Assembly (NCBI RefSeq): GCF_001447785.1
Contig: NW_015162487.1
Location: 875,255-939,254 of the forward strand
Origin: Gekko japonicus
Lineage: Eukaryota
Direction of reading: 5' to 3'
Length of the DNA stretch: 64,000 bases
The notes below the pieces were generated by a model. The model was given only the letters and a program-made list of their open reading frames with translations. It was not told the origin of the DNA and did not search any database. This document shows, piece after piece, positions 1-64,000 of this stretch. Position numbers and translations under genes: made by a program. The number at the start of each line of letters is the position of its first letter. The first letter of the stretch is position 1.

Positions 1-704
1 ACAAAGACTCGGAGAGTGGTTTCAGCTCAGTGATTCAGCTTTATTGAAGTAGTGAACAAACACCCAAAACGCACTCAAAACCAGAACAGTTTAACATTGG
101 GAGCTAGGCTTTTTTTAAACATTCCCGGGCTAACATAGCCACACCTATTTACAAGTAACAACCAATAAGATTGTCAGGATAAAGACCAATGGGAACTCTT
201 CCCGCTTAAGGACCTTGCTTAGCTGTGATTGGTCGCTTGTTCGGAACGACCAATAGGGTGCGAGAGTAGATGGAGCCCTGGCTGGCTCGAAGCTTAACAT
301 TGTAAGTGAATTAGACGATTCATGTAATACTTCCAGTACATTACAGTTTCTGCCAGTCACGTTCCTGATTTAGCCCCCGGAACGCACAGGCCAAGGTTGT
401 ATTGACCCCCACCGCTGTTGCTGCTTCCAACGTTACCGTGGAAGAAGGGAGATGCTGACGCAATTTTGCATTTTTTTCATGGCCTTCGTAAGACAGCCAC
501 GTAACGTGCTTCTCGGAAGTAGCCACTTTGTCTCCTGAGCATTTGCACTGAGCTGGAGGGGGGTGGATCAGAAAAGGGACAGGGACTTTTAAAAGTAACC
601 TTTAACAGCCCTGTCCTAAGTTGCAGATGACTTACGGTGACTCCATCGGGTTTGTGGGGCAAGAGACCTTCGGAGGTGGTTTGCCATTGCCTGCCTCTGC
701 GTCG

Positions 705-800
705 CGACGGACACAAAGAGGTAGCAGGCGGACAGGAAGATGATGGGCCGCTCCGGGTACTTGAACCTCTCCATGTCGATCAAGAAGGTGGCCACGGTGG
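705..800 (-). other. 96-bp exact inverted duplicate of FZD5 CDS 4400-4495
   Basis: Reverse complement matches 4400-4495 base for base ([31 protein letters not shown]). Confidence 0.93.
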
Positions 801-813
801 ACTTCCTCCGTGG

Positions 814-999
814 CAATGCTCCCTCTGAGCTGTGGAGCCTTGTGAGCAAAAATCCTACTTTGTGAGCTACTGGCACTAAAGTTGTGAGCGAGTGATTTGG
901 CCGCTGCACAACTTAGTTTGCTCTGGAGGCACATGTGTGAGCCGGAGGCTAAAGAACTGTGAGCTAGCTCACACTATCTCAGCTTAGGGGGAACAGTTG
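814..999. mobile_element. hAT-type MITE, family A (~200 bp)
   Basis: TIR CAATGCTCCCTCT...AGGGGGAACAGTTG; degenerate 8-bp TSD ctccgtgg/cttggtgg. Confidence 0.75.
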
Positions 1000-1257
1000 C
1001 TTGGTGGTCTCCCATCCTAGTCCTCACCAGGGCCGACCCTGCTTAGCTTCCAAGATCTGACGAGATCAGGCTAGCCTGGGCCAGCCTTCCCTGAAAACAT
1101 GCATAGGACGGCAGCCATGGGCTTGCGCTCGAATTAAAGTGTGGGCTTTCCTCAGAGGGTTTCATTAAGCTATGGCCGCGATGAAGATGTCATCCAAGCA
1201 TAGCGAGTGAGAGTTGAGGCCTCAGATTGCTGAGGGTGGACCTTAAATAGAAAACAG

Positions 1258-1261
<4 letters not shown>

Positions 1262-1295
<34 letters not shown>
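1262..1295. repeat. (TG)n microsatellite
   Basis: Direct observation. Confidence 0.95.
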
Positions 1296-1297
<2 letters not shown>

Positions 1298-2171
1298 GTG
1301 CCCTCAAGCCACACACCTGATTTACAGCAATCCCAGCAAGTGGTTTCCGAGGCAAAGTGAGAAGCAGAGGTGGCTGGCCGCTGCCTTCCTCTGCAGGGTC
1401 TTCCTCGGCGGTCTCCCACCCAAGCACCGACCCTGCTTAGCAGCTTCTGAGATCTGATGGCCTGGGGCTCTGCCGTGCTGCCTTCCCTCTCACAAACCAG
1501 TTTACTACATTTTAGATTTTACACTATAGGAGATAATGCTACGGGGCTTCCCAAACCTGACATCGACAGGGGCCTGGAGCTCAGCTATTGAACAATGTTT
1601 CATCTTTCAATGCAGGTAACTTCTGAAGTTCCCCCTGTCAAAAATCAAAACAACAATAACTGCTGGAGGGTGAATTAGGTGGGCAGCCAGTCCAATGCTC
1701 CTGCTAAGCTGTGCAGTCTTGTGAGCAAAAATTCTACTTCGTGTGCTACTGGCATTAACGTTGTGAGCGAGCGATTTGGCTACTGAATAAATTAGGTTGC
1801 TCTGGAGTTCCCCGTCTCTCTGAGCCCCGTCTCTCTGGTTCCCCCACCTCTCTGAGCCCCGGGGTGGTGGCCTTGGACTCCTAGGGAGAAATTCCACCTC
1901 TCGTGTGTGATGTCCGAGAGGTCACGTGAGAGGTAATTCTGGCTCCCCCAGGTCTCGTTAGCCATCTTTAAAAAGTAATGGCCGCCGCCGCTGTCGGCGG
2001 CAGGTGCAGCAGCAACGGGAGGGGAGGGGTGCGAAACGTTCCTCGCCTCTCTGAGCCCCGGGGTGGTGGCCTTGGACTCCTAGGGGGAAATACCACCTCT
2101 CGCGTGTGACATCACACGCGAGAGGTCATTCTGGCTCCCCCAGCTCTTGTTATGGGCTCTTTAAAAATTCA

Positions 2172-2497
2172 TCTCCATTATTACCTATGGGCAGTCATGG
2201 ATTGCCTATTGGCAATTATGTACTCCATTATCCTCTATGGGCAATCGTCCTCTCCATTATTACTTATGGGCAGTCATGGATTCTTTATTGGCATTATAGA
2301 TTCCGTATTGGCAATTATGTACTCCATTATCCCCTCTGAGCACGCCTACTCTCCATTATTCCCTATGGGCAATCATGGATTCTCTATTGGCTATTATGGA
2401 TTCTGTATTGGCAATTACGTACTCCATTATCCCCTATGGGCAAGCCTACTTTTCATTATTCCCTATAGGCATTCATGTATTCCCTATGGGCAATCGC
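2172..2497. repeat. Higher-order tandem array (units 79, 99, 100 bp and a partial; 20/30-bp subunits)
   Basis: Recurrent TCTCCATTATT(A/C)CCTATGGGCA and TATTGGC. Confidence 0.85.
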
Positions 2498-2780
2498 TTG
2501 TCCTTAGTTTTAGTACGTCCCGATGCTTTTCTCTGGACCCGATTCTCTCTTGCGACCCTAAGAAAAGCCCTGCTAGATCAGACCCCAGCACCGACTTTCT
2601 GAAAGTGGAAAGCCAGAAGGGGGGAGGGTCTGGCCCTCTGACACCGCCCCCCCCCCCACCGCCNNNNNNNNNNNNNNNNNNNNNNNNNNNNNNNNNNNNN
2701 NNNNNNNNNNNNNNNNNNNNNNNNNNNNNNNNNNNNNNNNNNNNNNNNNNNNNNNNNNNNNNNNNNNNNNNNNNNNNNNN

Positions 2781-5420
2781 CCCTCTCCCCGGAGCTGGGA
2801 AAGGGGCGTCTCCCCGGCGGCGGCGCTGGGCGGTCCCGGGGGCCGGCCCGGCAGCGGCGCGCTTTAGAGCGCAGGTGGCTTCGGCGGGGAGCGCCAGTCG
2901 CCCGCGGTGGTGGTGGTGGCGGCGCTTGTGCGGCTGTCGGGGGCGCCTGTTGCCCGCAGCCAGCGGCGGGGTCGCCCCTTCCTCGCTCCGGGCCCACCTC
3001 GACCAACTCCAGGAGCCGGAGCCCGCCAGAGGATGCGGCGGCAGCCCGAGCGGTGGACGGGCCGCTCTCCGCCTTCTCTTCCTCCCGCTCCACGCGGCCG
3101 GCCCGGGAGCGCGGCCGAGCGGCTGCAGGGCGCCCAGCTCCGCCGGCCAACTTCCTGGCGAGCAGAGTGAAGCGGCGGGTCGGGGCCCGGGGAGCGCGTG
3201 GCGGCGGCGGCGGGCGGAGGGGCGTGCATGGCCGGGCGGGGCCGGGCGGCTTCCGAGGAAGGGACTTTTGGACTCTGCCGCTTGGAGACTTTCCAAGGCA
3301 ACTTTTCCCGGGCGGGATCCGGGGCTGCGCGGCCGACCTCGGCCCGCCTCTGCCATGGGCGGCTTCGTCTGGAGCGTGGTCGGGTTTAACCCCCCGTAAG
3401 GCACCTGCCCGGCCGGCCCCCGGCGGAGGGAGGGAGCGAGGGAGCAGCCCGGCGGCGGGGGCCAGACGCTGGTTCGGAGCATGTGCGCCTCGGAAAGGCC
3501 CCTGGAGGGAGACGCCGCCGCCGCCGCCGCGCCACGAGTCCCTCTGTCGGAGCGCCGCTGAGTCGTCGCCGTCTTCGCTTTTCCCAAGCGGCCCTGGGCG
3601 AGTGTGGCGGCTTGACCCCGGCCGAGGCTGCCGGCCATGGCCGGCTTCGGCCCCAGCCTGGGAGACACCCTGCTCGGCCTGTGGCTGCTCCTGCTGGAAG
3701 CCCCGGCGCTGGTGCCCGCCGCCTCCAAAGCCATCGTGTGCCAGGAGATCACGGTGCCCATGTGCAAGGGCATCGGCTACAACCTGACCTACATGCCCAA
3801 CCAGTTCAACCACGACACCCAAGACGAGGCCGGCCTGGAGGTGCACCAGTTCTGGCCCCTGGTGGAGATCCAGTGCTCGCCGGACCTCAAGTTTTTCCTC
3901 TGCAGCATGTACACCCCCATCTGCCTGCTGGACTACGCCAAGCCCCTGCCGCCCTGCCGCTCGGTGTGCGAGAGGGCCAAGTCGGGCTGCTCCCCGCTGA
4001 TGCGGCAGTACGGCTTCGCCTGGCCCGAGCGCATGAACTGCGACAAGCTGCCCGTCCTGGGCAACGCAGAGGTGCTGTGCATGGATTACAACCGGACCGA
4101 GGTCACCACCTTGCCCCCCTTTTTCACCAAGCCCACCCGCCCCTCCAGAGGTGGCCAGAAATACCTCCCCCCGTTAACGGGTCAGCATCCGCCTGGGGAC
4201 TGCCGGCGGGCCTGTGAGTGCCAGGAGCCCCTGGTCTTGATCTCCAAAGAGACTCACCCCCTCTACAACAAGATCAAGACAGGCAACGTGCGCAACTGCG
4301 CCATCCCCTGCTTCCAGCCCTACTTCACCCAGGACGAGAAGACCTTTGCCACTTTCTGGATCGGCCTCTGGTCCGTCCTGTGCTTCATCTCCACCTTCAC
4401 CACCGTGGCCACCTTCTTGATCGACATGGAGAGGTTCAAGTACCCGGAGCGGCCCATCATCTTCCTGTCCGCCTGCTACCTCTTTGTGTCCGTCGGCTAC
4501 ATCATCCGGCTGGTGGTGGGCCACGCCAGCGTGGCCTGCAACCAAGACTACAACCACATCCACTACGAGACCACGGGGCCGGCCCTCTGCACCGTGGTCT
4601 TCCTTCTGATCTACTTCTTCGGCATGGCCAGCTCCATCTGGTGGGTCATCTTGTCCCTCACCTGGTTCCTGGCGGCTGGGATGAAGTGGGGGAACGAGGC
4701 CATCGCCAGCTATTCCCAGTATTTCCACATGGCCGCCTGGCTGATCCCCAGCGTCAAGTCCATCGCCGTGCTGGCCCTGAGCTCGGTGGACGGCGACCCG
4801 GTGGCCGGCATCTGCTACGTGGGCAACCAGAACCTCGACAAGCTCCGGGGTTTTGTCTTGGCGCCTTTGGTAGTGTACCTCTTCACGGGGACCATGTTTC
4901 TGCTGGCGGGGTTCGTGTCCCTCTTCCGGATCCGGAGCGTCATCAAACAAGGAGGCACCAAAACGGACAAGCTGGAGAAGCTGATGATCCGGATAGGGAT
5001 CTTCACGGTGCTGTACACCGTCCCGGCGACCATCGTGGTGGCCTGCTACATCTACGAGCAACACTACCGGGAGAAGTGGGAGCGCGCCCAGAACTGTTCC
5101 TGCCCCGGGGACAAGCAGAAGCCGAAGCCCGATTATGCCGTCTTCATGTTGAAGTACTTCATGTGCCTGGTGGTGGGCATCACCTCGGGGGTCTGGATTT
5201 GGTCGGGCAAGACCCTCGAGTCTTGGAGGCGGTTCACAGGGAGGTGTTGCCAGAGTGGGAAGCCCGTGGGCACACCCATGTACAGCGACGCCAACACGGC
5301 TCTGACAGCACGGACCGGGGTGCCCAGTTCGGCTTCCTACCATAAACAAGTCCCCTTCTCCCATGTATGAAAGCAAAAGCGGCTTGCTCGTTGGGAGCAG
5401 GTAAGCGCGGCGTGACTCGA
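2781..5420. promoter_or_regulatory. CpG island covering FZD5 promoter/5' leader and CDS
   Basis: Very high GC and CpG density, GGC/GCC runs and GC boxes; the left edge is hidden by an N gap. Confidence 0.85.
3637..5370 (+). CDS. FZD5: Frizzled-5, Wnt receptor (577 aa, intronless CDS)
   Basis: Strong Kozak GCCATGG, signal peptide, Frizzled CRD (CQEITVPMCKGIGYNLTYMPNQFNHDTQDEAGLEVHQFWPLV), seven hydrophobic segments, Dishevelled-binding KTLESW (KTxxxW), C-terminal SHV PDZ ligand. NHIHYETTGP, the SHV end and absence of FZD8-type Gly-rich inserts favour FZD5; adjacency to CCNYL1 matches known synteny. Confidence 0.97.
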   Translation: MAGFGPSLGDTLLGLWLLLLEAPALVPAASKAIVCQEITVPMCKGIGYNLTYMPNQFNHDTQDEAGLEVHQFWPLVEIQCSPDLKFFLCSMYTPICLLDYAKPLPPCRSVCERAKSGCSPLMRQYGFAWPERMNCDKLPVLGNAEVLCMDYNRTEVTTLPPFFTKPTRPSRGGQKYLPPLTGQHPPGDCRRACECQEPLVLISKETHPLYNKIKTGNVRNCAIPCFQPYFTQDEKTFATFWIGLWSVLCFISTFTTVATFLIDMERFKYPERPIIFLSACYLFVSVGYIIRLVVGHASVACNQDYNHIHYETTGPALCTVVFLLIYFFGMASSIWWVILSLTWFLAAGMKWGNEAIASYSQYFHMAAWLIPSVKSIAVLALSSVDGDPVAGICYVGNQNLDKLRGFVLAPLVVYLFTGTMFLLAGFVSLFRIRSVIKQGGTKTDKLEKLMIRIGIFTVLYTVPATIVVACYIYEQHYREKWERAQNCSCPGDKQKPKPDYAVFMLKYFMCLVVGITSGVWIWSGKTLESWRRFTGRCCQSGKPVGTPMYSDANTALTARTGVPSSASYHKQVPFSHV

Positions 5421-8400
5421 GACCCCGACTGGAAAGATTTCAGACACAGAACCGGGGCTTTCTCTTTTCTTTGTGCGTCTCCCGTGTGATGTCTGACTCA
5501 GCCTCTGGTGTCACGTTTAACTATTTAATTTGAGAGACGATGGTTTCGAATCCATTCCGCTCGGCTGAACTGGGATGTTGTGTGTCCGACAGATGTTTGT
5601 CGCTGGTTTCTAGGTAGCCGGACTTTAAAAAACCTGTGTAATGCTTCTTTTTAAAAAAATTTCAGCAACACGCGCGCACAACTACTGAAGTGGAAATACA
5701 AAGAAGTGGTATGGAGGGAGGATCTACTTTTAAGACGGGCCGCTTGGGAAGCAAGACTCCGGTTTCAGGTTTTATTTTTGGAGGGCTTTAAATCCACCCT
5801 CGGTCGCTTTTGACACCCCGTCCGTGCCAAATCCCATGCCAGGGAGCCTCATAAAGGATCGTGGCACGGGTATTAGTTTCTCCTGTGCAGCTGCAAGGAA
5901 GGGGTTTTAAGAATTAAAGAAGTAGGAAGGGCAGTATGTCAGTTCTGAGGGGGATGCTTTAAGGAAGCCCCCCCCCCGCCAGATCCAGAATGAAGGCACC
6001 ATCTTCACACGTGGCCTTTCCCCCCTCTTTCTTTGCCAAAAAAAAAAAATGCTTCTGGTGTTCCTAGCATAATGCCCGAAAGCTGCTTTTAAACATAACT
6101 GAACTTTGAAAATGTTTTCTCGCACTCTGTCCTGGTGCACTGGACCCTTCAAAAACAGGGTGGGGAGGAGGGGAGGGAGAATGTTGTAAGTCCAGTACCC
6201 GTAACAGGTTTCTCGCAAAACTTAATTTGAGTGCTTAATCCCCTTTGGCATAAAGGAAGGGAACCAGACAGCAACTGAGATGACGTGGTAAGGAAATTGC
6301 TTTGACCACAGTCCTGGATCTGGCTGCCTGATCCGAGGCGAGTTTATTCTGAAACGGAGCTCACTGAATCCAGTGGGACTTACTCCCAAGTAATTACACC
6401 CCAGAACCTTAAAAAACACCAGGGGGGAGGGGGATTTGATTTCCTGGAACCGCTTTCCCTCCCACACTAGTCTGTCTTTGTATCTCCTCTCCTGCCTACC
6501 GCTCTTGGGGTTCTATGGTTTTAAATGTTTGGCTGCTATTCGTAAAGGGGGAAAGATGGGATCAGTACCAGAAACCTTTGTGAGCAGATCTCTGTGGAGT
6601 ATAGTTTCCATGCCTCTCCCCCCTCTTCCCCAGTAGAAAATAGGACTCTACCGCTAGTGCAGTCTCCAAAAGTTGAATTAGCCGGGCCAAAACCAAAATC
6701 ACGGGCAAGGATAATCACACCCCGTCTCCTTGCAGAGGGGGCTGAAGCGCTGGCTGCAGAGACCCTTGTCTGTCCAGCTGTTATCCTTTGTAAGCTGACC
6801 CCTCCCCACGAACGCAAAGCAGTATTAGATCTGGCAGTGGGTCTACGCCAATGCAAAAATCTTTGCACTTTAAATGTCAATGAGGACGCAGAAAAAAAGA
6901 CTCCCCCCGCCTGCACCAATTCTGCTCATCGGCTTATTTCTCTGACACATTCAGTCAGCAAAGAGAATGACAGTTTTATTGATTTTTCCACCAAGTGGAC
7001 AGTTAAGAGGTTTGGAGAGAGACCAGCCACGGGGGAGGGCAGGAAGGGAATGTCGATTCCTCCCCCCCACCTTAGCTAGGACCACGGGGGTAGCCCCCCT
7101 GCACCAACCTACAGCACTGGGCATGCCTGGGGAAGGACACTGCTGTGGCCACTGGGTCGTTTTGCTTTTCCGTGGGCAGACCGGCATGGGGGCATCCAGT
7201 GCATGGGGTGCCCCGCATGCATCAACGAGCCATCCCAGGTCAAATACTGCAGGGCGACTTTTCAAATCCTTCCAAGACAATCCATTTCCATTGGAATCTG
7301 TGTGTGTGTGTGTGTGTCTCTTCCTTCTCCTCCCCAGAAGAAGTTAAGCGCTTGCTTAATACTGTCTTCTGCTGAAAGCAACAGAATGAGATGTACTTGA
7401 CGTACCTGGGTTTTGACAGAAAAAAAAACCAAATTCAGTGCTGGGGCGTTGATCCTGCCGACATTCCCGTGGATAAGATTTCTGTCCACAGAGTGTGACT
7501 TGCTTGCCTCCCCCCCTCTTGGCGGCTCCCGAAATGCCACTTCTGAGAGATGCGGGCCATCCCTCCCCCCTCCCAGGGCAGCATGAATGGGGCAGTCTGA
7601 GGTCTGTGGAAATCACCCTCCCCTCCTGTCATTGGCAATCCTCCGCAGGATCCGACCTTCTCTCCAGTTTGCTGGCATCATCTTTTTAACGAGAGTAGCT
7701 TTTTATGGTTTGTCCATCTGTGGCCGTCCTGCCCTTTAAAACCGTATAATGGCACCTTTTTGGGGACCAGCAAATCCTCTCAGCCCCAGTTATGTAGGTC
7801 CACTGAAGCAGTTCTCTCAGAGCATCTGTCCTGCCCCTGCTTACAGCACAGTGGGGAAGAGGCCTTGGTTTAGGCTTCTTTCCCTCACAGGAGGTGGCTA
7901 CTGTGCTGCTGAAGAAACATGAGAGGAGTTGTACGACCTCCTCTTGGCTGGAAGGGGGACGGGTTTGCTGGCCTTCGCTAAACAGAGCGTGCTTTGGGAG
8001 AAGTCACAGTTCACGGGCAGGATGGACGCACCACGGGTGGTATCAGAGGGTACACAGGGTACCTTGGGAAGTTTGATGGAGACAAGGCCGAAACCTGGCC
8101 TGGGCCGGTCTGGACATGGCAACACTTCCCTTTCCCCTCTAAGATCCTACCAAAGAGAAGAAAGCGAGGGAAGTGGATCACTGAGAACTGTTTGGCTAAG
8201 TTTGTAAGGGTTATCAGACTTGTGGATTTCATGGGTGCCACCCCAGCACCCACTCACCATAAACAGAGACCTCAGCCACTGAAGCAGAGACCTTGCTTTT
8301 AATTTAAAACAACAACAAAATAGTGCCACTGAAAGCACAGGAGTTAGAGAATTCAAAGAAAACTAAGGAAGACCACAGTGGTAGAGCCAGAACACCAGGT

Positions 8401-8596
8401 GGGGGTGGAATTGCGACCCATAACATTTCCCTCAGGGATCATGGGCCTTTGAGGGAAGGAAATTTCCTACTGGCGAGGCCGTTGATTCATTAAAAAAAAA
8501 ATTTGCAGTGGCATCCCATCCTGAAAATTTTGTTGGCCTCTAAGGTGCTAATGAACTTAAATCTAGCTGTTCTACCGTGTGTTGTGTTCATCTTCT

Positions 8597-9683
8597 CTCT
8601 CGTTGGGCAACCACTCCTCCGATACTGTCTTTGGTTTCAGTGGTCTAACCCTAAATCTGTACAGGGAAGGAGACAGTTCTCTCTGAAGAGTGCAGGTGAT
8701 ATTTGATAGTCTTCTGGCTCCTTCCAGTCCCACAGTTCTGCAGACGGGGTACTTGCCCCATAAGTATGACAGGAATTAGCACGAATTACGGCTGGTAGCC
8801 AGAGAGCATATTTCAAATTAACCTGAAAAGCTGGGCGAAGGTGCCCACCGTGGAGTTAAGAAAGCCTCAAGGCTCTCTAGCATTGAGGCCCCCAGGCATG
8901 GCACTTGGTAGACACAGCCATCACTTTACCACCACATCCCTGTGGTACACGCTGTCCGCCTCACATCGGCAATATGAGCGGCAGCTTCATTATATTCAAG
9001 ACTTGGAAGTGCCAGTCAGGGTTGTATTTGGACTGAGACCCCTTGGCGGCTAAGCCCACTGCAGTACTTCTGTGTACGCTACAAGGAAGATTTGTTAGAA
9101 GCAGTATTGGCTGTACCTATAGTTGTTGTTTTTTTAAAAAAAGCACACCCACAGAGGTTGGCTGTTCCTTCTATAAATATTACTCAGTAGTTGCTCCTAC
9201 ATCCATCATCAGAGGGAAACCGTAAGATGTTGAGTGCCAAGGAGGTCTTCTCCTTTGCTGGACTCTTAAGTAGAACAGTACCGAATACCTGGATTGTCCA
9301 GCACTCAACACTGAGAACACAATCCGATGAACTAGCGGTTTCTAAACTAGGCACTAACCGCATTGCCTGACAACAGACAGGTGCACTGTCTTAAGACCTT
9401 TTGTGTGCTTTCCTACCACTAAGAAGATTGTCCCGCAAGTTGGGCTAGTGCTACGAGGTTTATAACCTCTTGTTAGCCTACCACTCCTCCAATACTACCT
9501 TTGGCTCCAGTGGTCGAACCCCAAATCTGTACAGGGAGGGAGAGGGTCCTATCTGAAGAGTGCAGGTGATATTTGATGATCTTCTGGCTCCTTCCAGTCC
9601 CACAAGTCTGCAGACGGGGTACTTGCCCCATAAATATGGCAGAAATTAGCATGAATTACAGCATGGAGCATATTTCAAATTAA
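8597..9683. repeat. Pair of ~220-bp diverged direct repeats (8597-8821 and 9466-9683)
   Basis: Shared blocks such as TCTGAAGAGTGCAGGTGATATTTGAT and TCTGCAGACGGGGTACTTGCCCCATAA. Confidence 0.9.
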
Positions 9684-10929
9684 GCCATCCAGTCCAGCAG
9701 TGTTACAGGACAATCCACCGACAGGCCGACAGTTTCTTGAAAGTGAAAAATCCAGGTTATGTGATTAAACACAATTGGGACAGACAGTACTTTATTTAAC
9801 GTCGGCAGTCAACTAGCAAGATGAATGCATTCTTCTTCCCAGGGGTCTAATGGCTGCGAAACAACATTTACACCTTTAAGGATGCATTTGCAGTTATTAC
9901 CAGTCTCCATAAAGCATGTTGGTTATGTACAAGATGCTCCTACAGAAGCCCCCCAATATTTAAATAAATGTGGGGGTGGGGAGCTACTGCAATGGCATCT
10001 TTTTATCAGCTGTGTAAAGTCCTCAATCTGCTCTACAGACACCCAAACAGGTGGGCGCTTGTGGTTGGTAGTTCTGGTTGTACGTTCAAATTGTCCCCAA
10101 AAATCAACGCAGACACCATTTCGTTTGGAGAATACGATTTGTTTCCCTTGCATGTAACGGAAAGGGGCTGATGGATATCTGGAAAGTCTCCTCTCTCAAA
10201 ACTGTAATCCATCTGTGTCACCTTTTTAGGGCTTTTTTTAAAAAAAAACTTGGATGAACCCCTGGCTCTCCTGAGGTCTAGTTCAGCAGCCAGAATACAT
10301 ATTAAACGCAGCCTGTTAATAATTTAAGGAGTTACATTTTTCAGTGTCTCACAAGCTGGATTAGTTCCCGTGAAAAGTACTAAACGGGGAAAGGTACTGC
10401 TGGATGCGAAAGGGAAGAAAGACCAAAAAAGATAACAAGCAACAAAGACTGAAATGTTGCAGCTTTCCAACACACTTTCGAAGTACACATTTTTAGCCTC
10501 ATCACTGGTGGGGATACATTTGGGTCTGGACGCTGCGTACTCCAATACATTGGCAAGACAGAACGTAACTGTGCCACAGATGGTAAGAGAGTTGTATTTA
10601 AAAAAAGAATTTTGTATATACAGAATCGCTAGTGTGATACGGGTTGGGAAGGTCGTGAGAGTCTCGGGGACAAGGATGTGGCTTTGGGCATCAGTCACCA
10701 GATGGGGGGCGGGGGGGGGGAGACGACACCAGGGCATTCAGACCGCTTTACTTGATGTCGGATTCATGTGTAGGTCCTGCTGCTATTTCAATTGTGCCTT
10801 CTGTAGATGGAGCTTATACATACTTTTTTGCAATATGATTAACAAAATCATGCCAAAATACGCTGTTTTGTGTTTGTTTTTTTTAAAAAGGAGAGGCGAG
10901 CTGATTCTGTAAAAAGCTTTAAAGAGGTC

Positions 10930-10935
10930 AATAAA
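10930..10935 (+). terminator. Candidate FZD5 polyadenylation signal (AATAAA)
   Basis: Ends a nearly repeat-free 5.6-kb stretch after the stop, preceded by U-rich sequence; SINEs start at 11281. Confidence 0.55.
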
Positions 10936-11280
10936 CCACCTTCGAACTGTTGCCTTAATCTCCTTGCCTAAGTCATGGCTATTAAGGGATCGTACTCTAA
11001 TACGAGAAAACAAAAATGGTCCGAGGCTTATTTAAAAAATCAAGCCAGCACACCACGTACACCGGGCTGCTTCAAAAATAGCAGTCGTGCAAAAATGATG
11101 CACATGGAATTTTTTGGGGTGCACATTTTGTTTTATGTAGGGGGATACTTAGCAACTCCTGAAAGGGGGGGGGGTGCTGGCAGAACACTGAGGCGTGGTG
11201 CTGGGGGCCTGCGTCCAGAGGCAAAAGGAAAATCTTGTGTACAAGACATTCTACGCTTATTGTAGTACAGTGTTCTAGCT

Positions 11281-11564
11281 GAGAGCCAGTTTGGTGTAGT
11301 GGTTAAATGCATGGACTCTAATCTGGGAGAGCCGGGTTTGATTCCCCAGTCCTCCACTTGCACCTGCTGGATGACCTTGAGCAAGCCATAGTTCTGACAA
11401 GAGCTGTCCTTGAAAAAGAGCAGTTTCTGTCAAGAGCTCTCTCAGCCCCACCTACCTCACAGGGTGTCTGTTGTGAGGAGGGGGAAGGGGAAGGAGTTTA
11501 TAAGCCGCTCTGAGACTCCCTTGGGTAGTGAAGGGTGGGCTATAAATCCAATCTCTTCTTCTTC
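11281..11564 (+). mobile_element. tRNA/MIR-derived SINE, Squam3-like
   Basis: GAGAGCCAGTTTGGTGTAGTGGTTAA head with A/B boxes, CORE-like body, (CTT)n tail. Confidence 0.8.
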
Positions 11565-11667
11565 ATGAGATCTCATTTTTAAATTCTGCACCAGCCCCCC
11601 AAATTTGGTATGAAGTCACACATAGACAGCCCCAAAACAACAAAAATAAAATCACAAATAGGATCAG

Positions 11668-11875
11668 CAGCTCCAGTCTAGGAAATACCTGGAGATTGTG
11701 GGGGTGGGGCCTGAGGAGGGCGGGGTTTGGGGAGGGACTTCAATGGGGCATAATTCCGTAGAGTCCACCTTCCAAAGCAGCCATCTTTCTCCAGATGAAC
11801 TGATCTCTGTCACCTGGAGATCAGTTGTCATGGCAGGAGATCTCCAGCCACCGCCTGGAGGCTGGCAACAAACCT
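11668..11875 (-). mobile_element. hAT-Blackjack-like MITE (TAGGGTTGCCA-type ends); relatives at 22718-22880, 23323-23498, 53768-53965
   Basis: Shared internal sequence GAGATCAGTTC..CTGGAGAAA.ATGG.TGCTTTGGA.GGTGGACTCT among the copies. Confidence 0.6.
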
Positions 11876-13483
11876 ACCCACAAACTGCGGCTTGAGCACA
11901 AGGGGGGGGGGAGGGTTTTTTTTAAAGAAAAGTTTCCGTAGCCACTCGGTTTCGAGTTCATACGTTCCTAAAAATAACTCTGCCCATTTTGTGGAAACGT
12001 GAAGGAAACTCGAGCTTGTTTTCAGAGACTCCACAGAGGGAAGAGTTACGAGAAAACGAAGACAAGCATAGTTGTGTTTTTCTAATTTGTGATTGTGGTG
12101 AGAAAGAAAAAAAACCCCAATAAAAAGGTGGTGGTGGTGAAACAGGAATGTATTCATTCTGGAAAGGAAACACTCCATAAACAATTGACGCATTTCTGCT
12201 CAGTAGCAACAGCTCCTTGGGTTGGGGGTGGGTGGGGGGAAGAAGGCTGAGGGCCTCTTTGGGAAGGTACCCGTGAGGTAAATATTCCCTTCAACAAAAG
12301 ATCTCCAACAAGTCTGCCTGGCCAAGCCTTGAATTTCTGAAGTAGACTCAATCGGAAGCATTTACCTCCCTTCTTGCAGATCTACTTAACATGTGTACAG
12401 CAGAAAACAAAACCCAATACTACACCAAGCCAACCCCCCCAACCGCCTAAAAGCAGTCATGTTTGCTCCCCCCCCCCCAACACTTACATGAAAATGTCAA
12501 ATTGAAATGCACTAGTTCAGTTTTGGTACCACTTGCGTGATCAGCGAATGCACCTACCGTCAACCAAAAAGAGGTGAAAAAAAGAAAAATTAAGCCACAT
12601 CAGGGAGCTTGAATGCCAGAACGTGCAGCAGGTGCCAAGGCAGTATGGTTTAATGGTTAGAGCAGAGCCAGAGTTCAGATCCCAGCTCTGCCCATGGAGG
12701 CTCACTGGCTGATCTTGGGCCAATCTCTGCCTAACGTAAGGACAGAATGGAGGAGAGGAGACCAGTATGCCGCTCTGAGCTCCTCGCAGTTCAGGAAAAC
12801 AACAGCATACACTGCAAATTGCTGGGTTGGATTTTGTGGCACATGTCCAGTAAACAGGAACTAATTGCTTCAACAGAAGTTTCTTTCCTTAGCAGGAGGG
12901 AACGGTTGGCTCCAACCAAAGGACTGATGTTTCCCACATCCAAACATCTACAGGCTGAGTTCGCACACAAACACACACACACAAACAAAAACCCACCAAC
13001 AAACTAGTCCCTTTTTATTGAACAAGTATAATGGGCAAGAAAAAAAGGAGGTTTAATTAGCTCATGGATTTAAAAAAGAAACAAATGTGGAATCTCTGAG
13101 GACTTGTTTATAGCCTTCCTTTCTGCCCATTGGGGACCCAAAGGGGCATACATCATTCACCTCTCCTGCATTTTATTCTCACAACACCCCTGCGAGGTAG
13201 GTTAAGTGGACAATGTATGACTGGCCCAAGGTCACCCAGCGAGCTTTCATGACACGAGTGGGTTTCCCAGATCCTAGTGCAGCTATTTAACCACTGCACC
13301 ACACTGGCTCTCTTCAACGTCAACTTTTTTTTAAAACTTCGCTGATACCCTTCGTTTCTCCCACAGCATTTAACATCATTCTTCTCGCCTCCACTGTAGC
13401 TTCACCTCCATTTTAGTTTCACAACAATCTTGTAAGGTGGGTTAGGCTGAGTGACTAGTTTTGAACCTGGTTTTCCCTGATCC

Positions 13484-13827
13484 GGAGCTGCGGTGGCTCA
13501 AGTGGTTAAGATGCTGAACTGCAGGCTGTGGAAGGTCGGTAGTTCAGCAGTTCGAGACCCAGGTGCCGCATGATGGAGTGAGCTCCCATCTCTAGTTCCA
13601 GCTCCTGCCAACCTAGCAGTTCGAAAGCAAGAAATTGCAAGTAGATAAATAGGTACCACTTCGGTGGGAAGGTAACAGCTTTCCGTGCGCCTTGGTGTTT
13701 AGTCATGCCGGCCACATGACCACGGAAATGTCTTCGGACAGTGCTGGCTCTTCGGCTTTGAAACGGAGATGAGCACCGCAACCCTAGAGTCGGATTCGAC
13801 TGGCTTTCGGGCAAGGGAACCTTTACC
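13484..13827 (+). mobile_element. Full-length Sauria SINE with 12-bp TSD
   Basis: CTCCTGCCAACCTAGCAGTTCGAAAGCA core, ACCTTT tail, TTTCCCTGATCC duplicated at 13472-13483 and 13828-13839. Confidence 0.88.
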
Positions 13828-14273
13828 TTTCCCTGATCCATCACTCAAACTGGCTCTCAGCATCCCCTCCTTGCTGTGAACATTCAGTCCCTGGGAAAAG
13901 TCTGGCCAAATTGCAAAAAAAAAGGCATTCAGGTTACTCGGGTAAGTTGTGTGCTGTCGAAACCGCTGTGGGGCCCAGGCCTCACATCACCCCATAGCCA
14001 CTGCCATACGAGGGTGAGTTGCAGAAGCTTCATGAGAACAAGTTGGCCAGTGGTTGCTGCTGGCCCTGAAGACTCCTTCCTCTTCCTGCTGGCCCTGAAG
14101 AGGGGAACAAAGGCAACGGCAAGGGCAAAACAACCGTGGAAAGCCTTCTCCCTTCAGTGGCAGAAATCAGAGGTTGAAGGCTGGCAGTATTGTGATTGCC
14201 TAGCAACCTCCCCAATGGCCACCATGTGGGCTTCTTTCTTAAAGGTACAGGTGCTGCTTTTATAATTTTGTGC

Positions 14274-14479
14274 CAATGCTCCCTCTAAGGTGTGGAGTCT
14301 TGTGAGCAAGATTTCTACTTTCTGAGCTACTGGCATTAAAAGTTGTGAGCGAGTGATTTGGCTAAGGCATAAATTAGTTTGCCCTGGGAGCCACCCTTCC
14401 TGAGCCAAGACAAAAATGTGTGAGCCAGAGGCTAAGAAACTGTGAGCTAGCTCACACTAACTCAGCTTAGAGGGAACAC
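14274..14479. mobile_element. hAT-type MITE family A copy
   Basis: Same TIRs and body as 33636-33826. Confidence 0.8.
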
Positions 14480-15024
14480 CTCCATATATATATTTTTTAA
14501 AGAGCACAGATTTTTCTGCAAAATTGGGCTTTTCTCAGGTTTGTGGGAGGACCTGTTTTAGCTGTTCATGGACATAACCATCACACACCCCCTCCATATA
14601 GGACCACATGAATAATTCAATATATTTATGCAATGTTATGCAAGTTATTTCCTATGATTATGGGTTACCAAGAACAGTGAGCTGTTGTGCAAGCAAAAAC
14701 ACACTGGAGTCAAAGTGTTTTTTTACATATACAAACTAGCATTGCAAGGAAAAGCCACTCCGTCCTAATACTAGGATGCTCTCTGCAGTCCCTAAAAGAC
14801 ACATACAGCTAGTTTAGGATCTGGAACCAGCAGCATTAACCAAAGAGGACTGGAAAACTGGTTGTCTCAGAGGGAGAGTCGAGGATCCCGTGTTTCCATG
14901 CTCCCTTTCAGAAAGAACGGCTTGGATCCAGCAATGCGCAAGTGGAAATGTAAATGGACTTCGCATAGTCCCTCTTCTTTTAAGGTCTCCCTCAACACCT
15001 AGCTCTTTCTTCCCTATATACAGA

Positions 15025-15255
15025 TTCATGTCGGTAGCCATGTTGGTCTGAAGCAAGAGCACATAGTTTGGGTCCCGTGGCACCTTTAAGACCAACAAAA
15101 TTTAATTCTGGGTTTAAGCCTTTGTGTGCACGCACACTTCATCAGGTAAACTGTTTCAGTGTATCTGAAGAACTGTGCATGCACACGAAGGCTTATACCC
15201 AGAATTAAACTTTGTTGGTTTTAAAGGTGCCGCTGGACCCAAACTTTGTTCTTTC
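15025..15255. mobile_element. Penelope-like palindromic terminal-repeat element with two inverted hammerhead-like motifs
   Basis: Arms GCACCTTTAAGACCAACAAAATTTAATTCTGGG and CCCAGAATTAAACTTTGTTGGTTTTAAAGGTGC; CTGANGA-hairpin-GAA motifs facing outward from the centre. Confidence 0.7.
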
Positions 15256-15792
15256 CCNNNNNNNNNNNNNNNNNNNNNNNNNNNNNNNNNNNNNNNNNNN
15301 NNNNNNNNNNNNNNNNNNNNNNNNNNNNNNNNNNNNNNNNNNNNNNNNNNNNNNNNCTTTCCCTAGCGTTCCACTCATGCAAGAACACAATCGGAAACAG
15401 AAATTTTGTGTTGGATTCAACTCCACACCCGCCTCCCTCCCGTGTGTATAGTCCCTACATTAGCAGAAGACGGAACTTGCTTCATATATCAATGCAAGCT
15501 AGAATGCCTGAATGGCACTCAGTACGAAAAAGGCCAGGACATAAATCAAAATAAATTTCCTGAAAAGTGCAGCAACGGAACTCAGCTCTGTGCCCACTGA
15601 GTGGCTGACACAGAAAAGCGTAGCCTTGCCTGGCACACTTGCACAGGATAGAGCGACCTATGCTTAGTAGGTCACGGTTCAAAAAAAGGAGTATGTGTGG
15701 TTTAACAGTTCGTGGCCACAAAAAATTGGAAAGAATGCAGAGGTATCCAATTCTTGCATGTTTTCAGAGCTATGACTGCTCTGTTGGACGCA

Positions 15793-15995
15793 AGGGGCTG
15801 TGGGTTCGTGGAAGAGCCTCTGCTTTGCATGCAGAAGGTTGCGGGTTCAGTCCCTGGCATCTTCAAGTTAAAAGGACCCAGGCAATAGGTAATATGAAAG
15901 ACCTTTGCCTGAGACCCCAGAGAGCTGCGGCCAGTTTGAGTAGACAGTACTGACCTTGATGGACCGATAGTCTGATTCATTCTAAGGCAGATTCG
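15793..15995 (+). mobile_element. tRNA-derived SINE (Squam2-like); other copies at 17315-17670, 19495-19685, 29465-29675, 39845-40045, 44170-44298, 48835-49010, 52650-52785, 61595-61800
   Basis: GGGGCTGTGG.TC.GTGG.AGAGC head and GGTTCA.TCCC B box; shared body ending CTGATTCAGT.TAAGGCAG. Confidence 0.7.
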
Positions 15996-16025
15996 AGCAT
16001 GCTCGTGAGATATGGAACCACTCAA

Positions 16026-16277
16026 GTTTGGTGTAGTGTAATCTGGGAGAACTGGGTTTGATGCCCCACTCCACATGCAGCTGCTGGTGTGACCTTGGGT
16101 CAGTCACAAGTTCTCTCAGAGCTGTTCTCTCACGAGCAGTTCTCAAAAGAGCTCTCTCAGCCCCACCTACCTCACGGGGTGTCTGTTGTGGGGAGGGGAA
16201 GGGAAAGGAGATTGTAAGCCACTCTGAGACTCCTTTGGGTAGTGAAGAGCAGGGTATAAATCCAATCTCCTTCTTCT
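16026..16277 (+). mobile_element. Squam3-like SINE
   Basis: Similar to 11281-11564. Confidence 0.8.
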
Positions 16278-17019
16278 ATTACAAACCTCATTGTGTGGCA
16301 CTGAGCAAGCTGCCACAACCCGTCCACCTAGTTTACTCACCAGGTTTGGTTGTGAAGCTAGAGTTTAATGGAAAGGCGAGCGTCCCGTGTCCAAATGCAA
16401 AGCATAAACTAGCCCTCTGATTCTTTCATCTGGGCGAATTCAAGTGTTATCTGCTGCAAGGCAACACAGAAGATAAATGGGCAGTCTTCCTCTATGGAAG
16501 GAAACTCTTCTTGAGGCCACAAATCTTCTTTGCGGCGACTCAGGAAAGCCCTCAAAATACAAGGAAGGAAGAAGTAATTGAGTACTCGCACACGTGACAA
16601 TTTCTGGCCCTCTGGCACACAAAACTGAATGAGGGAACCATGCAGAACTGAACTTAACCAATCAAGTATTTAGAACAGTGAACATTTGAGAGCTGATCTA
16701 CAGCATCGCTACACATTTCTCAATGTTACAAAACATTCCAGAGTGGATAACACTCAAGAGAACCACGCTTGTCTTCCCAGGAGGGAATGCAACTGGTAAC
16801 CTCATGGTCGGGGGGGAAAGATGGCTATCTTGCTCGCTCTCAAACGGTGGAGAGTCCTGGGTTCGGTTTCCATGCAGTCCTAGGATGGTCGAATGCCATG
16901 TACTGTCCATGTCCTGGAACCACACTCAACCCCCTGAAACCAGCCTGTTTTATACCGGGAATGACATCTGCGATAAAAGGAAAGTTCCGGGGCACAAGGT
17001 GGTAGTGGAAAGGGCCGGC

Positions 17020-17215
17020 AAGTCACAGCTGAATTACGGTGACCCAGTAGGGATTTCGAGAGAAGAAGAGTTCAGGGGTCGTTTGCCATTGCCTGCCTCC
17101 GCACCATGACCCTGGTATTCCTTGGAGGTCTCCCATCCAAATGCTAACAAAGGCCGACCCTGCTTAGCTTCTGAGATCTGACCAAATCAGGGTAGCCTGG
17201 GCTATCCAGGTCGAG
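17020..17215 (-). mobile_element. 5S-derived SINE; other copies at 1345-1470, 18285-18445, 33115-33315, 39100-39235, 54452-54640, 57824-58385
   Basis: 5S-like GAAGCTAAGCAGGGTCGG...TTGGATGGGAGACC followed by a non-5S tail. Confidence 0.75.
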
Positions 17216-17427
17216 GCCTGGGGCACAGACACACACCTTCTCTCTTGCAGGATTACTGGGTGCCTCTGTCTGCCCAAATCTCTTTGAATGTGCACCCTTC
17301 CCATGAACACATGGGGCTGCCTTACCCTGACTCACACCCTTGGTCCATCAAAGTCGGTATCGTCTACTCAGACCAGCAGCAGCTCCTCTCCGGGGTCTCA
17401 TGCTGAAGTCTTTCACATTACCTCCCT

Positions 17428-17619
17428 TTTGTTGTTGTTCAGTCGCACAGTCGAGTCCGACTCTTCGCGACCCCATGGACCAGATCCCGCCAGGCCCTCC
17501 TGTCTTCCGCCGTCCTCTGAAGTTTGCTCAACTTCATGTTCGTTGCGTCTATGACACTGTCTAACCATCTCGTCCTTTGCCATCCCCCGTCTTCTTTGAC
17601 CTTCAGTCTTTCCCAGCAT
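17428..17619 (-). mobile_element. Bov-B (RTE) LINE 3' end inserted in a tRNA-SINE
   Basis: (CAA)n tail and MLGKTEGQRRRG remnant; matches 30293-30480. Confidence 0.8.
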
Positions 17620-18767
17620 GCCAGGGATTGAACCGGGAACTTTCCGCATGCTAAGCCGATGCTCTGTCAGGGTGCCACAGCTCCACCCCTGTACTTAGGA
17701 ACCTGTATCCTTTCACAGCATCTCAGACTCTCAGCCCTGCCACCCCGGGGGCCCCCGTCTTTCACCAGAAACGCCATTAGCACAGAGTCACGGTCCCAGT
17801 CATGTTTCACGTGGCATTTTAACCTGGCCTCCTCCACCTGTACTTGAACACCCACCTCCCACCCTTCACTCACTTGATGCTTCCACTGCCCGAGCACACG
17901 TCCTCTACCTGCCAAACCTACTTGAAGAGGTTTCGATACATAATTACCTTGGAGACAAAACACACACCTGTATACAAAAGGCAAGAGGTCAGCGGCTCAA
18001 GAGTGCCCCCCCCACTAGTTATATCTTGACCTCCATCTGAACCTCCAACTACCCTCATAATATATATTTTAAGTATATTCACACAGTCAAAAAGAACTTG
18101 GACAAAACCCACGCGTCCCAGGTTGGCTTGGCACTAGCTGTCAAGAGCTCTTCTCCGCCGCCAGGGAAAAGCAGACGTGCTCCACAACTGAAATTCCACC
18201 ACAACTCTTTTGAGGACGGACGTACCGCTATTACACCATTCCTTCCCACTGTTCCCAAGAATCCCCCGCCACTTGCTCTGGCTCTATCTCAGAAGCTAAG
18301 CAGGGTCGGCCCCAGTTGCTTTTTGGATGGGACCCAAGTACCAAGGAAGTCCAGGGTTGCTACGCAGAGGCAAGCAATGGGAAAACCACCTCTGCTTGTC
18401 TCTTGCCTTGAAAACCTTACATGAGTCGGCCGTGACTCGTCAGCACCTCGTGCGTACACTCCTCTTGGGATATCCACCTCTCTTCCCCAACGCAGCACCG
18501 ACCACCAGCTCAATGAGAACGCACGAGTGTTACATGCATCAAACTGCTGCGTGCAAGATCTACGAACTGCGGAGAAGGTCAAGAGTGCAGCCATTCCCTT
18601 CTCTCCCACTTCCTCACTTGGCCCCCGTCCTGCTCACCCACCCATAGAACCTAAATATCATTTAGGCCCAGTTCTCCAGTGATCGCTTGCTGGATGCAAG
18701 CAAACAGCAGGTGCTCTTGGAGCTACCAAAAACCTTGTATGTAAAGAACCTGAACTTGCATTCTTAC

Positions 18768-19030
18768 CAAGATGGGTGGCCGCGTTAGTCTGTCTGCAAC
18801 AGCAGAAAAGAGCAAGAGTCCAGGAGCACCTTAAAGACTAACAACATTTGTGGCAGGGGAGGAGCTTTCGTCAGTGCTCACTCCTTCAGATACTGGACCC
18901 CTGCTCTTTTCTACTGCATTCTTACCAGTTAGATTTGAGTCCAGTCGCATGTTAGAGACCAACTCTAGTTCTCGAAGGTGCTCCCGGGCTCGAATCTGTT
19001 TTACTGCAGACCAACACGGTGGCCCTCTGA
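18768..19030. mobile_element. Penelope-like terminal-repeat fragments; relatives at 27048-27240, 50570-50740, 56941-57085, 58478-58590, 59020-59120, 60165-60332
   Basis: Shared GAGTCCAG.AGCACCTTAAAGACTAACAA and GATGGGT.GCC.TGTT.GTCTG ends, often as inverted pairs. Confidence 0.65.
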
Positions 19031-19793
19031 AACGGCTTTTCCCTCGGCATGCACCACAGAACCACCCAGAAGGCCAGCAACCCGTTCCCAGCACGAAGAG
19101 CTCTGTTGTTGAGCTCAATGAGGCACTTCTGGCTTACACATTTCAGTGGGCAGCGTTGAGAGACCAGGGAGTCGCGGCATTTGACAGCCGCGTTTCCGAC
19201 CCTGATTGGGAGCTGAGAGGGTCGGCTGTGACCCAAGTAGCAAGCGTGAGATCAGGCTGCCAACCCTTCTGAGCTCAGGGGGAACTTACTCCCAATGTTA
19301 AGCGGGCGGGCAGCTGCAGCTTGAAAAGATACTTACGGGCGGAGGATGTGTGTGAGAATTCAACTACCCAACAAGCAGCCTCCTCCAAGGAGTCTTCCTC
19401 CAGATTTAGGAGCTCTTCCAGGGATGAACGAGAACATTAAATGTGTCTGCTGCGATCTAAGCTGTTTCAGGGGGTACACACACTTAAAGACACAGAAAGC
19501 TGCCTTATACGGAATCAGTCCAACAGTGTCAGTACTGTCCGCTCAGACCGGCAGTGGCTCCCCGGGGTTTCAGGCAGAGGTCTTTCACATTACCTGGTCC
19601 TTTTTATGGGAGATGCTGCGGGATGGAACCTGGGACCTTCTGCAGGCAAAGCAGACACTCTTCCACTGAGCCACAGCCCCTCCCCCAAAGGGTAGCCTTG
19701 TCGGTCTGTCGTAGAACTGTTAGATTCCAGTGCAGTAGCACCTTAGAGACCAACAAGAGGAGGAGTCTGGATTTATACCCTGCCCTTCACTAC

Positions 19794-20194
19794 TAGCGAT
19801 GTGCATTCGGTTTGGACGAATCTGATTTGGCTGGCTGAACAGGGATTGCCCGAATGGCTTCGGCATCCATTCGGGGAATCCCTTTGCTGGGCGATGGGAA
19901 GGCATGGGGAGGCATTTAAATGCCTCCCTGCTCCTTCCAGGACCCTCCCCCGGCCTGCCCCTGGCCCTTCAGTGATGGGGGAAAAAAATCTTCAAGGCTG
20001 GGGATTATTATACCCTATGGGTACAGTCCCCATAGGGTATAATTGAGCCAAATTATTTGGGTAGTCCGATAATTCCTGAACCCCAGTATCATACCAATAC
20101 TGGGTTTCGGGAATATTGGGAAATACCGAAATCTTTTGGGCTCGGTAGATCCAAACCTGAAAAATTCTGAATTTTTTTTTGGTGCACACCCCTA
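19794..20194. mobile_element. hAT-type non-autonomous element (401 bp) inserted in a Squam3-like SINE
   Basis: TIR TAGCGATGTGCA...TGCACACCCCTA; perfect 8-bp TSD TTCACTAC (19786-19793, 20195-20202). Confidence 0.85.
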
Positions 20195-20704
20195 TTCACT
20201 ACCCAAAGGTTCTCAGAGCGGCTTACAATTCCTTTCCCTTCCCTTTCCCACAACAGACACTCTGTGAGGTAGGTGGGACTGTGAGAGCTCTTTCGATGAC
20301 TGCTCTTTAGAGAACTGCTCTGAGTAAACTTGTGACTTACCCAAGGTAACACCAGCAGCTCCATATGGAGGAGTGGGGAATCAGACCCGGTTCTCCCAGA
20401 TTAGAGTGTGTGCTCTTAACCACTACAGTAAACTGGGGTATAAGCTTGACTCTTGAAAATCTTATTGGTCTCTACGATCCGACCGATCTAGCAGTCTGAG
20501 CAAGTAGTGCTACATGTTTCAATGGAGCTCGTTCATGGCTCTCATACATGCCCTCCAGGAGTGAGCAGGAAATCTATGGAAGCCTGGCTTGGCCAAAGGT
20601 GCTTGGAGCTGATCCTGTGACTTAAACTGGGGGGGAAGAATGTACCTTCAGACAGAGGACACACAAAAGTACACTGACGACACTTGGTCTTAATTAAAAT
20701 AGAG

Positions 20705-20710
20705 TTTATT
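20705..20710 (-). terminator. Candidate CCNYL1 polyadenylation signal (AATAAA); a second candidate at 21306-21311
   Basis: TTTATT on + within an AT-rich block ~1.55 kb past the stop; dense repeats begin just beyond it. Confidence 0.5.
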
Positions 20711-22259
20711 ATTAGCTTCTCTTTTTTAATACAAACATGAGAAAGGGAAAAGCCACCCGAAGATGTAGCATTTGTTTCAAAATTTAAATTTGTGATCAAT
20801 ACCTGAAGTCGCAGACCGTAAACTGCCCGCCTGGAGCCGGTCGAGGAAAATACTGCATGAGACCAACAGTCCGAGTGCCGGAGAACACCTGCCGTGGAAC
20901 GTGAAGGCACCGGACTGAAAGAGGGGGCTGTACAAGAGTCGGAGCGACACCCAACGGACGGGGGGAGGTCTTCAAAAGGACATGAGGCTGGAGTGCTCTG
21001 ACCCAGAGGCAAAGTGCTGCCCAGTTTTAGGCATAGGAAGTTGTTTTTTTAACGTATTGTAAATTGCCGTTCTGAACCAGTAAACTTGATCTAGAAGGAA
21101 GGCCAGCTTTACAAGTTGGCTTCCAGAGCAAGTGGCATTGAATTACTTTTGAGTGTTTTAAAAGCAATTATATAAATTGAAGATCACCGTATTCTCCCCC
21201 CCCCCCAAGTCAAGAACCCTCGACACAGTTTCCAATTTAAGGCCTTGTGAAAACCTTTGGAGGGGTAGGGAATCCAAGCAGGCCTGCCCCCCCCCCCAAT
21301 ACCAGTTTATTGTAGTGAAAATTTTAGCAGCGCAGCCTTAATTGTCTGTTCGTGGCCAAGTCAGTACATTTGGACTAAGCATTCGACAGAAACCTAGTTC
21401 AGCGTTTCAGGCAAAGTAGTGTGCGGTGGATCGTGTCTCTCCCGGGGCTCGAGTGCAGGTAGGAGAACACGAGAAGCACCATAGCTGACAAGAAATGGAC
21501 CCTGACCCACTGGTTGTTCTTCCCCCCCTCCCCCCCATGCTAGCAAACCACCTGAACACCATTCCTTTGCTCCTGCCCCCAAACACTTCCAAATCCCTTG
21601 ACAATCTCCAGCCGGGAGATCGTGGTTCACCCCGGGAACACCACCTCCTACTCAGCAGCCCTTGGGTCTTAAAAAACTGGCATAGCAGATACGTGGCAGC
21701 AGACGAGAGGAGAGAGCCTTCCGCCGTCCCCAGTGCCACCATTATCAGCTCCAGACTGGCTCCAGACTGTGTCCTAAAGAGTCCCGGCCGTCCACGCTGC
21801 CCCCGTCCCCGAAAGGCGGCTGGAGCGGTGAGGTCCTGGATGACTGAAGGGGAAGAGCTTTGCGACTAGAGAGTCGTGTTAATGTTCAAAACCCTAAAAT
21901 TTAAAACTAGTCATTATTTTTTTTAAAAAACCCAACTTCACGTAGTTCACAGCTATGAGCCTACACAGTAAGCAAACATCTGTGTGTCGGAGGAGGAGGA
22001 GAGAACACAGAGAAAAAGGATCTTCAAAAAGGTTCTGCACCTCTGGATTTTCAAAGGGGTGTGCCGGTTTGAGGAGGTCCCGTCTCCTCCCCCCCCCCCC
22101 CCACGGTCCTCTGGCTCTGGGGCTTCCCGGGCTGCGTTTGCTCACCCCTGGCCCCTCTGGCCGGAAGACACCGTCGCAGCTGGCTTGTGGGCTGACGGCG
22201 GCTGCGGTATTCCCAGTCCGGAGGAACACGCCGGCTCGTCACAGCGTTCCCCGTCTCGC

Positions 22260-22376
22260 TCAGGAGAGGATGGCGTTAGAACGGCGAATACCGACTAAGT
22301 TATCAGCGCTGAAAGATCGCCTCATAGCAGCTTTAGACAAGTCTTTGTATTTGTCCTCGCACAGCCGGGAGATCGC
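22260..22376 (-). CDS. CCNYL1: CCNYL1 last coding exon 10 ([38 protein letters not shown]-stop)
   Basis: ttccag acceptor, TGA stop at 22260-22262, RRSFSAD 14-3-3-type motif. Exons 2-10 total 866 coding bp in a continuous frame. Confidence 0.96.
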
Positions 22377-24488
22377 CTGGAACAACCACATTCGGACAGA
22401 ATCAGTGGATGCCCCCAAAAGGGGCCCAAACACAGGTTTTCTTTTCTTCTTTTTTTTAAACAATGAAACCCCCCCATGGTGGCTTGTGTTCAGGAAGGCT
22501 AGGAGTATTGTTTTATTGTCACAAGGACTGGGAAGAGAAGGATTTACAAGGCGAGTCAGCACCTGTTTAGCCGCAGTTCCCTTCTCACTTGCTTACTTGA
22601 GTAACATTAAAAAAGGAAACAAGCAAGGCTCATGTTAACCATAATGATACCAGGCAAGTCTACCAGCTTTTAGAACCTCGACGGGGGAGGCAAATATGTT
22701 CTTCGAATAGCACCATCTAGGGAGGCCAGCCTCCGGGACCCCCCCAGAATTAACAGCTCATTCCCAGACAGCAGAGTTCAGTTCCCTTGGAGAAAATGGG
22801 ATGTTTTGGAGGGTGGACTCTTCCCCCATTGAGGTCCCCGTCCTCCCCAGGCTCCACCCCCAACTCTCCAGGAGTTTCCCAACCTGGGTCTGGCAACCTT
22901 AAGTCCACCTCAGGTGGTTCTGCAGAGGTTTTCATCACCAGGAGAGATTAAAGCCCTGAGTGCATATCTTTTAATGGGACAGAAGAATATATACATGCCT
23001 GCCCTCTACTGGGCCTCCCTTCAGTGGGTCAGAACCGCATCGCCATCTAAGGACGAAATCTTGAAATAGATGACATCGGTGAGGCTTTAACTTTAACTTG
23101 CACTGGATGAATGGTGTTGTGGTATTTTATTGACGTTATAACTGTTTTAATTTTTGTATCTTGTATTTTTTTTTACTAAATTTGATGGAACCCGCCCTGA
23201 GCCTGCTATGAGGGGAGGGCAGGATATAAATCGAATAAAATCAATCAATGCTTATTTCCAGTCTGATATATATATATACATTTTTAAAATCCTATTAAAT
23301 TACACTCAGATTGTTTCACATGTAGGGATGCCATCCTCCAGGTGGGACCTGGGGATCCCCTAGAATTGCAGCTCATCTCCTGACTACAGAGATCAGTCCC
23401 CCTGGAGAAAATGGATGCTTTGGAGGGTGGACTCTGTGGCATTATACCCCCACTGAGGTCCCGGTCCTCCCCAGGGGTTGCCCAATCTGGAGCTGGCAAT
23501 GCTCCCCCACCCACCCAGTGGCCCAGGAGGAACCTGGCAATCCTAGTAGCAGCATCCTTCCTGAAAGGCATGGAGGGGCATTCAGCTTACTATGAAAACC
23601 TGTCTTTGCACTTTAACGAGGTTGCAGTTGTTTTGGTTTAGCTGCCACTTTGGGGAGTGCACATCCAAGGAAAACTTAGCTTCCGAACTGCAACTGCAAG
23701 CGCTCCCTCGCCTCTTCTTGGAACATCTGGTTGTGCTGCAGAGGTGGGCTTAACACCCAACCCGACATCTTCGCTCAGATGCACTTGGGGAGAGCTGGGA
23801 AACAAGAGCCGAGCGGGCCACGCATTCCTCTGGAGCACTCCTGTCCCAACACCCTTTCCAACCTACTTTTGGGTTCCTGTTTTTTGATTGACAAAAACAT
23901 TCCGGTTGCCCGTGGAGATTAAACAGCGGGGCTTATCAGCAGCACTTGAAACACCACAAGTGGCATGTTGAACCACAAGGAAAGCAGAAGAACTGCTTTA
24001 TCTAAGACCGGAGTTAACAGTACAAATCACTTTTATTGTGCAAAAGTATACACATGAAGAAACTCTAACTCCCACTGGCCTGAGCACTTAAAGGAACTGC
24101 TGCAGTCACGTGAGTCTGCAAGTGATTGACATACGAACTATGTGTCATCATGGCTGGCGGAAAACTTGCACTAAGGTTTCTTACACGAAGGGGAAACTTG
24201 CATATGTAGACAGTATGTACTTTTAAGCCTGTATTTTTGGAAACTGATATCTGTCTTGATTAGGTGTCTGGGATTAGGTGTTTATATGCTGAACCACGAT
24301 TGTTGTTTTAAATCACAGTTTAGCATTTCTATATGCATTATTAAATTAAATGCCGGTGTTCTGTTCATTCGTACTACGTTCATAGTTATATTTTAATCTC
24401 TTTTTTGTCATTCCAACCTCTTTGGTTACCCTTCTTGCGCAGGACTGTCCCCCCCCCTTTTTTGGAAAACTTTCACTATGCTTTACAG

Positions 24489-24926
24489 CAGGGGTGTCAA
24501 ACATGCGGCCCGTGGGTCGGATGAGGCCCCTGGAGGGCTTCTATCAGGCCTGCAGTGAAACTGGCCATCTCCTGCTGCTTCTTCCAGTTCTGCTGCTGCT
24601 GCGTCATTGTAAGTTTGCAGCTTACAGTTACACACCTGAACAGCATACTCAAGATTGCAACAGCACAGACATTTTGATGCAATAATTCAGAGCAAGAGGT
24701 GTCAGTTATCAGACACTGTTAGATAAACAAAATATTGCAAGAGTGCTAATGTTTTAGGCATGTTTTTATTTTAAGTAAAAAAAAAAAACAACTTTGTGTT
24801 TGTGTCCTTTATACAGTTTATATCTCCGCTCCCTGGCATTACATTTTATGACACACATGGCCCGGCCGAACAAGGTCTCATTTATGTCAGATTCGGCCCT
24901 CATCACAAATGAGTTCGACACCCCTG
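24489..24926. mobile_element. hAT-Charlie-like MITE
   Basis: TIR CAGGGGTGTCAAAC...GTTCGACACCCCTG; perfect 8-bp TSD CTTTACAG. Confidence 0.88.
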
Positions 24927-25212
24927 CTTTACAGTTTACTGACCCAAAGGTCAATACTGTGTGAGCCTAATGTAACGTGAGAAACAGCCCAAGACAGAGA
25001 GCATCTGTCTGCCAGTAGCCGCTAAATAAAAGGGAAGAGAGAAGACCTGCCACTGACTACCCACAATTGGTTAACCCCTCGCTCTTGGAAGCTGAAAGCC
25101 AGAACTATCTCCCTGAAGAAGGTCACTAAAGGTTTGATGAATTGAACGACTCGGAAGTGTCCGAGATGTTAACTCACAGATGTAGGACGGAGCTGAGCTA
25201 TGGAGTCTGGTG

Positions 25213-25417
25213 CAGTGTTCCCTCTAAGTTGAGTCAGTGTGAGCTAGCTCACAGTTTTTTTAGCCTCTGGCTCAGAGATTTTTGCCTTAGTTCCGGAAGG
25301 ATGGCTCCAGAGCAAACTAATCTATGCAGTGGCCAAATCACCTGCTCCCAACTTTAATGCCAGTAGCTCACAAAGTAGAATTTTTGCTCACAGGACTCCA
25401 CAGCTTAGAGGGAGCTG
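25213..25417. mobile_element. hAT-type MITE family A copy
   Basis: CAGTGTTCCCTCTAAG start and family body. Confidence 0.8.
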
Positions 25418-25779
25418 GGTGAAGAAGTGCCCTTGCAAGTCCCTTGAAACCAAGGAATTTAGAAGGCTGTTAACTAGGCCCTCCTGGGGCACCTAAGTGA
25501 GCAGCTAAGGGTGCTGCAGGTGGGCAGCAACCAGTCCTGTCATTCTCCCACCGGCCGTCCACAGTGTAGGAGATCCCCCCCCAGTCCCAGTCCCAGTCCG
25601 CAGGCTGTTCCTTCCCTCATGGTGGCAGCACTGGTGCTCCACACCCTCCCGCCCCGAGGGCCAGCTCTCTCCCTCCTTCCGTCGCTGCCTTGCCGTGAAT
25701 CCTACCTGAACTATGACCTCAGAGGAGATACGCCCCAGATTTATGGAATCCTAATCCAAGCCATCAGTAGGCACGATTT

Positions 25780-26590
25780 ATTTATTTACTGATTTAATTT
25801 ACACCCCGCCCTCCCCGCCGGAGCAGGCTTGGGGCGGCTTACAAGGCCATTGGCAGCATAAAAACAATTAATATCCTAAATATCTGCGCCCTCGCTCTAG
25901 GCTTGCCCCCTGGTATACCCAGGAGTTGTGGCTTATGAAGTGAGAGTTTAGACAGTTAGAAAGACGGTGACGTCGGGCTTGAGACGAGGCAACAAGAACA
26001 TCTTATAGGACGTTTATGAAATCCTATGAGATGGCAGTCAAAGCTGCTAAGAAGGATTTCTATGCGGCTACGATTGCGTCCGCTAGCTCACGTCCAGCTC
26101 AATTATTTAGAACGATTCGGGCTATAACAGCAATGTGAGCCGCCCTTGAGCCCGCTTGTGGGGAGGGCAGGTTATAAATATAATAAATAAATTCCGAAGG
26201 TGCTACAAATATGCGACGGCTGCAGTAAAATCAGCAATAGTTGTATGGCTGGCTCATGGGCGTGGATATTAAAGCAGGCATACAGGATGGATTATAGGGC
26301 CTAGCCAACCCGGTTGATGTTAGCGGTTTAATATGGCATCTTACTCAAACACTTGGTGGAAGAGCTCCGTCTTGCAGGCCCTGTGGAATTGTGATAAACC
26401 CCACAAGGCCCTGATGTCCTCTGGGAGCTCGTTCCACCAAAGTGGCGCCACTGCTGAGAAGGCTCTAGCCCTGGTTGTGGCCAGCCTGACGTCTTTGAGG
26501 CCAGGGAGAGTGAGGAGATGGTGTGATCCAGAACGCAGTACTCTCTGGGGAACACATGGGGAAAGGCAGTCCCTCAGGTATGCACTCCCT
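25780..26590. mobile_element. Cluster of L2-like LINE fragments
   Basis: Decayed ORF2-like peptide (PWYTQEL...RQLERR...YEMAVKAAKKDFYAATIASASSRPAQLFR) and (TAAA)n tails. Confidence 0.55.
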
Positions 26591-26697
26591 GGGACCAGGC
26601 ACCTCGCTTGGTTGGCAGAACCTCCCCCATTTTTGCATGCGCGCTTCCCTCAGAGAGAACCAGCTTTCCTGTGAGGCTTTCTGCTACTAAGAGGTTA

Positions 26698-27024
<327 letters not shown>

Positions 27025-28396
27025 TCACACACAAAACAAATTTCAGAAAGTAGCCGTGTTGGTCTGGGGGAGAAGAGCTAGATTTGAACTCAGACGGCCA
27101 CAGGAATTTTGGGGTGTAAGCTTTTGAGAGTCGACCCTTCCTCCGTCGGAGAGCTGACACGGCGAGCGTTGACTCTCGGAAGCTTGCACACCGCAAAACC
27201 TTGCTGGACTCTAAGGCACTTCTGGATTCGAACCGAGCTACACAAAATGAGGGCTGTCGTATTAGCCAGAGTCAAAAGCAAACAAAAAAAGCAAGTTTTT
27301 CTCGAAAGGCCCCCTCCCCCCAACACACTGGACATGTTAGCATTAGAGGCGAGGTGCATTTTGAATCTGGGGGCATCTGGCTTGGGGGGGGGGAGGTTAT
27401 GATCCATCATGCGCTCACTTTGGCGGCTTGGAAGCTGTACCCTGTCGAGTTCCATTAGCGCAGCTGTATACAATCCATATTCCATTTTCATTCTTACAAC
27501 CCCCCCCCCCGCTCTAGTTATCAGATGAAAAGAACGATGCTGGCTGTTGATTAGCTCTGAAGAACTTGCAGACATTTTTCACCAGGTTGATAACAGGAAG
27601 GGGGTTTCTTTTTTTTATTGAAGTAGAGGTGGACCAACAAAAGAAGCGGGCCTATCACCACGGCAACAAATGGATCTCTGAAGAGCCGCTGGGGCTATTA
27701 TCTCCTGAGCAAAAAGCCTCTTGAGGCAACGCGGATTCATCTCCGCCAAATAAATAAATAAATAAATAAATAAAATAAGCCCGCCAGCCAAGCCGCATTA
27801 AGGTGGGAGAAGTCCCCCTGCCCTGAGCTCCGGGGAGAGGAGACGGTGACCAATGCAGGGGAGGGAGGAGGAATTTTCTTAAGGCTGCCTCCAACATTAT
27901 GCTGCTGAAATCCATCCTATGGATTCAGGTGCAGGTCACCGTCTCTTCAAGCGTGCTTAGAAAAGCACTCAGAAAAACCGAGACGCCGGCGGGATGCGTA
28001 ATGTAACATATGCGGCTCATCTCGCAAGTGGCATCTCGAGAGGAACCGGTTGGAGGCAGTGTCAGAACCAGCCCTTCAAGCTCCTAGGAGGGGCTATGCC
28101 AAAACACACGAAGTAATGGTGTAAGGGAGAGTCAGAAGTATTTTTATACTGCTTTTCATTGGTGCGAATTTAACACTGCTGCATTCAAAGATAGGCAAGC
28201 TCCTAAGAAGCCGAACACGTCGACGTACAATTGGGCGATATTCCCCTACAATCCATTTACCTTTAGAGGACAGCAGAGTAGGAAAGACCCTCTGAATGGG
28301 CAAAGGCCTCATCACCACCCGAGTCCTGTTTCTACCCAAATGGGCAAGGGGCCAAATCACCATTTTAAAAAAACAGAACAAAAAACCAACTGGGAC

Positions 28397-28602
28397 TAGT
28401 GTTCCCCCTAAGCTGAGTTAGTGTGAGCTAGCTCACAGTTTTTTTAGCTTCCAGTCACCCATTTTTGTCTTAGCTCCGGAAGGATGGCCCCAGAGCAAAC
28501 TCATTTATGCAGTAGCCAAATCGATCGCTCGCAACTTTCATGCCTGTCGCTCACAAAGTAGAATTTTTGCTCACCAGACTCCACAGCTCAGAGGGAGCAT
28601 TG
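28397..28602. mobile_element. hAT-type MITE family A copy
   Basis: TSD ACTGGGAC/ACTGGGTC (7/8). Confidence 0.82.
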
Positions 28603-29062
28603 ACTGGGTCAGGTAACAACCAGGCCAAGGCTACTAAAGGATAATACATCTGCCTAAGAGTTTGCATGGGGAGAGAATTTCCAAGGATTGGGACTACTCA
28701 AGAAAACGCACCACCGTGAGCCGTCACTTGACACTACGGCCTTTTGGAGCCTGCCAGGGAGCCAAATTGTATCTGAATGCAAACACATACAGCTTCCTCC
28801 CCCCCCCCCAACCTGAACGTTTCTACTAAGCACCTTAAAGGACGACCAATCTTTTGAGCTCACATCATGCAGCTGTGCGGGAGGGTCTACCTGAGCCGCA
28901 AACCATCCCCTTCCCCACCAGGTATTCAGGTTGCCTGTTCCCAAGAAGGGCAACCTGAAGGACAAAAGCAATGCTCACGGGCTGGCGGCAGCCAGGAGGT
29001 GAGGAAGTACATCCCTTGCGGGGGGAGGATTTGTTAAAACAGTTTTTTCGTTGCCCTTGCTT

Positions 29063-29263
29063 TTGCAGGCTATGACTTCCTTTCCGCTTTGCAATAATTT
29101 CAGGCTTTGAGATACAATACACAACTGATACACTTGGGGGGGGGGGGTAGTTTTGGACCTGACCTGGATTGCAGGCTATGACTTCCTTTCCGCTTTGCAA
29201 TAATTTCAGGCTTTGAGATACGATACACAACTGATTCACTTGGGGGGGGGGGGAAGTTTTGGA
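29063..29263. repeat. Tandem duplication, period 106 bp
   Basis: TTGCAGGCTATGACTTCCTTTCCGCTTTGCAATAATTTCAGGCTTTGAGATAC occurs twice. Confidence 0.92.
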
Positions 29264-30292
29264 AGCTCCAAGAAATACCAAAGCTGGGATGCAGAGGCAG
29301 GCAATAGCAAGCCACTGCTCTTAATGTCCAAGCCCCACTAGGGGTCACCAGAAGTCAACTATGACTTCCAGGCACACACAAAAATAAACTCAACTATATA
29401 TATATATTATTTTATAAAAAAGAAGTCTTAATAGCAAATGCTCTAGTTATGTTCATTTTGTGAACATGTGAATCTGCCTTATCCTGAATCAGACCCTTGG
29501 TCCACGGAGGTCAGTCTTGTCTACTCAGACCGGCAGCGGCTCTCCGGGGGTTCAGGCAGAAGAGGTCTTTCACATCACCTACCGCCTAGTTCTTCTAAAC
29601 TGGAGGTGCCGGGGACTGAACCTGGGACCTTTTGCGTGGCAAGCAGAGGCTCTGCCACTGAGCCACGGCCCCTGCCCCTTGTGCACGCTCCATGCTACTC
29701 GCAACGAGCAGTGTGATGAGAAGCATATTTAAGGCTTTCTTCGTAAATACCAGCTGGCGGCCAATCCTTTTTGAAAGGCTTCATCTCTTCAGAGTGAACC
29801 TGAACCAAACCAAAATGTTTAGCTCCTAATCCATATTCTGAGTAAGGGACCCTGTAGAAGACCTTTGAAAAGCAGACTGTAAAAGTTCAAACCAGCAGTT
29901 ATGACCTACTGACTTCATTCATCACTCACCTTTCTCCCTAACGGGGATCCAAGGTGGCTTACGTAATTCTGCTCTCCTGTTTTATCCTCACAACCCTGTG
30001 AGGTAGGCCCAGGCCTGAGAGGGCGTGACTGGCCCAAGGTCACCCAGCAAGCGTCCACAGCATAGTAGGGATTCGAACTTGGTTCTCCCAGGTCCCAGTC
30101 CGACACTCTAATCACTATATCATGCTAGTTTGGGAAAGCTGGTTGGGTGTGCTGGGGAAGCGTCTGGTTTCAGAGAAGCTGTTTCCACATTCATGAAGGA
30201 CCGGATGATGCACACTCAAGGTGTTTGATCCAAAAAGGCCCTTTCTGGATGCGGAAGGAGAACAGCTCTACACCTTGCGCTGGAGCACAGTT

Positions 30293-30790
30293 TTTGTTGT
30301 TCAGTCGCACAGTCGAATCCGACTCTTCGCGACCCCACGGACTACATCACGCCAGGCCCTCCTGTCCCCCGTCGTCCTCTGGAGTGTGCTCAACTTCATG
30401 TTTGTTGCATCTATGACACTGTCTAACCATCTCATCCTTTGCCGTCCCCGTCTTCTTTGACCTTCAGTCTTTCCCAGCATCAGGGTCTTCTCCAGTGAGT
30501 GCTCCCTTCTCCTTTGGTGGCCAAAGTATTTGAGCTTCAGTTTCATGATCTGGCCTTCCAGGGAACAGTCAGGGTTGATTTCTTTTAGGATTGACTGATT
30601 TGATCTCCTTGCAGTCCAAGGCACTCTCAAGAGTCTTCTCCAGCAGCACCATAGTTCAAAAGAACCTATTCTTCCGCGCTTGGCCTTCCTTATGGTCCAA
30701 CTCTCGCAGCCATACAGGACTACTGGGAATACCATTGCTTTGACCATGTGGACTTTTGTTGGCAGGGTGATGTCTCTGCTTTTTATTTTG
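30293..30790 (-). mobile_element. Bov-B (RTE) LINE, 5'-truncated 3' fragment
   Basis: KSRDITLPTKVHMVKAMVFPVVLYGCESWTI...FELWC.WRRLLRVPWTARRSNQSILKEI is the characteristic Bov-B ORF C-terminus; (CAA)n tail. Confidence 0.92.
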
Positions 30791-31118
30791 CCGTCTACGT
30801 TTGCCATAGCACAAGAGGCCAAAGAGGCCATTCTGCTTGCACAAGACCAGCTGTGGAAGCTACCCAGAGGGGCCCCGGGAAAATTCTTGCACAAACCCCT
30901 GCAGATCAGTCCCTGCAGTGGTTTCCCTTCATGATTCACCGTCACAAAGCTCAGCAAACAAGGCCAAATTCCACGCTGCAAGTTTGCGCACTGTGAAGCT
31001 TCAACGGCATGGGTGCAGTCTACCAAGTAAAATAAACAGGTACATGGTAAATAAGGCTGCACGGACACAGTGTGATCAACTATGCTAGTACCTGGGGATA
31101 TCCAGCCACGAGTAGTAG

Positions 31119-31795
31119 TAAGAATGTAAGAGAAGCCAATGTTGGATCAGGCCAGTGGCCCAACCAGTCCAACACTCTGTCACACAGTGGCCAAAAATAC
31201 AAGGTGCTATCAAGGAGGTCCAGCAGTGGGGCCAGGACACTAGAAGCCCTCCCACTGTTGACCCCTCTCCCAAGCACCAAGAATACAGAGCATCCCTTGC
31301 CCCAGACAGAGTTCCTATCTATAACTTGTGCCTAATAGCCACTGATGGACCTCGGCTCCATAGGCTTATCTAATTCTCTTTTGAAGCCGTCTATGCTTGT
31401 AGCCACCACCACCTCCTGTGGCAGTGAATTCCAAGTGTTAATCACTCTTTGGGTGAAGAAGTACTTCCTTTTATCCGTTCTAACCCGACCGCTCAGCAAT
31501 TCCATGGAGTGCCCACGAGTTCTTGTATTGTGAGAAAGGGAGAAAAGTACCTCTTTCTCTGCCTGCTCTATCCCATGCATAATCTTGTAAACCTCAATCA
31601 TGTCACCCCTCAGCTGTCGTTTCTCCAAGCTAAAGAGTCCCAAGTGCTTTAACCTCTCTTCATAGGGAAAGTGTTCCAACCCTTTTATCATTCTAGTTGC
31701 CCTTTTCTGCCCTTTTTCCAATGTTATAATATCCTTTTTGAGGTGTGGTGACCAAAACTGTACACAGTACTCCAAATGAGGTCGCACCATTGATT
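31119..31795 (-). mobile_element. CR1 LINE 3' fragment
   Basis: [21 protein letters not shown]...YEERLKHLGLFSLEKRQLRGDMIEVYKIMHG; followed by (GAAA)n at 31796-31843. Confidence 0.92.
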
Positions 31796-31797
31796 GA

Positions 31798-31846
<49 letters not shown>

Positions 31847-32189
31847 CACAACAAAGAGGTAAGGAGAGCAGAAGAGGACTTGAGGGTTGTGTACCTCGCT
31901 GTGAGTTTCCCAGGCCTGTTTTCAACTGTGCTAAGTGAGACGACTTGGACGCGGCATTCAGTCTTCCGATTCTACCCCTGTCACACTTACAGCTGCAGTC
32001 GGGTATTCCACACCTAGGTGTATTAGGTCTAGGCAAAAGGTCTTAGGAGGGGGTCAAGGAATAATCTTTCCCCCCCAAAATGTGGATATTTTACTTGTGC
32101 GAGCTAAAAACAAAAAGGGAATTGTCTCGGGCGTTGCTTTTCCCGGATGGCGTCGGGCGCAGCGAGAAGAGCTTCGTGCGGCTCGCTTT

Positions 32190-32720
32190 TAAGCGAGGGC
32201 GACTGAAGTCCCCCCATTGAACCTCCTGCCCAAATTAATTTCCTGCTCGTACGGCCATAAAGCTTATAGAGATGTAAATCAGATAATGTTTTGATGATCA
32301 GCTGATCGGGGCTTCATTTACCCCCTCGGATAAATATTCTTCGTTAATGCTTTTGTGCCGGCTTTGCTAATACATTTTAATTGTGTGTCAAAAACAAAAA
32401 GAAACAATGGCTTGCTGGATTAGCAAGTCTATTAATAGGGGTTTAGAGCCCGCGAAAGAGCAAAAAGGCCCACGTGTTTGCGTTGCTTTATTGACGAGCA
32501 CACGTAGCTAGAGAATGAACAGCACGTCCCCTCTTGCGGGCACATTGTGCTCAACGGGATTAGCAGCTGCAGGCTTGGGGGGTAATTCTCTCCCCCCCCC
32601 CGACACCAATTAAGTCACTCCATTAAAGCAGGTATTTATATGGCAAAAGTGTGTAACAGATCAAGCTTCCCAGTTTCCTCTTGTTTCAGTTGCTTTTCAT
32701 GGAAATCGGAAAAATGCAGC
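32190..32720. promoter_or_regulatory. Candidate conserved non-coding enhancer in CCNYL1 intron 8
   Basis: Repeat-free block with clustered TAAT, GGATTA, AACAATGG/CATTGT and GGCCATAAA motifs and retained CpGs. Confidence 0.5.
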
Positions 32721-33635
32721 GTTAAGAATTCTAATGTATGACTCCATATCGCTTCTCCGCTCTTCAAATTATCAGGAAGAACGAAGTCATAGTGACTCCA
32801 CCCCACATCTTTTTACCACAATTTAAAGTTGCATTCTGAACGCACCCCGTAGAGAGAAAAGGGCAGCTCCTGGCTGTCGGAGAGCTCCTTACTAGGGTCT
32901 TTCTCGCAAGTGAGGACTTTCATGTAAACAGAAAAAGGAAGTGGAGTTTCAAAACCAAAATAAATACATTTTCGAAGGGCAGTTTCTGGACACTGTTTCT
33001 GGCCAGCTTTAGCCTTAATTTGAGAGACTAGAAGGTGAGGAATTTTAAGGTAACCGACAGCAAGTTAATCGTTCCTTACGTTTACTGCAGAAAATTCTGA
33101 ATGGAGTTTAGTCAGCCCTGACCTGGATAGCCCAGGAAAGCCTGATCTTGTCAGGCCTCGGAAGCTAAGCAGGGTCGACTCTGGTAAGTACTTGGATGGG
33201 AGACCTCCTTGGAATACCAGAGGCGGAGGCAGGTCTTATTCAGCCACCTCTCTGAATATCCTCCAGGTCCCCAGTAGGGGTCAGTCACCAGAGGTCGCCA
33301 TGACTTCCAGGTGCACACACACTCACAAGCACAGACACACACAGATGTTTTGGATTTAACAGTGAACATCACAATACCAAGCTCTGATTAATTGCTGTCC
33401 GAGAGCTTAACAGTGCCTGGTTAAAAAAGGGTGTTCCAGCAGTCAAAACATCCTGGTGTTGTGGTGTTTGTCAGTCTGCACGGGTGCGCTCACTGCAGAC
33501 TGGCTTCAATTGCACGAAGCCACCTTTAAATGAAATATGGACTTAGTGCATGTCTGAGGTTGCCAGAAAGAACCCTGGCTCTAAGGATTTCTGGCAGCAG
33601 GGAAATCACAGGTGGTTTTCTCAAAGGGTGGCACC

Positions 33636-33826
33636 CAGTGTTCCCTCTAAGGTGAGTTAGTGTGAGCTAGCCTCCGGCTCACACACTCTTCTCTTAGCTC
33701 AGGAAGGACGGCTCCAGAGCAGACTCATTTATGCAGTAGCCAGATCGCTCGCTCACAACTTTAATGCCAGTAGGTCACAAAGTAGAATTTTTGCTCACAG
33801 GACTCCACAGCTTAGAGGGAGCACTG
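33636..33826. mobile_element. hAT-type MITE family A, best-defined copy
   Basis: TIR CAGTGTTCCCTCTAAG...CTTAGAGGGAGCACTG; perfect 8-bp TSD GTGGCACC. Confidence 0.9.
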
Positions 33827-35356
33827 GTGGCACCAAACCTGGCCCAGAGGTGGTAGGAGCAGGGTGCCATGCCAGACCGGAGGACGCCTGCAAGGGCCAG
33901 TTCTGGGAAAGCAAAGCTCTGACAATACCGCCTAACTGGAAGCAGTGATCTTCCCGAAGGCTTAGTGCCGGTGTAACAGGAGTTATGCTGGAGTGAATCT
34001 CCATGCAAGGAGGAGGCAGCTTATGTAGCAGGCTGTCTGTACTCCGGAAGGGGCACCGTGGCGGCTCCCTGGACGAGGAACGATGCTTGGAGGTTTGGCC
34101 ACTGCACAGTCTGTGGGACTTGTGCTGCGGTAGGAATGCTCCGCTGTGGAGCCTCTGTGATCACCTGCCCTTTCCTTTTCACTTTTACCAAACATGGGAA
34201 GACTGCCATTTGCCAAGAGAGGCCACTGCGGCCAGCTTTTAAAAACCAAGGGACTTAAAAAAAAACAAAAACAGGTGTCATTTTACTGTTTGTTGCATGT
34301 GAGCTGGTGAAAGCCGGTGCGTGTGGATGTTAAGCCAGGGCTCCCAATGGGATGCCCGCCAACACCTTTCCTGGCACCGGCCAAGTGTTGTTAGAGAGTG
34401 GGCGGGGCCAGGCGAGACATCTGCCCAGCAAGGCTTTTGATTGGCCGTGCAGATTTTTTAAAACATTGCTTTGGTGGCAGCAGCCACCACAGCACGGCGG
34501 TCTCCACTGTGTGACTGAAAGGAAGCTCAGGCAGCCATTTTGTCACTGACTCTGCCTCCCACGGCTGTGCGCACCACACTGTCAAAATTCCAAAGGCTCA
34601 GAAAGGTTGGGGACCCTTGCATTAGACCGTTACAAAGGTGGATGCAGGAGAGGAAGGAGGGGGTGTTGACATGCAGTGATCCAGTGTTAGAAGAAATTCT
34701 GGCTTGGTAAAGTGGAAAAGGGGCTTACATCACTTGTGGGATGCCTGAAGGCATCCAAAAAGTAAGCTTATGAATCGAAGAAGGAAAAAAATAAAACAGT
34801 TTAAATACTGAGATATTTCTGAATTCACAGCAGAGGAAAATAAAGTCATTTACTTTTCTCATTCTAGGGCAAGCTGCACGCAAGGCTAATGACACAGAAA
34901 TACTAGCAGTTCTCCTGTGCGTTGCCAATGATGGGTTTACTGGCCCTGACCCACGTTTCTAGGTGGACCAGAGAATACACTGAGGAGCACAGACTAGTGG
35001 TGAGCAGAGAGGAAGATCCAAAGATGTTTGTAGAGGGCAACAGGCACGGAAAGCCGTGAAGATCATCGCTGTGGTGGGGTGGTTAGAGGATCAGTTCTGG
35101 GCCTGGGAGACCCTCAGGATCCGAAACCGTCCACCAGGGATCTTTACTGTCCTTGGTGCCGTCACTCTCAGCCTAACCTACCTCAAAGGGCGTTGTGAGG
35201 ATAAAATGGAGAAGGGGGAGGACAGTCTCTGAGATCTTTTGGAAGAAGGGTGGGAATGAATTTTCCTGTGCTAGAAATTGTAACAGAGAGTAAATGGAAA
35301 TTTCTGGGGGGGAAAAATAGTGACTTAAGAAAAACTTCACCAGGCCCGGCCACTCA

Positions 35357-35569
<213 letters not shown>

Positions 35570-36827
35570 CTACTCTTAGGTCTTCACAACTCAAACATTC
35601 GCTGGAGAAGAAGACAGCCAAAGTTGGTTGTCTTTCAATATATTCTTCCTACATCCACCATTTTATGCTTTTGTTTTAAAGCTGAACACATGCAATCTAT
35701 TCTCTGGAGGATGAGCACTGCAAACTGAACTAAAGTGTCTCTGAAAAGGCACAGAACAAGTCACTACATTTAAGAAGGCATATTTGGTGGAGCCAAATGA
35801 AAACAACTAAGTATCATCACAAACTTCATCACCGGTGTATTTTACAGACCGCGCCCAGTAGAGTGCCTCAGAACCTTTTTGAAAGCCTTAGTTAAGCTCA
35901 GGTTTTCACCAAACTGTAACTGCTTGATCGGCCAGAAGGAAACATGTCCAAGGTATAAAATTCTGGATCGTGCCAGCAAGGCATTCGGCTAGAGATGTTC
36001 CCCACTGCTCTAGGGAAGCCCACTTAGTAACAAGGAACACCCACGTATGTCGCAAAAGGTTTCTGCTGTTTTTGGCTTCCACATCAGACATGGACAAAAC
36101 CATTTAGTGAACAGATTAAAAAACCCACAAACCCACAGTTTTTCCACCTTACAAGTCAGCAAACATCTCCAATAAATTGTTTTGGATCCACCTGCTCCTT
36201 TAAACATTTAGCATTTTTGCCTGCCGCCGTCAGATTTGCTCTTTCCTGTGGTAACCCGCGCCACCTAGTGGCCAAAGCGTTTTTAACAGCTTAGCGGATA
36301 TTTCCGAAAGGGCTGGTTTCCTACATTATCTTGCGCTTTTACAAGGCTTGTCACAAAAGCACACCCCAATGAAGATGCCCCACTGAAACTGGTCATTCAT
36401 ACTGATTTTGCAGGTGAGATCTAGGAGCAAGTGCCACACGCCTGGGCTCCCTAACGCTGCGGGAGAGAAGCATGGGTGCAACCCCCTAAGAAAGGCAGCG
36501 GGTACAGCTGCAGAACAGGGAAAGGGGTGTGTGTGTTTGTGGGGGAGGGGTGATCGGCTAAGGAACAAACGAGAGGGATGACAGTCAGCATCGAGCTCCA
36601 TGTGGAATAAAGGCTTCCTCTGGGGCAGAAGCCCCCTTGGGAGAAAGAACCTCCTCAGGAGACAGGGATTCGGATGGCCAGGAGAAGGTGGATTAAAAGC
36701 CCCGGGAAGAAGGAAAATGGGGAGAGGGAAGAATCAGGTGGCTGGGAGAGGCAGGAAGCTGGATAGGAGAGCAGCCACCAATGCTTGGGGTCCATGCAGC
36801 CTGGAAAGACCGGCGCCTCCCAGGGAC

Positions 36828-37028
36828 CAATGCTCCCTCTAAGCTGTGGAGTCTTGTGAGCAAAAATTCTACTTTGTGAGCTACTGGCATTAAAGTTGTG
36901 GGTGAGCGATTTGGCTGCTGCATAAATCGGTTTACTCTGGAGCCATCCTTGAACTAAGACAAAAATGTGTAAGCTGGAGGCTAAAAAACTGAGCTGGCTC
37001 ACACTAACTCAACCTAGAGGGAACACTG
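36828..37028. mobile_element. hAT-type MITE family A copy
   Basis: Family TIRs and body. Confidence 0.8.
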
Positions 37029-38244
37029 CTTGGGAGGTCGCGATCCTGGCCAGGAATGCACAGGACGGAGAGCCTCCCGGGACGCTGCCAGTCTAGCAGC
37101 CTCCAGGTTTAACCCTGCAAGGAGGATGCAGCAAGCCAGAGGCTGAGGCCTAAAAGTCCTGGGTGAGGAACTCCCAGAACCTCATGCGGAAGCTGGCGGA
37201 AGTGGTGACTGGAGAATGGACCCCGACCCCACCAGGCTGAACTGGAACTGTCCGTCTCCGACAACTGTTAAAGAAATGTGAGCCATTAAAGCAGCACCTC
37301 TGCCATTCGCTGTCACTGGGAGTGGGAATAACCCCATAGGGGGAGTAGCCTCAGTGCGCATGTGCGCTTGACAGGATACTCCGCGACTAATTTACTAATC
37401 ATTCCTGAAACACTAAGCATGCAGTGCTTTTCACCAGCAGGCCTTCACAAGATTCATTCCCAAGGTATGGCAGAGGAACCTAATATCACAGGAAATAGAG
37501 GGCCATTCATTACTGCAGACGGCAAGGTCACTGGCAAAGAGGGCGGGTTAGCTGGTCTGCAGAACTGTTTGGACTTCGGGAGACAGAGCGTTAACAAGCA
37601 CCCTTCTGCACCGCAGGACTTCTCTTGTTCATGCCCTGACCTGTGGAATAAGGCGTCCCCATGCCAGCTGCAGTAGGGGATCGCAGTTATCGTAAATAAT
37701 TTCTCAGGCTGGGACCAAAAATACTCATAGTGACCCGATTAACAATCAGGCATCATTGGCCAAACTGATGTCAGATGGTGTCTGCTTCAGCCTGCCCATA
37801 TCAGCCTGCCCAAGACTTAACCGTGCTGCGCCCGGGGAACCAGCTTAGCCCGATGTGAGGCTGGCGGGCACAGAAGACTTGGAAACCTCCTGCTCCCAGC
37901 ACTGTATCTGGTATCTTTTCTTTTGGCTTCCTGGGACTGCTTGGAAACGCATTCGCACCAGAGAGCCTTTGAAACTGGGTGAGCTTCCGCACTATTGCTG
38001 CTAACTGCCTTTAAACATCTGGTTCACGGGTGCTGTGCTGCACTGCAATTATCGCTGGGCAACTTTGCCCTGACCTGGATGGCCCAGGCTAGCCCAATCC
38101 TGGCACCTAAGCAGGGTCGGTCTTATTTATAGTTATCTGTCTATCCAATTTCTACCCCGCCCTCCCAGCCAAGGCCGGCTCAGGGCAGCTTACATAAAAA
38201 TCAACCCATAAATTACAACAGAACAGTTAAAACAACGCTAAAAC

Positions 38245-38670
38245 CAGAGGTCATTTCGGGGGGAATCGCGGGGGATCGCAGTTCCCCCGGGCGAGGTACG
38301 GGGGGCGGGGCACATGACGAAGCCCAGCCCCCCGCTCCCGCTGCCCCGCTTCCGGCCCTCATTCAGCCAGGAGGAGGCAGGAGAAGAGGGAGGGTAAGTT
38401 GCTTCCTCCCTACCTCTCCCCACCCCTGCCTGCCTGGGGCCAGGGCGGGCCTTCGCGGGGCTTCCTTGCACTCCCACCGGCCTTGCAGGTCCACCGCCGG
38501 GCCCCTCATGGGGCTCAGCAGTGGAGCTGCAAGGCCAGCGGCGGCCGGGACCGTTGGGGGCAGGGGGTGTGGCCTTATGACACACTTCCGGTGATGTCAG
38601 GGGGTGTGGCATATGCTAATGAGTTATGCTAATGAGTTCCCCTAGCTCTTTTTCTATGAAACGACCCCTG
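38245..38670. mobile_element. GC-rich hAT-type MITE inserted in an L2-like tail
   Basis: TIR CAGAGGTCATTTC...GAAACGACCCCTG; perfect 8-bp TSD GCTAAAAC. Confidence 0.85.
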
Positions 38671-39407
38671 GCTAAAACCATTTAACCGCCTAACGTAACA
38701 AGGGCTAGTATTATTGTCATCGATTTAACGATGGCTGCCATACTTGGTTCTCACATCCAAGTAACTTGGATATTTAATGATACTCGGTTCTCACATCACA
38801 CAGTCAGCTCCTAGGTCTTCTTCGGATGTCTTTCGGGCGACTGGCTCGGGCTGTTATTAGACATTCCAGGGACAACCGGGCTCTCTATCCTTCAGCTGTT
38901 AATTGTTAATGATACTTAACGGTGGCGGCGGCTCCAAAAGCCTGGTGGATGAGCTCTATTTTACAGGCCCTGCGGAGCTCGTTCCACCAGAACGGAGCCA
39001 CCACCAAGAAAGCCCTGGCCCTGGTTGTCGCCAGCCTGGCCTCCTCAAGACTCAGGAGGGCCAATCGGTTCTGGGCCCCTGATCGCAGTGCTCTTGGGGG
39101 AGTACTTGGATGGGAGACCACCAAGGAAGTGCAGGGTTGCTACACAGAGGCAGGATAGGACATCTCTTGCCCTGAAAACCCTACGGGGGGGGGGTGTCAC
39201 CGTGAGTCAGCTGTGACTTGACGGCGCTTTCCACCACCACCGAGCGGCTTTGAGCCCCTATTAAAGAGAAGTGTGGGAGATCTATAAAATAATCCTGGTG
39301 CATGAGCTGCAGATTCCATGAAATTCTCCACCACCACTACCCCCCCCCCCCCCGGGAAAAAAACCAACCACCAAAATCAAGGTAGAGGAGATTCAGTTAT
39401 GTCTTAC

Positions 39408-39527
39408 CAGCGTCACTATTGCACATTCGGCAGTCAGCTGCGCCGCACTAAAGAGTGTACGTACAAAGCGGTAGATGTGCTTGTGATCGGGATCGTGCTT
39501 GAAGTAGTCGTCCGGAACCTCTTCCCG
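39408..39527 (-). CDS. CCNYL1: CCNYL1 exon 7 (120 bp; [40 protein letters not shown])
   Basis: ttcag/gtaaga boundaries; start of cyclin box. Confidence 0.96.
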
Positions 39528-40944
39528 CTGAAAGAGGACACAGTGGGGGTGGGGGGGGGACTTTTAGAGGCCGAGTGAGGATTACTCTTGGAAAGCGTGG
39601 CAGGGACGGTTGCACGGGTTGCCTTTAACCAGTTATGTGCAAAGGGTGGGGCTACACGGGGGGCCCAGCCCGAGCGGTTTCGTCCTCCTCTTTTGTGCCG
39701 CAGATTCCCCAGCTTCCCAAAAAGGAATCTCACTCAATGACTGGGGGGGGGGGTGGCTTTAGAGCAGGTTCTGAGAGATACGAAGAGCCCCCTATTGAAA
39801 CAGAAAAACGGCGGGAAAGTGCCAATAGCCCATTCCTTTCCCATTCATGAAGCTGCCTTACACAGAATCAGACCCCCCTGATCCATCCAGGTCAGTACTG
39901 CCGCCTCAGACTGGCAGCCGCTCTCCAGGGTTTCTGGCAGAGGACTTTCGTGCCACCTACTGCCAGATCTTTTAACTGGAAATACTGGGGATTGAACCTG
40001 GGACCTTCTGCATGCCGAGCAGGTGCTGTACCACTAAGCTACAGCCATAGCGCCACGGCCCCTCCCCAGAGCAAGGGTGCATACGGGTGTGTGTGGAGGA
40101 GGAGACCTGGAAGGGAAAAGGTGCTGATAATGTTTCACTGCCCAGCACAAAGATATGTGCATGTCCCTCCTTCCTTCACGTGAAAGACAAAGGGGAGAAG
40201 ATGCAACCGCGGGAGGGATAAAAACCATGGCAATAGCAGCACCGGAGAGCTAATTTTAAGTGCTTGGAGAATGACTGCTTAATTCCAGAGACCCCCCCCC
40301 CCCCCTTTAGCAGAATGGACCTGTGGGGTCCAACACGGTGCTTATTTTCAGATAATTTTATGCTCATGATTTCAAACAGGGTTTCTGATAATTTGCAGAT
40401 TCTCCAGGATTTTGTAGAGAGGTGCTGACTGGACCCCATTGAGTGCTCTTCTTTCTCTGAGTCCCATATCCTTTGTCACAGAGCCTATCCTGTCTCTTAG
40501 AACACAGGGCCGTCTCCATCAGAATCAGGTGCCAGTTCTCAATCTCTGTGCGAGATGGGAAAGGCCCATGTCATTTTGCAGACAGAATCACAGAGTTACA
40601 GAACTGAGCCAACAATCAGGTAGTTCTCCAGCATTAGAGAGGAGTCAAATACCTGGGTGGCCTTCCCCGTCTTTGGTATCAACCGATAAATTAAGTGCTA
40701 CGTGATCACTGGCAAAAGTGTCTCCCCCTACAGTGTCCTCTGCAAAGAAAAGCAACCTTGAACAAGGGGGTCATAATCTTCTTTAAAAAAAAAAAAAAAG
40801 ACCTTACATTTGCAGTGAGCAGATTTAAATTTTAAACTACGTTATTTTTAGCCATTCCTTTTCAGCCACCCCGCTTCACTTCTCAGGCTGGACGCACTCA
40901 AAACAATCAAGACAGACTGAGATGGAGAAAAAAATCAGCTTTAC

Positions 40945-40996
40945 CGTGAGCGGGTGAGATTTCTCATCAAAAATATCCAGTGATCTGTCCGAATCC
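40945..40996 (-). CDS. CCNYL1: CCNYL1 exon 6 (52 bp; DSDRSLDIFDEKSHPLT)
   Basis: tgcag/gtaaag boundaries; LDIFDE-HPL motif of the cyclin Y family. Confidence 0.94.
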
Positions 40997-42408
40997 CTGC
41001 AACACAGGAAGGGTCACGTCGTGGGGATTTGCAAAGTTTTTACCAAGACAAACACTTGAATTCCATTTAGCATCATCTTGGAAAAACCCAAGAGACAAGC
41101 ATGATGTCCCCCCCCCACAGACACAATCAGTGGCCGATGTCTCCTTTCCTGCCCACCCCCCTTTCCCCATCGCCATTTTTTCCCTGCACAGTTGCGCAGT
41201 TCTAAATTTTTAAAGCGACAACAGTAAGACTACAAGCAATATGTTAAAAAAAGTCTTACATTTTAATTTTTTCCATTTTCCCCTGTGTACTGTTGCATGT
41301 ACGAGCGTTGGAGGTGTCTAAAGCCACTTGCCTTAGAAATCACACTTGGGTTCAGGCCACGCTCACCTAAACAGGCGACCAAGAGGCTCTGGAACAGGCA
41401 CACCTTTCAGGCCAGCCTCCCTTACAGGGTTGCTGTGGTTAAATGCCACCCTGAACAGTGCAGTCCTGTGCAAAGTTACTTCCTTCGCAGCCTACTGATT
41501 TCAGTGGCCTTCGACTGGAGTGACTCAACAGAGGCTGCGCTATAAGCTGCTTAAAACGAAGGGTGGGATACAAATTACAGTTATGAAAATTGCTCTTTTT
41601 TCATGCACTGTTCAAGGCTTTATGAGCTTTAATCTCGATACTGACAATTGTCGGCTCGTAAGCAGCTCCAGGGGATCAGGCACGGAAACTTCTGTGAACC
41701 AGAAGAGTTTGTGGGTTTTTCCTCCTTCACTCTCAGACATAATACACCACAAACGGTTAACACAGGTCGGAGTGGGCAGACAGGCTAACAGTGGGGGGGG
41801 GGCCCTCCAAGGCAGACAGGCTGACAGTATTGGGGGGTGGATCCCAGTCTTCATATCACCGCTCAGGTTATAGATGAGGATTTTGCACTGGCAAGTAATT
41901 CACGAATATTTACATGTGTTACAACGGCATACATCCAAGAGCAGAGCCTGAGCAACGATTCAAGTGAGAGTCTGATATTAAGGGACTCCCCTCAACCTCA
42001 GAGTAAATTCCTTCTTTCCTTCATTTACTTAACTCATTCGTGTCCCACCTCTCTCCCCAGTGGGGACCCAAAGCAGCTTACATCCTTCTCCTCTCCTCCA
42101 TTTTATTCTAACAACAACCCTGTAAGGTAGGTTAGGTTGAGAGACTATGACTGGCCTAGGGTCACCCAGTGAGCTTCAATGGCACAAGTAAGGATTTGAA
42201 CGTGGGTCTTCCCGATACTAATCTGACACTCTTAACCACTATACCACACTGGCTACACACAACTTCAGTGGAGGAGCTCAACGTCCTCCACGGAGGAGAG
42301 AGTGAGGAGAGGTGCGCATCCATCACCAGTCTCTGCCAGCCCCGTTTACAAAGCTGCTGTGCACAGAACTTCCAGGCACAGGGAATCTTTAACCAGATTT
42401 CACACAGG

Positions 42409-43081
42409 GGGTGCGTTCAGACGGGGCGTTTCTGCCAGCATAAACTGCACCGGTTGGAACCGGTGCAGTTTATGCCGGCAGAAACGCGATCACACTTACC
42501 CTCCCTTTTGCGGATCCCTCCGGTGGACGCCCACTCACACGCTGCGGGCGTCAGCGTTTTTGGGGTTTTTTTAAGGACAGTTTGAGCATGCACATATGCA
42601 GCCATTCAGAGAATGGTGATTTTTGCGCATGCTCAACCCCCCCCCCCATTACATTTAAACTTTAAAGGTAAGGACTTACCTTTAAAGTTTAAAGCCCAAC
42701 CTGGCCTCCCTGTAGTCCCGGACTGCTCTGGGAAGTTAAAGTAAGGGCTTTTTTTTTTTTCTTAACAAACGCTCGGGGCGAAGCTTCGCCCGAGCGCATA
42801 TCGCTTTTTTTTTTTTTAATGGCGGGGGAAAGCCGGAAGCCTCAGGCTTCCGACGGAAGTGGCTGTACAACGTTTGGAGAGCGATCAGACGCCGGGGTGC
42901 ACCGTTTTCAACCGTTGCACTCAGTTTACCACCACTTGGGACCTAGTGGCAGAGTGCAACGGTTTAAAGGGATTTACAACGGTTAGGGACGGGAGGCAGA
43001 TGTTCACCGTATGAACGCCTGTAAGTACACCGGTTGGAACCGGCACCCTAACCGTTGTAAATCCCCCGTCTGAACGCACCC
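42409..43081. mobile_element. PIF/Harbinger-like non-autonomous element (673 bp)
   Basis: Perfect 18-bp TIR GGGTGCGTTCAGACGGGG...CCCCGTCTGAACGCACCC; 3-bp TSD AGG; CpG-rich. Confidence 0.8.
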
Positions 43082-43502
43082 AGGGTGTTGTTCAGTCTTT
43101 GCATTCACAACTACTTCTCTCCGGGGCAACTTCAACAGTTCTAAATAAGTTATTGATTTTGATCCATCATGAAGGGGAAGCGACACACTCCAGAGGTCTA
43201 GACGGCTGTCTTGCAATGCTTGCCTGAAATGCGATTGTGATGGGACAAAGTGCTCACAGACATTTCAAAAGATTCATGTTTTATAGTTAGGTTTTCCTTG
43301 TGACTTCGCAGTACATGTTTAACTCTAATCTCTGGACATTAATTCATTCCTAGTTTGTGCTGGGGGCAATGGGCTGTTCTGGGCTAACACCAGAACTTTA
43401 GCTTAACACCACCAGAAAGAGCTCTGGATTTCTCAGATGCCAGAGACTAAGTTAGAAAGCATCAAACCTACGAACAACAATGAAAAAAACAAACACGCTT
43501 AC

Positions 43503-43538
43503 CTGTTCTTTATGTGATAGTATATTGCTAATGTCACA
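43503..43538 (-). CDS. CCNYL1: CCNYL1 exon 5 (36 bp; CVTLAIYYHIKNR)
   Basis: cacag/gtaagc boundaries; frame consistent with flanking exons. Confidence 0.94.
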
Positions 43539-44041
43539 CTGTGAAGAGAGGGGAGGAAAATGTCATTTTATGGGCAACGGTCCTGCAAACTCCTCTTTGA
43601 CAAAAGATTTTATAACAAAATCCACGGTATGATCCTTCCATGACGAGGTGGGCCTGTTTTGAGTTGTGCTCAAGATGAAATTGTCTACGAATGCACGGTA
43701 AAAAATCTCTGCATCAAATACCCAGTATCTGTGCTAATGAGGAATTGCAACCACACCACAGAACAGTTTCTAGGTTGAACAGATACACACTTTTCTTGAA
43801 AAAAAAATGACAGAAAACTAATTTGCGTACACCCACTGAGGAAGAGATCATCAGGGTCCACAAATCCGAGAGATTACCCTGTTTAATAGCAGATAAAGCT
43901 TATGGGGACATAGCCCACACGATCACGAATTAGTGCGACGATTCTACCCTCACCCCCTTCCAGTTACAGCAAAACAGATGGGCCTCAGGGGTCGCTGGGC
44001 CTCACCCCACCCTGAAGCACTGGGACTGCAGTGTTCTAGGC

Positions 44042-45016
44042 CAAAGGTCTCCAACATGGTGCCTGTGGGAGCTATGGGGCCTGGCGGCACCTTTCCTAAC
44101 ATCCGAGTGTATAAAATTTAAACCAATTCATACAGGACCCCCCCCCCATCAAGAGGCAGGCAACATACACACATGAAGCTGCCTTAGACTGAATCAGACC
44201 CCCCCCCCCCCCCCCGGTCCACCAGGGTCCGTCTTGTCTGCTCTGGCAGCAGCTCTCCAGGGTCTCAGGCGGAGAGAAGTCTTCCCCATCACCTACCGCT
44301 AGGTCCAATATTTTAGAAAGGGGGCAGGGTCAAGTGGGGCTTGTGTCCAGCAGGGCTTCGACTGGCTATGCAGTCTAAAAGGCGTCCTGTTATAGCAGAG
44401 CTTCTGCCTGAAATGTTGAAGAGTTACTGCGCTCCCCAATGTTTTGTGGCTGGTTCCACCCTCCTGTGGCAGCCATTTTGTCATTGTGCCCACCGATGCT
44501 CCCTCTGAGCAAAAACGTGAGCTGCTGGCATTAAAGTTGCGAGCGAGCGATTCGGCCACTGCATAAATTAGTTTACTCTGGAGCCATCTTTCCTGAGACA
44601 AAAATGTGTCAGCCGGAGGCTAAAACACTGTGAGCTAGCTCACACTAACAGCTTAGAATAAGAAGAGAAGAAGAGATTAGATTTATACCCCGCCCTTCAC
44701 TCGGAGTCTCAGAGCAGCTTACAATCTCCTCCCCCTCCCCTTCCCCACAACAGACACCCTGTGAGGTAGGTGGGACTGAAAGAGCTCTTTTGAGAACTGT
44801 TCCTGAGAGAACAGCTCTGGAAGAACTTGTGACTGACCCAAGGTCAAACCAGCAGCTGCATGTGGAGGAGTGAGGAATCAAACCCGGTTCTCCCCGATTA
44901 GAGTCCGCGCTCCAAACAACTACACCAAACTGACTCTAGAGGGAACACTGGTGCCCACCACCTTGTGTCAGGATTCCAAATGTGCCCACAGGCTTGAAAA
45001 CATTTGGGGGTCCCTG
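44042..45016. mobile_element. hAT-Charlie-like element hosting nested SINE and MITE insertions
   Basis: TSD TTCTAGGC/TTCTAGGT; relative at ~34336-34619; nested family-A MITE 44494-44950 (TSD GTGCCCAC), itself split by a Squam3-like SINE at 44660-44936. Confidence 0.75.
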
Positions 45017-45957
45017 TTCTAGGTCTATCTGTGAGCAAGCACGGCCCATGATGAGTTATGAGAGCTAATGGAGGCAAGGCTGCATTAGGTAAAGGAGGAA
45101 AATGGGGTGAAGACTTTACTGAGCAGCCCGAAAGAGAATTTTCTGGACCTTAAGGTCAGCCACACCAAATAGTCCCTGCCGAGGAGTCAAGGCAGAGAAG
45201 TCTCAAGTAGGGATGTGCATTTCGGGATCCCGAGCCAAAAAAAAGCCGAAAATAACGTTTTTCGGCTTTTTTCGGCTTTCGGGATCCCGAAATAGCCTTC
45301 TATGAGCTTCCTGAAAGCCGGAAAAAAATCCCGAAAAAATTCGGGTTTTTTTCGGCAATGCCGAAAAATGGCCGCTTTGCCCTGCTTTGCCCTTTAAACA
45401 TTAAAGGGCGGCCCGGAACCCCCGTTTTCCCCGCCGTTTCCGCCTCTTTGGCGCCATTTTCTCCTGTTTCCCGCCTCTACCTCCTGTTTTCAGGAGAGAG
45501 GGGGGAAGAGGGGACCCAGACCAGCCAATCACTGCAATGCATTTGCAAAATGCATTGCAGTTTGAAACTTTGTGACTTTTTGCAGGGCTGTTGTGTGCAC
45601 CTGCCTTGCTCCAACTTCCTCTTTCCCCAGGGAGGGAGGGGGAGCACTAGTGTGGCCTGTGGCCCAGTGGCCAATAGGGTTTTTTGGCATCTGCTCTCTG
45701 GCCAATCACAGAGGGTGTATCTTTTTGAAATCCTCTGTGCATGGTCAGAGAGCATAAAAGGAGCCAGTCTCCCCAACCTGACTCCATTGCTGACTTGGTT
45801 CTTGTGCTGACTGTTGGAGAGAGAGAGGGTTTGTTGGCCTGACTGGTTGGCAATTTTCTGCTGCCCTGCTGCAGTGCTGCTGTTCCGGCTGAGTGCTCCT
45901 CCTGACCTAACTGATCCACCTGGACATCACCTGAGCCCTTTTCCTGGCATGGTTTCT

Positions 45958-46126
45958 TGCATTTTATTTGCCACAGCCTGTGTTCCCTTTTATCAACCTC
46001 ACTGAGACTAGCTTTCCACAACTTAAAGGAATCCTTCTTACCTTTTACAGCTTCCATTACTTTGTTTGTTAACCATGCAGGCCTTTTTCTATACATATTT
46101 GTGCCTTTCCTGACCTGTGGCATATA
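45958..46126 (-). mobile_element. Internal CR1 ORF2 fragment
   Basis: YMPQVRKGTNMYRKRPAWLTNKVMEAVKGKKDSFKLWK resembles the CR1 endonuclease-RT linker. Confidence 0.65.
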
Positions 46127-46427
46127 TAGGGCTGCCAATTCCCCCTGGGGGGCGGATTTCCCCCCGCTTTGGAGGCCCGATTTCCGCCGCCGCGAAATCG
46201 GGCCCCAGGGGAAACCCCACCCCGGCGTGCACGTCACCCAGATGTGACGTGATGACGCCAGGCACGCTGGGGGTGCGGCTACAGCCATTTGAGGGGGAAA
46301 CATAGAGTTTTCCCCTCAAATGGCTGTGGCCCTGCCCCCAGTGTGCCCGGCGGCATGACGTCACATCCGGGCTGTGCACGCGCGCAGGAGCCCCCCGCCG
46401 CCAGGTAAAAAAGATTTGGCAACCCTA
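46127..46427. mobile_element. hAT-Blackjack-like MITE
   Basis: TIR TAGGGCTGCCAA...TTGGCAACCCTA; no matching TSD. Confidence 0.65.
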
Positions 46428-46433
46428 CACCTA

Positions 46434-46962
46434 TGTCGTGATCTGGGCTGTGCCACCAGAGGCCTACTAGGCCCAAGGACCCTGGCTAGCAGTAGGGGAG
46501 GCTGGGCCTACAAACCCCAGAAGGCCTGGGGACATTTTGGTGCTGATTTTGACCAATGGGGAAGAAGAGGGCTAGGGACTGGTACAATAAGAAAAGCTGT
46601 TCTTCCCAGGGAACAGAGCCAGAAGAAAGAGGCTGCTGTGGGGAAGAAACCCTCATCCTGAGGGAAGGGTGAGTAGTCCTAGGCCACTTGAGATAGTGAG
46701 CTAGGGACAGTATATTTAGACGCATCTGGGCATTTGATTTCTTTTCTTTTCACCCACTTACTGTTATTATTCCTGCACCTTGTTTGTTTGACCTCCTATA
46801 AAATAAACCTTTTCCTTGTTATTTACTCTGCCTGGTCCTCACGCCTATTATTCGGCCAAAAGGGAGGTCTGATGGTCTTGGGAGGGTGCTCTGGGGCTTC
46901 TCAAGGGATCTTAAATCCAGAGTGGTGGCAGTGTCAGGTGACACCCCACCTGAGCCGTGACA
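46434..46962 (+). mobile_element. Probable solo LTR
   Basis: TGTC...GACA ends, near 5-bp TSD ACCTA/GCCTA, TATA-like site ~46711 and AATAAA at ~46802. Confidence 0.5.
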
Positions 46963-48443
46963 GCCTACCATCCTCAGCCTTCATGGAGCCAGACTCTCCT
47001 GCTCCCCCCCTCACTGCAGCCCAGCAAGCCCCATGAAATGTTATTCCTTGGTGGCCAAAGCAGACCCCTCAGGAAAAGCACAGTGGCTCCAAAGGAACCG
47101 CCTGGTTGGATACATACCACTCTTGCAAGGAAATGAGGGTTGGAGAGTGGGGAGCTCCATTACAAGGAACCACACCAACACATGGGCAAAATAAACTTGC
47201 TATGTGTTAAGATTGGAAAGAGCTTGCCCTGCAAGATGGGCCAACTACAATGGTATAAGGTGCTTTTCTGCAAAGTTCCCTGGGATTTAGGAGCACCCCA
47301 AAAAAGAACACATCTCAACTGGGAAGCTGTAGGCAAATTCTGTTACTTGTGCGTTAGGAGGGCTGGAACAGAACCAGGGAGCAGGAGGTCTCCAAAGCCA
47401 CCAGCCACGCAACAGAACTGAACTGTCCTCGACACAGGCTTCCTTGATGGAGTTTAAAAAAAGGGGAGGAAGGAAGGAAGGTTCTCTCCAACAGCCTTCT
47501 CTGAGTGCTGCTGTACTGCCTAGCCCAGACCTGTTTCATGTAGGACATGGCTAAAATTGTCGGATATTGTAACTCTGCATGCAAGTGGATCTGGGAGGGA
47601 AAGGGTTAAGAGAATTCTCTCATTCAGTGGCCCCGCCCTCTCATCTGTCAGATGTTCGGCCTCTTTGGCCATTGCTTGCTTTTGGTTTTTAATTATATCT
47701 TCTCTCTCTTCCCTGGGCTCGGAGCTGTAGCATGTTAACCTTTCTGAAGTTAATCTGCTCACAATAACTTAAATATACCTACATGAATATGTCATGTGAG
47801 ACGTGCTTCTATTTTTGTAAGTAAAAATTCTTTCTCCTGTTACCACTGGAGTCAGATCATCTTTGTCATTTGAAAAGCATTTTCCCCTCAACTGGGAAAC
47901 GTGGGGGCTTGGGGATACTACGTAAGGCTTTTGTGCTTCCAAGGCAAAGAATTTTTTTATATATTTAAACCCCCCCCCCCCCCAATACACTGCTTTTAAA
48001 GCCTCTGCTAGTTCTTGGGGACAGTTCAAAATTTATTTTCAGCACCAGCTGCAATGCCAGACTTTGGCTTAATGTGATTTACATGCGCTTTGTCTTTTGT
48101 TGTTAAATATACAAGAGACATCTGCTTAGCCTTTTTCTGCCCTGGCCACAACCTGGTGGAACAGGCCCCCATCTGATATTACTGTTCCTCAGGGCCTGTA
48201 AAACGGAGCTGTTCCACCAGGCCTTTGGCTGAGGCAGCAGGCAGCCAATAAAAAACTTGGCCTCCCCTGCTGAAATGGAAGCCTACCACCTCAATGAAGC
48301 CCAGATCAGTAAGATCTTAGAGACCCAATGGCACCGGCTTGAAAATAACATATATAATGAAACAGTGCGACCTGTTTTGTGTTTTTTCTTTTAAAATCTA
48401 TGCTACTATAAATTGTTTTTATTTATCTGTAAATTCTATTTAT

Positions 48444-48737
48444 CAGGGCTTTTTTTGTAGAAAAAGCCCAGCAAGAACTCATTAGCATAATAGGCCACAC
48501 CCAACAGCAGAAACTCATTAGCATATTAGGCCGCACCCCCATGTTACCAGAAGCCACATCCACCTTTTGCTTCTTATTCTGTTTACCTTGTTTGTTATCA
48601 AAACTCAGGGCTTTTTTTGTAGCAGGAACTCCTTTGTATGTTAGGCCTAATGTAGCCAGTGCTAATGAGTTCCTGCTGGATGTGGCCAACTTGGGNNNNN
48701 NNNNNNNNNNNNNNNNTCCTGCCCAAAAATAGCCCTG
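48444..48737. mobile_element. hAT-type MITE (contains N gap)
   Basis: TIR CAGGGCTTTTTTTG...CAAAAATAGCCCTG; perfect 8-bp TSD CTATTTAT. Confidence 0.85.
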
Positions 48738-49714
48738 CTATTTATGTGTTTTAGAACCTTACAGTGATTTGGCCTGAGCCCGCTTGCAGGGAGGGTGGAA
48801 TATAAATTGAATTAAACCAACCAACAAACAAACTCATGAAGCTGCCTTCTACGGAGTCAGAGCTTGGGTGTGCCAGGTTGTTTTGTCTACTCTGACCGGC
48901 AGCTGCTCTCCAAGGGATCAAGCAGGGGTCTTTGACATCACCTTCTCCCCGTGCTTCTTAAGTGGAGATGTTGGGAATTGAACCCAGGGCCTTCCACAGA
49001 TGCTCTGCCAATAAGAAATAAACCAGCTGTGCTATAAATACCATCCCTAGGATTGTAACAAGTCAGCCACGGAAAAGTTCCACTCATTCAAGATCGTGGG
49101 GGGGGGGGGGGGGGGGCTTTTTTTATATACTCGTGTCCATCTTCCTGCCCTCTATGTGCTTACTGGATTAATCCAAAAGTCGCTTCACAGTTTTAGCCAA
49201 GAATACACTGGCGTGATTCAAGCATTTCAAAGTCACAAGAAGACAGCTTTAAGAGACACATCAGTGAAATAAGCCAAAGAACAGATGGGAGCAGGAAATC
49301 TCTGGAACTGCAGGTCAGTAGCAGATCAACTGACAGACCAGATCCAAGAGACTAACAAACACGTCATGGTTAAATATCCCCCAAATGCCTCTTGACCAAA
49401 AGTATTTTAGGTTCAATTACTTAAAGGACAAATCTGACACCACTAGATGGCAGACAAACACGGGAGGACACAAACACTACATTCTTCACACCTTACACAG
49501 ACTGAAGTTCCACAGAACTACTCAGTTCAGCTCAACGTTGCATTGCCTGATTTCATGATGGGCAAATGTTTCTGCTCAATTCATCCAGAACAGTATTAAC
49601 CACCTCCACCAAGCCCGCCCGCAGAGGAATACTGGATTATCCAACACACTTATAGGCAGTTATGTGAGTTGGGTGCTCCCCCCACCAACTACTCCCAGAC
49701 GCGATGGTACTTAC

Positions 49715-49815
49715 CATTTTATTGTGCTCCTAAGATTAGGCTGGCTGACTGTGCTGTCGTCTATAAATATTGTTGAACATGAACTATACTTTTTTGTAAG
49801 CTGCCCTGGGGAAAC
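49715..49815 (-). CDS. CCNYL1: CCNYL1 exon 4 (101 bp; [33 protein letters not shown])
   Basis: tgtag/gtaagt boundaries; conserved KYSSCSTIF motif. Confidence 0.95.
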
Positions 49816-50759
49816 CTACAAGGACAAAACAAAAGGGCCAATATAAACTTTCAATGTATTTGATTTCGGGATTTATTGAGTAGTCTGGATATGCGCCCAA
49901 CACAGTATTACCCATAAGAACTACTGAACAAAGCAAAGAAACATCAAGGAGGGTCGCTTAAGCTAGTGTGTGAAACAATGCAGTGGGCAAGATTAAAAGA
50001 GAAGTCTATTGGAGTATGATGTGCCTACAGACATCCAGATTGGACTTCCAATTCCTAGACTCCAGCAAGGAAGTCACCAGACCCTTGGCCAGTCCCAAGT
50101 CTTGCTCCTGGACATATTTCTTTTAAACAATGACAGAGCGATCTGTAGAAAAGTAACAGTGGCTGTGTGAGGCAGCAGTCAGCCGGTACGAGGTCAAGTC
50201 TGGACACTAAGAAAGCCACTTCAAGCCAAGAGGAGAACAATGCCAGCGGCCACTGTGGCACAGCTCAAGCTTTTTACTCCAAGGCAGGGTGATCGAGACT
50301 GTATTTCCCCACTGTGCTTGGTTCTAAGGGAGGGGAAACAGGGCAGGTACACCCCCTCTCAGATAGGGATGCGGCAACACAGACCTAGGAGTCAGGGTTC
50401 CACGTTGAGCTACTGATTGCACAAAGCTAGTTGCATTTGTTTGTTTGATCCCAACTGCAAAAGCTTGCCTCAGACCGGTTCCAGACTCACTTCCACCCAG
50501 AGAAAGGTCTTGCTCTAGCTGCACACCTGCACTGTTGGAGAATGATATCACTTCCTTGTAGGAGAAAACAGCAAGAGTTCAGAAGCACCTTAAAGACTAA
50601 CCAAATTTGTGACAGATCTTCAGAGCTGAAGGGAGCAGTGACTTACGAAAGCTCATACCCTACCACAAATTTTGTTAAGTCTTTAAGGTGATACTGGACT
50701 CTGGCTCTTTTCTGCTGCTACAGACAGACCCATCTTGATCGTTTCCTTATTAACGATAT

Positions 50760-51099
50760 TAAGAGTGATTAACACATGGAATTCACTGCCACAGGAGGTG
50801 GTGGCGGCTACAAGCATGGACGGCTTCAAGAGAGGATTGGATAAACATGGAGCAGAGGTCCATCAGTGGCTATTAGCCACAAGGTATAGGTAGGAACTCT
50901 TAGTCTGGGGCAAGTGATGCTCTGTATTCTTGGTGCTTGGGGGGGGGGGGCAACAGTGGGAGGGCTTCTAGTGTCCTGGCCACACTGGTGGACCTTCTGA
51001 TGGCACCTGGTATTTTTGGCCACCATGTGACAGAGTGTTGGACTGGATGGGCCACTGGCCTGATCCAACATTGGCTTCTCTTATGTTCTTATGTTCTTA
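50760..51099 (+). mobile_element. CR1 LINE 3' end
   Basis: Inverse match to 31119-31450; (TTATGTTC)n tail. Confidence 0.88.
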
Positions 51100-51523
51100 C
51101 CTGCGCCTCTTTCTATAATGAAGGTGGATATACTTGGTCTGAGATATAGTACCAAGTATATCCACCAGAACACAAAAAGATCCGGTAACTCCCCTTTCAG
51201 TTTACAGTGGATGGTTAAAAAATACCAAGCAAAGATTCCATGCACCTTGAAAACTTAAAATGTTTACAAGGGGATTTAATCCGTGATTTCTCGTTGGAAG
51301 ACCTATCGCTTCCGCTGTCTTACGAGTGAAGCTCACAGCCTTCAAATCACATCTGGGAAAGCACTCGCATCCAGCAGGAAGCATGGGACTGTTCTCTTGT
51401 TAGGGCTGAGCAACCCAAGCCCCAGAGATTTTAAAGAGAGAAATTAAATTAAGTTGGAACACTGAAGCAAGAGGATGAAAACCCGACACTTAATGTGGAT
51501 GTTTTTTTTATAAAAAATTGACT

Positions 51524-51764
51524 AGAAGAAGAGGTTGGATTTATACCCCGTCCTTCACTCGGCGTCTCAGAGCTGCTTACTATCTCCTCCCCTTCCTCTC
51601 CCCACAACAGACACCCTGTGAGGTACGTGGGGCTGAGAGAGCTCTGAGAGAACTGTGACTGACCCAAAGTCACCAAGCTGGCTGCACGTGGAAGAGTGGG
51701 GAATCAAACCCAGTTCTCCAGATTAGAGTCCGCCGCTCTTAACCACTACACCAAACTGGCTCTC
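51524..51764 (-). mobile_element. Squam3-like SINE 37 bp downstream of CCNYL1 exon 3
   Basis: Reverse complement of the family head and tail. Confidence 0.8.
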
Positions 51765-51800
51765 CTAGGATTACTTGCATTTCTTTTGTCTGTTACTTAC

Positions 51801-51835
51801 GTGGTTGATGTGGTTACTTTTCCTCTTTTCTCTCA
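51801..51835 (-). CDS. CCNYL1: CCNYL1 exon 3 (35 bp; VREKRKSNHINH)
   Basis: tacag/gtaagt boundaries; phase continues from exon 2. Confidence 0.93.
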
Positions 51836-53573
51836 CTGTAAAAAGTGAAGAAAGAATTCAGTCAACTAATGTTTTAGTTTTCAAAATCTGAAATGCAGCA
51901 GGGCTTCCCCAAGTTTTGGGGAAAGCTGAAATATATGCAATACTTTCTTATCAAACCTAAATTTATGGTAACATAAAATGCATTCACAAATTGGCATATA
52001 AAATCCTACACTTTTATGGAATTTAAAAGCATAAATGCCTTAGTTCGCTACAAACAAATGTACAGATATGCTCAATACTTGAGAGAGAGATCTACAAACT
52101 GTGGCTCCCTGTGCTATCTTTGCATATATATCTTAATTTCTGCCATGTGAGAGGGGAGTACAATCCGGAGGGGGGAACGGGACACAACATCAACAACAAC
52201 AGCTTTTCTGCACTTCCCTCCTATCTCTACCCCAAGTATGAATTCAGACTGGTAAGAATACCGAGATGTACTTTATTCATTTGACAATCATTCAGCTCTA
52301 AGTCAAACCATTCCATGGCACATCAGCTCCATTTTTATTACTTTTGACTTTGTTCGGGGGTTTTTTGTGTGGCCACTCCTATATTACAAAAAGGGTCACT
52401 GAAATAAACAGACCAAAGCAGACATAGTTTTGTGACAACTGGAACAAGACTACAACAGCTCATCCTATGGACACGAACGTGAGCACTGATCTTTAGGAGT
52501 GCCAGCTGAAGTACCAGAGCTACTCTTATCAGACAGAAGACTGAGAGTTGGGAAGGAGTTAAAGGGGTTGGGAAATGGAGATAAATGCACAACATTTCTT
52601 GATGACGAGAGGAAGCATAGGATGAAGTTAGAGCTATCATCTCAAAGTTGGGGAGGGGCTGTGGCTCGGTGGCAGAGCATCGGCTTGGCTTGCAGAAGGT
52701 TCCAGATTCAGTCCCCGACACCTCCTGCGTGAGACCCTGGAACGCCTCTACCAGTCTGATGGGACAACACTGACCTCGATGGACAACTTTTAAGATACGC
52801 ATCAGTGAAATAAGCCAGAAACGGCGTTATCATCAGCCAGAGCCTCCAAAGTGTCTTGTAGGCTCAGCTGGGAAACGGCAGTGATGTCCAGCATGGTCCG
52901 TCCTCCCCTTTACCCAGGCAAGGGGTTGCCTTATTCCCTTCCCGGGCTCAGGGTTCTGTGGTTCCAAGGCAGGGGCCCACGGTCTGGTTGTGGATGTGTG
53001 CTCCTTTTCCCACTTAGAAATGACATGAACTGGAATCCCGAATCTCACGCTGCAAACCAGAGTGCTGCAAAGGCTCTGGCCGATTCAGTGTAAGGTAGCC
53101 TCACGTGTGTGTAACTCGACATGAACAATGGGCGACAAGGTCTATTAGTAATTTCATCGGGTGGCGTTTGGGACATGTGATAATGCAAGGAATGCAGGAA
53201 ATCTTAAACCGGTAGGAGCCACCAAAGGCGGACCTTTCAGGAGCTGTGCCATCTACATCTACTGAGCTTCAAGCTGCACAGGAAACGTAAGTGCTTGCCA
53301 GGAAAAACCTCTTCAGTAGACCCCCCACCCTGAGCCAGTCATAAGATAACCATTTCCTACTGACAGGCAAACTCCCAAATACGGAGCGCAAATCCTAGTC
53401 ATTTATCACAAAGTTAATGAGAAAAATGCCTGGGACAAAAGATGCTTCGACAGAAGGGGAAGGAATGGAAGATGCAGATAAATATTAAACGGCAGATACT
53501 CATTCTGACCGGCTTTCTCCAACCCTGGTCCGTTTGGGGTTTTGTTTTTTTAAATGAGCAAAAATTAGCTTAC

Positions 53574-53648
53574 CATCTGTTTGGGATTTGCTCAAGAAAA
53601 TTGTGCTTGCCCGAGGATGGTCAGATGGATTCGACTCCAATGCTAAAT
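53574..53648 (-). CDS. CCNYL1: Cyclin-Y-like 1, coding exon 2 (75 bp; [25 protein letters not shown])
   Basis: ttttcag acceptor and gtaag donor on minus strand; peptide matches CCNYL1 rather than CCNY. Exon 1 is not in the window. Confidence 0.95.
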
Positions 53649-55574
53649 CTGAAAATGGAAAACAGGGAAAGACGTTATTCCCCCAACCTGAGTTTGTTTT
53701 GTGAAACAGCAAGTGCAGGACGTAGAAACAGCCAACCTACCACGGTCATTTTGAACTAGCTCCTAGACAGGGTTGCTAACCTCCAGGTGGGGCCTGGAGT
53801 TCTGAGATTACAACCAATCTCCAGTCTGCAGAGACCAGGTTCCCCAGAGAAAACGGCAGCTCTGGAGGATGGATTCCATGGTGTCACATCTGCTGAGCTC
53901 CCCACTCTCTGCAAACCCCACCCCCAGATCTCCAGGAATTTTCCAACCCAGAGTTGGCAACCCTTTTCCTAGATGACCACACCAGAGGCTTACTCGTGGT
54001 CAGTGACAAACAAATTCCTCTCTGCTGGATTGAGAGTGGGTATGGCTAACATATTTTTCTCCCTAAGTCAGAGAAGAGCCTTTGGTCCCTATTTGAAAAC
54101 ATGGACTTCCAAGTCCACTACCAAGAGTGAGATGAAGCTTGAACAGCATTCCCCTGACCCCTTCCTTAACCCCAGAAGTAGGTTATGATGAGAAGGCCGC
54201 ACGTGAGACTTCTCTGCAGGGCTTCCATTTCTCTTCGGGACCCGGGAAGCTGAAATGGCAGCATTCCAGGTACTTCAGCAATGCCTGCTCCAGTCCCAGT
54301 CATGTGGATCTGACTTATCACCGCAGAAATGGAAACTGGGAACACTCCAGGGGTGAGCACTCGGAACGCTGATGTCTCATCGGATTTTGGCCCCATGCTT
54401 TCTAAATCCTACAGTGACATCTCTTATTCACACCCCCAATTAAGTTTCAACAGCCCTGACCTAGATGGCCCCGGCCAGCCTGATCTCGTCAGATCTTGGA
54501 AGCTAAGCAGGGGCAGCCCGGGTTAGTATTTGGATAGGAAATCACCAAGGAATGCCAGGGCCACAATGCAGAGGTAAGTGATGGCAAACCACCTCTGTTC
54601 GTCTCTTGCCTTGAAAAGCCAGCTGCAACTTGACAGCACTTTGTATACATGCATAAGTTTCAAGAGCTCTTTGAACAGCATTAGATGACTCTGATTTGGG
54701 TAGCTGTAGCAGATGCATCACTTCAAACACACAGCATATACAAGAACGACATTAGGCCGCAAACAAATTCAGCAATGAAGCTTCAGTTTGGTTTTCCATC
54801 ATGAGGTTGGGTGTGTGTGCAGATAGCTTTATCTACAAGACTGGTTTAATGTCTACAGAACCCCCAAATATTGCAAAGAACTGTTAAAAAAGCAAACACT
54901 ACCTAATTCTGAGCAGGAACGGAAACCTTCCAACACGGTAACTTCAGTCAGGTCTCAGACTAAATATATATATCTGAATCATGCTATCCTTGTACAATGT
55001 ACCTTAGCTTTTGGCATGCTGTAAACAGACGGTGCTGTGCAATTCACAGAATTGAGACAAATAAATAAATGGCATCACAGCTTTTCTACACTAGGAGATC
55101 ATTTCAGGTCAGGATTGCTACTTTATCCCTTTATTAATTTTGTAATGAACATGTTACAACACAGCATCATTATCCTTGCTCATATGTCCCATCCCAATCC
55201 ATTCTCAGATGCCCGGCTATGCAACAAAGCCACAAATGGAATCAGTCCCGCTGGTTAGCGATGCTATGAAGAAACAGGGAAAAACAGAACGTGAAGAGAC
55301 AGAAAGGAGAGGTGGACAAGAAAGCGGGATGGAACGAAACCATTTCCCCAAAACACTTAACAGAGAGTGGGGGGTGGTGGTACATTCTTTCCAAGGTTTG
55401 AGTTCTCATTCTGCACAGCTACACATTTTCAATAAGTGGTTTCTGCTTAAACTCTTCATGAGATTTAAAAGAAACACTGCAAAGAGAGGATGAGACACAA
55501 GCAAAGTGTGTGCGAGAGAGACAGAAGAACATCATACTCAAAGAGCTGATGACATCAAAGAACTGATGACTACA

Positions 55575-56590
55575 TAAGACCCTAAGAACATAAGAGAAGC
55601 CAATGTTGGATCAGGCCAATGGCCCGTCCAGTCCAACACTCTGTCACAGTGGTCAAAAATACCAGGTGCCATCAGGAGGTCCAGCAATGGGGCCAGGACA
55701 CTAGAAGCCCTCCCACTGTTGCCCCCCCCAAGCACCAAGAATACAGGGCATCACTGCCCCAGACCGAGAGTTCCTATCTATACCTTGTGGCCAATAGCCA
55801 CTGATGGACCTCTGCTCCATATTTTTATCTAATTCCCTCTTGAAGATGTCCATGCTTGTGGCCGCCACCACCTCCTGTGGCAGTGAATTCCATGTGTTAA
55901 TCACCCTTTGGGTGAAGAAGTACGTCATTTTATCCGTTCTAACCCGACTGCTCAGCAATTGCATTGAGTGCCCACGAGTTCTTGTATTGTGAGAAAGGGA
56001 GAAAAGTACCACTTTCTCTGCCTGCTCTATCCCATGCATAATCTTGTAAGCCTCAATCATGTCACCCCTCAGTTGTCATTTCTCCAAGCTAAAGAACCCC
56101 AAGCACTTCAACCTTTCTTCACAGGGAAAGTGTTCCAACCCTCTTATCATTCGAGTTGCCCTTTTCTGCACTTTTTCCAATGCACACCTCTCTGAGGTGT
56201 GGTGACCAGAACTGCACACAGTATTCCAAATGAGGTCGCACCATCGATTTATACAGGGGTATTATGATACTGGCTGATTTGTTTTCAATTCCCTGCCTAA
56301 TAATCCCCAGCGTAGTGTTGGCCTTTTTTATTGCAGTCGCATACTGCCTCACCATTTTCATTGAGTTATCTACTACGACTCCAAGATCTCTCTCTTGGTT
56401 GGTCTCTGCCAGTTCGTACCCCATCAATGTGTATTTATAGTTAGGACTTTTGGCCCCACTTTGCACTTGGCCACACTGAACCCCATTTGCCACGTTGACT
56501 CCCACTTGCCCATTCTTGACAGATGCCTTTGGAGTGCCTCACAAGCCTCCCTTGTTCTCACCACCCTGAACAATTTCGTGTCGTCTGCAA
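55575..56590 (-). mobile_element. CR1 LINE 3' fragment (~1 kb, frameshifted)
   Basis: FADDTKLF RT motif, [28 protein letters not shown] spread across frames. Confidence 0.92.
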
Positions 56591-57992
56591 ATACCTCTTT
56601 TGGCACAATAGCCTATGGTACGGGTGGGCCAGCCAACAGATTGAGACACAGATGGCCTAGACACACCAAAGTTTGCAGATCTTCCTATGGAAAGTCCCAG
56701 CCTCTCCTCTTGCAGCTCGGCTCTTCACACTCATGTCAATAGACCAAACAATTGGGTTAGAAAAAAGCTGCTTAAGTACCCCAGTGTGTGCCAGAAACAC
56801 ATTATTTCATGTGGGGCTTTACCTGTAATGCAATTGCCCCCACACTGGAAACAACTAGCCTATACCATGGAGATGAAAAGTGGAAAATTTTCAGATGCTA
56901 TGTTTTTCCGTGGAAAAAATTATTCCCCCCCCACAAATACATCAAGATGGGTAGCTGTGTTTGTTTGTAGCGGTAGAAAAGAGCAAGATTCCAGTAGCAC
57001 CTTAGACTAACAAAAATTGTGACAGGGTAGGAGGTTTTGTGAGTCACAGTCTTTAAGGTGCTACTGGACTCTTGCTCTTTTCTACCACCCCACATACGTA
57101 AATATAGTCTGCTTATCTATAGTTGTCCGGGCTGTTGTACTACACATCAATCATGCTACAGATGGGCTAACTGAGGGATATGACGCATGGCCAAAACCCC
57201 CAGTGCTTGTATGCAGTTCCTTTTCTTCCTTTTGTTAGCATTTCAATTTTCATGCAGAAACTCAGAGACCAATATTCACGGAAAACCCACATTGGTGGCA
57301 GACCCACAGGAGACTGAGGTAGCAATTTTAAAGGCAGACTTAGACGCTGAGAAGAAACATGCCCTGGAAAGCAATGACATTCCGGAGTTCAGAAACGCAG
57401 CCGGAGTTTCTGCCAAGGAGGGATTTACACTGCAGACATACTGGGATGCTTGGAGACTGCCAAAAAAAGGCTCCTGTTACAAGAAAACAGCTCCCCACTC
57501 CAGGAAACACCTCAACACATTCATATGGTGATCCAAGTAGAATGGTGAACCCCACATACAGCAGTCCCATTGGCAACTGTATGAATGAAATCGCTTCATT
57601 TGTCCTCATAACATACATTCTAAAGTTGGTATAAGATTTTGAAAGCTACTTATTTACAGTCACAACCTGACTGAATTATTACAGTGAAGTGAGTTTCCTG
57701 AAAAAGTCAGAATGGGGTTGGGGGGAGAATGCAGGAAGCTGATGAGTGTGATCTGGTTTATTTTGTGTGATCGTATTTATTTTGACTTGGCAGACTAGTT
57801 TTAAAAGCATCTTATTAATTTTTGCCCTGGCCTGGATGGCCCGGGCTAGCTCGAGCTCGTCAGATCTTCGAAACTAAGTAGAGTTGGCCCTGGTTAGTAT
57901 TTGGATGGGAGACCACCAAGGCTGCTAAGCAGAGGAGGAAGCCAACGGCCAATCACCACTGATTATCACTTGCCTTGAAATCCCGACAGAGG

Positions 57993-58351
57993 AGGGATGG
58001 GCATGGACCGGACCACAGACCTAATATGTTTCCTTTAAATGGCCCAAAACATGCCATCCTGCTGGCACAGACCTCCCATGAGGTTGGTAAGGTCTGTGTC
58101 AGCGGGGCTTGCAAAAGCCATTTAAAGGAAACATGTTTCCTTTAAATGGTTTTTGCGAAGCCACACAGCGCGTGAGTGAAGGCCGAATGGAGACTCTGGA
58201 AGGGAACCAGAACGCATTTCCTTTAAATGCCTTTGCCAGCCGTGCAGCGTCACAGATTAAATGGACCATGACCTGGTATGTTAAACATGGAAGTAAACTC
58301 CATGGACCTCAAACTTCTGTGGTCCTTTTTTTCTGGACCAGGCTCATCCCT
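57993..58351. mobile_element. TIR element splitting a 5S-derived SINE
   Basis: Ends AGGGATGGGC...GCTCATCCCT; internal TTTCCTTTAAATG repeats; TSD not discernible. Confidence 0.55.
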
Positions 58352-59119
58352 AGTCGCTATAAATTGGCTGTGACTTGACAGCAAAAACAACCAACCCCCC
58401 CCCCAAAATTATGTCCAAACAGCAACAAATCCTTTAAAAGCAAAAAAAAAAAAATCAAGTGTGGTTTAAATGTCACTGATCAAGATGGGTAGCCATGTTG
58501 GTCTGTCTGTAGCAGTAGAAAAGAGCAAGAGTCTGGTAGCACCTTAAAGACTAACAAAATATGTGGTAGGGTATGAACTTTTGCTCTTTTTCAAATGCCA
58601 CAGTCAAACAAGGTTCAAAGCTTCATATGGAAATTTATTTTTATTGGAATACTTACATTAGGTTTACCAAAAAAAGGGCACCAAAACTGTAGACAGCAGT
58701 TTTAACACAGCCAAAGAACTGTGTGTGATATGTCACTGACAGGACTGACCATTCATCCATGTAAACAGAATTTAACTCTTGTCCCTGGAGTTCATGAGGG
58801 CACCTCATCACTTGTCAGTTCCATATCAGACTGATGATTACAATATCCTTTGGCCCATAGGAGGAGACATAAGCATTTTAGTTTTGATTTGCACTGCATA
58901 GCTAATCAGGTGAATTTGTTGCTTCTTTTAAAAAATGAATTATTATATGTATTTGCAGTTTTATTCCTCTCCTTCCCAGTTTACAAATCAGTAAAACATA
59001 CATCTCACACATAATTCCTGGGACAGCTAGATCTGAGTCCAGTGGCACCTTAAAGACCAAACAAGATTTTTTTGGGGGGGGGAGGCATAAACTTCTGAGA
59101 GTCAAAGCTCCCTTCATCA

Positions 59120-59388
59120 GAGAGCCAGTTTGGTGTAGTGGTTAAGTGCGCGGACTCTAATTTGGGAGAACCAGGTTTGATTCCCCACTCCTCCTCTTGC
59201 AGCCGCTGGATGACCTTGGGCAAGCCATAGTTCTGACAAGAGCTGTTTTCTTAAGAGCAGTTCTCTCAGAGCTCTCTCGGCCCCACCTACCCCACAGGGT
59301 GTCTGTTGTGAGGAGGAGAAGGGAAAGGAGTTTGTAAGCCACTCTGAGACTCCGAGTAAAGGGCAGAGTATAAATCCAATCTCTTCCA
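59120..59388 (+). mobile_element. Squam3-like SINE inserted in a Penelope-like element
   Basis: Full head to tail; flanks continue the Penelope-like sequence. Confidence 0.8.
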
Positions 59389-60679
59389 TCCTCCGTTGTA
59401 CTGCAAATCAACACGACTACCCTCTGAAACTATAACTCCTAATTCACAACTATGAAACAGCCAAGCTTACCTAATATTGTACTTGCAAAGGCACCCGTTG
59501 ATTGCTAATTTTACGACTCAATGAAGCTTTGGAGATGGAAAATATTATGCCCCACATCCGTCGTGGATCAACTGAGCATGCAGAGATCTACTTGTCACCA
59601 TCACCATACTTTTCACCTTGGAAGAAGATTGTTGGTGGAAGAGGGAAAGCAGCAAAGAGGGGGAAGGGATGCACACTCTGCACAAGTTTCTTGCAGGGCC
59701 CCGCTTGTCCTTTCTATTTTCTCAGATCCAAAGGACAAATAAAACCCCTTCCTCTGCAATCTACACCCCTCCTTTGGGATGACTTAGGGTGTTACCTCGG
59801 AAAGCATCCGTTCCTTCGACACTCCTGTATCAAAATCTTGTGCTATTTACAACAATGGCCAATACAGAATTTCCTGCTTACAAACCAACTACAATGCTGC
59901 TTTCAGAGAGGCCAATATGATAAGCTCTGTGCTTACAGTGACCTTCTGACCTTCCCAGAGCAGCTGAACATAACCCTTCTCTTGCTGCCCAAAGGTCTGT
60001 GGCTTTCAGATTATGAGAGCTGCGATAAGCCCAGCAAACTAGGATCTGCTCCCCCCCCCCTCCGGTTCTTCCTCCCTCTTTCATTTTTAAAAAAAATACA
60101 GTGGGAGCATGGCTGTTGCAGCATAACTTGTATCAAGGAAAAAAGTCTTCATCCAGAGGCAACTTTAAAACCAACGAAGTTTTATTCTGGGCAGAAACTC
60201 TCGTGTGTATGCACTCTTCTTCAGATGTGCACAAAGCTTACACCCAGAGTAAAACTTTGTTGGTCTTAAAAGGTGCCACTGGATTCAAACTTTGTTTTGC
60301 TGCTTCAGACCAACATGGCTACCCACTCGAATGAAGGAAAACGTCCCTGGTAGGTCACACCTTACCAGAGGAAGACCTACATTTACTCTCGCTTACGACC
60401 ATACAAACCTGACAGTTATGGCCACCCTCTGAGGCTCAGCTTCAGGTGCCCCCGTATCTGAGGTTAGACGGGTGGCAACCAGAGTTGGGGCCTTCTTTGT
60501 TGTGGCACCAAAATTATGGGACTCCTTTTCCGGGAAGATTGGTCTGTCCCTTTCCATCTCTGTTTCCTGCCAGCAGGTGAAGACTTATTTGGTCTGACAT
60601 TCCTTCAGTGATCCCTCCATGCCTTACATTTTAATCCTGCTGTACGCTGCTTCATATATGTATTTTTAAAAAGTAAATG

Positions 60680-61007
60680 TAACTGTTTCCCTTGCTCGAA
60701 AGCCAGTTGAATCCAACTCTAGGGGGCGGTGCTCATCTCCGTTTCCAAGCCAAAGAGCCAGCACTGTCCAAAGACATTTCCATGGTCATGTGGCTGGCAT
60801 GACTAGACGCTGAGGCACACAGAACGCTGTTACCTTACCGCCGAAGCGGTGCCTCTTTACCTACTTGCAAGTTCTTGCTTTCGAACTGCTAGGTTGGCAT
60901 GAACTGGGGCCAGAGACGGGAACTCACTCCGTCATGCGGCACTCGGGTCTCGAACAGCTGAATTGCCGACCTTCCGGCCTGCAGCTCAGCATCTTAACCT
61001 CTGAGCT
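60680..61007 (-). mobile_element. Sauria SINE
   Basis: Reverse complement of the element at 13484-13827. Confidence 0.82.
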
Positions 61008-61119
61008 GTTTTTAAATTGGTTTTATTTATTTTATTCCCATTATTGACAGTCCGCCTTTCTCATCGAGGCTCAAGGCGGAACACGCGATGTAAGGCAGTG
61101 GAATCAATAGAATAAGACA

Positions 61120-61393
61120 CCTGAGAAGTGAAGCAGGATTACAAAAGCCTGAAAACAAAGCATATTAGACAGAGTACATTAACACTGCCAATAAGCGGGA
61201 AATGTATTTCTATTCTGCTCTTGGTGGCCCCAGCTGGACAGAAAGGCAGGACATAAATATTGTTCACCCTGAGAAGTGAAGCAGGATTACAAAAGCCTGA
61301 AAACAAAGCACATTAGACACAGTACGTTAACACGGCCAATAAGCGGGGGATGGCCCTGGCTGGGCAGAAAGGCAGGACATAAATATTGTTCAC
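61120..61393. repeat. Tandem duplication (148-bp and 126-bp units)
   Basis: CCTGAGAAGTGAAGCAGGATTACAAAAGCCTGAAAACAAAGCA occurs twice; the second unit has a ~22-bp deletion. Confidence 0.92.
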
Positions 61394-64000
61394 CTCGGAA
61401 AGGGTAAGCAAAATTACTAGGGGTAAGGAACCAGCCTATTTTCATGGAGCATCACCACACTAGTGGTTCACCCACCTGGCCCACTAGTGCATTAGTGCTA
61501 CGAATGGGACCACATGTGGCTAGTGTTTAAACATGATGGAACAGGGGTGCAATGGTTATGTAAGTCCTCCGCCCATGTCCCATAGCATATATGAACACAC
61601 GAAGCTGCCTTGTACTGAATCAGACAACTGGTCCATTGAGATCAGTATTGTCTACTCAGACTGGCAGCGGCTCTCCAGGGTCTCAGGGCGAGGTCTTTCC
61701 TAGCACCCATTACCTGGTCCTTCTAACTGGAGATGACGGGGACTGAACCTGGGGCTTCCTGCATGCCTAGCAGATGCTCTGCCACTGAGACAGAACCCCT
61801 TCCAGCATATATACTGAGCACCACCAGCAAAACCAAATGGCAACACTTTCCCTCGATTTAGGGCAAGTTTCCTCCATGCCACCCTCTGGGGAGACACTCA
61901 AAACATGCAACACCACACCCTGCAGCCCAATATTGGACAGCCCCCCATAAGCTCTAACATCTTATTCTGCTGAGTGTAATTGACCCTGAGCAGCAGCTTG
62001 TTGCAAGCCAATGCCATCATATTACAGCAGGGACCTAAAATATTGCTTTCCCCCATGCTGGAGGTTTCCCCATCCTCCACTTCAGTAGGCAGCAGCACTA
62101 AGGTCTTGATGCAGCACATATTTCAGTCATTAAGTCATCTAATCGCCTCCCTTGGCTTGGATTGGGTTTCTTCCCCGGCCGGCTGTCTGACACTGACAAA
62201 TGACTTCATCACCGCCTTCCATAGTCCACACAAATGCACCGTGCTGCGCCAACACACAATGAGACAAATATTTGCAGCAAAAATTATATCGCTCTGGGTG
62301 AAGGGGCATTCCTCACACGGGTGCTTTAAATACGATCTGCAGACTGAAAACAATAATCCCTCCTTGTCGACCCGCTCATCTAAGAAGAAAACTTGGCCAG
62401 TTTTGGTACACAAGAATGGGGGGAAGAGAGGGGGGACGACTACAGATCAAGAGACAAAATCAGCTCGCTTCACTTAGATTAGGCCTTCCGTTCATATTCA
62501 AATTGATTATACAAATTTAAAAACTGCTTTGGAACGAGAACACTTTTAAACTTGGAACATGATCTAAAGTTTCCATTGACGCAGCTGACAAGCTTTCTGC
62601 ACTGCAGAATTTATATCCAATTACAGACCAAAGGGGGAAATGGTGAAAATAATGACTGTTTGGCTTTCACTGCTCACATGTACCACCACCAAGGATAATT
62701 TAAGACCGGGATCTAAAGAATAATGAGACTTGTTTCAGGAATCCCATCTTTACGTTTGTTTTACTCCGGCAGAAGCCGGAGTATGACAAATTGCCACTGA
62801 ATCTAAAGGGAATTTATCAAGGGCTACTTGATATATGATGGAGGAATTGGCTGTTAATTTAGTATAAGGTCCTTGTGGAAACCTAAGCAGCTACTAAGAT
62901 CCTGTTCCCAAAGCCCTGGACCTTCCAGAGGCAAGGGCTGTTGCTTCTGTGGCTCAGCAGTTTTACTCCATGAGACGGAAAGCATGTAGGATTCATATAG
63001 TCAGATATTCAGTTTGCCAGACACGCTGATAGCGCTTGAATCCAAAAGTCATTCCTCCATAGCTTGGGTTCCCCCCTTGCCCAAGGAAGGAAGGGTGTAT
63101 TTCAGCATGCCAGATAAGACAGCCAAGCTGCTAATTTAAAAAGTCCAGTGTCATGTTCAGGAACTGAGAAAGAGTACTCCTGGCCAATTCATCTTAGGCC
63201 AGCTTGGGTTAGGAGACCACCCGTTGAACTTGTGGGTACATCCATGGGAACAAGTCCCATCAGCTTCAATGGGGGTTAGTTTCAAGCATGCAATAATAAG
63301 CAGCAGTTTCAGATAAAGCGTTTTTCGAAAACCATTTCCGCAGAAATACCTTCCTTGAAGCAAGGCACACTGAGAATGCAAGTTTCACTTCTGGGTGAAG
63401 CCCTTTGTGACTCCCCTCTTTGAGAGGCGCCTGGAGAAACAGACCTTAAATTTGTTTTCAACAGCTAAATGGCCACATATGTTTTACTTCCAGCCATGAT
63501 ACGGAGCATATCAGAAGTGACTTCAGCTATAAGCACCAAGTTTTTTTGTAAATTAAAGGTACGAGAAAAGCTATGCCCAAGGGCACCTATGTTCTTCCCA
63601 CTTTTTCTGCCCCAATAAAGTTTCATAATTCCCTGTCTTGTAAACGTTGATGCCAGTAGAGTTTAACTGGGAACTTTCCTATTCCTTTTAGCAAACACTA
63701 TCGCATTTAATTTTCTCTGAGCCCACTTTTTATTGCTTGCATTATGATCTTTACTCTCTATGACGAATTTGAACTGTTTATAAAATGCTCATTCCCCCCC
63801 CCCCCCACCTCAGCTCATAAGGTCTACTACCTGGCCTTTTCTGCTGTTGCCTAGCCTTATTTTATTTGACTCTGAATACAGAGCTTTTAGTTTTTATGTT
63901 ATTTTAAAACTGTACTGACGTTTTACTTGCTGTACACTGCAGTGAGTGCCTTTCAGCAGGGAGGGAAATATTCTGAAGAGATCTAACCTGGTGTGGAGGT

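Follow-up and report, generated by a model that had tools for sequence, protein, structure and literature searches.

The locus and the donor gene

The stretch of Gekko japonicus DNA considered here (the window; 64,000 nt, numbered from its first letter) encodes on the plus strand, at 3637-5370, a single uninterrupted open reading frame of 577 aa. The top match of the predicted protein is Frizzled-5, the best solved relative (E 1.2e-281), and the runner-up is Frizzled-7 (E 3.2e-178). This agrees with an earlier reading of the same DNA (hereafter the original prediction), in which the gene was named FZD5.

A 96-nt copy of part of this coding sequence lies 3.6 kb upstream of the gene, at 705-800, with its sense on the minus strand and its antisense on the plus strand. 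As had been claimed, it is the exact reverse complement of a tract of FZD5 (4400-4495, plus strand, located by exact repeat comparison). The identity is 96/96, the match extends no further at either end, and 3,599 nt separate the inverted arms. The pair is the longest of the 60 exact repeats of at least 24 nt within the window. The donor tract codes for 33 residues, which we take to be TM1, ICL1 and TM2 of the receptor, and has a GC content of 59%. A search of the genome (2.49 Gb in 191,500 contigs) gave eight matches to the tract, of which two are exact and the remaining six are 76-90% identical. With the best paralog at 90% over the tract, a paralog is ruled out as donor, and the source is thus FZD5 of this locus.

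Insert and donor lie on opposite sides of a gap of 117 N (2664-2780), which has C-rich runs on either side and borders the GC-rich promoter; the spacing of the two therefore rests on scaffolding. Immediately upstream of the CpG island of FZD5 is a tandem array (2169-2494) of three copies of a ~99-100-nt unit that are 76-79% identical. The segments at 1842-1960 and 2041-2152 constitute a second local duplication in the window.

The host SINE and the junctions

The insert interrupts a 5S-rRNA-derived SINE that is encoded on the minus strand. The 3' part of the element lies to the left of the insertion (618-708) and the head to the right (1000-1097); they depart from the majority of 31 sister copies in 16 of 91 and 11 of 93 columns, respectively. 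The 5S derivation of the host, part of the original prediction, is upheld by a match of the head, read on the minus strand from 1097 to 981, to Rfam RF00001 (E 0.011; the 25.3 bits fall short of the gathering score, 38). Within 1 kb we identified a further fragment of the host SINE (1367-1457) and a second, truncated copy of the MITE described below (1693-1807).

The sequence of the empty site can be specified closely. The 31 sister SINEs, drawn from 1.264 Mb of the same scaffold, give C-G/A-A-C-CC-TGG, and the consensus of loose ends in the sequencing reads gives this empty-site continuation too, in all four of the runs examined. Compared with the family state, the insert replaces two C's of the SINE, with a net loss of 2 nt from the recipient and no duplication. 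There is no poly(A), as was originally stated. The replacement of CC and the sharing of TGG at the right junction (3 nt, 798-800) were also correctly predicted, as judged from the sister SINEs and the reads. The four-base CGAC proposed for the left junction (705-708) must be relaxed: its G is a variable site in the SINE family (G in 13 and A in 11 of the 31 copies), so the left microhomology is 2-4 nt rather than a fixed 4. CGAC occurs at 10 and TGG at 104 of 3,388 positions of coding sequence.

Two other features of the junctions were considered and set aside. The tetranucleotide GGAC occurs at 709-712 and again at 799-802, but is not a 4-bp target-site duplication because the left copy is encoded by the template, and the family state would require an earlier 3-nt deletion. 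A 10-bp palindrome spans the left junction (700-709) and is not significant, given that 548 of 3,276 control placements have a stem of at least 5 bp.

The MITE and a fold-back stem

Inside the same SINE is a MITE of 186 nt (814-999, plus strand), presumably hAT-like, with terminal inverted repeats and an 8-bp target-site duplication. It begins 14 nt to the right of the insert and differs from its family majority in 16 of 185 columns. Family comparison indicates that the right copy of the duplication, CTTGGTGG (1000-1007, plus strand), has the family state, and that the left copy, CTCCGTGG (806-813, plus strand), is changed from TG to CC at 808-809. The two copies match at six of eight positions.

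Owing to the TG>CC change, CCGTGGC at 808-814 is the reverse complement of GCCACGG at 791-797, within the insert. Compared with an intact copy of the duplication, the change lengthens the resulting fold-back stem (791-814, plus strand) from 5 to 7 bp and lowers the folding energy from -4.2 to -9.9 kcal/mol. In control placements of random FZD5 96-mers, a 7-bp stem with the flank arose in 18 of 3,276 cases, or in 74 of 3,276 if either side is counted. Among 47 other copies of the MITE with both ends present, the duplication is perfect in 25, has one mismatch in 11, two in one, three in one and at least four in nine. The mismatches of the sole two-mismatch copy are non-adjacent (adjacency was checked for this class alone).

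The original prediction had it that the duplication had decayed to 6/8. The count is correct, but the reading of it as decay, and hence as a clock, is probably wrong, as the change extends the stem. The TG>CC change in the left duplication is probably part of the insertion event. The stem, although noticed post hoc, is suggestive of an extra template switch in which the polymerase folded onto its own new strand, a behaviour reported for complex germline MMBIR-linked templated insertions (MMB-TI; PMC8421209) and for inverse-repeat insertions of polymerase theta (PMC7165422). More generally, a mismatched target-site duplication beside a repair scar is unsafe as a molecular clock.

Order of events and proposed mechanism

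The SINE is 12-18% diverged from its family majority. The probability that a 96-mer would remain untouched is 4e-5 at 10% divergence, and the 95% upper bound for the insert is 3.1% divergence. From the perfect identity of the insert, set against the diverged SINE and MITE, we infer the order SINE, MITE, insert. The comparison supports an insert younger than both elements, which is the part of the original claim of a very recent insertion that survives; the age itself is simply bounded, at less than 3.1% divergence with 95% confidence. The same figures rule out a chimera born during reverse transcription of the SINE.

We consider that the insert is probably a real and young scar, likely inert, left by a broken or stalled DNA end that switched templates. 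Described for the top strand, a 3' end in the SINE would have primed on the FZD5 sense strand via the 2-4 shared bases, and about 90 nt of FZD5 would then have been copied before a return to the SINE via TGG. A few bases farther on, the strand may have folded onto its newly made end, copying CCGTGGC and overwriting the TG of the MITE duplication, with rejoining at GTGGC. Alternatively, TG>CC could have come first and helped to choose the template. The polymerase activity implied would be switching of the MMBIR/FoSTeS type, perhaps with polymerase theta finishing the repair.

Real insertion or artefact

The most serious alternative is that the insert was created in the laboratory or the computer. 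A library chimera (a template switch during PCR or whole-genome amplification) or a gap-filling error could have placed a read-length piece of FZD5 in the assembly, in which case the animal has the empty site. The 100% identity and the length of 96 nt are both what such an error would give, and the spot is a nest of SINE and MITE sequence in an assembly of 191,500 contigs that carries exact duplications beside gaps. Three other direct duplications (171, 211 and 232 nt; all exact) end abruptly, and in each an arm comes within 0-36 nt of a gap; the FZD5 insert is inverted, and the nearest gap is 1,863 nt away. The exact direct duplications of 171-232 nt at or near N gaps (G000:C2777:1009348/1009520, 1004753/1005155 and 716560/716907) look like gap-closing artefacts.

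Several features of the insert are difficult to obtain by such a route. The two joins are 2 nt apart in the recipient and share only 3-4 bases with it, fewer than the overlaps used by assemblers; there is no gap within 1.8 kb; and the templated TG>CC change requires a polymerase. An extra templated switch of this kind is not something that an assembler would make.

Sequencing reads bear weakly on the question. We found 24 runs, in which the share of sampled words was at best 0.44 (0.29 in X3 and 0.26 in X4, shares that carry no weight as evidence), and depth was examined in four of the 24 (X1, X2, X7 and X22) over the left flank (250-728), where thousands of records from SINE paralogs swamp 650-713. 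In the bin just past the left junction (714-728), mean depth is 76.7 in X1 and zero in X2, X7 and X22. The three empty runs, together with the low share of sampled words in even the best run, favour an artefact, but holes in depth prove nothing here. Zero depth is expected 46% of the time in raw run X22, given its 0.78-fold coverage. In the unique flank (362-617) there is no contig in X1, X2 or X7, and X22 covers 346-569 at 1-2 reads. None of the 29 sampled repeat matches passes 708, and no listed read or contig from the four runs bridges either junction in the left flank examined. A junction record built with k=31 is predicted to span 679-734, with 50 letters inside the examined flank. As the shortest listed X1 piece has 54 letters, this fits the X1 record being unlisted, and the X1 depth at 714-728 is consistent with the predicted record. 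Alternatively, FZD5 itself could have contributed the unlisted record, as a piece of 24 nt. The X1 depth is weak support for a real insertion. The positive depth in X1 versus zero in the other runs may hint at polymorphism, with the caution that holes in depth are not proof. We did not find an alternative haplotig with the empty site; the flank at 360-640 has one match in the assembly, so the assembly is unable to show an allele.

Similar structures elsewhere in the genome also bear on this point. Two-copy pairs of 45-400 nt, spaced 0.5-10 kb apart, number 13 in 1.264 Mb, the FZD5 pair included. An extended sample of 1.864 Mb gave 12 without the FZD5 pair, which is masked there by added paralogs. 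Copy number was judged inside the sample (<0.1% of the genome), and some pairs may be low-copy repeats. About 13-15 such local pairs in 1.86 Mb indicate that the class is real, common and ordinary here, and their identities of 72-100% represent a range of ages, which backs a real class. A mild worry is that both exact pairs in the sample (87 and 96 nt) are near short-read length, as an artefact would predict (P ~0.12 for at least two, given a rough expectation of 0.6). The second exact copy (G000:C2777:547816 and 549529; 87 nt) is direct, with arms 1.6 kb apart, abrupt ends and gaps 6.8-8.5 kb away. Another direct local copy (G000:C2777:1209220/1211384; 108 nt, 99% identical) has a right end that resumes past a short insertion and is a candidate multi-switch scar. 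No look-alike windows were found in related genomes.

On balance, we hold with good confidence that the insertion is real. The original prediction regarded an assembly chimera as a real alternative; it is less likely than feared, and we retain an artefact as an unlikely explanation that nevertheless deserves to be kept in mind.

DNA or RNA as the template

If the insertion is real, the break could have been patched from FZD5 mRNA or cDNA rather than from local DNA, either as a class 2 templated sequence insertion polymorphism (TSIP) or by reverse-transcriptase-assisted repair. The donor is transcribed coding sequence, and top-strand synthesis would have used the sense strand as template. Furthermore, 17 RNA-derived templates are reported in human complex deletions (PMC4617611), and class 2 TSIPs are described as break-repair patches with microhomology that lack a target-site duplication and poly(A) (PMC5110952), a description that the FZD5 insert resembles. 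However, the donors of class 2 TSIPs are described as distant in that account, whereas here the donor is local and just two exact copies of the tract were found in the genome. Local DNA templating would account for a donor at 3.6 kb, a proximity that a diffusible RNA leaves unexplained. The divergence of the SINE (12-18%) also excludes a chimera formed at SINE insertion. No splice junction is available as a test: because the donor tract is intronless, an RNA template, or one reached through a promoter-gene loop, is indistinguishable from a DNA template. The short distance between insert and donor favours DNA, and we consider an RNA or cDNA template very improbable. Displacement of the FZD5 sense strand in an R-loop is likewise not favoured, as the donor tract has 23 G versus 34 C.

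Transcription and possible function

The original prediction suggested that plus-strand transcription across the insert would yield a perfect antisense to FZD5 mRNA. A 96-bp duplex is indeed possible by sequence, but transcripts from the SINE, or divergent transcripts from the FZD5 promoter, would be minus-strand and so contain sense rather than antisense. The reported T5 run separating the SINE head from the insert is present, on the minus strand, starting at 852. The nearest upstream plus-strand gene that we detected has Rubicon-homology exons and is presumably PLEKHM3, based on synteny. Its last domain match is ~60 kb away, and read-through from this gene was discounted. Plus-strand polyadenylation hexamers occur at 1133 and 1786, between the insert and FZD5. 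Among the literature matches listed for an FZD5 antisense or upstream lncRNA, nothing concerns this locus. A Rubicon-homology segment (positions 36-102, with two TAG) is matched both at G000:C2777:783787-783987 and on a separate contig (G000:C61702:767-967); the latter copy is possibly a haplotig or a false duplication.

For the insert to be functional, a plus-strand transcript over 705-800 would have to form a duplex with the mRNA of FZD5 (or, on read-through, within itself) and thereby tune the gene through dsRNA editing, silencing or blocking. The possibility of a perfect duplex speaks for this; the distance of the nearest plus-strand gene, the two hexamers and the sense orientation that minus-strand transcripts would have speak against it, and the insert is young, with no sign of selection. 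We see only a very slight chance that the insert functions in this way, and an equally slight one that a young, possibly still segregating insertion serves upstream of the promoter as a perfect 96-nt antisense target for FZD5 mRNA. The insert is likely inert.

The interest of the locus differs between these outcomes. Were plus-strand transcription to cross the insert, a Wnt receptor would have acquired a cis-acting dsRNA regulator in one mutational step; the antisense-target reading, if true, would allow a direct comparison of carriers with non-carriers; and an insert both polymorphic and transcribed on the plus strand would be a test of the de novo origin of antisense regulators. If real and inert, the insert is a clean germline multi-switch templated insertion whose empty site can be reconstructed from the ancestral sequence that the family of the host SINE provides.

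Comparison with known classes of templated insertion

The original prediction attributed the insert to polymerase-theta end joining or to replication template switching. A templated insertion joined by microhomology is supported, and a leading role for polymerase theta is not, given a tract of 96 nt from 3.6 kb away. The templated insertions (TINS) of polymerase theta are described as typically AT-enriched tracts of 3-30 bp whose template is flanking DNA, a distal template being used in <0.1% of repair (PMC7165422). The FZD5 insert resembles them in its 2-4 nt microhomology, its tiny deletion and the short inverse-repeat tract beside the join. It differs in being 96 nt long, 59% GC and copied from a distance of 3.6 kb. 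The inverted-duplication or MMBIR-type class fits such a tract better.

Germline MMB-TI of the complex class, as reported in PMC8421209, involve an inverted template copy, microhomology at the joins, several switches and a switch back to the initial template. The FZD5 insert is similarly an inverted copy with microhomology at its right (3 nt) and left (2-4 nt) joins and a return to the SINE. The classical rule given there places the template within 100 bp; the main template, at 3.6 kb, falls outside this distance, and solely the 7-nt fold-back falls within it. The insert thus behaves like MMB-TI and TINS while belonging formally to neither class.

By analogy, the geometry of the insert is best read as that of the human 'Inverted Dup' class, defined in the 1000 Genomes phase 3 data as inverted copies of <1 kb that lie within 5 kb of their counterpart and are not tied to retrotransposition; for complex sites, template switching with microhomology was proposed (PMC4617611). 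Here, 96 nt are inverted at a spacing of 3,599 nt (a distance that crosses the 117-N gap), with no poly(A) and a loss of 2 nt. The human cases described are verified by long reads and polymorphic, whereas the present one is known from assembly sequence, has a protein-coding donor and occurs in a genome of reptile type. Templated inverted duplications are thus a class already well described in human genomes; what is new here is the reading of the changed MITE duplication as one arm of a fold-back stem, and hence as the likely trace of an extra template switch.
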